A stretch of DNA of 63,842 nt, filler included, from Trichosphaerium sp. ATCC 40318 (taxonomy: Eukaryota > Protista > Tubulinea): assembly GCA_038496445.1 (NCBI GenBank). It is 5 parts of 5 records of this genome, joined end to end, with 100 filler letters (N's around TTAATTAATTAA, not from the genome) between each part and the next. Parts side by side here need not be neighbours in the genome. Positions count along the whole stretch, not along the records: positions 28,357 to 44,467 come from JALMLS010000036.1; 4 more parts are not named here. One strand, 5' to 3'. The translations under genes were made by a program, and so were the position numbers. Numbering within the stretch: position 1 is the first letter of the stretch; each line of letters starts with the position of its first letter. The notes below the pieces were generated by a model that saw only the letters and a list, made by a program, of their open reading frames with translations, ran no database searches and was not told where the DNA came from. Below are positions 1-63,842 of this stretch, piece after piece.

Positions 1-1100
1 AGCTCCTATTAAAGCGTGAGAACTCGTACGATTTTACAAAGCGCGGTAAACTAGTTTTCCGCCAGCTTTTTACAAACTGGAATTGAAGGATTTCAAGAAA
101 GAAAAGAAGAGAAAATGAATGTGTACCAGTGCGTTGGTATGTTTTTTCTCTACGAGGGCTATGCGTTGCGTGAGCAAGTTGATCGTGTGCTGGTGGGCAG
201 CGTGTTTCTCCTGCAATAGGTCGTTGTACATTTGGAATTGTTTCGCGAGCAGTTTTTCAATGCGCTCGGTTTGAGCATTTTTTGATGTTGAGCCACGCTT
301 GATCCCACGCTTTGTAGACGTCTTTGCTTGCCCGATTACGCAATTGATCCCTCTTTGAAACTACGCGTATTGGCGCAGAGAATACCTCCAAACAAGGATG
401 CACTAGAGCTAGAGTTGATGGGTTTAGTAGACGGATTCGGACGCGAAATCGCGCTCCTTCGTGTTGAGAAGTGAGTACCTTTGTCATGTGAGATCATCGA
501 ACGAAGAAAAAAAAAAAAGAATAACGTGTGGGGACGAAAAAAAGATTCATAAATTGGGGTTGGTGTAATACCATTTATTTTACGGGGAACAGGCAGAAAG
601 TCTCTGTGGCTGCTTATTAAGGACCAAATCGCCATTATCAATGCCAGTATCATTATCGTATGCCACCAAATAATTATTAAAGCAGCCAAAGCAAAATCGT
701 GAAGGCTGAAGTTGTTCCCATCAACAACCTCCACAAGGTACCGACAGGAGATTAGCAAGAAAAAATTATGTACCTTAATTTTGGTTTCCACGGTAACTCG
801 TCTGAGGTCAAGGTTTGCAGTTGATGAAGTTTCAAGCGGAGACGTTTTACACGACCCTGTTTCTTCATAAACCAGAACGACATTAATACTAGCAGTATGC
901 AAAATAGCGGCAGGAAAATCATCAGGAATACAAGCAGAGATAGTAAAGGCGAACAACACTACGTGGCAGTCTGCAATAGAGGTCAACTTCGTTTGTAATG
1001 AATAAAACGAACCTGCGCGGGTGTATTGCTCCACCAATCTGAACCCTGGTACGTGATGCGAAATCGATTTACTGGACTGTTAGCGGTAGTAAGGTGCATT
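1..1100 (-). CDS. CudA-like transcription factor (spliced; ends uncertain)
   Basis: Removing a GT..AG intron at 773->479 joins ...VVLVYEETGSCKTSPLE...RVTVETKIK to VLTSQHEGARFRVRIRLL...LEVFSAPIRVVSK, resembling the amoebozoan CudA core (KVL[TS]SQHE..FR...PI.V.SK, recalled from memory). A coiled-coil frame follows a probable A6 slip near 280. Confidence 0.55.
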
Positions 1101-1310
1101 TGTTATTATGTGGGATTGCTACGTGCGGTTGGAATGCTTTAAATGTGTTCTGTGCTGTTTATTCTGTTAAGAAAATTCAAAGTTTGGCTATCAAAGTGAC
1201 TGTAGTTTGTGGGCAAAGTCCATGTTCAACATTTGACTTTAGCTGGGATAAATTCTCAAGGAGTTGTAAACCAGTACATTCTGGCCGTTAGTTAGCGTCA
1301 GTTGTCCATA

Positions 1311-2951
1311 GACTATGAGGGGCTTCGCGTAAAGTTAGCGCAGGTTACCTATCGTGGTGTCGCTAAAAAGGTGCAGCAAGCATTAGAGGAATTAAAGCAG
1401 AGATATCAAGAAGATATAATTTTTTTACAAGAGGTAGTGATGACCACCTATGTCATAACAAAGCGCTATAGGTGTTCGTAGAACCATTTGTAAAGAAAAA
1501 GGTTGTTAGTGAGGCAGAAACAATCCGATTATTTTCGAAACTAGATAAATTGCCATCTGCAGGCGACCACATGACAAAGGCTGTTACAGTCCTGTAAAAT
1601 CTGAAATAAATATTTTAACGTTTCGAAGGAGTTAAAAGATACAAACTCTCCAGAATTTATAAGACGTCCTGACTTCGGGGTACGGAAAGGCATCCACAAC
1701 ACTTTTTTTACAAATAACCTATAAACAGCGAGCAATCTACGAAAAGTACCAGCACTACCTAGACACAAGTCCACCCATTACAGAGGACTTTCACTGTTTT
1801 ATTGAGACTTATCCAAACATGGAACAAGAAGTGCTAGCGTACATAAAGAAAGAAGAAGAAGCTTGGAACGCAGCTATAAAGGAGCTACAGTCGCCTAAAA
1901 AAATAGTTATTCCTCCTCTATTAAAGTAAGTGTTTGCAGTTTTTTCGTGACTGATAATTGTAAATGAAGGGAAACTAAGAAATCAGGGCGTAAGAAAGGT
2001 TTCAATTTAGGCAGCTCAAGAAGGCGCCTGAGCAGTAGTTGTACGCAGTTATTTTTGTAGTTACAGTGAAAAACAAAAAAAAAACTTTCGTCTTACATAT
2101 TTCTTTATATATATCTAATCGTGTGCATAGTGCGTAGGAAAAAAGAACCTAGTGACAGTAAGAGTGATAAACGGAAAAAGAAAGCTAAAAACAGGCGAAA
2201 AAGGTTAGTTTATAAGTAATACCTTTTAACATATTCTATTTTATTAACCAGTGATTCAAGGTCCTCCAGTAAGCGTGCGAAGCCAGTTGTAGAGCCTCTA
2301 GACTTAGAAAAGGCGACACGGGATCGAGCAGCGTCAAAGAACTCGGCTCCTACAGCTAGAAAAGCAAGTATGGACTCTGCGCGATTACAAGAAAGTGTAC
2401 CACACTCTATTTCAATACCTGAGATATCCTCATTGGTGAGTACCTCTAGTCAAAGCAGTGAGAGGAAGCGACCTGCCAAACTAGCAAAGACACCAAGATC
2501 TTATACTCTTCGTCAAAGTGACGCAATGACATTTTTAAGAAAGTGTCGCTCCGAAACCCTTAAGAGTAATCTCCTCTATGAGCTTGATAGTGCATCTAGT
2601 TGCACACTAAGTCCACGCTCTACATTGTCTAGAAGGTCAGATGTTACATCTGACGAAATTGACAGTTCGCAGGAAGACCTCGAAAGTAAATCTGATAGAG
2701 GTTTATCCACTCTTGAGGAAGAGGGCGAACCAGATGATTTATGGAGCACGGCTAACGATGATTGGGGCGATCAATTAGGAACTGATGATTGGGGTGAAGA
2801 CGTAAAATCTGCATCCCAGCCAACAAAGAAAAAAAAGCAAGTAGAGGATGGTGTCACAAAAAAGACCCAACCGAGTGATGGTCTGGACTCTCTTCGCGAA
2901 GGTATAATGTCTCTTTCGGATATCCCCATGGTTTCAGCCACTTACGAGTGA
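1311..2951 (+). CDS. Hypothetical multi-exon protein; possible DH/RhoGEF-like helical N-part, Lys/Ser/acidic low-complexity C-part
   Basis: Exons read ...ELKQRYQEDIIFLQE|VFVEPFVKKKVVSEAETIRLFSKLDKL (weakly DH-like); last exon is ORF 2370..2951. Start not determined. Confidence 0.35.
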
Positions 2952-3524
2952 CCAATCATTTGTACTTTTAAAAGAAATAAAATAATGTTTGTACAATGTA
3001 CTTTTCCATAACCTGCTTGGCTCCAGTCGAATGTTTGTCGAGGCTGATTATTGAGAATTGCAAAACCGAGAACGCTGCTTCATGAATATTATTATCCCGA
3101 AAAGGTCATTGGTTCACCAATCCAACCAGTTAAGCCTAAATGTAGATGTTGAGACTGGTGTTTTAATGAAAATGACGTCAAAATTGCGTATGCTTTTGCA
3201 ATTTCTAACAAAAATAGTATCGCGTCAACATAGATCATACTCCTTCTTCTTTTATCTGAGCTTACTATCGTTTGGCTCGCTACGAAACTTGCAAAACATT
3301 TCGGTCTGAGGAGTTCTTCATTGCTTTTTTTGAAAGCAAACTTTTAGCGTAACAACAGCTACTGTGGCCGTGCGATGGTCTATTATACCGTATTGGCTTA
3401 ATAACAAGTACGTTAGAATAGGTAAAAAATTATGTTTAGCCGCTGATATACGCCCCGTTAGCGATTACTGCTGTTATAACTACTTGCATTACAAGAGTCA
3501 GTTTGATCTGACCTTTAGCACTCC

Positions 3525-6500
3525 ATGAGCGAGATTCCTTTGCCTCCAGGATGGCAATCAGCAGTTTCTCCTGAAGGTGCCCTTTTTTGTCAAAACAAAT
3601 TAAAATAATTAACGTTGCTCAGGAAAGCCGTATTTCTACAACCAAGGGACCAACGAAACGTCGTGGAAGCACCCAGGGCATAAAAGACGAGGTACGCTGA
3701 ATTATCGCACAACGTCTTATTTTGTCAGGGACGATTGGCAAAGGTAGTGGTAAAAGCAAGAAAAAAAGAACTGGTAGACACAGCCGTTCGCAGTACTAAA
3801 CTATTTTTCCTCACAGCCGCTAATAAACACTTAGGAGCACAATTTCGGCACCTGGTGCCGGTATGTCCCTTCCTCCTCCGTTGGGAGTTCCGCCACCGTT
3901 GAATATCCCTCCACCACTGGACATCTCATCTGTACCTCCTCCAATGAGCGTGACAGATGTATCAAAACCGAAGTCTGCACGCAAAAAGTAAATGTCACTG
4001 TAAATTGTTTTAATTTAACTTTACGCGTAGGAAAAAGCGCCCACTACCTCCCAACTGGTACGTTGTCAATGTCTACAAATTTTGTAGTTTTTTAATAGTT
4101 TTATTTAGGACAGAACATAAATCTGACGAAGGCAAGACGTATTATCACAATGCAGTGACGAATGAAACCTCTTGGACGCGTCCAAAGGCAAAATTAGATC
4201 CTAAGAATGATCCTGCATGCTGGAGCCAAGCAACAGACAATGGCAAGACGTATGTTACCCTCAAAAATATTTTTTTGTTGTTGCAAAAACTAAGTGTTAT
4301 TTAAAGTTACTATTTTAATACCAAAACAAACGAAACTACTTGGGACAAACCAGATTGTTTAAAAAAGCGTCCCAAATCTGCGCGCGCCAGTACGTTCGTA
4401 AACTTGTTTGTCACTTTATTAATAACAAACTAGAGAAAACGCGAAAACCTTCAATTGGTGGCCCACCAGTTAGTACTAGTATGGGCAATTTAGATATTCC
4501 TCCACCTTCTTCAATCCCATCAGGGGTAAAAAATCGGCCAAAGAAGTCAAGCAAGAAGAAGCGTAATCCGCGAGCTCGAACCATGCCACGCAAGCCATTC
4601 GGTAAACGTGCTTCTCCTGCAAAGAAGAAAGCTGCACAGTTTGGACAATGGCACAAGCCGCCACCTTCTTTAACACCAAAGCCAGTCAAAATGGATGCGC
4701 CCACACCAAAAGTAGTGCAACGAGCCACCTCGGCGCCTTCTAAAGGTGTTGATAAAGCACAAGAAATTGATTTGACACCAGAGGTAAAATTAATCAGTTT
4801 TTGCATGCCTGCTAATGAAAATAGCAACTTGGTTCCGCTGAAGATTGGTCAAAAGCCACAGCACCTGGTGGACAGATTTACTATTATAACAGGGTAACTA
4901 TGGCGCGTAGTTGGGTCAATCCATTCCCAGAGGAAAAGACCGAACTACAGAAACTCGAAGAAGTGGACATGTCCCAGATGTTGCCTTCTCAGAAACTACA
5001 ATTCCAACGTCGTATTGATAGAGAGCGCCGTAAAGTAGATAATAAGCGCAAACAAAAAGAGCTTGAAGAAAAGAGGGAAAAAGAAGAGCAACGCCAGGAG
5101 TGGATAAAATCGCTTCGTCAAAAAGAAGCGGAAAAAGAGGCAGAAGAACTAGAAGCTTTGCAGCGTAAACAAGAAGAGGGTGCGTTAGTGTCGTATAATA
5201 ATATTTTCTAATGACAAATAGAAGCGTCAATGGCTGAGCAAATGTCGTTAAAGGTTCCACCCATAAAGGGAATTGTATCAATTGACAAAAACAAGAAAGG
5301 TGAAAAGAAAAAAGACAAGGAAAAGAAGGGCAAGGAGAAAAAAACACCTCGTGCAATATCTCCTCGAGGTGGCGGTATATTCTGTCGTATACATGTACAA
5401 GTCAAAGAAGTTGATGTTATTAAGACCGTAAAGCTTGGTGTGGACACAGTAGTACACGAGATTATAGATGAGGTGATAGGCAAGGCGAATCTTCCTCCTG
5501 AGAATGTGTCCTTGTACTACCTAGAGTACAAAGGAAAAAAATTAAAGTCAGAAGCATCAATGTTGAATAAGTACTCTATTGCTAACATGGTACGCTAACT
5601 TTGTATTACAAATTGTTAACACTATAATTTTAAGGCCACTGTGGTGATGAAACAGCTCAAAACTCCTCGTACAAAGACACCAAGACCAGAAAAGTCAAAT
5701 AAGAAGGATAAACAGAGGGATACTCTGAGATCAAACATGAGCAGCGCATCATACGATGATTCAAGTTCTGAAGCACCTTCGGTAGGTCGTACATCTAGTA
5801 TACCTCCACCAAACCATGTGCCAAATGCTCCTTCTCACATGCCGCCACCACCTGCTGTTGTTGCTGTTCCAGACCATACACCACCACCGCCTGCTCATAC
5901 ACCTGAACAACCGAAGCCTGTCATTACTGCATCATCTGTGACAACGCCTCCCAATTTTACGCCTCCGCCTCTTAACAAGGAGTTTCATCACGCAAATTCA
6001 GTATCGGGTGTGCCCAAGATGCCTGGATCGTTACAGCGTAACCAAAGCGCACCAGCTTCAAAGAAAGGCTTTGTGGTAGCTCGACCAGGTCGTAAAGGAC
6101 TTAAAGGCAAAGGAAAGTTTGGATCTAGGTCGATGAAGATGGCTTCATTAGGAAGAGGAGGAAAGTATGGTGCACGTTCTCTCAAGTTGAAAACATTTGG
6201 CAAGGGAGCAAAGAAAGGATTTCAACCAAAAGGCGTATCTCTCAAGTTTAACGCTAAAGGAGGACCTCCTAAAGGTTTCCGACCAAAGGGTGCTCCACAA
6301 TCTCTTAAATTCAACGCTAGAGGTGGCCCTCCTAAAGGTTTCCGGCCAAAGGGAGTTAGTGGTATTAAATTTGGTGTTAAGAAGGGATTCATTCCACCTC
6401 CTCCAACATTTACACCACCAGCGTCTTTTAAAAAGACCAACACGATCGCCTCTGGTTTGAAGAAGATGAACGTACCAGCTCCACCAACATTTACACCGAA

Positions 6501-9500
6501 GAAGAGGCCAATGTCAGTTGCTCCACCTTCAATCAAACTGGCTGTGGGACCTCCAAAGTTCGCACCGAAGAAAATGAACGCGCACATTCAACCACCATCA
6601 ATCAAGTTTGGCGTAGCGCCTCCAAAATTCGCACCGAAGAAAATGAATGCACACATTCAACCACCATCAATCAAGTTTGGTGTAGCGCCTCCAAAATTCG
6701 CACCGAAGAAAATGAACGCGCACATTCAACCACCATCAATCAAGTTTGGCGTAGCGCCTCAAAAATTCGCTGCAAAGAAAAGTACATTTGTTCCACGCCC
6801 TCCAGCTCCGGTAAAGGTGTCTGCACCTAATCAATTAGGTACAAAGATTGGACCTAAAAAAGTTGTTATGCCTCCAAACTTCAGACCTGTGTCAGCAAAG
6901 AAACCACAATTTATGATGTCACGCCCAAAATTGGCACCGAAGAAGTATGCCCCACCAAAGGGTCCAAAGAAATTCCCAAGAGCTTTAAAACAACCAGTAG
7001 TTGCAGCACCAAAGGTGTATATAATGCCACCAGTTGTTCCACAACCCAAGGTAGTAGCTCCTGTCAAAAAGGTACCTACGCCGAAATATATGCAACCAAA
7101 ACAAGCGCCACCAAAGTTTCCTCCACCAAGGACACAAGCGCCACCAAAGTTCCCTCCACCAAGGACACAATCACCTCCAAAGTTCCAGCTACCGAAAGCA
7201 ACACAACCACGAAAGTTTAAACCGCCATTGCAGCGCATGGATTCTGCTATGATTACCACAATGATAGACGGTATGGACTCTGCAGACTTGGACAGTCTTG
7301 CTGATGCTCTTGGCGATCCAGTACCTCCTACCCCTCCTGTGAGAGTGGCAGCTACTCCTACGCCAACACCAGCACCGGCACCAGCTGCAATGCCATGGGA
7401 AAACATAGAGGTTAAACCCAAGCTAACTAATGAGGATCTATATTTTGCTGCAGAGCAAGGCAATTTGGAACGCACTAAGGAAGTAGTGCAAGACGATGGT
7501 GTAGATGTAAATGCTGTTTCTACAAATGGGTTGACCTCACTTCTCATTGCTCTTACAAATAAACACAGGGAGGTGGCCAAATACTTGATATCAGAAGGCG
7601 CTAGGTATATTCATTATTTTTGATTTTCTTTTGACAGTTTGTGTAGAACTGATGTTGTGAGTCCTGGTACTAAGGATTCTCCACTTCATATTGCAATCAA
7701 GTGCAAAGATGCCGAATTAGTTGAAGCACTATTACAACATGGATCTGATGTAAACTTAGCTTTACCAGATGGCTCAACTCCATTAACAATGGCTGTTATA
7801 TCCGCTAATCTAGATGTTGTTAAACTTATCATGAATGCTCAACCAAGTGATTACAATGCACTTGGCTCTGGCTATTCCACGCTATACTTGGCAGCTATGG
7901 GAGGCGATTTTGATATACTTAAAGTGCTCTTAACATCAGGTAAGCTATTCAATCACTCTGATATTATTAATAAACATATTCGTAGGTAAAATGGATCCTA
8001 ATGTAGCAAGTGAGAGCGGCGAGACAGCATTGCATATTGCTTGTGAACAAGGCAATGTTGAAGTAGTAAAATTATTGCTTGGTGCATGTGCAAGCCCTAA
8101 CGCACCTCTGCAACGGACAAAAGAGACACCGTTAATGAGGGCTACTAAGAGAGGTCACACAGAAGTTGTAAGCGCATTATGCAGGTATGCTATTGAAAAA
8201 TGCCAATCGTGATGTTCTTTAATTTTGGTATTAGTATAAATGCCAATGTTAATGCGACAGATATCTCTGGAGATACTGCACTTACAATAGCTGTTAAACA
8301 CAGCCATGTCGATATAATTAAAGTAATTCTTAAAGCTACAACACCGGTTGACGTTGACAATGCTATTGTTCGTGCTGTGCAAGTTAAAAGAATGGATATT
8401 GCCGAAATATTGGCTACAAGTAATCACAGACCAACACTCAAGGAGTTGACGTTATCATCATTGAGTACGTTCAGTAATTTATTTTCGAATTATTCCTCTT
8501 CCTTGTTAATGAACCCTAGATCTAAATGAGATTCCATCATGGGTTATCAATATGAAAACGCTGCGATCACTTGATCTATCAAATAATAATATCAAAAAGT
8601 TACCAACTATTCTTGGTGATATGCACTTGAAGAGTCTTAATATTAAAAAGAACCCAATAGATGGTGTGCCTCCAGAAATTTTGACAAAGAGCACGCCAAA
8701 GCTATTGCTTTACCTGCGTAATCTTCAATCCGATTCCAAACCATGGAGTCGCCTCAAACTTTTAGTTGTTGGCCAGGTAGACAAAAAGAACATACTTAAT
8801 TTGTTTTGTGTTGACGTCGTTCTTAGGAGAATGTTGGTAAGAGCCACTTGATATGGCGTTTACATGAAATGTCTGCAAAGACAGGAGCTGCTTCTTTGTT
8901 GAAAAAGAAGAAACATGAGAAGTATACTAATATTTCAACTGATGGTATAGCTATTGGATCTCTGAACCTTTCAAAAGATATTGCTTTGCAAATATACGAC
9001 TTTGGTGGTCAAGAAGTATTCTACCCAACACATCAATTTTTCCTCAGCAAACGTGCTATTTATGTGCTTGTATTCAATCTTGTTGCACCAAACGAATCTC
9101 GTATAGAGTACTGGTTAAAGACAATCCGATTATTTGGTGATCTTGTATCCTCACCAGTTGTTGTTATTGGAACACATAGAGTACGTAAACTCCTAGCTTT
9201 TGTTCATACTCTTTCAGTTTGTTCACTATACTCTTTTCTATTCATCCACTGATGTCCGTGACTAATTTTTAATTCAAAGGATGATCCAAAGTGTACTTCA
9301 GAGTATCTTAAAGGCATACAACAAATGTTGAAGAAATATCAAAAGAGATACTTGAATATTAGATCTGTATACTTTTGTAGCTCTAAGTCTGGTGATGGTA
9401 TAAAAGATATTCTACGTAGTCTTAAGAGACTTGCATTAAAGCAAGGTATTCTTTCTAAGCTTGTACCAGGGTTTTACGAGGTACGCTACTTCACGTGAAA

Positions 9501-12500
9501 TAGTTTTGAATCTTATTTGTTCTCTTTCAAGGTTATGAGTAAATATCTCTTGCAAAAACGTAGAGAAAAAGAATATATGACATGGAGTGAGTATACTGCA
9601 CTCTGTGCTACAAATCAAGTACCAGAAAAGAGTGTAGAGAGCATGACTGAGTTCTTTAATGATGTTGGTGAATTGGTTTGGTATAATCAACCTGGAGTAC
9701 GGGAGATTGTAGTGTTAAACCCTCAGTGGCTTGCCGATGTTATGTCCAGCATAGTTAGCTTCAAACTAAACGTCCAAAATGGGTTGCTTATGCATGACAT
9801 GCTGCCTCAGATATGGAAGAAGTATCCTAGCGCTACACATGCCCGTCTGTTACAGCTGCTCGCAAAGTTTGAAGTTGTCTTTCCTGTCAAAGGTAAATAG
9901 GAAAGTCTCGACATTCGCCACTAACCATATTGCTTAGGTGAAACATCTTATAGTGTTGTCCCTTGCTTATTGGCAGAAGAGCCAGTACTACAACCGCAGC
10001 AATGGTTCAAGTATGTTGTTTTTTCTTTCAAGTTACATTTTTGGTTTTTTGTAACATAATTACTAAGGGGACCTTGTCCTGATTCAATGTATCAATTCAA
10101 GCGACAGTACCAAATGGATTTCTTACCTATGGGTTTCTTTCCACGTATTTATGTACGTATGAGACAAATTGAGGGTATAGAATGTAAAGAAGCATGGCTT
10201 GGAGGCATTGCTTTAGCCAAGTGCGTAAAGTTGGTATCGATTGAAGAACTCACGTTAACTTTTAGAGGTAACGAACTTGCCTATATTGAATATGATAGAA
10301 GTACACATGCACTCATACTAGTAACGCGATTCTACACAAATAAGCCGTACGTTGTTTAAAGTCGGATTCTTACTTCTAGTTGCTGATACTTTATTGTAGT
10401 TACCCTGCAAATGATTCGTTGCTGGTTGTATTATTAACACAAGCTATTGATACCCTTATTGATACGTTCTACGCATCTAATAGGGAGAAGGTGATGCGTG
10501 AGTACATCTACCAACCAAGTGGTTCTGTGGAGCGTGTTTTCTCTTATCAACAGCTTGTGAATGCTGTTATGCAAGGAGAAAAGACCGTAAATGCCCCAGA
10601 AACCAATGAAACCATACAAATAGATGCCATCGCTCCTGAGATTGCACTGAGCCACTTGCCTCTTTTGACTAATGTTGAGAGACAAGAGAAACTAGGCGAA
10701 GGGGCTTTCTCAACCGTGTACAGAGGGTTCACTAGCTCAGGAGAGGAAGTTGCTGTTAAGGAGCTCAAGAATAATACCGGTGAATCAGACTTCCGTGAGT
10801 TTACAAAAGAGGCGTGGGTGATGAGGTATGTTAACTTTTCTTTTTTGCTGCATCAAACACTAAGTCATATTCTTTAGTACCTTGGACCACGAGAATCTTG
10901 TAAAATTGCTTGGTATCGAGCTACAACCACTTTCCCTTATTACAGAGTATATTCCTGGCAACACACTTCATCATCATCTTCATGATGCTGACTTGAGTGA
11001 CCAGCAATTTGATTGGGAAATACGTATTCGCATAGGTGCGTGCCTAACGGATGATTTATAATCAAATACTTTTACTGACTTGATAATTTCTAGCAATTGA
11101 TATTGCACGTGGTTTGCTGTACCTTGCAACACGCACACCACCAATTATTCATCGCGATCTAAGGTCACCTAATATATTTGTACGTGAATGATAGATTCAT
11201 TTGAGAAATGTATATTGACACAATTACAAGATTGCGTCATTAGATCCATCACAAGATGTTATTGCAAAGGTTGGAGATTTTGGCTTAGCGCAGGTACGAT
11301 CTTGGGAAAGGATAGCATAACTCATCTAATGATAAACGTAGCATGCTGCACATGGTCTCAATGAAACATTGGCTACATTCCAATGGCTAGCACCTGAAGT
11401 ATTGGATGATAATTCAAAGTATGATGAGCGTTCTGACATTTACAGTTTTGGTGTTGTACTATGGGAGTTAGCTTCAAGGTACTCGTTTTAGTAGAGATTC
11501 ATGACTAACCTTCTTATTTAAGGCAATTCCCATTCTCTGCAAACACAGAGTTTATTACACGTCGTACAGAGCCATTAACACCCCAGCAACTCTCAGACCC
11601 TGCGTTTGTTGAACAGCTTCGTTCTTCAGGCTGGACAATTCGTGATAACCTTGCTGTTAATGAAGAATACAAGACTCAAGAGATCAGACATGCCATTATT
11701 GAGGGGTTACGCCCTACAATACCGAAAAACTGCCTTCCAGAGGTAGCAAGGGTTATGGAACGTTGCTGGGCAAAAGATCCTTCAAAAAGACCTGAATACG
11801 CTACTATTATCAGAGTATTCAGTGATATGTTCAGCTATGAGAATAGCTTTGATGAACACAAAGACCCTATTGATAGACGCAAGTCAGCTCACAACCTTGC
11901 CTTATCATGGAGTATGTCTCAGTTGTCACCAACTGTAAGTCCTCGCGTGTCAGCATCTCGCAGCTCATCTTTTCTGGCACCTCCACTGACGACTCCAAAC
12001 AACACAACATCTTCCGCTACTCTAAAACGACCAACACCACCTACAAGCAATCAAAACCTTGCAGCTATAGCTAAGAAGATAGAGCCTACAGAACCTCCAA
12101 AACCAGTGCAACCTCAACCTCCGAAACAAGTTGAACCTCCGAAGAAGGTAGAGCCAGCACAGCCTCCAAAGCCAGTGCAACCTCCAAAACAGACAGAACC
12201 TCCGAAACTAGCAGAGTTAGTACACAGTGTAACTGGTAGCGCTGCATCGAAGTCAATATTCCTTATGGATGGATATGTTTGGTGTGGTAGCGAGGATGGT
12301 CAAATTACTACATATAACTTTGGCGATCACGTATGTTTTGGTCAAATGTTACATGGTTCTAACCTTATTTAGGCTCAACCTCCATGGGGTTTTCAAGGAC
12401 ATAACCGACCTATCAATGCAATGCTTAAGGTTGGCGAAAATGTGTGGACAGCAGCAGATTCACTTAAGTTATGGTCAATAATGGTGTGTTGATTGTAATA

Positions 12501-13316
12501 GTAAAATAATATTAACGACTTCTTTTAGGACCTTTCTAATGGTGGTACTGAACTGTCAGGGCATGCAACTAAAGTTAATGTAATATTACGCGTTGCAAAT
12601 GACTATATGTGGACAGCTGATTCCAGTGGTAATATTGTAATGTGGAGCTTGGTACGATAATTTTTTTGGAAGCTTTTTTTTGGTTTGAAAAAGAGATTAA
12701 CGTTTTCTTTTAGGATGGCAGTAAACTGCATCAAACTTCCATTTGTCAGGAATCTATAACCTGTATGTGCTTCGTAGAGGTAGGTGCAGGATCTCAGTTT
12801 GTTTGGGTGGGAACAGAGCAAGGTAACATTCACGTTGTCAGCCTTGAAACTGCCCAGAGTACTGGTACTTGGAATGCGCACGCTTCGCCTGTACACTCTA
12901 TTATTTGTGTAAATAATGGACAAGAAGTGTGGAGTAGTGGGGACACAAAGGTAGCCGCATGGCCTACTAACGTACGAGCTTGTCCTTAGTAGACTCTTTT
13001 CTGATCTTTTTTTAGTGGCAGGGTGGCGAACAACCGACTTTTATACCTTGTAGCTCACCTGCTACTTGTTTAATTAGTATAGAAGACCGTGACCACGTAT
13101 GGGTCGCTCTAGGTAACAGCGTGATACAGATTATGAATAAAAAGGTGCGAACTACAACCAAAAACTATTGTAATGGTGGTTAACCTCTTGCTTTAGACAA
13201 AAAAAGTGGACTCCACGTGGAGTGGGTTTAATGGCCGCGTAAGAACGTTTGCTCTTGGCGGTGGCTGTGTATACAGTGGTAGTGGTAATTCAGTTTATTG
13301 TTGGCGCTACAAGTAG
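3525..13316 (+). CDS. Roco family (LRRK-like) protein kinase: 4xWW, ubiquitin-like, Pro-rich, ankyrin, LRR, Roc, COR, TKL kinase, WD40
   Basis: WW: LPPGWQ..G|KPYFYN..TNETSWKHP plus three more. Ankyrin: GETALHIACEQGNVEVVKLLL. LRR: LRSLDLSNNNIKKLP. Roc: KLLVVGQ|ENVGKS, STDGI, YDFGGQEVFYPTHQFFLS. COR: LNPQWLADVMS. Kinase: GEGAFSTVYRG, VAVKEL, HRDLRSPN, DFGLA, WLAPE. WD-like: VWCGSEDG, VWVGTEQG. Many short introns. Confidence 0.9.
6545..6770 (+). repeat. Coding tandem repeat, 69-bp unit (PPKFAPKKMNAHIQPPSIKFGVA) x~3
   Basis: Near-identical nucleotide copies visible inside ORF 5641..7623. Confidence 0.9.
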
Positions 13317-14532
13317 CCGCACAAATATAAAAACCACTCACTGTAATAAAAATGTACATTACGTAAGCCGCTTGTAATTGTTCTGGAAGTACGCCTTATG
13401 ACGCTCGGGGGTATGATCAGCCGAGTGTGAACTGAAAGCTTCTTCTAGCGAAAACAGTTTGTTACGACATTACGTTATTCCAACAATCCAAATAACTCAA
13501 GGCCTTGTACGCTCATGTTCAATAAACGAACAGGTTGGTTTGGGTAACATTTTCGAAGATACCGACAAAGTCAAACGATTTCTCACTAAACCGTATAATT
13601 TTCTATTTACGTATTAGACAAGCGTAAGCAGTACTACAAGGGCGTTTCATATCATAAATTATACAAATGGAACGACTTCAAAGCTCGTCTCAGGTAAAAA
13701 CAAAAAAATACGCTACAGCGAAACTTTATCGGCGTTACGGCCACAAAATGGTTTTTATCGCTTTTTCCAACGCCAATTACGAAGTAAAAGATAAAACGTA
13801 GTTGTTTTCGAAAGAGTTATTACGAAATTACGAGTTTTTCGTACTGAATAGTATTTTAAAGGGCCCAGGTGGTGCGCAATCACGCATAGAAATAGCACAA
13901 GAAGAAAGTAATGACGGAGAACAAAAAATACAGAATACTCAAAACGCAACGAACCCAGCAGTTAGACCGCGCCATCAGTGCGCGCCCAAGAAATTTTTTT
14001 GCTATTACCATCCCAGTGCGTCTTGATGCTGACTTTGTCTTTTTTTAGGTCAATAAAGTCTCGTAGTACACCTATAGCAAGGAATATACTCACAAAATTA
14101 CCACACTCTTCTCGACATATGTTTATGAGTAGAGTTTTCCTCATAGATGGTGAAACACTTCTTGTGTAACGTCATCGCTTTGTATAGAAAAAAAAAGAAA
14201 GCGGTACGCTTTGTGGCATCATCACCCTTTTCACTAAAAAATCGAAAATGGATATGACTTTTTTACTTACTTTTTTACGTTTAGGTAAACTGGTACCATT
14301 GAAATACTTGCTTTTTTAAGGGTGAATTACAAAAAAACGACTTTCCGGAATATTCGTCGTACTATCGCATTGACCTTTTTTTGTTTGTTATCCGTACTGT
14401 AATATAATATATAATAGAACGTAGTGTTAAAAAAACGCTTCTGGACCAAGTTTATTTTTTTTCAATCTGAAAAATATTTGTCGAGCAACTTTCTGAGTTT
14501 TTTCTGATTTCAATGTGTCAAAATTGGAGTGT

Positions 14533-16594
14533 CTAACATTTCATTGCATTTGCGAAGGCTTCGATACCAGCTCCTTTTTTAAACTCGTAGTTACATTCTG
14601 CGAGTGCTGTTTCAATTGCTTCAACTGTTTTGGTCCTTAAAAACAAGTTAGTCTTGTAAACGATGGTAACGACATACAAATGACCAAGTGCTGGTCTTGT
14701 TGCTGATATTGACATGTGACCAACTCTGAAGTATTCTGCTTTTATGTCTTTGTGTAGTCCTCCTGCAAGAATGACGCCCTGGGCTTTAATTTTTGGTAGA
14801 AGAGAACCAGCTAGAGATATGTTTAGTCGTAACACAATAATAGTAACTCTTCTACACTTTCCATACCATTTATGCCTTCAGGGAAGCGTACACAAGAAAG
14901 CGTATTTGCTTCCAAGGACGATTCGACTGGTACTGTACCTAATCCGAGAGCTTTTACAGCTACATAACAATATTAGGACGAGTAAAAATAATTACATCCT
15001 TTCTAAGGCGTGTTGTGGTATACCTGATTTGAAAGCTGCAGCTGCCTACGCTCGGTAAATAAGAGAATGACAATTATGTTACATACCTTCTTGTGTTTGC
15101 TCCAGTTTGCTTCCATACCACCTTGACAATAGGATTAATAATTCAATAGTCTACTAATGGAGTTTGTTGATAATTGTACACATACCATCGGCGAGCATTT
15201 GGGTCAATGACACATGCAACGCAGTGATGAGATTAACTGGTGGTGTAGCAAAATATGATGGTTTCAGTGACTCGTATGCTTTCATTATTGGAAGCCAGTT
15301 TTGCCAGTCAGCATAGTAATTAGGAACCTATTTTAGAAAACAAAATTACAACCAACAAAAAAAAATGAAAAAAATGCAAAAGGTACCTTTTTTACTCTTG
15401 CTCCGTGTGTAGCCTGTTGATAATATTAAAACGCTAAAAAGACGTTGGTTTATATGAAAGACGTACTATGGCACGTTCTGATGCCATTGAAACAGATAGA
15501 CCTTCGATTTAAGGTTAAAATACGTTACGAAAGTTTTATGAAGAAAACTTACCTGGTGGAACGCCAAGAGCTTTCTGGCTTGCAGTCATTACGTAATCGA
15601 TACCCCATTCATCCATTCGCAACTCTTCTCCAGCTAATTAAATTTTAGAATTTCATGTATCTTAATGTATGATTACCTGATGCACAGACGCCATCAACTA
15701 TAATTAATGTATCTGGTGATACTTCTTTTACAACTGCAGCAACGGATTTCACATCTAAACTTTGTTAAGCTGTGATTCACGTGTAAAGGTTTACCCGCTA
15801 GTACTCCAGTACTGGTATCAACATGGGTTATCGTAACGCCACGATACTTCTTACTCGATAGAGCTTTCTATTTACAGTGTTAGGTTGTTTTTACCTAATG
15901 ATCACTTGAACAATTAAAACAACTCGTACCTTTATATCTTCCATTGATGGAAAAGTTCCAGCAGGTCCTTGGACTATATCTGCATTTACATTGTATGATT
16001 TGAACCTAACGATATACTTTGTTGGCACAAAACAACAAACGTGATTATACGTTCACGCACGTGTTCAAAAATCGGTCACCGAACTATTTTGTAACTGTCA
16101 GTACAACAAAAAAACCGCTTTAAAAAAGGTCACGTACGTATCCTGAGCTAATGATAAGAGCGTCGCTGTCCTTTTTGGAAAGAAAAAGTTACAAACACTT
16201 TTTGGTAAAATAGCTAAATACATACTTGTTCAAACAAGTTAACTACAGTTGCATCCCATCCTAAGGTGCCTATTCGTTTATTAGCCGATGTTTACTGAGT
16301 TTTTAATGTACCTGAGGCTGAAATTACAAACGGTTGCCCTTTTTTACAGCAAAATACCTTTCTATACATCATAAGCTACAGTCAGCGTAAACTACCAGTA
16401 CCTTAGGTTTATTAACACTTCAGAGAAGATTTTAATGAATACAGGCGATACGTGGCTCTCTGGGCGCCTTCCTAGGCGACTTGTCATTTGTTTTTTAGTG
16501 AAAATGACATAAACGTACCTAGCGCTTCGAGAACTTGTGGATCGACCTCGATTGGTCCTGGTATCATTAAAATAGGGCTTGAAGATGCGCTCAT
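14533..16594 (-). CDS. AGXT: Alanine-glyoxylate / serine-pyruvate aminotransferase (class V PLP enzyme)
   Basis: Spliced motifs [27 protein letters not shown]|[41 protein letters not shown] (PLP lysine), [29 protein letters not shown]. Confidence 0.88.
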
Positions 16595-16845
16595 GATTGT
16601 TTAGAATGGATGAAAAGTCAAAAGATAGTTCAAAAGAATAAAACACTTCGAAATCACAAACATTTTAATGACTTATTCTCTGTCAAGTTAAGGCATATTT
16701 CTCGTACGCAATAAGTCGGAAACTGTCAAAAGACTATATTTTAGAGTAGCTCAGAAGGTTACTAACAATTTTTTTGCTGTGGTCAGCGCGTCATGCAACG
16801 AAAAAGTTGTTTTAAAAATTTAGGTAAATAAAGTTTATTAAGTGT

Positions 16846-18103
16846 TTAGTATGAGTCATCGTCATCAGTTTCGTAAGATTCACTGTCACTATCATCATCA
16901 TCTTGATCACCTGTTGATAACATCATACCGCGTCCAGGTAAATTCTCCATGCCAGCATATAAGTTCCTCATGTCTCCAATGATAGCTATTGTCTTTCCAA
17001 AATAAATTGTTTGTAATTGTTGCCGTAATTTTTCTTCCATATCCTCAATAAGACGGCCATAAACTCCAATATCAACTTTAGATACAGGACATGTTTTTGC
17101 GCTCTTGTCAAGTGAGTAACAAGGCTACTTCAAAATTCTGCTCACCTGTCTAGTTAGTCCTCCTGCGAGAGATATGTCACCACTTATTTCTGTTTTGGTA
17201 GCCAACTCTACCTAAATCATTTGTTGTTAGTACATGTACTGATCGTCTACAACTAAAAGTACCATAACAGTTGTTGTTAGTTTCATTGTGACGTTGTCAC
17301 CTTCATGAATGGCTTCAACAACATGCATTGATTGCCAACGTCCTCTCATAGGCCTCTCTAGATACTAATTAATCACGTGGGGTAAACAAACAAGTGATAA
17401 TTTACCTCTTTTTGTTACATTCTGTTGTTTTACGAATGTAACACAGAAAGCGTAATCGTTTCCTTCTGTGAGCCAGCAATACGCGGAAGACACACCTCCT
17501 TCGTAGTATAACTTTAAATAACTCAGCGCGTATGTCATTCATGCGTACAAAATACAAAAGCGCGAAGACGTACCTCTCTGTAGATGTCAAACGCCTCGTT
17601 TAATTCTTGTTCCAACTTTCGCATTTTATCACATGGTTTGAATCCATCAGCTAGGCAAAAAAGCAAAGCGTTAGTACTTTTTCCACGTGACACTAGTTCA
17701 CCTCACGTACAAAGGGGAGGAAAATAACTATTTGACCACGGTGAGCGATATGAGTCCTAGTGTAGAGTATTTAGACAACTACCACGTGTTTGGATGTACC
17801 CCATCTCTGTTATAGTCGCACAGAATATAATCTCTAAATTTAAAGTCAGAGGTCCGCGACTTTGTTGAAGACCTCATACCGTTGAGCGCTGCTATCAAAA
17901 GCGATCAGTAGGGGTATTTCCACTTGCTCTAATAACTCTTCGCATAAATCAGGACACAAGTCTAACACACCTTCTAGGTGGCGCTACGGCATTATTAGGT
18001 AGGACAGGTTGTACGTGGGTTGTACCTTGATGTGTTGAGGAGGCATACGCCTGAGAAGGTTTAACGCTGCAGTTAGGTTGGCATCGAACTCGGCGTCTTG
18101 CAT
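16846..18103 (-). CDS. F-actin capping protein beta subunit-like (divergent)
   Basis: ALNLLRRMPP, CDYNRDG|DSYRSPWSNSYFPP, FDIYRE|LYYEGGVSSAYCW, WQSMHVVE, ISLAGGLTRQ, GRLIEDMEEKLRQQLQTIYFGKT. Confidence 0.88.
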
Positions 18104-18461
18104 GTTGCAGTACTGTTTCACTGGCTAGCTGGCCGACTACTAAATCACATGGTCCATAGAAGTCGTTGCAGTAAGCACGTGCAGGTACCGACAGTACATC
18201 AACTCTGCCCAAGGAAACGTCAGTCTACCACAGCTTCTGTTTGGAGGAGGTGTAGTTCCAGCTATTTGGTTTACAACAGCTTTGTTGTACCATTTGTCCA
18301 ATTAGCCATATGTATGCGCATGCTCGTACGCTAAATACACTAAACGTATGTTAGCGTAATGCGTAGACCAAAAAGGTACAAACTGGGTTGCGATTGGATG
18401 ATGTCATAGTTGATACGCTTTGACCATACGTTTACGTATTTGGTACGCGTACATCTGCACA

Positions 18462-20906
18462 ATGGACGAAGAAACGAAGTCTAAAAAGTCCAGTAAAAAG
18501 GATAAGGCTGAAAAGCACGAAAAGCGTAAATCGCGATCTGTGCTCTCGCTCTTGCGCTCCCACTCTAAAAAGGACCTTAAATCGGAGTCAGCAAAGAGTC
18601 CAAGATCCAGAGCTACTGGAGATGATGATGAAGTGCAAGAAAAGCAACGAAGGGATAGTAGTTCGTCTAGAGAGTCCAGCGAGGAACGTTCAGGCCGTAA
18701 AAAGTCCAAAAAAACTAAATCCCCTCGAACACGCTCTTCAGACATCAATTTAGACTTAAACTTGAAGGAATCGAGCAAGAAAACCAAAAGATCGCACTCA
18801 AGATCGCACTCAACAAATGACGAAGGTTTACAATCTCCGAAAGAACCTACGGCACAAGACATACCTCTGGTAATAGACGACGTACCAGAAGAACCACCTA
18901 AAACGCGTGTACCGAAAAAGAAAGAACGGAAAGCACCAGCGGCGCCTGCAACTGCGGCTATGAAAGCGCGTTCTACAGCGCGAACAGTTGTTAAAGTACT
19001 CGATAAGGTTGAAGGCGTTGGTCATTTACTCGTGGCATTGTTTTTCGCATATCTAATGGGTAACTGGGGCTTTCATTGGGTTTTCTTATTACTTCTATTC
19101 GTATACATGTTCGTAAAATAACCTTTTTTGTATTTTGTACTAACTCAGCAAAAAGGCATAATATGGAATTACGTGTACGCAGAAAGTTCTTTAGAGCAGA
19201 AAAACGTAAAATACAGAAAAAACAGCAAGCACTTGAAGGCGTACGAAAACTTCCTATTCTACAAACATCCATTTACACGTAATATAGCAGCGCCTTGATG
19301 CTGAGACAGTCGAATGGCTGAATTTCTTTGTTGCAAAAGCGTGGCCAGGTAACAGCCTACTTTTTTTTTTCACCTTTTCTCTTTATTTACGCGGCGTAGC
19401 GTTTTCTACCTTCTTGGCAAGAACTTTGAAGGAACAGCTCACTTCAACTTTTGAACGTGTACTAAAGGAACATCAACCGCCAGCAGTGGTACGTGTAGAA
19501 ATAATAATCAGTCTACAAAAAAAAAAAAGAAACGGCTAATGTATTTATTGCAGGAATCCTTTATTGTTTCTCGTGTTGAATTTGGTCCTACTCCACCTCA
19601 ACTAAAGCGTGTCATGCACCGCGACTGCTCCCGTTGGGATCCTGACCTATTCGTACGTAGCCCAAATGCAACGAGAATGTACTTACTGTATTTTCTAGCG
19701 AATGGATTTCGATGTTTTCTACGATTCTGAATTTTTGATGGAATTCAAGATTAAAGCGCTCAAAATGAACTTACCCCTAGTAATTTCTAACATTGAGTTG
19801 CAAGGAAGAGTACGAGAAAAAATGTAAAGCGTATTTTGTTAATTCATTTTTAGATGCGCCTCGATATGTGGTTTGTTGATGAGGCTTACTTGATACGTTA
19901 TGTAAAGGCTGCGTTTAAAACAATGCCAATGATTGGTATGTCAATCAAGCCACTCAAAGCTATTGATATTATGGACTTCCCATTCATCCAGGTAAAGAAT
20001 TCAGAACTATTCAGTTTTCTCGACTTCTTTTTGTGTGTACCCTCGTATATTAATTTATGTTTACCAGGAATGGCTCACTGATACTATTGAAATGGCTTTA
20101 CGTGGTATTATGGTTCTTCCACGCTATTTCGAACTCGACATTGATGGTATGTTGAGCAAGGCGAAGAGAGCAGCACAGCTCATAAAACAAGTACCTAATG
20201 AGGGGTAAGCAGTTTTTATTTCTGTGTTTGAACCGACATGTTTCCTAATACGTATGTTTCATTAGTCTCGCAAAAATGAAGGCTGAGGAAGAAGCAGAAA
20301 AACAAAGGTTCGTTTAAACGCAAAAAAAAAAAAACCCAAAAGGTGTCTTTGTTTTTATCTTTCTCACTTTGTTTCTAGGAAGAAAGCAAAGAGCAGATTC
20401 CAAATAGGTGAAACAGTAGAACCTGAACTTGTTCTTGGTATTGTCAAGATACGCATGAAGGAGGCTAAAGATCTCATTCCTACTGATAAGAGTTCGTCAT
20501 TTGCTACAACTTTTTTTTTCATTGGTTTTTGAACATATTGATTAATTTCGTTAAAATAGATGGTTTGAGTGATCCATATTTCTCTCTTACAAGAACGATT
20601 AAAGGAGGAAAAACTCAACAATGGAAATCTCAACAATACCCAAATACATTGCACGTTATCTTTGATGAAACAAGGGAAGTTCCTGCTGAGTTTATGATCA
20701 TGAAAGATAATCCTTCATGCATTATTAAACTCGTAGGTAAAGATTACGATGGAAGATTTGGTACTTCAGATTCTCTTGGTAAGGCTACAATAGATCTTAC
20801 AAAGGATATTGAGAGTGGTAAAGAGTTTGTTGATACCCGTGTCGTACCACTTGAAGGTGTTGCACATGGTGCTGTAGAGATGACAATCTCCTTCATTCGT
20901 TTCTAA
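18462..20906 (+). CDS. Extended synaptotagmin/tricalbin-like TM-SMP-C2 protein
   Basis: Charged N-terminus; hydrophobic hairpin LLVALFFAYLMGNWGFHWVFLLLLFVY; SMP start DAETVEWLNFFVAKAWP; C2 MKEAKDLIPTD..DGLSDPY, KDYDGRFGTSDSLGKATIDL. Confidence 0.8.
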
Positions 20907-21559
20907 GCGATAACTCTATAATCTTTGCCCTTCAACGGGCTTTTTTTTTGTACCACAAACGTAATAAAGGTATCAAATTTGTAAACCGCACATAAATGCT
21001 TAGTGGGAATAGTACAGAAGGTGTTGAGGTATTCAGGTTTTTACAATTCATAACAAGGTTTCCCCGTGAAATGATTAATCGTTTAATATTGTTGTTAAAT
21101 CACAGGCTATTTTGGAGCTCCAAGTTTCCACGTGAATTATATACAATACTAGTGAAGCAACTATAGCTAAAGAAGGCAAAGATAATAGCATGAAGAAAAA
21201 CTTTTTGAGCTTGGAGGAACACTTATTGTTTGGTTCGCAGATAGTACCACAGTTGTTGGTGTTCCTGTAAAGAGGTACGTACCTGGCCAGGATTCTCTTT
21301 ACTTGTTAAATAATAAACGTTGTAACTCTTGTTTGAGGTTTAAAGTATGTTTATTAAGTTTATTCAAGTTACAAGCTTTATGTTCACCCGGGCCGCAAAG
21401 GCCGCAAGTTCACCTGGGCTGCAAGGGCCGCAGGGCGGAGGGTCTTGATGACGTGATCATCATCAAGGACAGTAAGGTTCACTGAAGTGACCTCCTTACA
21501 TTCCAGTTGTTGGAACCGCTGGCAAAGTTGGGTGAGATTGATGTTAAATAAATAAACTT

Positions 21560-22893
21560 AACCTGTTCACATTTAGGGCGCTCAGGACTGTCATAGCGTT
21601 GTTCAACAGCATGTAGACCTTCTAATGATAGAATGGCTTCATCTGTTATTTGACCACAATTGTTTAGACCAATTGTATGAACGCCCGATAACATTTTGAC
21701 ACCTTTATCTGTTACTGAAGTGCTGTCGAGGTTACTGCCAGTGCTTTGATACCTTCGTCGTCACTGAAGTATGTCCAAGATCAATGGTATGAACGCCTGC
21801 AAGTGCTTTGATACTTTCATCTGTTACTGAAGTACGTCCAAGGTGAATAGTATGAACCCCTGCAAGTGCTTTGACGTTTTTGTCAGTAACTGAAGTACCA
21901 TCCAGATATGGTATGAACACCTTTCAATGCTTCAACACCTTTATCTGTAACTACCATTTCAGTAAGTCGAATGGTATGAACTCCTGCAAGTTCCTTAATA
22001 CCTTCATCTGTAGCTGAAGTACGATAAAGGTTAATAGCATGAACACCTCGTAGTGACTGCATTCCTTCATTAGTTATATTGGTGCGCCACGTAAGGTCAA
22101 TTGTATGAACACCTGCAAGTCCATCATCTGTAACATTGCAATGTGCAATATCAATTGTATGTACGCCTTTAATTCTTTGATACCTTCGTCTGTCAGTGAA
22201 GTACAACGATACAAACAAATAGAATGTACTCCAGCAAGTGCTTTCAGATCGTGATCTTTAATAACACCAGTTTTCCCATGTTCAGTTGAACTTCTTTTGA
22301 ATGAAGTATCAATGTATCGACATCCAGATAGCAATGAAAACACAGTATTGGTTTCAACATTCATTGTAATAATAGTGTTGTTCATCACGCCTTTATATTG
22401 TCTGATCTGTAAAATATCTGCATATAAACTCTTTCGTATCCAACAACATCATGGATGATATCAGCCATCAGATGGCATGATTGAGCAACAGCAAATCTTG
22501 TTTTCGCTTCTGTATGACTTAAAATCGTGGATACTACTTCTGGTGGGAAGTTGATGATGTTCGCTACTTTGTATGTACTCGTTTGTCTCCTTGTTTAACA
22601 TTTAATTGTAAGAAATAGAAGCTGAAGACGTACTGTATTGTTTGTTGTGTTTCGGTTACTCACCGTCCTTAGAGTGTACTACGAGCTGTTTGGTTGTCAC
22701 TGGTTGTACGTGTGCTTTTAAAGAGATGTTGGTGTTTTTGTCGTAGCAGGGTTGTATTTGCTGCGTTTAAGATGCTTTCAAGTTGGTTTATGAACACTTC
22801 ACGTTCTTTTGCAACGATTGAGCTGAACTCTTCCCTGTGGTTATTGCAATAGTACGTGATGACTTGTTCTACTGAAACGCCAGGTGCACTCAT
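21560..22893 (-). pseudogene. F-box + LRR (LAGVHTIDL-type) protein, frameshifted as assembled
   Basis: F-box-like NFPPEVVSTILSH...RFAVAQSCHL followed by ~22-23 aa repeats VTDxGIKALAGVHTIxL split across ORFs 22074..22388, 21883..22218, 21732..21920 and 21479..21694. Confidence 0.7.
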
Positions 22894-23206
22894 TGTTTGA
22901 TACGACTGGCTAAGAAATACAAATTTAGAAGTCAAGCTCAAGTCAACATAAGTACAGCTGTACAGTTACAACTAGGCAGTTTCTTGCAACAAAGTAAACA
23001 CAAGGGATAGTACTAAGTTTTTATGAATTTACAAAGGTGATTAATTAGCCCACACTATTGCTTAATTCCTTTTTTCTTTCAAAAAAGCAATAATGTTTCA
23101 GGGCTCTAGACTTTCTACTTTAACACAAAAACAATGTGTACACATTGTTCGGTTTTACACTATACATTTGTGTTAATTTATGTGGTTTTTCAACTAGTAT
23201 ACTAGT

Positions 23207-25007
23207 CTAGTAGTTGTAAGTAGTAGGAGGTGCAGGTGGATCTTCACTAGGCTTTGTAGGTGAAAGCTTTGCTGATCCTGATTGCTCATCCATTATCTAG
23301 AATAGAAACTTAGTAAACAACACAAAAAAGTAAAATAAAAAGAAAGCTGTGACGCACTAGTTTATTATTTAGTAGCGACAATGAACGTCTGTGATCATTA
23401 TTACTAGTTCGATTCTTTGTCTAAAAACAACAAGGTTTAACACAAGCTAGGTACGAATAGACAATACCTCACGAACAATAGATTTATCCGCAATTACACG
23501 CCTTGACCCCGAATCGCGAGATCTAGAACGCCTTTGTTTGTGGCTTTTTTCTTTGCAAGAGATTAGCGTTGCAAAAAGCTATCAAGAAAAACTTACTTCT
23601 ACTACTTCGGCCACGAGACTCTCTTTCCGGGTATTGTGCAATAGGTGCTGGTATAGGTGCATTGTTCATATTGTTATTAGGTAGTGAACGCAACCCGTGA
23701 TCTGATGTAGACTTTGATCGCTTAAATCCAGACTTTAACAATGTCAAATGGAGCTCAAAAAACTCGCAGAACAAACGGTTGTTTTGTTTGAGTTTTGTTT
23801 AAAAAAACAGTACATACCTCCTTTTGTGCTTTGAAATGTGCTTGCACAGTATCTTTATAGAATATCAAAGAACTGCGCTTATTCTTCCTTGGTACAAAAT
23901 CATCTGATGTCGACGAAATGTTACGTTTGTGTTTATCCTTTGCCCTTCTTCTTTTTTTCTTACTGCTAGCACTTTCCTTCTTTTCAAAGGTAGGTTTACT
24001 ACTAGTGTCTACAAAAAACAAACATGAGATTGTACAAGTGATACAAACGAAAAAAGACTCACGAAAAGTTCTTGGGTCATCTGAAAGGTTATATCTGAGG
24101 GTTTCAGTCAGTCTTGATGTAGACTTTGATAGTGGTAAAGACAGGGACGACTTTCTAGGTGGTGTTTCAGCTGAAATACTCTCTCGTCGAGCTGCTGACT
24201 GTTGCTTCTGCTCAGCTATGATTTCGTCAACTACTGAATCAGCTAAAGAGGGAAGCAATAGTTAGTTTAAACACATTGTCAGTTTTGTAACAACGTACTT
24301 ATATTAAGCTGCTCCTCAAGACTTTTAGCATAGTTTGCTAATCTTTTTATTGTACGGAGCATAGTTTTTTTATCGGAAGCATTCTGTTTGTTTTCGACTT
24401 CCAGCTTAAACATTTCTTGAAATGCTTTAACAGGTATACTTATTGTCTCAATTATTTCCACTGGCGAAAGAAGAGGAGAATCTGAACCTCTACAAAAAGA
24501 TCATTAGTGACTAAATCGTATCCTTGTAAAAAGAGAAAAAACAACATCATCACGTACTTGAGTGAATCGCCTTTTTGTCGTGGAGAGGAAGTGTTACGAT
24601 CACCAGGCTTTTTTTCATGATCTCTACTAAAGTGATTCTTTACACGCTTGAGAGGCAGCCGCAAGCCAGTTTTTGATTTTGGCGCAATAACAGAAGGCAA
24701 ATCAAAATCACCTCTTAACATCAAATAAGTAACTTGTCCATGTAGTTGGTACGTACGCTGCAAGTTTCGCATTTATAAAGTTAAAGTGAGGCTTCGTGTC
24801 AGTCAATATATTAGACAGCTTTAAAAGCGTTTTAAAATCTTCATCAGTCATTATTGGTGCCGGCTCGTTCTTTAATTGCAAGATTCGTTCATAACTAGAA
24901 ATAAATATTTTGCAAATGTTGTGCCGAGCAGTTTCTTTCTTCTGATCTATAAGGGAATGAAGCTCAGAAAACCGATTTGCAATATGTATATCAGATAGTG
25001 GTTGCAT
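23207..25007 (-). CDS. Hypothetical multi-exon protein, Ser/Lys-rich C-terminal half
   Basis: Chain of same-strand ORFs (24708..25007, 24452..24772, 24279..24461, 23755..24258, 23523..23774) with splice-like boundaries; no domain recognised. Confidence 0.45.
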
Positions 25008-25260
25008 CTACATAAATAAATAAGAAGACAGAACAAAAACTACAAATAAAAGAAACACGCAATGTGTCACTTTCAAAAAAAAAAATGTCAACTTATCAGT
25101 GAAAACAAAAGAAACAATTCCAATTCGCGTTGGGCCATCTCGGTTCGTACAAGTGTTTGCATGACCTCATTTATAATTCTTTGATTATCGGTAATAAAAT
25201 TATTAAGATTGAGCATATAAGACTCAGTAAAGGCAGTATTGTTTGCAAGATTTTGTATCA

Positions 25261-25360
25261 NNNNNNNNNNNNNNNNNNNNNNNNNNNNNNNNNNNNNNNN
25301 NNNNTTAATTAATTAANNNNNNNNNNNNNNNNNNNNNNNNNNNNNNNNNNNNNNNNNNNN
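25261..25360. other. Artificial contig linker N44-TTAATTAATTAA-N44
   Basis: Identical 100-nt structure with stops in all six frames, present four times. Confidence 0.97.
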
Positions 25361-25842
25361 TACATGAACAGAATCTATGGAAAGTACTAAGGCAAAACTT
25401 TCACAAAATAAAATGTATTTGTAAGTCATGTGTTGTATATGACGTAGCTGAGGTAAAGAGTAACTATCAGCTAAGAAAATAAATGCGCTATGTGGCTCAA
25501 ACCAGCACAATATACGATACAGTAGCCATTACAAACTCGTGAGTTAGAATGATACAATCAAGAAGTTCACGTTGGATTCAATGGGTCAGACGCCAATTCA
25601 AGGGGTTTTATTGCCTTCTGTGCGGTCCTGCCGACTGCGTAATTTTCACATTTAGTGTGACGATAAAAAATCACGTGCTTCTTCCTCTGTTGCAACAAGT
25701 ACAATGGACGGACATCAATCCCACTTTTGTGTAAACAAACTGACGTTCAGTACTCGTCTCATTACCTATATTTTAAATAATAATTCCTATTGACTTGTAT
25801 TGCTTTATCCTACACGGATCGATTGTATTCCCAATCAAAGTA

Positions 25843-26822
25843 CAGTCAAAAAGGAAAAAAAATAGCCACCCAAAAACGCTGTTTTTTAAACAAAATTTCG
25901 TAGAATCACTGAGCCTTTCACTCATCATATTTTTGGATATCAATCCATTATGTTATTTGAACAGTATCCTACTATATAGGAACTTTTTAATTCCAGATTG
26001 TATGCTATGCAAATATAGTTATATAGGTTATCGTAAATGGTACACCAAAAAATAGTGCCATTTAGGCAAGTATTCCCTGAAGCACCCAGAGGTATGCACG
26101 TACTTGTAGCACTTGAAAATTTTAAAATCATCTACAAACATGCTTTAGATGTTGTGGTATTAATGGCGTCACAATTGTAACAAGCACAAGAAAAAACGTT
26201 TCAACTTTTTAAAAGCTACAAAAACGAAATTTCTTGTTTTAGGGCACCTCACAAAGCCATATTTTGTATGTTAAATTTTAAAATTAAAGTCCTATTCATG
26301 ATTGTGAATAAGCACTACATAGCACTTACTTACATATATTAATATTCTCATAGAGTATAAACGTTCATTGTACTTTATCCAGCTTCCAACACATTAACCA
26401 ACAACAGCTGATTTTTGATGCCATTTTTTTCAAAATCTGAAATTTGTTACCTTCTAAAAGTTGAAACGTTTTTTCTTGTGCTTGTTACAATTGTGACGCC
26501 ATTAATACCACAACATCTACAGCATGTTTGTAGATGATTTTAAAATTTTCAAGTGCTACAAGTACGTGCGTACCTCTGGGTGCTTCAGGGAATACTTGCC
26601 TAAATGGCACTATTTTTTGGTGTACCATTTACGATAACCTATATAACTATTGTTACAGGATAGGCATATTGTTGTGACCTTTGTTATACGCAGTGTACTA
26701 CAGCTTGAACAGCATTCTACATTGGTATCCGAAAATATGATGAGTGAAAGGCTCAGTGATTCTACGAAACTTTGTTTAAAAAACAGCGTTTTTGGGTGGC
26801 TATTTTTTTTCCTTTTTGACTG
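25843..26822. mobile_element. Non-autonomous TIR element (Tc1/mariner-like MITE / foldback), ~980 bp
   Basis: Ends TA|CAGTCAAAAAGG...CCTTTTTGACTG|TA. Inverted arms 25843-~25940 vs ~26725-26822 and ~26014-26208 vs ~26457-26650; no transposase ORF. Confidence 0.8.
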
Positions 26823-27516
26823 TAAGTCTACGTGTAGATTAGCTGAGTTTTCGACTTATTTATTCTACAACTGAACAGTATGTTACCAAAGAGAAGATTA
26901 CGAAATAGAGCATTCACAGCATGATTCTAGTTGTAAACCAAACGGTCTTGCTCATATTACAGCATGTTTCAATTCATGACACTAAACTTGCAGATATAGC
27001 GCCGTTAGAATACAGATAAAAAAGTTACTAAGAGCTAAGCCATTAGAAAACCTTCTCTTCCAATATTTTTATAGTGAACGTGGCTCTCGAAATGTAGTGC
27101 AAACCTTCCTCGAATTTGTCTGTCTAACATGTCTCCACATCTTTGGGATCAAAACTTATAATTTTGATTCAAACGGAGCATTCCCAACTTATCTACACGC
27201 CTGTGTGAGGTACCAACAACGATTTAGTTGGAAGCTACTTACTATGCACTTAGGATTTACTTAGTAAAGAGCCTGACACTTACAACTGTTTCTTACTGGA
27301 CTCTCGACCCATATATGTCTGTAGGGATTCAATGAACATCGACAAATTTACGAATGCACAAAACAGTAGAAGTTGGAGCACGTTCTAAGCTGGTTGCCTA
27401 GTCAAAACCGACTACATATTCTTCATAATCGTCATGTCACTACATTAGAATCAATGTGATTGTACACTACAGACTTAACAAAACCAGACCATATTGTTTC
27501 GACTATCACATTAAAG

Positions 27517-28256
27517 ATGTATCACAACTCCTTTTTTCTCTTGGCTCTAGCTCTCTTTGTCGTCTATATTAACGGACTGTCTATGTTTCCATTCAAACAA
27601 GCATCATTTGAATTTATTGGTGGAGGTAAAGACCCAAACCGAGGAATATACGACTTTACTGGCACTTTAATGTACTTGGAGACTGACAAAGACAAGTCTT
27701 TGGCTTTAACCAACGCTACAATAAAAGTGGACGATAAAATCGTACAGCATGTTACTTGGGAGTTCCAAGACGGCGACCAGGTACTGATTAATCAAACTTT
27801 TGTTTTCAAAATGAACGTTACTTTTTTTGTCACGTGATTTTTTTTGACTGATTTTTTAGACTACTATCTACATGATACTTTCAGGCGCTTGTCAACACTA
27901 TACCCAGCAAAGTTATGATTGTCCATGGAAGAAGGAAGGCGACATGTTTGTGTCTCACTGTGAGTTTATGAATGCTGAAACATCTGCTGTTGTATTCGTT
28001 GATAGCCAAGGTAGGAGTTTTTCAATTGATTTTGAAGGTAGAAGTCAAAGTAACTTACTTTGCTCGTTAGGAAGACCAGAAAAAATAATTACAAATGCAA
28101 CACTTCCAAATAACGGAGGTACAGAAGCTACTTTAATGAATGTAATCAAACATCTTCAAACGCCAACAAAGGCAGATTTCTCGGTACACAACTTTTCTTC
28201 ACAAAAAAAAATGTGAACTTTGTCTTTACCTCACTCTTGCTGTAGCTCCCTACCAA
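27517..28256 (+). CDS. Secreted protein of unknown function (3' end cut by contig end)
   Basis: Signal peptide-like MYHNSFFLLALALFVVYING; short exons with several Cys and beta-strand-like pattern. Confidence 0.55.
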
Positions 28257-28356
28257 NNNNNNNNNNNNNNNNNNNNNNNNNNNNNNNNNNNNNNNNNNNN
28301 TTAATTAATTAANNNNNNNNNNNNNNNNNNNNNNNNNNNNNNNNNNNNNNNNNNNN
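28257..28356. other. Artificial contig linker
   Basis: N44-TTAATTAATTAA-N44. Confidence 0.97.
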
Positions 28357-30476
28357 ATCCTTCTTTAGTAAAATGATTTGAAGCGTCATGAATCACTTTA
28401 ACATGATTGGTATGAACAGGACAGAACGAACCACTAACAAAAGGGTAAGATCCAAAATAAGAAAAAACGGAGAACAACCTTAACACTAGCACTAGGTTTT
28501 TGGAAGGATCAGCTTCAAACTTCTAAGAAAGGTATTAGTTTATATATTCTATCAATAGTATGTTTATACCTTAATCTTGTTGTATGGAGTGCTTGAATAG
28601 AATGGGTACTTTGGAAGAACCTTACCAACAATATCACTTAAAAGTTTTGAACATAATGTACCAATCTTTTTCAAAGCAGCTTGTGTACCTACATAGAAAC
28701 TAAATCAACGACTAAGTCTTTTTTTAACACGGAAAAATACAAGTTTTTACAGCTATTGTTATCGAAAAAAACCCCACAAAGTTAATATGAGCGAAATAGT
28801 GGTGGCTTGATTCTTGTTGACAACTTTTTTCGTTTGTGGTGGAACTTACCAATGTTATTGTAAAAATACATGTTAAAGTAAGCCAAGTACATTTGATGGC
28901 GTTCTTCAAATCGGTTTGTTTTAGGTATAATCTGGTGGTATGAGTCCATAAAAGCCTTTGGAGGCGGTTTCCACAGGCTCATAAAACTGAGTTCGAATTC
29001 ACTATTTTGTAGTAAGTATCGTGTTTTTAACGGTCGTTAGTTGTACTTGTGGGCGTAACAAGCTTGTGAATCAAACAATACTATTTCTCCCTTATCAGTG
29101 ACTCCCCAGTTTTCAGAATGCATATCTCCATGCGTAAGAACCGGCTTAATTGTACTTTCTATGCCTGTATTGACAAGTTATCAAAGACCGTTCGATTTTG
29201 TCTTTATGATACCTTCAAAGAACCAAGGTAAGCAATCCAATACTTGGTCAAGCATACAGCAGATAGGGTAAGCTTCTGGGTGTAAATTTGTTTTTAACTG
29301 AGTTACGCCTGGAGCAAATCTTTGTTCCTTAAAAAAGGTGATCCAGTTTTGTTCCCAACCATTCTTTGTGGTCAAATTATCGGCAACAATATTGTTGTGG
29401 AACCCAAACTTGCCATCTACCAAACAATTCAACGTTAGAAATATGTAGCACCAAATATTTGTTTGTAACGTACTATCGGAGATTCCCTGAGAATGCAATT
29501 GAGCTAGCTTTTTACCAAATTCAACATGATTCTTTGATGTCTTTTTCACGAAGTTAAAGTACTCTATTAAAATAAAGTATCCTTGAATAGATACTAAATC
29601 TCCATGGCAGAACAACTTTGGAGTACGAAAAATGCCCGTATCAGCAATAGAATGCAAACTATTGATTTCCAATTCAAGCGCTTGTTTTCCTGTTTTATTC
29701 CTATTTATCTATGAATTCGTGAGACTAAAGATCTTGTGTGAAGTACGGTATACCTTCAAAAAGTAGGAATCTCCATTCTTTGTTGTAATGAAGAAGCATA
29801 TATTCATTTTTGCTTTCACAGGTCTTATGTCAATATCTATCCCAAGGTGTTTTTGTAGTAGTATATTCTCAGAAATCTCTTTCGTTAGTTGATTGATTGT
29901 CATTGCCATTCGCTTATAAAACTGTTTCTGAGGTGTTGCTACAGCAGATTTCTTTGCTTCTGGAATAGTCGGAGCACTATCCATATCGACACCCTCGGCT
30001 ATAAGCAATTGTTGCTGTAACCTTCCACGCGAAGTTGCTGTAATAATACCAGTATTAGGCTTTTGATACCTCCGCTCACTTACATTTTCTTGTCTGCAGC
30101 GACGCTCCAATAGAACGTTTGCCAGCGTAAATAACGCGCCACCATGGTATATCTCTACTTGAAGACGGGACACCTCAACAATATGTTGTTTAAAGTTTTT
30201 CATTGAAAAATGACATTAAGAGATTAATCAGTTATTTTCAAGGGCTTTTAAGAAACGCCGTACGATTTATAAAACCTGCTGTAGCTCTTGCGCCAAGCGG
30301 TACGCCAGCTGCACTCGCTAATTGTTGGAATGTAACTACAGTCCCCTTTTTGTTGGTTAAAACGACCACTGACGCTTAAATAAACGCACTTTAGGTACTT
30401 TAAGCAGTGCTGTGGTGTATTTATTAGTTGGTTTCTCTTTCAAACGTTTCAGCCTCTTTTTAGGCGGTTCTGACAT
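28357..30476 (-). CDS. Fusion protein: alkyltransferase-like (ATL) domain + fructosamine-3-kinase-like domain + NMNAT/cytidylyltransferase-like domain (3' truncated)
   Basis: Hand splicing with GT-AG introns gives MSEPPKKRLKR...LLKVPK|GTVVTFQQLASAAGVPLGAR...R|VPSSSRDIPWWRVI...RLQQQLLIAEGV...YFLK|...FGKKLAQLHS..GKFGF..WITFFKEQR..LTHGDMHSENWG..LFDSQACYAHN|EFEL..FEERHQMY...TPYNKIK|KFEADPSKNLVLVLS|GSFCPVHTNHVKVI. Confidence 0.78.
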
Positions 30477-31305
30477 ACCACGAAGTTAGATTACCTTGCT
30501 AGGCGTTGAGTTTATGAAAAGTCCAGAAAAGTTGACAACTTGTAACCTTGTATGGCTACCTTAACAGACAGAACTTAAAAAGCACGTATCAGTTTCTTTA
30601 CTCCTTTGGTAGTTTGAGAATCCTTTATCATTCCATTTTCGAACAGTATCAAAGTGTCAAATGATTGTACACAACTTTGCTTAACAATTCAGAGAATGTT
30701 CGCTAACTCTTTAAGTAATCAGGGACGCCCTGAGCTCAATACTTTGATTTAAGTGGTGTACAAGGTCTATCGAGTGGTATATTTACCTCTATTGAATACC
30801 AACATGGAAAGAGAAGTGTCAACAACGACTATTGAACCAAATTCAAAAGTACCCGATGAACTGTGGCTTAAAATGTTTTCCGTAAGTAAAAACGTACCCA
30901 CTACGAGGCTAAGCGTTTTTGAGCAATTTCCTGATTTTCTTTCACCTAAAATCACCACTAGGAGGTTCCTGACGTGTATTTACGCGTTGTAGCATGTGTT
31001 TGCGTACGTTAACTTTATTCTAAATGTTAAAAACTTAAAAATCGATAGCGCCGTTGGTACCATGTCAGTCGCGATTTTGAATGGTACAATGAACATTATA
31101 GCATTCTTTTTCCTTAGGAATTGACTCGGATTTACGGTAATGTCAATTTTCGTACCTTCTGCGATGGCATTGTCGTCAAGGACGCAATATAATCGCTATG
31201 GGTACAATTAGGTGTCAACACGGCTCACACATTGTTATTTTAATCTACAGTATTAATAGTGAACCACAACTTGCTAAGATTGAGATTCGTCGTACATTAT
31301 TGCCG

Positions 31306-31412
31306 TTAGATTCACTTGTTCTTGTTAGTCCAACACTACCAGATTGGAGGAGAGACTCCGTCTCGCTCGGCTGCGACCCTACCTGGATCAACGTAGCCAG
31401 AGACCCATCCCA
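31306..31412 (-). repeat. Split direct repeat B2 (copy of 31589-31695)
   Basis: TTAGATTCACTTGTT...GAGACCCATCCCA present twice. Confidence 0.95.
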
Positions 31413-31464
31413 TTTATTGGATTAATCTCTTGTACAAATCAATAAATTACATTACATTAAAAAA

Positions 31465-31695
31465 CTTTTTCTATCGTAATCTGTCATTGATTGAACTGCT
31501 ACTCACCGAAGTTGTTACACTGGAAACTACCTTAAGTAACAAACTACCCCGCTTATCAAACGCCGGTAAAATACTATTTGTACCGTCATTAGATTCACTT
31601 GTTCTTGTTAGTCCAACACTACCAGATTGGAGGAGAGACTCCGTCTCGCTCGGCTGCGACCCTACCTGGATCAACGTAGCCAGAGACCCATCCCA
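31465..31695 (-). repeat. Split direct repeats B1 (31589-31695) + A2 (31465-31588), mimicking the circle junction
   Basis: Adjacent copies of both element termini joined at ...GTACCGTCA|TTAGATTC... (+ strand). Confidence 0.95.
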
Positions 31696-31700
31696 AGCCT

Positions 31701-32711
31701 TTATAACCATGAAGGCCCATCTACTCCAATCTTGTCTAAGACCTGCGCACTTGCTGTCTTCAAAAAATCCGCCATTAACTTCGGATTATGAACCCTTTGC
31801 TCTTCTGATAACACTACATATATCAGATATGCATCTGACCGCCAGTCGCCCATCACTTTGATCATCTCAGGAGACACACCTGCTGCTGATGCAAAAGTGG
31901 CACCACCTCTTCTAAAGGAATGCCCTGCATACTCTTTTGAATCATAACCTAAACCATTGAGAACATCCCTCGTTCTCTTCACAAACTTTGCATACGTCAT
32001 TTGAATATACCTATTCTTAACCTTATACCTAAATGCTGACCCACCCTTCGTGGTTTTAGCCACCTTCAACATCCTTTGAAGTGCCTTTACCGGGCACAAT
32101 TCATTCTCCATCAATACATACGGTATTGTGTGAATTCTTTCCCTAAATAAAATCGTCTTTGTTTGTTTGACACCTAGCCAAAACCCAAACTTTGACATCT
32201 TGATATTATCCAATGCAACATGTCTATCCATTTGAAACGAGTCCTCTCGTCTTGGTACCACATTGCCAACCCTCAGCATGCCCCAGAACGCAAACATTGC
32301 CGCACACCAATAAACCACATCACGCACTCTTCGAAAATCTAAAATCACCTTGATTTCGTGTAATATCTTCGGTGTAATAGGTCTTTTTCTCTCAACCTTA
32401 TCACCAAACTTGCGCCTCATACCCCTTAACATATCATAGTAACCCACACAATCCATTCTCGGATCGCCATAACCCAATCTCTTACACAACCATACCCAAT
32501 GTGATAAGTAAACCCTTATCGTGTCAGGTTTCAAACCACCCTCCACGTTTTCTTCTTTAGACCATAACGCCACCACAGACGTTAACGCAAATTCATCGAG
32601 AGGAAACCACCTCTCCTGAGGTATATCCAAAGCCAACAAGGCCATGATCATTGCTTTCCAAGCTGATCTACGATTCTTCTGCGTCGTGACTGGGTACGCA
32701 TACGCTACCAA
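31701..32711 (-). CDS. Tyrosine recombinase of the Ngaro-like element
   Basis: FWGMLRVGNV (R), KQTKT (K), LCPVKAL, GHSFRRGGAT (HxxR), GDWRSDAYLIY (catalytic Y). Confidence 0.93.
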   Translation of the reverse strand: MVAYAYPVTTQKNRRSAWKAMIMALLALDIPQERWFPLDEFALTSVVALWSKEENVEGGLKPDTIRVYLSHWVWLCKRLGYGDPRMDCVGYYDMLRGMRRKFGDKVERKRPITPKILHEIKVILDFRRVRDVVYWCAAMFAFWGMLRVGNVVPRREDSFQMDRHVALDNIKMSKFGFWLGVKQTKTILFRERIHTIPYVLMENELCPVKALQRMLKVAKTTKGGSAFRYKVKNRYIQMTYAKFVKRTRDVLNGLGYDSKEYAGHSFRRGGATFASAAGVSPEMIKVMGDWRSDAYLIYVVLSEEQRVHNPKLMADFLKTASAQVLDKIGVDGPSWL

Positions 32712-32751
32712 TTCTTTCCTTTTTTCTTCAACTTTCCTCTTTAAATCTACA

Positions 32752-34329
32752 CTAGTTAAATGAACCTACCAGACACCTTAAAAATCCCTTGTTTTTTGAG
32801 CTCCTTTCGGAAAACACCAAATTTAAGCCGGAGAGTGGATCCGCCAACACATTCTCTTCCGATTTAATATACTTTGGGCACAGTCTAAACCTGTGCACCG
32901 CTGACCATGTTTGTATATCTCTCACAAACCCCATAAAAACTTCTTTCTTGGCCACCAATTTCTTCACATGTGAAACTGTGCCTGTATTGTCGATAAACAC
33001 ATTGACTAGTTCCTTATTTTTCCACAAATGACCCCATTCCTTTACAGCCATCCAAAAAGCATAAAGCTCTTTAACCCCAATATGCCAGTCTTTTTCTTTC
33101 CCAACAAACTTATGTACCAACCACTGGTTGTCAAAGAAAGCGCCTGCTGCAAACCCTGACGCATCTGTTTGTACCCATGTGCTAACCTTCTCCAACGGTT
33201 TAATTAACACTGCTTTCCCATCCCACATATCCATAAACTTAGACCACCATAATAAATCTTCCTTGGAACCTTTAGACAATTTAACCCATCTGTTATTGGA
33301 ACCCGTTCCAGCCATGTTTGCATATATGCGCCTCAAGAATGTAGCACCGCCATAGACTACTTGTGCTGCAAAATTAAGTGTACCTGCTACACTTTGTAAA
33401 TCCTTAACCCTAACCCTATTTGCCTTTAGGGTTTCATCCAGCATAACCCTAATCTTCCTTTTCATTTTGCCCGTCAGTGATATCTCCAAACTGTTCATAT
33501 CAAACTTGTACCCCAGAAATATTAACTGCTTAGTTGGACCTTCCATTTTTTCCTCTGTAATAATAAAACCTAAGTCTCGTAATAAACGAGTTAACACCCA
33601 CATTGCTTTCCCACATTCCTCTTTTGTTCTAGCAATAATCAACCAGTCATCAATGTACACTACATGTGCCTTGTAACCCAATTTTGCAAACGCCCTTGAT
33701 ATCATGTTCATAACTTTGACAAAATACCAAGGTGCCCAATTCCACCCAAATGGTAGTCGACCGTCTCGATAATAAATACCCTTCCACATAAAACCAAACA
33801 TATCATGATCCTCTGGCGCAATGGGCAACATCCTGTATGCGCAGAACATGTCAATTTTACCTAACACCACATCATATCCAAGGTGTCTAACCCATTCAAT
33901 CGCCTCTTTAAACGCCCTCAATGAAAAACCTGGCGCATCTGCCAAATCATTTGTTGACATACCCTCTGGAAGATTCAAGCACACCAACCGCCTTATCTTG
34001 TTTCTAAACTTACCATAGTCATCATACTTAGGTACTACTGCCAACCTATTGACCTTTCTCCCAATCTCTGACGGATATATCCATCCCAACTTAGCTTCCC
34101 TTTCTATATCTTGTGACAACAACTCTTCCCATTCTTTACACGTGCTTGAGTTAGTTAACTTTGACTCAATCACCACCGTTCCTTCTGGTACTACCTTGAT
34201 ACCAGATACTATCCAACTACGTAACCATGGCCAATCCTCATCCTCAACCATAAACGCTTCCCACACACTCACACATTCAGACACAGACGCAATTTGAAAA
34301 CAATTCTTTTTATTCACCTCCATGCCCAC
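32752..34329 (-). CDS. Reverse transcriptase + RNase H of the Ngaro-like element
   Basis: VVPK, KIDMFCAYRMLPI, LPFGWNWAPWYF, YIDDWL, FLGYKFD, LQSVAGTLNFAA; RNase H TDASG, HIGVKELYA, FIDN, NVLAD. Confidence 0.95.
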   Translation of the reverse strand: MGMEVNKKNCFQIASVSECVSVWEAFMVEDEDWPWLRSWIVSGIKVVPEGTVVIESKLTNSSTCKEWEELLSQDIEREAKLGWIYPSEIGRKVNRLAVVPKYDDYGKFRNKIRRLVCLNLPEGMSTNDLADAPGFSLRAFKEAIEWVRHLGYDVVLGKIDMFCAYRMLPIAPEDHDMFGFMWKGIYYRDGRLPFGWNWAPWYFVKVMNMISRAFAKLGYKAHVVYIDDWLIIARTKEECGKAMWVLTRLLRDLGFIITEEKMEGPTKQLIFLGYKFDMNSLEISLTGKMKRKIRVMLDETLKANRVRVKDLQSVAGTLNFAAQVVYGGATFLRRIYANMAGTGSNNRWVKLSKGSKEDLLWWSKFMDMWDGKAVLIKPLEKVSTWVQTDASGFAAGAFFDNQWLVHKFVGKEKDWHIGVKELYAFWMAVKEWGHLWKNKELVNVFIDNTGTVSHVKKLVAKKEVFMGFVRDIQTWSAVHRFRLCPKYIKSEENVLADPLSGLNLVFSERSSKNKGFLRCLVGSFN

Positions 34330-34335
34330 AAGTTT

Positions 34336-35874
34336 TCATTTTTTCTTACATTCCCTGTAGACGTGGTCTTCCTCACCACAAAACATACAAGCATGCTTAC
34401 GTCTACAATCACCAAACTTCTTCATGAAGTGGCAATAACCCTTGAGGTTATAATCAATGCACGTATTGTGCCTACGCCCCAAAGCCAATGCCCATTCGGA
34501 ATACTTTCCGCCATTGCGATCCCTTCGCCTTGAGGGGCTACCCTGATCCTCCTCCTCTTCTTGCTCACCGACAGCACCACCTAAATACAAGGTAGAAATC
34601 ATAGAAGGAAAATCATAAGATCCACTGGATTTTTCCCAGTAACGCCTAACTGCGTTGTCAAACTTACTTACCCGCGTAAGTGTTAAAGTTGAAGACAACT
34701 CCACCAGCAGCTGATGATACATTTCGTAACTTTTTAGCTGAGCGCTGTTGATTAGACCGCTCCTTGCGTCTTCTTTTAGCTGCAGCAGCACGGTCTGCAT
34801 CCGAGTCAAACGATCTGCGACGTTTTTTATCGGATAGACCTTTGGGGCTGTCGTTGCTTTCTTTGTGAGAACCACCGGTTCCATTGCCGTTGCCGGCACC
34901 ACATAGTGCAAGTAGTACACTGGCATGTGCAGCCCACTTCTGAACACACCTGTCAGTAGAGGAGCTTCACGCCAAAGCTTGAAACGGACCTTTTGAGTGT
35001 CCGCATTCATGCCGTCAGGTGTACGCCCAAGAATCGAGCGCATAGCTGCCAATCCACCCTTTTGGTCAACTGCGGATTCTTTCCCACTCGCCTGCTCCTG
35101 CATGGCGCCCCTTTGTGTCATACTAGACAACTTGGCGGTACCTAATGACTCATTAGGTCCACCACCCAAACGTTTTTGGATATCCATCAAGACATCGTCA
35201 GCTCTCGACTGGAGGGCTTCTGACGCCTTAACTTCATCCCACGTCGCCCTACTAGGCGTTTTTTGCGTACTTGGAGTTGGTAGAACTTCCACAGGCGTTC
35301 TTGAACCATTGTCAGCACCATGCTTTCGTGATTCCTCCATTACCGTATCCATCATTCGCGTAAAAAACCCTTCCAACGAATGCTCCAAATCTTTACGGAA
35401 AACACTTAGTTTCTCCTCAACCATTTTCTCCGCTACTCCAACAACAGTAACCCCAGTATCGCCTTGAGAGTTGTTAGTACCCCCCTTTTGCGATCTCCTA
35501 GTCCCAAAACCTTGTGCACTATTTGACCTACCTCTAACTCTCTTAGGAGTGAATGCTACGCTCGCCAAGTCCGTAAACCACTCTCCCGACTCCTTTGCTA
35601 AAAATATCGTACCGATATTGTGCCAATCTGGGTAAGAACCCACCCTGAGCTCTTTTGCGACCGCTGCAAGCACATCACCCAATACCGGCTTTGTTAAACC
35701 TTCTAATTTTGAAAATAACCCCAAGCCTTTATAAGCACCATCTGGGTCTAACGTTGTACGCAACGTGTCAACCCAATCACCTTTAGTCCCTTTCCTTGTT
35801 TTCTCCAAATCACTAATAACGCGTACTGCTTTAGAAGCGATCTCTACTTTTCTTTTTCTATCGTAATCTGTCAT
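34336..35874 (-). CDS. Gag-like protein of the Ngaro-like element
   Basis: 512 aa first ORF with C-terminal Cys/His cluster CIDYNLKGYC...CRRKHACMFCGEEDHVYREC. Confidence 0.85.
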   Translation of the reverse strand: MTDYDRKRKVEIASKAVRVISDLEKTRKGTKGDWVDTLRTTLDPDGAYKGLGLFSKLEGLTKPVLGDVLAAVAKELRVGSYPDWHNIGTIFLAKESGEWFTDLASVAFTPKRVRGRSNSAQGFGTRRSQKGGTNNSQGDTGVTVVGVAEKMVEEKLSVFRKDLEHSLEGFFTRMMDTVMEESRKHGADNGSRTPVEVLPTPSTQKTPSRATWDEVKASEALQSRADDVLMDIQKRLGGGPNESLGTAKLSSMTQRGAMQEQASGKESAVDQKGGLAAMRSILGRTPDGMNADTQKVRFKLWREAPLLTGVFRSGLHMPVYYLHYVVPATAMEPVVLTKKATTAPKVYPIKNVADRLTRMQTVLLQLKEDARSGLINSAQLKSYEMYHQLLVELSSTLTLTRVSKFDNAVRRYWEKSSGSYDFPSMISTLYLGGAVGEQEEEEDQGSPSRRRDRNGGKYSEWALALGRRHNTCIDYNLKGYCHFMKKFGDCRRKHACMFCGEEDHVYRECKKK

Positions 35875-35975
35875 TGATTGAACTGCTACTCACCGAAGTT
35901 GTTACACTGGAAACTACCTTAAGTAACAAACTACCCCGCTTATCAAACGCCGGTAAAATACTATTTGTACCGTCA
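35852..35975 (-). repeat. Split direct repeat A1 (5' terminus; includes gag ATG)
   Basis: Matches 31465-31588. Confidence 0.95.
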
Positions 35976-38562
35976 CAATCTGGGTCAATTCGTTTTACGT
36001 TTTATTGATAACCAAATACCGTAGGATAGTTCTGATTACTGAAAACTTAGCTATTTATCTTGAGCAGTACTCAACAGAACGCTTGGCAGAAATTTTGACA
36101 ACTAAAAACCCTTTTATTTTGGAAGGTAAACTCGAGAGACGTAACCTAAATTACAAAATCAGAAATGACAAAGGGACACTAGTTAAAATAAAGCAGTATA
36201 GCAGCCTGTACAGAGTAGTTGGTGTAATGTGTGAACACCCAAACGTTCTAAGGCATTCTTTTAAACTGACTAAGGATGGAAAACTAGCCATTGTTTTTCA
36301 TATTAACAGAAAGCAGTACGTGCTGCTGCAAGAAATCGTCCTTTTCTTTTCTTATTTTCCAAGTCAATTCATAGCACGTGCCGTTTTCTTACACTGAAAG
36401 TACATTCTTGTATCATTTTTCATTTGAACAAAGATCTTTTATTGTATAAAAAAGCCAATTTTCACGTGTATGAACTACCTTATTGCTAAGAGTTTATGTT
36501 TCACTTAGGTTGGAAACGATGATTTGTAACGGAGAATCAATACCGCTTTTACTTCATGAGTATTGTTTAACTGATTTGCAATATCTCTGTTGCCTTAAAT
36601 TCGCATCGGTACAGCAAGATTTTAATGATATTTATTGTAACATGATTGAGCAAAGGTTGTTGATCTTAAATCTACTTATTGGTCAAAGACTCTCAGTCAC
36701 CTAAGAAACAAACTTAGGAGTGACTACTATACACCTACGGTACATTTGTATGACTACTATTAACTATATTTAACTGTGATTAGTCTGTTTCTTGTACATT
36801 AAAGCAGCCAGCTGCATTGAAAGTGAATATTCATGAGCACGACATCTCTTGGATGACATACATTGAAGATAACTTACACAGAGGTGAAGACAGCGCTTAT
36901 TTTTTAGAAACAACTCTGGTCTCTTTATTAATTTTGCCTTGATGTAGCGTTTCAATACTCCACCCTAGCTTATTGGCCTAAGATTCAGTTGAATGCTTTC
37001 TATGACTTAGAAAGAAAACAGTTTGTTTCTGAAATACCCCCAGAAAAGATATTCAAAGTCTCTTTTGATGGTGCACGATCAATCACAAACTTGTTCTAAC
37101 AGATCCTTGTTTTAGGTGGTGTTATTGAAGCTGAAGATATTCTTGAAAAAAGAATCAAAGGTATTCAGCGCTATTCTTTCCAAGCCCCTAACGTTGGTCT
37201 TTTGTAGTACTGGCTTTGGTACTAGCCAAACCTGCACTTATAAGTGAAAATACTGGCTGCAAGCTAAACAATGAACAGTTAGAGCCTCTTTGGAGAACTA
37301 AAGCAACTCTCATAGTAACGTGCAGTCGCGTATCAAGTTGCTGGTGCAACGCGCTGAGTAGTAATATAAAGGATGGTTATGCATTAAAGATTGTACTTGT
37401 AACAACAGCAAAACAGTACAATAGTTACAAACAACAAGATATTTTAGAAGCAGGTAAGAATGTCTGGTGTTGTTGTTTCTCACTTTATAATAGATGTTGT
37501 TATTGTTTCGTATCCTTTTTTGTGTAACCCTAGTTACATACATGTTGCCATGAAAAGTGTTGCAAATTGTATTGCAACTAAGAAACCGTTTGTAAGAAAG
37601 AGAGCCAAGATGCTCACTAATCATCAGCGTTCAATTAGACCAAGAAAACTAAGTGAAATGAGAAAGGTACTGATTAAATTTAAAGTCTAAGAAAAACGAA
37701 ATTACTAATTATCACGTGATTTTAAAGGAAGCAAATAAATACAAGGATGGAGGAGCTACCTTCCCTTTTGTACTGAATAATTTTTACTGGCATCGTATCA
37801 TCCTTGATGAAGTAAATCAAGTCTTTGATAAAAAGGAACATTTTTATGTTGAAGAATTATCTTCATTCGAAGGAAGATCTAGGTGGGTTGTAAATACAAC
37901 GCCTTTTCCAAACTGGTACAATACATCTTACTTTTTCTTATTGATCTTGATGTTCACAGTTCTTTTTTATCCTTCTTAACTTTACTGAAGCCTTGATCTT
38001 GATATCAAGATTTTCTTTTGTTTGGATATAGTTTCTTAAGTTAGGCGTGACCGTCACTGTACTTACTCTTTATTTTTAGGTTTACAATAAGAAATATAAT
38101 GAAGTTCCTAAGGCTAAGATCTAGTGACCCACAATTTGAAAAAAACACATTAGAATACACTAAGTACGTCTTTTTAGTATTCTTTACTTTTCGAGATTAT
38201 TTATTAACTTATTTGTAGCTCGGTCATTGCTGATATACTTTTCTCCAATCTTTATTGGTAAGAAATAAGCAGTTTTCTTTCAAGTTGTATTTACTAAGTG
38301 TTTGTAGGAGGTGTAGCACAACAACTAAAGAAGAAATTTGAAAATGTTTATCATTTAAAAAAGTGCAAGGTCAACAATAAACCAAAAGTCTTTTCACTGT
38401 CACGTGTCAAAAGTGTCTTAGAACTATAAAAGAGCGTGCTGCGTTTTATGAATTATTATTTACTTGAATATGTCACCGATGTACCTGTATTGTATGCGTA
38501 TCGATTACTTTAAAGGCAATGAGTAATGAACATTGTTTATTTTTAGTGTACATTAAAAGGCA

Positions 38563-40070
38563 CTACAGACAAAGAGACACAAGTGTTACAATAGAAAAAA
38601 TGTACATCATACAAGTAATAGGTTTCAACTTTGTTGATAGAGACCTTATTGTTGTTGTTGGTTGAGGTGTTGGTGTTGAATTAGTTGGAGATAGTGCGAT
38701 ACTTGAAGTTGGGGCTGATGTTGTAGGTGTTGCAGTTGTTGGCGCCACAGATGGCATTGGGGCTGTTGGAGGCTGTGTAGTTGGAGGAGCTGTAGGTGCT
38801 TCTGTTGTTGGAGGTGCAGTTGGAGGAAACGTTGTTGGTGGTGTAGTTGGTGATGAAGTTGTAGGAGGGAGTGTTGTTGGAGGCAATGTAGTTGGAGGTA
38901 ATGTTGTTGGAGGTGGTGTTGTAGGAGGTAATGTAGTTGGAGGTAGTGTTGTAGGAGGTAATGTTGTAGGAGGTAGTGTTGGAGCTATCGTTGTAGGTGG
39001 TTGTGTGTAATTAAATACTGCAGTGGTTATTCCACTATCTACTAGTTGTCTTGGGAGAGAAAATCTACAGAAATGAGGTTATAAAAAGAGCGAGGATCAT
39101 TGGCACTTACGTGAGATATGTTGTATTGAAATCAACATCCCTGAGTAAACGGTAAGTTGTTGATGTAAGATAAAAACCTAACAAAGGCATTTAGTAAAAA
39201 GTAACCTTAACAAGCACAAGCACAAAAAAGGCGATTTTTTCGCTAGATTTTTATAACACGTTGAATAGTATTATAGTGAACCACGAACTTGTAACACTTC
39301 ATAGTTTGTAAAAAAAAAGCTTGAGTTTAAACTGTTTTAATGTACCAGTTACGACGGGTTGATCAAAAGTGCACTCGAATTTTACAGTAGAACCTACATT
39401 CATGGTTGTGGTTCTGTGTTCTGAGAAGGTTAATGAGTCAGAGCCAAAATTAGCGCTATAATCAGCTAATAAGGTGAACGAGTATTCTGTTGTTGCGTCT
39501 ACTGTAAACGACGAAACAGTTGATGGCGGTATATTTCCGCCAAAGGAGAGTGAGCACGTTCCTGTGTCTCCGTCACCTAACTACGTTAGCTTCTTCCGCA
39601 ATTAAGTGAGTAGACCACAGAGCGTTTTTTGTATTTTCGCTTGTGGGTGGAGCTGATTTTGCGTGTTTTCGTGTTTAATGTTGACGTACTTATTGATAAG
39701 ACTATTGTGAAAAGGGTACATAAAACTAGAAATGCTTTAATCATGGTGATGGTCTTTAGAAATTAAAAACTCCGAAGGTCTAGTTTCCGAAAATTTCGCA
39801 CTATTGCCAGAAAACACAAATCTATTTCTGAAATTGTATCCAATATCTAAAGGGAGGTTTGATAGTGTGGTTTGAGGCAAGCTCAGAGCTAATGCGTTGC
39901 TTTTTTTGTAACTTGAAAAGTAATTGTACACGATTTTCGGCTGCAGCCAAAAAACAACCTCGGTCTTTTGTTTTTTTCGTCGCTAACACAAATTAAAGAA
40001 AAAACATGGTACAACACATGGTTGTAAAGTGTTACGTGAATGATATTAACCAACCGGCAAAATATGGTCA
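38563..40070 (-). CDS. Surface/mucin-like protein with Pro/Thr-rich stalk and hydrophobic C-terminus (possible GPI/TM anchor)
   Basis: (PPTTL)n 15-bp tandem repeats at ~38860-38985, TAPPTT repeats, and C-terminus MMYIFSIVTLVSLCL. Upstream exons present; start uncertain. Confidence 0.6.
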
Positions 40071-40433
40071 TCAACCAATTCGTGACACAAAAAATGCAAG
40101 TTGAGAATAGTATTGGAAGTTTAAGGCACAAAACAAAATAAATATTGTATTTTCGCTTGTTCATAAAGGTACTATCTGACTACTAAATTTTTTGTGGTAT
40201 TCACTGATAAGATTTCACACTTGACACTTCTTTTGGAAGCAGCGAATTCTTGAAGAATGGTTATGCGTATTCGATTGAGTATGAATAAGAACTATGGCCA
40301 ATCAGTGACATTTCAGGTGCCATCAAGCACCTCTAACCTCAAACATTAGGTTGTACAAGGACAACCAAAAACGTGTTTGAGAAATGCTCACAAAAACAAG
40401 CGTAAAGTCAGTAGTAGAAGTGCTGTGTATTAC

Positions 40434-41416
40434 TCAGATTCCATGTGACAAGACCATTTCAGATGCTAAGTGAGCAAAGGCTTCGTTAACTAAATTAAGG
40501 TTAAGGTACTAAGGTGACAAGACAAACAAGTTTTTACCATTTATAGAATCCTTAGATGATATTTCAAAGTATGTAAGAGCAAATTCTTCAGCAAAATCCT
40601 AAAGATAGTTAGAAAATAACCTAGTGTCAGTAGCACTAATGCCTTTGCAACTTCATAGTCTACGATACGCTCACTGCTGAGGTCGCTTTTGGATCCAACA
40701 AGTATTTTCTGAACATCGTCACTTGCATACCTCTCACAGAGCTGAAGATACCTTATGATGTGGTCATAACTTTCTTTGTTAGTAACATCATACACAACAA
40801 TGATACCATGAGCTCCTCTATATGTACTAGAAGAAGGGTTTTGTCTTTCTCTACCTATAGACAAAGGTTTAGTTAGGGACCGAATCTGATAATAATATCA
40901 AACCAAATAATTATAAACCCACGTTGACATACGGTAACTTTGATATATTTGTAACTTCACTCTTTTTCCATTGATATTTACAGTTTTAGTAATCTATATG
41001 TAAAAAACTCACGTGATAAGAATATAAAACAAGGCTCAACAAAAAGTGTGAATACTCTGTTTTTCTTTGACACGAAAACCAAAAATGGAAAACAAAAGTT
41101 GAACTTACAAGTCTTTTGTTTCCTGAATGTGCGGAAAAAGTATCATCAACAAATCTTTGCGCCATATTACTCTTTCCTACGTCATTATCTCCTAGCATAA
41201 CGATTTTGAATAAATAATCACTAACAATGGAGTCAGGAAAGTATTAAACAACAAATTCTACTTTACTATGCGGGTTTAGACTCTCTGGTGCCGTTAAAGG
41301 CTTTGGAACGCCTATCTCATGTATTAGCTTTCAAACATTGTCATTCAAGAGTAAGCAGAGCTATATCCTTTCTCAATACCTTTTTGTGGTTTTTTTGTGC
41401 TGCTCTTACTACCCAT
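40434..41416 (-). CDS. Atypical Rab1-like small GTPase with MGSKSS N-terminus and no C-terminal Cys
   Basis: DYLFKIVMLGDNDVGKSN, KRVKLQI, YRGAHGIIVVYDVT, ILVGSKSDL, EISSK, VNEAF...SHGI*. Joining the N-terminal exons needs a 1-nt correction near 41268. Confidence 0.72.
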
Positions 41417-41624
41417 GTGGAGTTTTGTCCAAATAAGCTTGTTTGCTTTCAAAGAAAACGTAACTACTTATTGGGTTTAGTTGGTTACAAATGTAACCTA
41501 CCACGTGTACTCCATCTGTGAGTATGGTGCATGCTTTAATTGGTTGCAAGAGTAACGTGAGAAGGTAAGCAAGACATTCTCTCTTTTACAATTGATTTAT
41601 TTGTGTGAACGTGTGTAGAATATT

Positions 41625-43305
41625 TTACAGAGTAACAGACTTTATAACACCAATCATAGATACAGTCTACAAAAATCAATTTAACTCTAAGTTTCAATAA
41701 TTTAATGCCGTACTGTTACTCCTTCACGAATAATGATAGTACCTAGCTTCGATATATTGCAGTAAGCAGTACAGAAAAGTGGCTTTGAAGGTGTAAATCT
41801 TACAAGAGCAACATCACCTTTCAAAAGATACTTTGGGTTTTTAGCAGCACGTTTTTTGGGGTGACTGATTTCTAAAATTTCATCCATCCTACAACTCATA
41901 GTGGCCGTGTGAACACCTAAAATGATTACTAAAGTTAGTAAAGATCAACCTCAACTTCAAACAACGTAACTGCAGAAAGGAGAGAACCCAGCATGTATTT
42001 CATTAGGAAGATAAATAACTTTGACTTGAGCTATAAATTCTGACACATAACAGACGCTTGTGGGTTCCTCCAACGTTTGCTCTATAAGTACACAACCCCT
42101 AGAAACCCCATCGTATTCAATATCTATATGTATACCTACAGATTCACCAGCAAAAGCCTAAACCAAAAAGAGTAAGATATTGTCAAAACACATCATAAAT
42201 ACAGTACCTTGTCTAAAGGTTTGTTGAACATTTCAATCATTTGTACCGTTACTTTACGTCCTGTAGGAGCCACAATAAGTGTTTGACCTACTTTAATGCT
42301 ACCTCTTGCTATGTATCCAGTAACTACAGTACCAATACCACTAATCTTATGCACTTGGTGTACCGGCATACAAAATGGCGAATTAATGTCCAATACCGCT
42401 GGAGGTAAATTATCTATAATCTCAGTTAAACAATCTCCTTTCCACCAAGAAAAACGTCTTGACGTTCTAAATACGTTTTCATCTGTTAACGGAGCAACGG
42501 GGCAAAACCTAATATTGGTACGTTTGTACCCAGCCCTAAGAGCTTCTTAGCATACATCACTTTTGTAAGCATCACAATTTCCTTTAAAAAAACATTTCGC
42601 GTACTTTTTAAGTCCACGTGACACTATTTCTACTGCTTTATCAAATATATTTGAATCAGGATTTGAACGAATAAAATTGATTGCAATGATAATGAACTTA
42701 AGACCTTGTGCATAGGCTATTGATGCAAGTTTGGTTAAAACCTCAGGATTTGGATAATTAGCCGAGATTACAACCAAACCAATATTAGCTTGTGTGTATC
42801 CAATAATAGCATTCTTAAGACAAGCCACACTCCCTGGAGTATCTATCAAGGTAACCTAGTAAATGATAAACAACAAGAGGTCAAAAGAAAAGCCAAAAAA
42901 ACTCACGTGTCTGTTTTGTGTTTCGAAATGTGTTGTGAATGTAGTTCTTCTCATAGGGACTTCTCTTTCGCATAAAGGATATGGATTTACAAAACTTGCA
43001 TAACTGAAAGAACGCCTATCTACTAAACCTTGTCTAATGCGTTCATGACTAGCTTTACGCCTTCGAAAAAAGAAAAAAGTAAGAACACATATTTGTTTGC
43101 AGAAAAAAACAACTCTCCAACTATGGACACGTAACACGTAGTCGCTTGCAAGGATTGTATACAATAATGATGGATATAATTCGTACTCTTCTGACATATC
43201 ACCACAATTGTAGTATAAACTTCCTGCAAGGGTAGATTTACCAGTCGCTATTGGACCAAAAACTGCAATGCTTAAGTTTGGTTTCGATCTTCTATTGTAG
43301 TCCAT
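41625..43305 (-). CDS. Divergent EF-1alpha-like translational GTPase
   Basis: KPNLSIAVFGPIATGKSTLAGSL, FET, IDTPG, LKNAIIGYTQA, WWKG, VHKISGIGTVVTG, FIAQVKVI, KNPKYLLKGDVALVRFTPSKPL, GVIKSV. Confidence 0.85.
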
Positions 43306-44467
43306 TTTTGGTAATTGGCGTTGTCTAAAATACAAAGTAAGTCAGGTGTAAGGCGTGTTTGAATAAGTACAAACACTAAATGTTTTGTTCAAAAAAACAA
43401 TACAGAGGGTGGAAAAGGACTTAAATTGTCGTGTTTCGATAAATTCCAGCGTAATCGCGTTGATTTCGAGAGTTTGAACGGGTTTTCGTTACGAACGTAA
43501 TGATAAATTTAGTATAAGGCTCTTTTGACCTACAACGCAATAATATAGCGTATTTTCATTAATTTAAGAGTATTATGTACTTTAACTGGTATTCAACACG
43601 CAAGTGTGGTATTAATGGTACGCAATTCTGTTGATTTAGCGAACAGCCCGTGTGTTTAATTAAACGAAGTGCATTTAAGGGCCCTTAAGTCATCGTTGTA
43701 CTTTTGCCCGTTATAATGTTGTAGTCCAATTGTTTGACCACCATTCGAATAAAGCAATCTCTTGTAAACTAAGTAAAGTAACACTGTCTATTTCCATATC
43801 GGAGAAGAGAAAAAAGCGAGATAACCTTAATGCCAATCTAAAAAACACATTCGCGTTCAAAGAGGAACCACTACCAGCGTTTTGAAACATACAGCTAATA
43901 GCCAGACCTTGATAACATGTTGCTTAGATCCCATATCCTTTTACTCTCTCAGGTTGAGGTATGTTGGTTCCTGTTCATGACCGTCCGGTCCCACTCTATG
44001 AGGTTTTCACATTTTACAACAACATCATTGGATGCACTCACGGCTACAGTTCTATACTAAGCCCCAAACTAAACTTTAGATACAATGCACATAATGCTTA
44101 ATCAATTACTGCTTTGCGAAAAATTCTTCCAATACTATTTGTGTCACGTTTTTGTTGAATCATATTCTACATGCTACGGGTTAATATCATTCACGTAACA
44201 CTTTACAACAATCAATTATTTGTGTACTGTGTTGGTAATATTTCGTGTCTTTCTTCTCATCTCTTAATTTTTGTTCGGGTTTCAACAGCGAAAAAGGCAA
44301 ACCAAAAGATGTTTGACCTGTATGTCAGACTATCGGTCTATAACTACCTTTCGAGCAATACAGCAACAACTATGCACGAGAGTTATCAACTTGCCTCAGA
44401 CTACACTATCAGCCCCACAATTCAATATTTTCCAATTCAAAGAATTTGAGTTTTGTGCAAATTGTTC

Positions 44468-44567
44468 NNNNNNNNNNNNNNNNNNNNNNNNNNNNNNNNN
44501 NNNNNNNNNNNTTAATTAATTAANNNNNNNNNNNNNNNNNNNNNNNNNNNNNNNNNNNNNNNNNNNN
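44468..44567. other. Artificial contig linker
   Basis: N44-TTAATTAATTAA-N44. Confidence 0.97.
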
Positions 44568-44671
44568 AAAGAATACAAGTAATATACATAAGCGAGTCAT
44601 TACTTAACTAGCTATTTGGCGTTTCACAATTTGCGACAAAAAGACATTGACTCATACTAGTTCCATTGCAA

Positions 44672-46084
44672 ATGAGTATACTTCTGAATCAAACACCAAC
44701 GGATCTAGAAGAGTAAGTTCACGTTTCAATGCAGCAAATACACGTGTTTTACTGTTAATGTTGCCTAACAATTACTAATAGTATTGAGAGGCCTTTAGAA
44801 CTGCTTTGGCTGCCAACAGAGATTATATTTTGTATCCTGGCGTTTTTGGGCAACAAATGTCGTATATCCGCAACATTCGTTTGTAAACTCTTTTCTACGA
44901 TCATTTTGAATCATTTGGGTTATTTTGAGGTGACTGTCAAGTCAAGAGAAGAGCTACTCACACTAAACGGAAGTCCTCTTTTAAAAAACACAAAAGTAGT
45001 TATTGATATTAGTACATTGACTGATGATGACTTTAAAAGTATTTCTGGTGTCCATCACCTGGAAACAAGCGATTCTGTATCACCAACAGATGCTATGCTA
45101 GAACATATTTCAGGTGTACATCATCTAGAACTACGTAAAAGAAAACGTGGATGCAAGTTGACACGATTTGGATTTAAATCACTTCATGGTATCCATACAC
45201 TCATTGTATCATGTGCGCATTTAAAAGATGAATGGATTCAAGAACTTGAGGGTATCCATACAATCGATATTTCGCACACATCTATAACTGATAAAGGACT
45301 TGCAGCACTCTCTGGAGTTCATACTATTAATTTAAGTGAGTGTTATAATATCAGTGATAAAGGTGTTATTGCCATTTCAGGCAGTGTACACAAGATACTG
45401 CTTAATCATTGCTATATTACAGATAAAAGTGTAAGAGCACTAACAAATGCAAGAGCAATATCATTGGCTAGTACAAATATTACAGATGAAGGATTAAAGT
45501 ACTTGTTGACTCAAAATCGAGTGACAAACATCATCAACAAAATTAATCTTGATTGCATTCAAATATCAAATAATGTATTGAAACTCCTGGCTGGTATTCC
45601 TTGTGTAGAGATTCGTTATTCCCAACTAAATAGCAATACCCTGTCATGTTTGGTAGGAATACAGCATATTACTTTGAGAGCGTGCAATGTATCAAATGAT
45701 GCTATAAAGCAATTGGCAGGTGTTAAAATGATTGATATTTGTTGTATTGCTTGCGTTGATGATAGTACTTTAAAGGCACTTGCAGGAGTACATACAATTT
45801 TCCTCGATTCAACATCTGTGACAGATAAAGGTCTAGGCTACTTGGTTGGCGTTAAAGTCATTAGCCTTTGTGAATGTAAGCTTATAACAGATAAAGGAGT
45901 GAATAGCCTTATTGGTGTCAAGGAAATTGATCTGGGAGACTGTTCACAAATCACAAATGATGGAGTTGTTAATTTAACAAGCCTTGATTTCCTGTACTTT
46001 TATGGTACCCAAATAACACAAAGAATGGTTTATAAACTAGGATGCAACACAAGCTACTCACACCAATTGTGGCCAAAGTTTTAA
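44672..46084 (+). CDS. F-box + LRR protein (LxGVHTIxL repeats)
   Basis: LLWLPTEIIFCILAFLGNKCRISATFVCKLF F-box-like segment in frame with ORF 44846..46084; repeats such as ITDKGLAALSGVHTINLSEC. Confidence 0.85.
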
Positions 46085-46539
46085 AGTGGACCATATGTAG
46101 TTAAACGAATTATCCAAAGACTTTTTTCTCTTTTTTTTTTGATCTAAGTGCAAGTTGTTTCTTATGTGCTTTCTGTCTGTAACGCTCTGTACTTTACTAC
46201 GTTACTTAAATAAATACTGAGTTTCCATATATCCAACCTTCGTACCCTTACACTGTCCTTGTAGAAAGGTGTTTCTGTACCATTGCAGTTTGTCAAATGC
46301 GTTGTTTATGCCGAACTCCCGAAAAAAAAAAACAAGTCACGTGTTTGGAGAAATGTAAGCTGATGAACGAAACTCTTCGTTCCAAACCTAGCAAACATTC
46401 TCAATATTTCCACAACCATCCTAGTACGTGAGTCTCGTTCAGTCAATACGCGAATTATTTTTTTATCAAACAAACTGCTTGTCGCTCAAATTGCGTACGT
46501 GGTAGGTTTCAACGCATTCGAAGTAAGATAGAGCAAACT

Positions 46540-47615
46540 ATGAAAACTATGACTGTCAGTAAGCCAACAGAAGATGTTTCTAGTTCTAAAATAGACCAAG
46601 TCATTGCGAGGGTAGTGGGAGGAGATATTATTCACTTTAAAACAACACCATCCTCAAAAAAGCTCGCAGATTACTTGCGCAAGCGTCTAGAGCGTATATT
46701 ACACGAATCTAACATTCATCTGTGCCAATACGCAATTTCTAACGGAGAACATTTTAATCGCATCCAAGAGCTACGAAAGTCTCTTCTAAACGATACATAC
46801 ATACATGAATGCATACGTGGGCTATTAGAGGTAACAAACTACAAATATGATGTTTTTGAGGCAATGACCTCTCTGACAGCCTATCCTGCTCGTGTAGGAG
46901 CTTGGATTCAATCTAACGTTAACGTACTTTGATAAACCAAGGCTACGTGCTGTTACAAGCGGTGGACACCTCAATAGAGCATCAGAAATGGTTTATTCCC
47001 TTCATCGTGATACTTGGTGAGTGTTTTGAGTTTTCTTCAGTCTAGCTCCCTTTCACACCTTGTTCAATAACAGAAATGTGGTTTAGGTATACATACGCAG
47101 AGCATGGTATTAACTTTTGGATCAATATCGATGATGTGTTGCCGTCAGAGAGTTTTATGATTTTGCCAAATTTTTTCAATGTCCCTGTCGAAAACACTTC
47201 AAGCTTTTTCTCCTATGATAAGTGGTGTGCTTCAGGAGGGTTTCAATCTGTTAAACCAAAGTCGTATTATCCTCACCTAACTTCTCCAGAGTCATTTGAG
47301 GACCAGATTGAAGAAAAAACTTGTTTTAATTGTACACATGGAAACATCATAATGTTCTCTCCTTCTCACTTACACGGCACACAAAAGCATAGTAGTGGAC
47401 GTACTAGGTTCAGTATGGAGTTTAGAGTTACAACACTTGATGAAAATCATGTACAAATGCGTTATGAAGGTGTTGATAATGAGTCAAAAGGAGATGCTCT
47501 TGTTCATAGTATATGCGCCAAAGACTTTGTATCTATTCATTCATCTGATGTTAATTTATTACGAGAGTTAATTGCTAACTTTAAATCTCAACAAAAGCTT
47601 CAGGTGCACAAATAG
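46540..47615 (+). CDS. PhyH-like 2-oxoglutarate/Fe(II)-dependent dioxygenase
   Basis: LHRDTW|Y (HxD), INFWINI, GNIIMFSPSHLHGT (distal H), RTRFSMEFRV (2OG-binding R); two introns. Confidence 0.75.
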
Positions 47616-47968
47616 CAGCTAGTTATTTTTTTGTAGACAAGTCTATCACGTGACCACCTCCCAATGTATTGGTTGTGCACAAACAATAAATCACCTTGTG
47701 AACGATGGAACAACACTCCTGCCTGTAGTTTCCTTGGTGTTAGAAATATGTGGTGAACCAAAAAAAAGGTGAACGAGTGAACGAAGTGAGAATATTCGCT
47801 AGCTTTGTATGTATTCTAGAACGAGCTATTTAACAAAACAAAGAGTGTAGTTTGCTACTGTAATAACAAATAAATCATTGAGTGGTTATTGTAAGAGGGA
47901 AATTCCTCACTGTAAAGTCACCCAATACCTGGATAATAAATGTGAGTTACAACTTTACCTGTTACATA

Positions 47969-48025
47969 TGGCGATCTTAGCAGGATTTGAACCTGCAAGG
48001 CAGAGGGTCCAATAGACTCTAGCCC
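47969..48025 (-). pseudogene. tRNA-Ser-like 3' half fragment ending in CCA
   Basis: Minus strand reads ...CTAGAGTCTATTGGACCCTCTGCCTT GCAGG TTCAAAT CCTGC TAAGATCG CCA: perfect T-arm and long variable region; no 5' half nearby. Confidence 0.4.
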
Positions 48026-48095
48026 TTTTTCAGTTGTATCTGGATTTAGCAACAAAACTTTCAACTGGTTACCATATACTTGCTGAGAGCTTTAT

Positions 48096-48533
48096 TTACA
48101 TAAAGTTTTTTTTGAGGTATAAAAATACACCTCTTCTTTTTGAAAATCCCATTCTTTGTTTAGGTACTGCATAAAGGGAATAACTTTCATCAGAAGATTT
48201 GAATGTATAAAGAATTTTTTTGTCGTGCAACCAATCTGGGCTAACATAGGTACAAACCATTCCTTTTCCTCTCCCAATAACAGATACTCTACCAAGTAGA
48301 ACAGTACTTGATGAATAAAGAGTTTTGGGTTCTGGGCATTTGATTTTAAAGCGCCTGGTATCTTTCGCTCCAAAGATTTTTCTACCGCGTTTTGGGTTGA
48401 CTGTGATTGCACTTACGCCATCATACATTGGTTGTCGTATATATTTCACTCGTTGGTGTTCATAACTAGCAGTAGTGCATTGAATAGATAATAATACTAT
48501 CACAAACAGAACCAGAGAGTAAATAGTTGCCAT
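48096..48533 (-). CDS. Small basic secreted protein, unknown function
   Basis: 145 aa ORF with signal peptide-like MATIYSLVLFVIVLLSIQCTTA. Confidence 0.55.
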   Translation of the reverse strand: MATIYSLVLFVIVLLSIQCTTASYEHQRVKYIRQPMYDGVSAITVNPKRGRKIFGAKDTRRFKIKCPEPKTLYSSSTVLLGRVSVIGRGKGMVCTYVSPDWLHDKKILYTFKSSDESYSLYAVPKQRMGFSKRRGVFLYLKKNFM

Positions 48534-49661
48534 GTTGTGCTATTTGTTGACTTGGCGAAAACTTAGTAATTCGTTCCAAGATGAGATTAGAGGACGGCTT
48601 GAATCATTTGTGATTTATAAGTATGATGATATCAACTCGTTTTTTACATGGTGTACACTCGGTACAGGCGAAGGCCTTTTGTCTCCAAAAACGGTGTTAA
48701 TTTGGAATGTACTTTCTTTTTTGGGATAGCTCCTTCCAAATACATGATTTGAAGTGTGTTGTCATCACCTGGGCGTATTAATGCCAGTATATACTCTCAT
48801 ATCGGATGTCGCTAATTTGACGAAAGATGTTGGTCGAGAATTGACCCGGATTATCAATCAACAAAATTAGCGATAATCCCAAATTTAGTTTGTTATTACC
48901 CATAACGTACATCTTTTTCATCCTTCATAGTTTACCCAATGGGTGCTAGCATATATGTATATATAACTATAACAGTTCTCCTTGTTAACATACACTAGAT
49001 ACTCACAGTGATGAACAAAACCGAGTGCAAAAATATGGACTATTGCTAATCTTTTTTATCGCTCTGCGCCAAATTCCGGCCATATTTTGTTGTAAAATTA
49101 GTCACACATGAAAGTATGACAATGTCCTTCATACATAGGAAATTCGTAGTTGGAAGTCCAATATCATTTGGGTAGCCAACACGTTCGCGAATCTTCGTAT
49201 TTTGGTGAATCGCCCAAACAGTCAAGCAGAGTAAACTAACACGTGGCTCTTGTAGAAACCAGTAATAAGAGCTACTAATCGGTCAGAAAACAATTAACCC
49301 TGATTTAAAAGAGGTACGGTAACAAGAATGGTAAAGCGGAATTGTTCCTCTCGTCGAATTTGGTGTTTGTATACAGATACTGACGTCATACTGTTGGCTA
49401 TGTATCTACCATACCCGCCAATGGTGACATTTTGTGAAGGTCGGTTATAGACCCGAGCGATGTCGTCAACAAAAGGGAATAGCGGTCATTGTAGCTAGTA
49501 TTTGCTGTATCACATCTTTTCGAACAAACTCGAACAATTTTCGAACAATTTTCGAACCAAATTTTTTTCCAGTTTGTATATTAATCCATGATAGAAAAAC
49601 TCGTTTTGTAAGCACGTGGACCATTTAATTCCTGTACAAGCTTTCGCTAGCATATTTCAAC

Positions 49662-52600
49662 ATGTCTGATATTACGCCTACGGACCCAGGTACGCAACAC
49701 AACCTTAAAAACCGACATGAGATTCTAGCAAGAACAACTTTTCTTGTTACGCCTGAATTTTCATACGTAACGCAACGCAAACAGTCGATTACACTACTTT
49801 GAATTAATTTTATTGGTAAAAATTTTTTCTATCCCAATTCAGACCACAGATCACGACTAAACACCTTTTTCATTTTATTGTGACAACACGTTTTGATTTT
49901 GAACCAAGTTGGTCATGTTGAGCATGGCAAGTTTCCTGGGGAGAAGTACTGGCCAGATGGTACTTTGCAATACAAAGGCGAATTAAAGGATAAGAAACGT
50001 CATGGTAAGGGAGTGTATCTTTATCAAAATGGTACCAAGTACATTGGACAATTTGAACATGACAAGTTCCATGGTATTGGTGAGAAGTATTGGCCAGATG
50101 GTCGTAAATACATTGGTAAATTTGAGGACGACAGGAAGTCAGCAAGTGGCAGTAAAAAGAAGAAAACTATTGCTGGAAACCCAGATCAGGTTGCCTTTTC
50201 TAACATTGTGGATACAACATTCCCTTCCCCTGACGGATCAATTATAGATTTATTTTTGTCTGATTATAGTGCAACCAAAGATATAACCAAAGTTGTAGTG
50301 TATACAAAGTATACTCACGTTCACAACCAATTATTTGCGGATCCATTCATTGTCGATATTGGCAGCATGAAAGCTATTGAATTACGTGACGTATGTGCCT
50401 CAAAAGTGTTTGAGGTGTATTCTGAGGAGACATACGAAGCTGTTGAATACGCTATAAAGAGGCATCAAATAATCTATGAAGGTTGTACTTGTGATTTTGT
50501 ATTTATCTATGACCTTTGCAAAAAAGATCCTGGAATATCACTTTATGAAAGTGCGGTGTCTTTTATACCACTACCTTTATACTAATTAATTCTTTAATAG
50601 TAACAAGCATGGCACGTGGCCTTCCTGGAGTACGTGTGATACCCATAAAAAAGAAGGACACTTTAGCAGACGAAATGATACGACAGTTCCAATATAACTA
50701 TTGGTATGGCTTTGCCAAAATGGATAAGGTAATTAGATGTGGTGTTGTGAACGGAGTGAGTCATAACAACTACGATTTCGTTGAGCAATTAGAAGCCAAA
50801 ATAATGGTTGTAGGCCATGAAGGAGCAGGTATTTAATCAATTGGATGAGTGATACACTAAATATTTATTAGGCAAGACAACACTTGTGAGGACATTGGCA
50901 AAGGAAACAAATAGAATAGCAGATTCAACAATTGGTTTTGATACATCACATCTCTCGTATGTTCTACACCTGTAGAACCATAGGTTTAGTGTGCTTTAGG
51001 TTCCATGGTGTATCATTCACAGTGTTAGACTTTGCTGGACAGACGGAATATAAAGGATTGCATAAGTACTTTTTAGCAAGGCAACTCACAATTTACATCA
51101 TCGTTGTAAGTTCATAGTGCACCTATATCACGCTTGTTTCTTCCTTATCATTCATCAACTTTAGATTGACTTGTCAACATCAATCAAAGAGCAGCAAGAG
51201 CACCTCAGATATTGGTGTCAGGCGTTAAATGAGATACTATTTGGCCAAGATCCGAAGTTATACTCAGTGATTGTATTTGGATCCAAATTGGATATCTTTT
51301 TAGGAGATATCAACGCTAATACACAAGCATTGCTTCCTATTGGACTATCGCTTGTACAGTACTTGTGCTTAGACGGTACCACCTTTATACGTTTTTACAA
51401 TTGCTTGTCCTTACCCTTACTGTTTAGGAACAAGTGCTCTCGTTAAATTATTGGAGCGCCAATCTAAGTACTTGAAGTCCCAATATCCTAGAGTACCTTC
51501 AATGTACATAGATATCAAGAATGCACTTGAGAAAATTACCAACAGGGATAATCTTAAGGACAACATCATATCAATGTAGGTCATTTGAGTGTATTTAATT
51601 TGTTACTAACTAGCACTTCAGACAGAAGCTAATAGAAGAAAAGTTATTTGAGAACTCTACTAGAATGTCTCCAATAGAGTTGATTGCTGCATTGAATTAC
51701 CTTCATTCCATTGGTAGCATCATGTTTGATGAGGTATGTGCTTCTCAAAATAAGAGTATGCTCGCTAACATTTACCATATTTAGTCGTCATACATGCTGT
51801 GTTTGCACCCTCCTATTCTATCTCGTATCATGAGTGCATTTCTAGCACCCAAAGAACATCTTGATAGATTGATCAAAAACAACAATCATAATCATCATGC
51901 TGTATTCACTGACTCAGAAGCTAAATCTCGAATCTCAAAGCTATTTCCAAACTGCACTAAACGTGAAGTGAAGCAGGTGATGAAATTCTTGGTACAAATG
52001 TCGTTCTGCGTTCGCTTGACAGAAGAAGAAAAGGTAACTCTATTTTTTTGTTGTTAAAGTACCACTCATAGTCAATGTTTATTCAGGTTGTGTATGGCGC
52101 TGATGGATACCTTATTACATCGCTATTACCTAAAGCTGATATGCTTTACTTTCCTCCATTGACCCAAAAGGAGCAAAGTATTACGTTAGTTCAGACAAAG
52201 AACAAAAACTCACATGAGTTACCAGAAGTATTCTCTTTGTCTAAATCACCAACAGAGTGGAAGATATTATCATATATACCTACAACAGACTCTAAAGTTG
52301 AACATAAAGTGGTAGAAACAGTCACCATAAACAAGGAAACCAATAAAATAGTACGGCGTATTTCATTTTCCGTAAATTCAAAACTAACAATATCACGTGT
52401 TAGTCACTACCTGATCAATATGAGGTCATACCACATGTTTCAAAGTTCTTGGCATACACTTTTAACTCGCAAGATCTACCTATAGACATATTTAATGACT
52501 TGCAGAGAAGACTGAGAAGTACGCCAACATGAACGGTTTATGATAGATACTAAACACTAAAAATAGAGTTCCAAAACAAAGAGTTTCGTTTGTTTTCAAA

Positions 52601-53549
52601 CTTGATTGTACTCTCTGATTTCTATGGCAATATCATCACATTATATTATATTGATCATAGCATCAAAGTTATCATTAGAGGGATAGTACCACAGCTATGG
52701 ACGGTAATAACAAATTAAGCGAAATTATCTGATAACATCTTTAGGTATCTCTTGATGCTTATTTAAAATCTTTGGACATCACTCCAGTTCCACTCTGTCC
52801 TATTAGCGTACAATTTGGAGAGTTTGTTGAGGTTACAAACAGTTCATACACATGCAATAAAACAAGTGCGTTTTTTGGCATACAAGTTAACAAACTGATC
52901 ATTTGTTAGAACATGTTGTCACTGAGAGTCATTTAAAAGAAGGATTTCCTTTACAAAAACGTGGACGACATAATCTATGGGGTAGCCTGCACGGAGAAAA
53001 ATTTCTGAAAATAGGTGACTGGGAAACACCTCAAAAGTATCCTGGGTTACAAATCACGTTTCTCACAAAAGATGAGAAAAGCAAGGTAAACCACATTTGA
53101 ATACCATGACTTTCTTACTAATTGATATAAGGAACGTTATGATGAGTATCTGAGGGCTAGCAACATGTTTTATAAGTTCATGGGGACTGACAGTGCTTCA
53201 TTTTATGAGTTGGAGAAGATTGCGTTCTTTAACAATCCAAAACTTGACGACAAATTCGAGGAGCAATACAATACTTTTGTCAAGAAAGTACTTCAATCCA
53301 AAAAATCAGGCAAGTCACACCCTTCTTGGTCAGCTTTCCCCAACAGTTTAGATGTGAATGACAATTCCACTGTGGATGAAGATACACGTAAATCACAAGA
53401 ACGGACTCTGAATCATTTGAAGAGCTATGTGATGCGTGTTTCAGGCAATGAGCAAATCAACCTCATACCTGGATTACACGGTACATCAGAGGTATATCAC
53501 ATTTATTTTCATCAGTACCTAACCTTAGATTTTAGGATACTAGCTTTAA
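49662..53549 (+). CDS. MORN-Roc-COR protein with C-terminal PARP/ART-like domain, interrupted by a transposon
   Basis: MORN: YKGELKDKKRHGKG..YIGQFEHDKFHGIG. Roc: KIMVVGHEGAG|KTTL, STIG, LDFAGQTEY, VFGSKLD. COR-like: ALNYLHSIGSI..LHPPILS. ART-like: IAFFNNPKLDDKF...NLIPGLHGTSE. Confidence 0.7.
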
Positions 53550-56114
53550 GGGGGCACTCTGGAGTCAAAAAAAAATTTTCTGTAAAGACACTTACATGGT
53601 GTAAAATAATGCTGCGGTTTGATCGGCGGTGGTTTCGTTTGATTCCGTTCACTCTCAAGCTCACAATTTGCAAAACAAAAATGGAAAATTTTTTTTTGAT
53701 CAAAATTTTTGTCGGGAAATAAATGTTAAGTAAGGGTTTATACACTTAAATATTGTTTATTTACTATCAATGGCATCGTTTCGAGGTAAATGTGCCTCTT
53801 GTGGATCTAATATACGCTCTAATAAAGAAAAACGACCAATAAAACCAGAATCCATTATAAAGATGATAAAGCTACGCATATATGCCGAAACTGCAATAAA
53901 ATTGTTTGTGCAGTGCTAAAGGCTAAAAAAGAACAAAAAAAATCCCTTAACTCACGAGGTCGCAAAGTATCCGCTGACTCACTAATTATTGAACGAAAAA
54001 TATTCGAAAATCTTTTATTTGTCAGTACCGTGTACTAAATGCGGTGATACTAACTGGAAGATACCAGATGAAAGCACTGCTACTGGTATAATATCACACT
54101 ATACACTTAAGTGTCAAACATGTCGTTCTACCAAGAAGTTTGATACACACAATACAACAGAACATGAATCATCAAAAAAATTTACTGCAAATGTCAAAGC
54201 TGTAGCAGCTATATCCCTCTCAAGACTAGAATTAAGTCAAGCAAGAGCACTCATGGGCGCTCTTGGATTGCCTGTAATTAACAAAGACTTGGGTACAAAG
54301 ATTCAAAAATATGTGTGGAAAGCAACAACAGCTGTGGCTACACAAGCATGCTATCGTGGCAAGAAAAAATACAAATTATTGAAAATAGACTTGGTAGCTG
54401 ATGGTGCTTGGTCACATGTAGCTTATAACAACGCCAGACATGGAACACTATTTGTTATAGATTATAAAATACGGAAAATTATCTTTGCTGGGGTTAAAAC
54501 TAAACTACAAAACGTTTCTACTGCATCAGGCACACATACATTTGTTGGAAATTATGACGGTTCCTCCAAAGGAATGGAAGGTGCTTTGTTTAAAGATATG
54601 ATAGAGGAATTAGCTTGCAATGATTATTAAAAAACGTTTGTAGTGTATCATTAGATGGTGATGCTTCTACAAACAGTGCTTGGACTACAGATACAAGAAC
54701 GCAGCTTATTCCTGTGTATAGAGATCCAGGTCATATGAAAAAAGCATTTAAAAAGCGATTGCAACTCATTTTTGGAAAATCAAAACGATACGTGACATAT
54801 CCAGATCGTATAACAACTTGGTTTATGCGTTGTATTAAAGAATCTGAAAAAAAGTATCCCGATGATATATCTGCTATGAGAAATGAGTTTTTGTTTCGTT
54901 GGGGATTTACAATGTCTCACTATTCAGCTATCATGTGTAAAGACAAATGTCCATGTATTACAACTCATTGGAAGTCTTGCGAATCAAAATCATCTTTATT
55001 TGAAACGCATATGGTGTCTGATGTTTGGACAGAGGTATTCAGTTATTTAGAACCACCAGATCGAGGTAAATTTAAAAAAGTTAGCTGGCACGCTAATTAC
55101 ATTATGTCCAAGTTTGAAAAGAAGTATTTAAACAAAAACTCAGGCAGATATTTAACAGTATATGGAGATGATCAAAAGAAAAAAAAGCACTACAAAAAGA
55201 GGTAACAGCTATCACCAAACAAGTAAACACATTTATTCATGGAAAAAATACTTGTTATGTTGAGTCTCTCAACAATGCTAAGCTAAAATGGGTTTCTAAA
55301 CGAATCAATTATAGAGCCAGCTTTACTCCTCGCATTCATGCTTTTGTTGTCGAACACAATGAGGCAAGGTTGAGTTACACAAGCGTGTATTGCAGCAATT
55401 ATGTCTTGCAATTACTGATTATTCAAAACGCGAATTAGAAATATTGGATCACTCTACAAAACAAGATAAGAAACGCAAGGCCTCGGACAGTTATAAGATG
55501 CAGCAAAACGCATTAAAACGAGCTAAAAATATTAAAAAACAAAAGAAGCTGGTATATCTAATGCAGCTGGAGACGTATATGGAGAGCAAGAAAAAACAGA
55601 AGCCATGAGTTCAGAACATGAAGTCCAAGAAATACTAACCTTAGACAATGGTGGAACAAAAGTAGATGTCACAATTATTACCTTAAAAGCATTTTTAAGG
55701 CCAAGAAAGATTCTTATGACAGGGAAAAGGCAAGCATTAATTGATCGAGTGTTGGCAAACAAAGATGCAAAAAAAGTGTTAGAAAAAAAAAAAAAAAAAT
55801 CTACAGTTTTTTGCTATAAAATTGTCAACATCTCATAGTCACCATAACTCACCATGTTCATATTTTCACAATAAGCTTTTAGTTGTATAGGGGACATATG
55901 ATGAAAAGGTGGGTTCCGTACCTTTCCGTACTACAAAGTGAAAAATTTTCATCATAACAAACTCATTCATCAAGCACTGCATTCAAATGAATCTTTTATT
56001 ACAGATTAAACTCGCCATTGTGAAGCCCTTCAAAAAAAAAATCAAAAAAAACAATGGCTTACAAGCATAAAAATCAGTTCCGAAATATTTGTCGAAAATC
56101 GCTCAGAGTGCCCC
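53550..56114 (+). mobile_element. Kolobok-type DDE DNA transposon
   Basis: TTAA|GGGGGCACTCTG at the left end; CAGAGTGCCCC at the right end, where the contig stops. An intronless transposase lies inside. Confidence 0.8.
53770..55838 (+). CDS. Kolobok/'Mutator-like' transposase (frameshifted as assembled) with F-box-like insert and SAP-like C-terminus
   Basis: CxxC...CxxC, NVKAVAA, ADGAWSH (D1), NYDGSSKGMEG, SLDGDAST (D2), RDPGHMKK, HGKNTCYVESLNN (E). Frame changes fall at A/T runs. Confidence 0.78.
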
Positions 56115-56214
56115 NNNNNNNNNNNNNNNNNNNNNNNNNNNNNNNNNNNNNNNNNNNNTTAATTAATTAANNNNNNNNNNNNNNNNNNNNNNNNNNNNNN
56201 NNNNNNNNNNNNNN
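56115..56214. other. Artificial contig linker
   Basis: N44-TTAATTAATTAA-N44. Confidence 0.97.
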
Positions 56215-57052
56215 GGCTTGGCATCCACGCGCCAGGGTGTGGCTTGTCCTCAGAGAAAGGAACATTCTTAGCATCAAACTTTTCGCCAGCCTTACGCCTT
56301 ATCTCCTTTAAGGCAATACTCGTATTAACCCATCCGGGAACGAGCAAAAGAGCACGGACTTTGCATCCTGGAGTAGTACGCAGTGTATGCTGTAACCCCT
56401 CAGTCACAACTTTAACTCCTGCCTTTGATACGTTGTAAGCGCAATCTCCTGGGGGGAACGTGATGCCCTGTTTGGATCCTGTATTGACAATAACTGCTTC
56501 AGTGCCTTGGTCGATCATGGCCTTGTTTGAAAGAGTCAGCTTTGAGAGAAGTCGTAAAAGAAGAAAAATTGTAGATTGCGGACAAATTGTTTTTAGCGTA
56601 CTCACCTTGGAGAATACCTGTACGCCATATATTACACCGAATAGGTTAACTTGGAGGACTTTATGCCATCTTTCAAGGTTTTCGGTTGGAGCTAGAGTTT
56701 AAAGTTATGAAACAACCATGAAGTGGTTTTTCTACGCGTGGGGTACCTCCTCCGCCGACTATTCCAGCGTTGTTGAATAAAAAGTCAACTTTGCTCCATT
56801 TGGTGTAAACAGTATCTTTCAATGCCTGGACGCTCTCAAGCACAGAAACATCTGTAATTGAGCTTATAACGTCGTTTGAATCTGCAGCTAACGTCTTGAC
56901 CTTCTCGATTGCTGTTTTCAATCCGCTTTCGTCGATATCGGCCATACACACCTTCATGCCTTGTTTGGCGCAGTACTTGGCTGTAGCCAGACCAATACCA
57001 GATGATGCGCCTGTAATAACAGCAACGTTTCGTTAGATAGCACGCTTGTCAT
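56215..57052 (-). CDS. Short-chain dehydrogenase/reductase (3' truncated)
   Basis: VAVITGASSGIG, DFLFNNAG, VNLFGVIYG, VNTGSKQG, YNVSK (YxxxK), VPGWVNT; 1-nt slip near 57030. Confidence 0.9.
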
Positions 57053-58292
57053 TTCCGTGTAGAAGGGAGTAAATTGGTTTCAAACTGAAAACAACTTTTC
57101 GCCGGTTGTTAAGGAGGCGTGTACATAGTTCACAAGGTACGTATTCGCTCCGACCACCCAACAAAAACGCCCATGAGAGTACACATGTTAAATTAAGCGC
57201 AAAAAAACCTCAAAAGCGTAACACTGCGTTCTCAGATTTTATCAACATTTTATCACGTTTTCGACTGATTCCATACTTTTTTTCATGTAGAGTCGCTGTT
57301 ATTTTTCTAATTGTAGTGTTGTAATTGCTGATCTACATTCACTTTGGAACTCTGGGATCACGAAAACCGAACCTGCAGACCAATACTTACAACATTGTAA
57401 AACCAACAAAATTGATTTAAAACGTGGAAGCACCAGCGCTTCCAAACGTCAAAACATGTTTATATTATAGTAGAACAATAATCAGCAAGGCTACTGAGTT
57501 TGTAAACACTTAAAATCAGGCACGTAAAACAATGCAGATAGGTAAAAAATGATAGAGATGGTTTTTTTATAAACGTGTATTTGTATTAGTACATTAATAA
57601 TAATAGCCAAAGTCCTATCCCAAATTGAACCTTTGGGCGACGCCCTCAATGTATTTATCAGTTCTCACGGGATTCTATGTATGAGGCCGCAACCTCATTG
57701 CAAAGTGTTGAGCAAGCTAAAACAGCGCGAAATTAATGTTCATGTTGATTCATGTACATTGCTAAATGTGCCTACATTCTCTCAGCAATCCAATAAACTG
57801 AGGCTATACAGCAAGCTTCTAACAGAGAGTGTCGGCATTAAGGCCAGCATTAAATCCTTTCAATTAATTTAGGTCTATGTAGATTTGTTGTTAAACAACT
57901 TCACTGAAGTCTTCTCTTGCACTACAATACGCTCATATACTACAATAGCAACTAAAGGTCAGGCTTACTTACACTACCATTACATAACTATTACGAAAGA
58001 AGGAATACTTATACTTCAACATAAACAGCAAACACAGAGCAAAAAAAAGAATACAACATCAACTCAGTTCTTCGTTCGAACATAGAAATAAACAAGGAAC
58101 CAAAGACAACGCGATCAAAAGTGATACCATAAATACAGGAAGTAAAAAAAAAAGAAAGGTAAGACATAGGAACTGAAAAAAGCGTTAAAAACTCAAAGAA
58201 GATTCAAGTTTATCTGAATGTGAACGGTCTCTCAGAGATTTGTAGGAACTTCAAAGCAACAAAAAACAGAATTCTATACACTAAACAAGCTC

Positions 58293-58961
58293 ATGAAGAA
58301 AAGATTTGAAGAATTAATTGCCGCGAATCAGTCGCGCCAAAATTTGACACCGTTCGTCAGCAAAATCATGGAATACGTACCAGACATGATAACATCAATC
58401 GCAAATGGCACTAAGACAGCACCACAAGGGGAAATGGTTCAAGACGTAATGTACAAACTTCCAATGTACCAATACGGCGATTACGAGCTACGTCTTCATT
58501 ACGTGCTCTCTGGTACTACTACGCAGATACATAATCATACGCGTACGATGTATTCGCTTCTTCTTGGTGGAACATACACGAATACAATCTGGGGCGTTAT
58601 TCCAAACGATCGTGGTGCCTATCAGCAATGGCAAAGGACTCCAAACATCCACAACGTCTTCAAAGAAACTGTAAATTCGGAAGGACAAAAGATGTTTTCA
58701 GACTTGATTGTACATACCTCTTCCAAGCGCAAATTACTATCAGTCCTTCAAATTCCAAGTGGGATATACCATTCGATTAAGACAGACAGCAAGGAGCCTT
58801 CAATCTCAGTCGTTATTAGGCTTCCAGCCGATAAAAAGAAGGCTGATTTTTGGGTTCCTAGAGGAGAGGACTTGTACAAAGAAGAAGTACCAAGTGAGAC
58901 CATGACAGACACCGACACGAGATCCATGTGGCGTGATCTTGCCGACACGCTATCCTTGTAA
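58293..58961 (+). CDS. Cupin-fold (cysteine dioxygenase-like) protein, intronless
   Basis: ELRLH, IHNH..MYSLLLGG, IPSGIYHSI: a 3-His cupin pattern. Confidence 0.6.
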   Translation: MKKRFEELIAANQSRQNLTPFVSKIMEYVPDMITSIANGTKTAPQGEMVQDVMYKLPMYQYGDYELRLHYVLSGTTTQIHNHTRTMYSLLLGGTYTNTIWGVIPNDRGAYQQWQRTPNIHNVFKETVNSEGQKMFSDLIVHTSSKRKLLSVLQIPSGIYHSIKTDSKEPSISVVIRLPADKKKADFWVPRGEDLYKEEVPSETMTDTDTRSMWRDLADTLSL

Positions 58962-59122
58962 AAAACCAACTGTAAATAACATTCTTGTACATATAAAAAA
59001 TGACTAACTACTTGTATTGATTTGCGTTTGGACAGTTTTTTTGTGAGGTGTCAAAAGTCTTTAAAATGATTCATTGAAGGGTTTTTAACTATTTGTGCCA
59101 TCTGTATTTAGGGCGTTGCAAT

Positions 59123-60435
59123 ATGAGCGCAAGTAAAGCCCTCTTTTCGTTCGGCATGTTCGCTGATGCCCAGTACGCCGTAAAGGAGATGGTAAAGGTA
59201 AAAAAACGCTTGGTTAAACCCAAATTATAATTTATCAGAGTTAACACCTCAAAGTCAAGGTATTACGATAAGGCAGCGGACAGATTACAGGTTTGTCTTA
59301 ATGAGTTGTCAAAACACGAGCTTAGCTGCGTTTTTAACGTTGGTACGTATCAACGACGCGTGTGAGCGTATAATAACAGTTTATTGTAGGTGACATTATT
59401 GACGGCAACGAAACAGAGGCCAAAACAAACTCAGACATGGACAGAGTGCTATCGGTACTGGACACCTATAAGGGCAAATTTAATCATGTCATTGGTACGT
59501 TTTGTATCCCAACGCGCTTCCCAGACTGTCACAGCATTTACAACCACTACCTGTATTTTACATTCACTACTTTTAACGCTTTTACCTTATTAATACTATA
59601 GGCAACCATTGCCTAGCGCTACCAGGAGGTAAAACAAAGCTCATGGAGGTATTGAAAATGCAAAAGAATTACTACGTTGCCTTTGATCACGACAATTATG
59701 TCGGCGTTGTACTTGGTAAGTTTTAAGAATAAAAAACTTGACGCTCACTCCTTCCAGATGGCACAGATGTTGGTCTCATGTCTTGGCCTGAAGGATCAAA
59801 ACAATGGGAAGAAGCTAATACAATGTACAAGTCTCTTCTAGACAAAGAAGCCCCAAATGCAGAGGTTGTTAACAATGGGTTTTTTTCTTCATAAAACAGT
59901 GAATTTTATATTGTCCTTTTTAATCCCAGTCTAGCCATGGAATAGTGCGATAGGTAAAGATCAGATAGATTGGTTACAAGCAATAATTAGTAAATCACGT
60001 ACAGAGAAGAAGAAGTGCGTAAATCTTGTGTTTGTGGGTACTTGTACTAATCTTCTTTTCTTTACATGAAGGGTTTTATTGTTTTGTCATTATCCTATTT
60101 ATGATAAAGCCAGCTTTGCGCGTCACTTGCTTTGGAACAGCCATGAAATGTTGGATATACTTGACAAAAATAAAGACGTTGTTGTGGCGTGGATTAACGG
60201 ACACTATCACAAAGGTGGTTATGCACAACACCCGTACGATTTCCAATACTACATTTTCTTTTTTTTAAATTGACATGTCAAAAAAAGGAATGGCATACAT
60301 CACGTTACAGTACAAGCAATTTTGGAAGCACCTATTGGCTCTAATGCGTATGGTATTTATGATGTATTTTCAGATAGGATTGACATTCGCGGATTTGGTA
60401 CTGTACCGTCACAAACGCTCACTTGGAAAAAATAA
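59123..60435 (+). CDS. ADPRM: Mn-dependent ADP-ribose/CDP-alcohol diphosphatase (metallophosphoesterase)
   Basis: FSFGMFADAQYA, RYY, GDIIDG, GNHCL, WNSAIGKDQIDWL, HYPI, LLWN, GHYHKGGY, GIHHVTVQAILE. Confidence 0.88.
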
Positions 60436-61099
60436 ACTTTCCTTCTTTTTACAACTATCTGCTGGATTTCAATTTAGCATTTTACACTCCTATACATCGC
60501 ACCAGCGCCTTGATACAGGGATGTATACAGTGTGAAGTTAAGCGATTGCCTTAACGGTTTAAATGAGAAATTTCGTATTGCACAGGCGTGAACGCGGTTT
60601 ATAGCATGCAAATACGCTGTAATGTATTAATATTGGTTTGCATTGCGATTCTGGGAGTTTTTAGTTCTAGATTATCAAAAACATCAACATCAGGCTCCTT
60701 GATCTCAGGAAAGTCCAGTAAGTTGGTTTTTAGTATTAAAACAAAATTACGTTTTAACGGCGTAATAAAGGCGCTATTTTATCGACATCAAGCGGGAAAA
60801 TACTTCCACAGGCGTTATACATTAAAGTAGTAATCACACCCAACGAAAAAACAAGGTCACGCGTTAAGGTGATTAAACTTCCTGTTACACCCTTCAATAC
60901 CCTCTAATATCCTACAGAATCACGCAATTATACACAACGAGGAACTAGGATTAGCAGAGGACCTCATATTTAAACTGAACTCGCCGTACACGTGGGGTAA
61001 ACCAAAAAACAAAGAGAAAGACTGCTGATTTTTTTTTTCAAGTTCGTAGCTTTTCTTCATGCGATTATCCATTATTAAGCGAACCACATAAAGTATCAG

Positions 61100-61720
61100 T
61101 ATACCTAGAAAGTGTCAGTGGTACCAAATACGATTATGAGGTCACACTAAGCCATTGTAAGCATTATTCTTATTTTGTTTCAAAAAAAACCAGAATTTTT
61201 GACCTGTTTTCTCAGATCACACTTCTCTGGAGTTGTTCATGGATCGATGGATACACTTTATGGGACCATCGAACGCCACACATTGGATGATACCAATTGG
61301 AAGTGACGCTACACCAAATCAAGCGCACAATATGACATTAGAGTTTCGTTCCATGTCTGATTCGTCACCTACCTCACTCTTGAAATCAGTAACACTACGG
61401 AATAGTATGTAACCGTCTGTTTATGATTTACAAACGATTATTAGGTCATAGTTGTAAGAGTAAGTCCTTCTCAGGAGAAAACGATTGGAGAGAAAAACGG
61501 TTTTTTGATGGTAAGTATTGTTGGTTTTTATTTTGATTTTTTGTTTTTTGGAAAAGGACTATTAAAAAGCCTGACTGTTCTCTTAGATGGCGCAAGACAT
61601 ATTGCGCAGTTTAGTGATTTAGGAGCATCAAATTGGTATGTAGATTTAAAACACAAAGATATACTTGAATCAAAGCGAGGCATTGAGATGAAAGTAACAG
61701 GTATGTACAAAGAGCATTGA
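61100..61720 (+). CDS. Possible small multi-exon hypothetical protein
   Basis: Short open segments bounded by GT/AG (e.g. DGYTLWDHRTPHWMIPIG; GLLKSLTVLLDGARHIAQF...); no domain recognised. Confidence 0.25.
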
Positions 61721-62378
61721 AACCATTTTCCTTTTTTTGTCAAAATTCTCTGCAGTAGTTGAGGTTATGATTTGTATGACAACTCCCTTTATCTTTTTAG
61801 CTACTTTAGCTGTACAATAAATAATCTTATTTGTAGTTGTCAAAACATACAATAACGGATTTTGTATGAACGGAAGATGTAACCGCATTCACTAAGGAAC
61901 TTCATTCACGACTAATCGCAAAGCTTTCAAAAACCAAAAGTCCGAGGTCATTTTACCAAATGTGGATTTAATTGTAGCTCCTTGTAAATAGCACGTCAGT
62001 GTTCGCTGATGACAGATTATAACCTCAAATAGCCGAAAGCAGTATTAGTTCTGAAAACGGAAAACTGGGTATTTTTAGTTCAGATCCTCGTCGTTAATTT
62101 TGCTTTAATATACTTTAAACGCGTAGGATATTCTTAAACAAACGCGTTTCGGGTGTTTGTTCGCGTTTTATATTGCGTCGATCTTTTCGGAGATAGACGC
62201 TGACGTATCAATTCTATGTGCATCCACAATGTGTGGCAGTAGCCACATCCATGTAGTTAAGCAAATTAAAGTTGAAGTTGCAAAAAAATAACGACATTGT
62301 TAGATTGATGGCTTGTTTTGGCATTTTCGGTGAAACGGGAGTTGAAAAATTTCCATTTTAATGTACCAATCTCTATCG

Positions 62379-63386
62379 ATGGACCTGACGGAGGTGACTT
62401 CATATTTTTGTACTTTCTTACGTACTAATATATACACTTAGGAGAGTTTAACGTTATTACAACTTCCTGTAGCTATTCAGCTGTACATTACTGACTTTTC
62501 CGCTGAAACTTATTTATTATGGCCTCTATTATCAAAGAAAGCAGCGACAAGTACTCGTTTTAATGATAGATTACAAAAGAATGGAAAGTGGATACAATTC
62601 CGTAAAACGAAACGCAAACAAATAGTACGACAACAAACGCATTGGAAAAACGGTAAACGACATGGTGAAAGTAAAACATGGACGATGAATGGGAAAAAGA
62701 TCGTCGAACAACGTTTCTACAAAGAGAATAAAAGACACGGTATTCAAAAGGAGTGGCGTAAACGAGGGTGTTTATTAACTCATTACAATTGTAAGGCGGG
62801 TAAACGAAACGGGGAGTACAAATCGTTCTATTCTAATGGAGAACTACAGATAAAGTGTTTTTACGTGGAAGGAAAGAAAGATGGGGAGTTTACAAGGTGG
62901 GGCAGAGACGGGAAAATAAAAGAAGCATTTTTTTACAAAAGCGGAAAGCGAGACGGAGAGTACATGGCTTTCTCTAATGATACGCTTATTTTACGATGTT
63001 TTTATAAGAGAGGCTATAAAGACGGGTTATACGAAGAATGGTATCAGGATAGGACTCAGAAAGTATCAACTTTTTACAAAAACGGAGCAATTCACGGAGA
63101 ATTCAGAAAATGGTTTATTTCTGGGAATCTTCATACCCATGGGTTTTATAAAGGTGGTTTAAAAGTAGGTAAATATGCAGTGTATCATGATAATGGACAA
63201 ACTTTTCTCGAGTGCTCATACAAGAACGATATGCCTCACGGGAATTTTAAAAAATGGGATGAGACTGGCAGTTTATCTCTCAAGTGCGTATACAAGGATA
63301 ATATCCTACATGGCGATTACAAGCAATGGCTCACCTCAGGAAACGCTATATCGTACAAGTATAAGGATGGTAAAATAAAACGGTGA
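62379..63386 (+). CDS. F-box-like + MORN-variant (MORN_2/YwqK-like) repeat protein
   Basis: MDLTE|ESLTLLQLPVAIQLYITDF... in frame with ORF 62685..63386, which holds ~24-aa repeats such as YKNGAIHGEFRKWFISG. Confidence 0.8.
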
Positions 63387-63623
63387 CCGTGTTAACGAAA
63401 TCCAATAAAAAAGCAAGAAAATATCAATACCCGAGCCTGAATAATTCAACGCTGTTAAGCTACAAATGTAGAAAAGGCGACTTGAAAAATGACAATGAGT
63501 CAACTGCGAAGAAGAGTGTTAGTATTGTAGGGAAAAGGCTAGTACGTTTAGCTGTTGTTTAGCTGTTGTTTTGGTCATCAAGTCCTTATCATTATTAGCT
63601 ATTACTTGTCGTAGTAAACAAAA

Positions 63624-63842
63624 CTAGTAGTTTAATCTTTCAGTAATTAATACCATACGATTAACCAGTGATTTGAGAAGATATGCAACAAGCAAATGTT
63701 GCAGATAATAAAGTATGACGATGACGGTCAGATAAAGGAGGAGCGCAGTTATGTTGATGACAATCGTGAAGGGAACATAAGAAGTGGATCCAAATGGACA
63801 ATTATGCAACCACTTTTCATCACTGTCTATACCACCCTATAC
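63624..63842 (-). CDS. 3' end of a possible membrane protein (partial)
   Basis: Hydrophobic ORF tail IVINITALLLYLTVIVILYYL near the window edge. Confidence 0.25.

Follow-up and report, generated by a model that had tools for sequence, protein, structure and literature searches.

A minus-strand gene in the window (the whole stretch of DNA analysed, 63,842 nt from Trichosphaerium sp. ATCC 40318) encodes domains of three known families in a new domain architecture. On balance, we lean towards one real, expressed gene whose productive mRNA encodes a nuclear protein composed of an ATL domain, a divergent FN3K-family kinase, and an NMNAT-type adenylyltransferase. Judged from its sequence, this protein would most likely function as a nuclear, DNA-tethered kinase-adenylyltransferase pair tied to NAD metabolism. 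The first-pass annotation of this DNA had proposed the same three-part architecture. It is borne out by an exon shared between the ATL and kinase domains, by spliced contigs, and by a fused metagenomic relative (P0007), whereas the splice that would join kinase and NMNAT in frame is a prediction.

The gene model runs from position 30476 to the edge of the piece at 28357 and comprises 11 exons with one open frame of 497 codons. Consistent with the earlier annotation, which had read a single frame through GT-AG splicing, all ten introns are GT-AG and no stop remains after splicing; they measure 44-57 nt, plus single ones of 90 and 161 nt. The encoded order is a basic NLS-like start, the ATL domain, the fructosamine-kinase domain, and the start of an NMNAT-type fold that is cut by the edge. 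The sequence features that had been named (MSEPPKKRLKR, GARATAG, IPWWRVI, QQQLLIAEGV, the kinase motifs, and GSFCPVHTNH) are all found on this strand where the annotation had placed them.

Exon 1, 30390..30476, minus strand: ATG at 30476-30474, MSEPPKKRLKR, basic NLS-like PPKKRLKRLKEK, and the first ATL helix to VPK.
Intron 1, 30389-30346, minus strand: 44 nt, spanned by VPK/GTVVTFQQLA; splicing seen in run X1 record 4.
Exon 2, 30264..30345, minus strand: ATL helix-turn-helix, GTVVTFQQLA...GARATAGFIN; Pfam DNA_binding_1 E 0.0038.
Exon 3, 30084..30173, minus strand: ATL pocket motif IPWWRVI and basic loop; Pfam DNA_binding_1 profile positions 48-65; GTAAGT donor.
Exon 4, 29754..30037, minus strand: final ATL helix (QQQLLIAEGV), then ~30 aa of linker and the N-lobe of the kinase with its VKAKMNICF loop and the lysine of YFLK.
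Exon 5, 29474..29708, minus strand: kinase N-lobe and hinge; part of a Pfam Fructosamin_kin match, E 5e-15.
Exon 6, 29213..29416, minus strand: kinase GKFGFH...NW.TFF region, included in the Pfam search; spliced to exon 7 in X2 record 8.
Exon 7, 29047..29164, minus strand: catalytic loop HGDMHSENWGV and Mg-binding FDS; Pfam E 2.8e-6.
Exon 8, 28850..29001, minus strand: kinase C-lobe to YFYNNIG; donors G/GTAAGT at 28850/28849 (in-frame) and 28891/28890 (alternative).
Long intron, 28689..28849, minus strand: 161 nt (202 nt in the RNA-observed form), ~3x the gene's usual intron size.
Exon 9, 28570..28688, minus strand: last helix of the kinase fold and linker; spliced to exon 10 in X2 record 7.
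Exon 10, 28479..28522, minus strand: remainder of the linker, followed by LVLVL, the opening strand of the NMNAT-like fold.
Exon 11, truncated at the edge of the piece, 28357..28433, minus strand: nucleotidyltransferase signature GSFCPVHTNH.

An in-frame stop lies 9 nt upstream of the ATG in exon 1. The donor of exon 2 is ambiguous (30264, 30276, or 30257), and the frame is preserved with each of the three. Exon 4 is a single open exon in which the C-terminal helix of the ATL domain is followed by the start of the kinase, which confirms the earlier claim that the two domains meet within one exon (30037-29754). At the other end of the model, LVLVL-S-GSFCPVHTNH spans a 45-nt intron and then runs off the piece at 28357.

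The identities of the first two domains agree with the annotation. For the ATL domain, two colinear Pfam DNA_binding_1 matches (profile positions 14-44 and 48-65) reach 17.5 and 12.6 bits on two short exons, both under a cut-off of 27 that refers to the whole domain. Across the entire domain, the spliced ATL sequence can be aligned to E. coli Atl/YbaZ, with 38% identity in 79 aa (pairwise E 2e-11), and the top PDB matches of exon 2 are human MGMT residues 107-134. For the FN3K-like kinase, Pfam Fructosamin_kin (PF03881) matches three exon pieces at 55.8, 27.2, and 32.9 bits, all above the cut-off of 22.4, and the start of the kinase lines up with the N-termini of FN3Ks that stand alone. The Pfam check suggested with the annotation was thus positive for Fructosamin_kin and sub-threshold on two exons for DNA_binding_1; the NMNAT-like piece (25-55 aa), too short for an HMM match, gave none.

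That piece amounts to the first ~40 residues of the NMNAT-like domain. It carries the GxFxPxH/TxxH signature after a beta strand (LVLVLSGSFCPVHTNH), which aligns with P0007 and, via P0007, with human NMNAT1. GxFxPxHxxH is common to human NMNAT1-3 and the window protein, with HxxH here and TxxH in NMNAT1. Against the start of the P0007 NMNAT domain, 14/23 positions match; the sole PDB match of a 25-aa window piece, the NadR NMNAT motif, is not significant (E 0.79).

P0007 is a 492-aa eukaryotic protein from a JGI metagenome (sample 3300062347, contig Ga0606064_1971), automatically named 'fructosamine-3-kinase/nicotinic acid mononucleotide adenylyltransferase', in which Fructosamin_kin and CTP_transf_like share one uninterrupted ORF. 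Aligned over 306 aa, P0007 and the spliced model share 33% identity (E 2e-45) and are colinear across the kinase end, the linker, and GSFxPVHxNH. The two proteins have in common HGDxxxxNWGV, CYAH, the loss of W219, equal linker length, and the GSFxPVHxNH start (GSFSPVHKNH in P0007). P0007 differs in having no introns over 1.5 kb, a complete NMNAT-like domain, and an N-terminus cut by the contig end. Its C-domain is nearest human NMNAT1 (E 1e-11), carries ISSTAIR, and scores 38.1 bits with PF01467 (cut-off 21) and 64.9 bits with TIGR00482, the latter under the NCBIfam equivalog cut-off of 112. Exon 9 aligns without gaps with P0007 residues ~238-275, a confident kinase-domain helix in the AlphaFold model; kinase pLDDT in that model is ~90, and the NMNAT domain is uninformative at <50 (shallow alignment).

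The kinase is conserved in its catalytic apparatus and divergent in its substrate pocket. The beta-3 Lys (YFLK), alpha-C Glu, HGD..N loop (HGDMHSEN), and Mg-binding Asp (FDS) are kept, equivalents of D217, N222, and D234 are present, and we infer a catalytically competent enzyme. It shares Pfam family, fold, and catalytic residues with FN3K, FN3KRP, and A. thaliana 6OID, but differs from them in an AK loop (the glycine loop GG being replaced), six changed contacts, and extra domains on both sides. The human FN3K fructosamine contacts W219, F252, N287, H288, H291, and F292 (list from bioRxiv 10.1101/2025.07.30.667714) correspond to H, W, Y, F, N, and I here, and all six are replaced in P0007 as well. 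W219 and H288 are in contact with ATP and substrate, and activity falls in the H288F variant (PMC11754801; bioRxiv 10.1101/2025.07.30.667714). Because W219, H288, and four more pocket positions have changed, the substrate is probably other than classical protein fructosamine, and the loss of these fructosamine-holding residues makes textbook deglycation doubtful. The label 'multi-damage repair protein' in the first-pass annotation accordingly goes beyond what was found, namely a kinase without W219, H288, and their neighbours and ~40 NMNAT-like residues.

W219 is retained in 12/12 canonical matches and lost in the window protein, P0007, and L009, a third member of the same kinase subfamily (on the P0001 contig) whose 977 nt are too short for flanking domains. 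These three share HGDxxxxNW(G/A)V as a derived mark. The window protein and P0007 do not agree in their pocket residues, and this could reflect relaxed constraint instead of new specificity.

Where sequence is all there is to go on, gene fusions rank with the best clues to functional coupling, and what FN3K-family kinases do in the cell is still little understood. Bacterial NadR unites a DNA-binding helix-turn-helix, an NMNAT, and a ribosylnicotinamide kinase; both NadR and HldE are fusions of a kinase and a PF01467-type adenylyltransferase that act in sequence. The window protein resembles NadR in that its single chain combines a helix-turn-helix for DNA binding with a kinase and an NMNAT. 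NadR differs in domain order, in its P-loop kinase where an FN3K/APH-fold kinase occurs here, and in an HTH that is not an ATL; homology of all three domains was not found, and the likeness is one of functional analogy. Similarly, HldE/RfaE and other PF01467-type fusions combine a kinase with a cytidylyltransferase-like adenylyltransferase in a single chain, the two working in turn on one sugar substrate, but with another kinase fold, other substrates, and no DNA-binding domain.

On this model we tentatively propose, with confidence well short of even, a two-step mechanism. The kinase and adenylyltransferase would take two consecutive steps, phosphorylation then adenylylation, on one ribosyl- or ketosyl-amine-type precursor, with nicotinamide riboside to NMN to NAD+ as the model case. 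The ATL domain and the NLS would keep the pair on nuclear DNA, preferentially at O6-alkylguanine. Such a location would be where alkylation damage drives NAD+ consumption, and the arrangement would follow the logic of NadR with different parts.

A narrower form of this proposal, which we regard as doubtful, is damage-targeted NAD+ salvage: the ATL domain would dock on O6-alkylguanine in chromatin, the FN3K-derived kinase, with its rebuilt pocket, would phosphorylate a nicotinamide-riboside-like precursor, and the NMNAT would adenylylate the product. If true, NAD+ would be made exactly where alkylation-induced ADP-ribosylation uses it up, and the protein would be both the first ATL joined to metabolic enzymes and the first FN3K-fold kinase acting on a riboside. 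It would also supply a natural gene-fusion clue to a reported FN3K-NAD link: according to a 2024 multi-omics study, NAD compounds are ligands of human FN3K and NADH is an inhibitor, for a reason left unexplained (PMC11148063). In the same study, nicotinamide riboside gave no stabilisation of human FN3K (PMC11148063).

Alternatively, as in the 'multi-damage repair protein' of the annotation, the domains may keep their textbook jobs and work in parallel, the ATL sensing alkylated guanine, the kinase deglycating nuclear proteins, and the NMNAT resupplying NAD+ for PARP at the lesion. We consider this improbable, though still worth weighing; the kinase would then act, for instance, on ribulosamine-type adducts that arise from free ADP-ribose or from ribose phosphates. 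The nuclear location of NMNAT1 and the glycation of histones by ADP-ribose suit parallel jobs, as do the recognisable family membership of every domain and the intact catalytic residues of the kinase. PARP1 is moreover reported to bind and PARylate MGMT at O6-methylguanine (review PMC10779285). The pocket speaks against it, since all six positions from W219 to F292 listed above are replaced in the window protein and P0007 alike.

Whether kinase and NMNAT-like exons belong to one protein depends on splicing at the long intron. Spliced contigs from public runs support seven junctions, including passage from the kinase exons into the NMNAT-like exons: exons 1 to 2, 5 to 6 (just 8 loose letters, X2 record 8), 6 to 7, 7 to 8, 9 to 10, and 10 to 11, plus 8 to 9 with another donor. 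Junctions 2 to 3, 3 to 4, and 4 to 5 had no RNA support among these contigs. Both junctions flanking exon 7 are spliced in X2 records 7 and 8, and record 7 joins 29086-29047, 29001-2889x, 28688-28570, 28522-28479, and 28433-28357 in a contig that is 100% identical. Past the edge at 28357, the X2 contig extends 388 nt and the X1 contig 73 nt.

At the junction of exons 8 and 9, the donor seen in RNA (28891/28890) precedes the in-frame GTAAGT donor (28850/28849) by 41 nt and puts the kinase frame out of phase, with a stop at 28636-28634. Positions 28886-28850 are covered by no public-run contig, and contigs may merge overlapping transcripts inside the 119-nt exon 9. The annotation had named transcripts breaking off at the long intron as a test of the fusion: transcripts do cross it, yet through a single observed junction, which does not keep the frame. 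Left unspliced, the intron would extend the frame by 25 codons to a stop at 28784-28782. An Rfam scan of the piece returned zero matches, hence no known RNA family in this intron.

These observations bear on the possibility, which we consider decidedly unlikely, that there is no single protein. The ATL-kinase product would then end at 28784-28782 (unspliced) or 28636-28634, and the NMNAT-like exons would be a separate gene, an untranslated tail, or read-through. The out-of-frame junction fits such an account, as does an intron ~3x the usual length that resembles a former intergenic spacer, and a contig spanning two genes is no proof of a single transcript. Several features of the exons themselves argue the other way. 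Beyond the long intron, the three exons confirmed by RNA can be read through in just one frame (79 codons, chance ~0.003), the other two frames being broken by 6 and 8 stops; none of the three contains an ATG in the open frame, and its phase is that of the GTAAGT donor alone. Near the kinase end, the sole phase-matching donor is this perfect G/GTAAGT. The RNA-observed donor removes conserved kinase residues, the stretch of exon 8 beyond 28891 being covered by a Pfam match (E 5e-8) and by human FN3K (E 1.8e-4). Because the NMNAT-like exons are open in a single frame without an ATG, exon 9 encodes the kinase's own last helix, and P0007 is a continuous fused ORF, the in-frame form is supported, and a kinase-to-NMNAT mRNA using the 28850 donor is predicted.

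ATLs are known as small proteins that sense O6-alkylguanine lesions and pass them on to excision repair. In the window protein, the acceptor Cys of PCHR is Trp (PWWRV aligns with YbaZ PWHRV) and the next His is likewise Trp; the Arg finger is retained (GARATAG, AARQVGG in YbaZ), the nucleotide-flipping Tyr is Phe (VTFQQLA, TTYGDVA in YbaZ), and the domain end QQQLLIAEGV aligns with YbaZ QRQALLAEGV. The domain is thus like E. coli Atl/YbaZ and S. pombe Atl1 in its single MGMT-C-terminal-type domain, Trp for the acceptor Cys, and Arg finger. Known ATLs are stand-alone or EndoV-fused (PMC10779285), whereas this one is joined to two enzymes and has Phe for Tyr and PWWR for PWHR. The fusion partners given in that review are EndoV (archaea) and a histone-like tail only (PMC10779285).

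The same substitutions could indicate an ATL-like domain that no longer senses lesions and acts as a winged-helix module with a general DNA-binding or a regulatory role, either in a NadR-like regulator or enzyme or as a nuclear anchor. The HTH domain of NadR is a precedent, and Tyr to Phe, PWHR to PWWR, and a basic 8-residue insertion ahead of the last helix are compatible with lost sensing. Yet the domain has kept its Arg finger, its pocket Trp, and, relative to YbaZ, the general ATL length and order, and we rate this reading as very unlikely. Finally, a pseudogene was rejected on the 497 open codons, canonical splice sites, and expression, and an assembly chimera on contigs from independent runs that are 100% identical across junctions.

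The annotation had also held that no described protein has this architecture. This stands for the triple fusion within the literature searched, where it is not described, but not for the kinase-NMNAT half, which exists as P0007. Since P0007 and L009 are both cut before the N-terminus, the ATL part is known from this gene only. A HMMER search with a 175-aa kinase piece against 1.84 billion representative proteins returned 20 weak matches and no self match, which suggests that the kinase subfamily is rare. Word-index searches with P0007 (whole, and residues 240-492) recovered P0007 itself and one plain NMNAT-like protein, P0021; a metagenome scan with P0007 found six ordinary FN3K loci, matched in the kinase part only; and the ESM Atlas held plain kinase clusters only, all scoring <0.9.

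A kinase-NMNAT fusion in at least two distant eukaryotes independently ties the FN3K family to NAD metabolism and offers a concrete protein to assay. The ATL half of the fusion would be new as well; an ATL joined to a pair of metabolic enzymes suggests that metabolic activities, and not nucleases alone, can be brought in where lesions are recognised. A retroelement ORF neighbours the fusion gene.

The gene under study lies on the minus strand of record JALMLS010000036.1, running from window position 30476 to the edge of the piece at 28357. Six-frame reading and inspection of the reverse complement revealed short open segments linked by canonical GT-AG introns. Junctions were set by motif search and the coding sequence was joined in a script, which gave eleven exons:

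E1: 30476-30390, minus
E2: 30345-30264, minus
E3: 30173-30084, minus
E4: 30037-29754, minus, end of the alkyltransferase-like (ATL) domain and start of the kinase
E5: 29708-29474, minus
E6: 29416-29213, minus
E7: 29164-29047, minus
E8: 29001-28850, minus
E9: 28688-28570, minus
E10: 28522-28479, minus
E11: 28433-28357, minus, cut by the piece edge; the gene runs past the piece

Spliced together, E1 to E11 comprise 497 codons with zero stops. Eight introns measure 44-57 nt, one 90 nt and one 161 nt, and the three candidate donors of E2 all keep the frame. The sequence strings cited in the first-pass annotation for a fusion of ATL, fructosamine kinase and NMNAT-like domains are all present in the minus-strand reading, and E4 is confirmed as the single exon in which, according to that annotation, the ATL domain ends and the kinase begins.

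Domain identity is clearest for the kinase, where three separate exon pieces score 55.8, 27.2 and 32.9 bits against Pfam Fructosamin_kin, all exceeding the family cut-off of 22.4 bits. Single short ATL exons reach sub-threshold scores of 17.5 and 12.6 bits on successive parts of the Pfam DNA_binding_1 profile; the top matches of exon 2 among solved structures are all MGMT, human or bacterial. A scripted alignment of the spliced ATL domain with E. coli ybaZ covers the full domain (38% identity over 79 residues; pairwise E 2e-11), placing PWWRV opposite PWHRV and QQQLLIAEGV opposite QRQALLAEGV. As in ATLs, the acceptor cysteine is missing. The arginine finger is retained, phenylalanine occupies the nucleotide-flipping tyrosine position, and a second tryptophan replaces the histidine that follows the pocket tryptophan.

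When the kinase piece was compared exhaustively, without a profile, against 1.84 billion representative proteins, only 20 matches came back, all weak. One of them is P0007, a 492-aa JGI metagenome protein in which Fructosamin_kin is followed by CTP_transf_like; its JGI product name is fructosamine-3-kinase/nicotinic acid mononucleotide adenylyltransferase. P0007 shares 33% identity with the spliced model over 306 residues (E 2e-45), and the two stay colinear from the end of the kinase across a similarly long linker and into GSFxPVHxNH. The nearest relative of its C-terminal domain is human NMNAT1 (E 1e-11), and the ISSTAIR signature is present. The contig breaks off within the 5' part of its gene, so any ATL domain would lie in the missing portion. 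The adjoining gene on its contig (L001:1658-2479) encodes a Roc/Ras GTPase with a ~150-aa N-terminal extension, a neighbor that marks P0007 as eukaryotic; the spacer of only 178 nt suggests a compact eukaryotic genome. A third member of this divergent kinase subfamily, P0001, lies on an intron-containing fragment of only 977 nt from a separate metagenome (L009; JGI 3300051389). It has the catalytic-loop form common to the subfamily and carries the motifs FLKINQND, HGDLSCNWAV and FDPVPFY. Further searches for subfamily members returned none beyond these.

The window kinase retains the lysine, the HGD..N loop and the Mg-binding aspartate, and its glycine loop has AK instead of GG. Residues that contact substrate analogues in human FN3K (bioRxiv 10.1101/2025.07.30.667714; PMC11754801) differ in both fused proteins:

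Substrate-contact positions: human FN3K, window protein, P0007
W219: His, Ser
H288: Phe, Lys
F252: Trp, Cys
N287: Tyr, Glu
H291: Asn, Phe
F292: Ile, Leu

W219 is retained in 12/12 canonical matches that span the position. With a model substrate, W219H increases and H288F decreases the activity of human FN3K (PMC11754801). From these residues we infer a kinase that is probably active, with a rebuilt pocket.

RNA evidence comes from contigs of two public runs (X1 and X2), which match parts of the stretch with 100% identity and show them spliced. X1 confirms splicing of intron 1. X2 record 8 joins E6 to E7, and its eight loose letters match the end of E5. X2 record 7 joins E7, E8, E9, E10 and E11 and continues 388 bases beyond the edge, thereby linking kinase and NMNAT-like exons in RNA. 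Its E8-E9 junction uses donor 28891/28890, not G|GTAAGT at 28850/28849, which shifts the kinase frame and leads to a stop at 28636-28634. Contigs of both runs leave 28886-28850 and junctions E2|E3, E3|E4 and E4|E5 uncovered. Since contigs lose minor forms and may fuse overlapping transcripts, the 28891/28890 junction neither proves nor excludes an in-frame mRNA.

We still read the ATL, kinase and NMNAT-like exons as one protein and predict an mRNA with E8 joined in frame to E9, for five reasons. First, of the three frames through the downstream exons confirmed by RNA, a single one is open (79 codons; chance ~0.003 at this composition), and the alternatives contain 6 and 8 stops; the open frame has no ATG, which leaves the NMNAT-like part without its own start. 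Second, only one donor near the kinase end matches that frame in phase, and it is a perfect GTAAGT site. Third, the 41 bases lost with the observed donor code for kinase residues aligned by Pfam and human FN3K. Fourth, the helix that closes the kinase fold is encoded by exon 9, which aligns without gaps to P0007 and to the C-termini of stand-alone FN3Ks; the AlphaFold model of P0007 places the equivalent helix confidently within the kinase domain. Fifth, the kinase–NMNAT fusion of P0007 is one uninterrupted ORF. The two 5' splice sites at the long intron (28891/28890 and 28850/28849, minus strand) lie 41 nt apart, and the RNA-seen one leads to the premature stop; such twin sites at the fusion junction may reflect unproductive or regulated splicing. 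At the other end of the gene, one X1 contig of low depth (record 3) connects 30480 with ~30409 on the minus strand, implying a GT-AG intron at 30478-30410 whose removal takes away the ATG and the first 22 codons. This form, in which intron 1 stays unspliced, may represent a minor or aberrant isoform at the 5' end.

The NMNAT-like part within the piece is too short for an HMM match (zero were found), and its sole PDB match, the NadR NMNAT motif, is non-significant (E 0.79); its identity thus rests on P0007. The conserved core is the kinase–adenylyltransferase pair. Fusions of a sequentially acting kinase and a PF01467-type adenylyltransferase are common, as in NadR, which also has a DNA-binding helix-turn-helix, and HldE. 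Given these precedents, we tentatively favor, as a possibility short of a likelihood, a two-step synthesis in which the pair would convert a riboside-like precursor to a pyridine-type dinucleotide while the ATL domain and NLS-like start tether it to nuclear DNA. NAD+ is consumed under alkylation damage. PARP1 is reported to bind and PARylate MGMT at O6-methylguanine (review PMC10779285). Human FN3K is reported to bind NAD compounds (PMC11148063). Next after this two-step synthesis comes a reading in which the three domains would keep their textbook functions and work in parallel.

The alkyltransferase-family fusions in the review PMC10779285 are only those with EndoV and a histone-like tail, and literature searches found no description of this kinase fusion. 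The kinase–NMNAT half is already known as one automatically annotated metagenome protein, P0007. The triple fusion appeared nowhere else in database searches that began from its parts rather than the spliced full-length sequence, and we regard its architecture as new and its components as known.

Several other features occupy the same piece, including a tyrosine-recombinase (DIRS-order) retroelement ~800 nt upstream of the gene's ATG:

31306-35975, minus, whole retroelement
35874-34336, minus, gag-like ORF with zinc knuckle
34329-32752, minus, RT/RNase H ORF (Pfam RVT_1)
32711-31701, minus, recombinase-like ORF

Both pairs of its split direct repeats show 100% identity (31306-31412 with 31589-31695; 31465-31588 with 35852-35975), which makes a recent insertion probable. 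Exons of two GTPases lie on the minus strand at 40541-40864 and 42547-43335, one of the Rab/Ras family (Pfam Ras, E 1e-15) and one EF-Tu-type (GTP_EFTU slightly under cut-off). Finally, a 107-aa ORF at 38563-38886 (minus strand), in a region of strong GC skew, consists nearly entirely of mucin-like Pro/Thr repeats.
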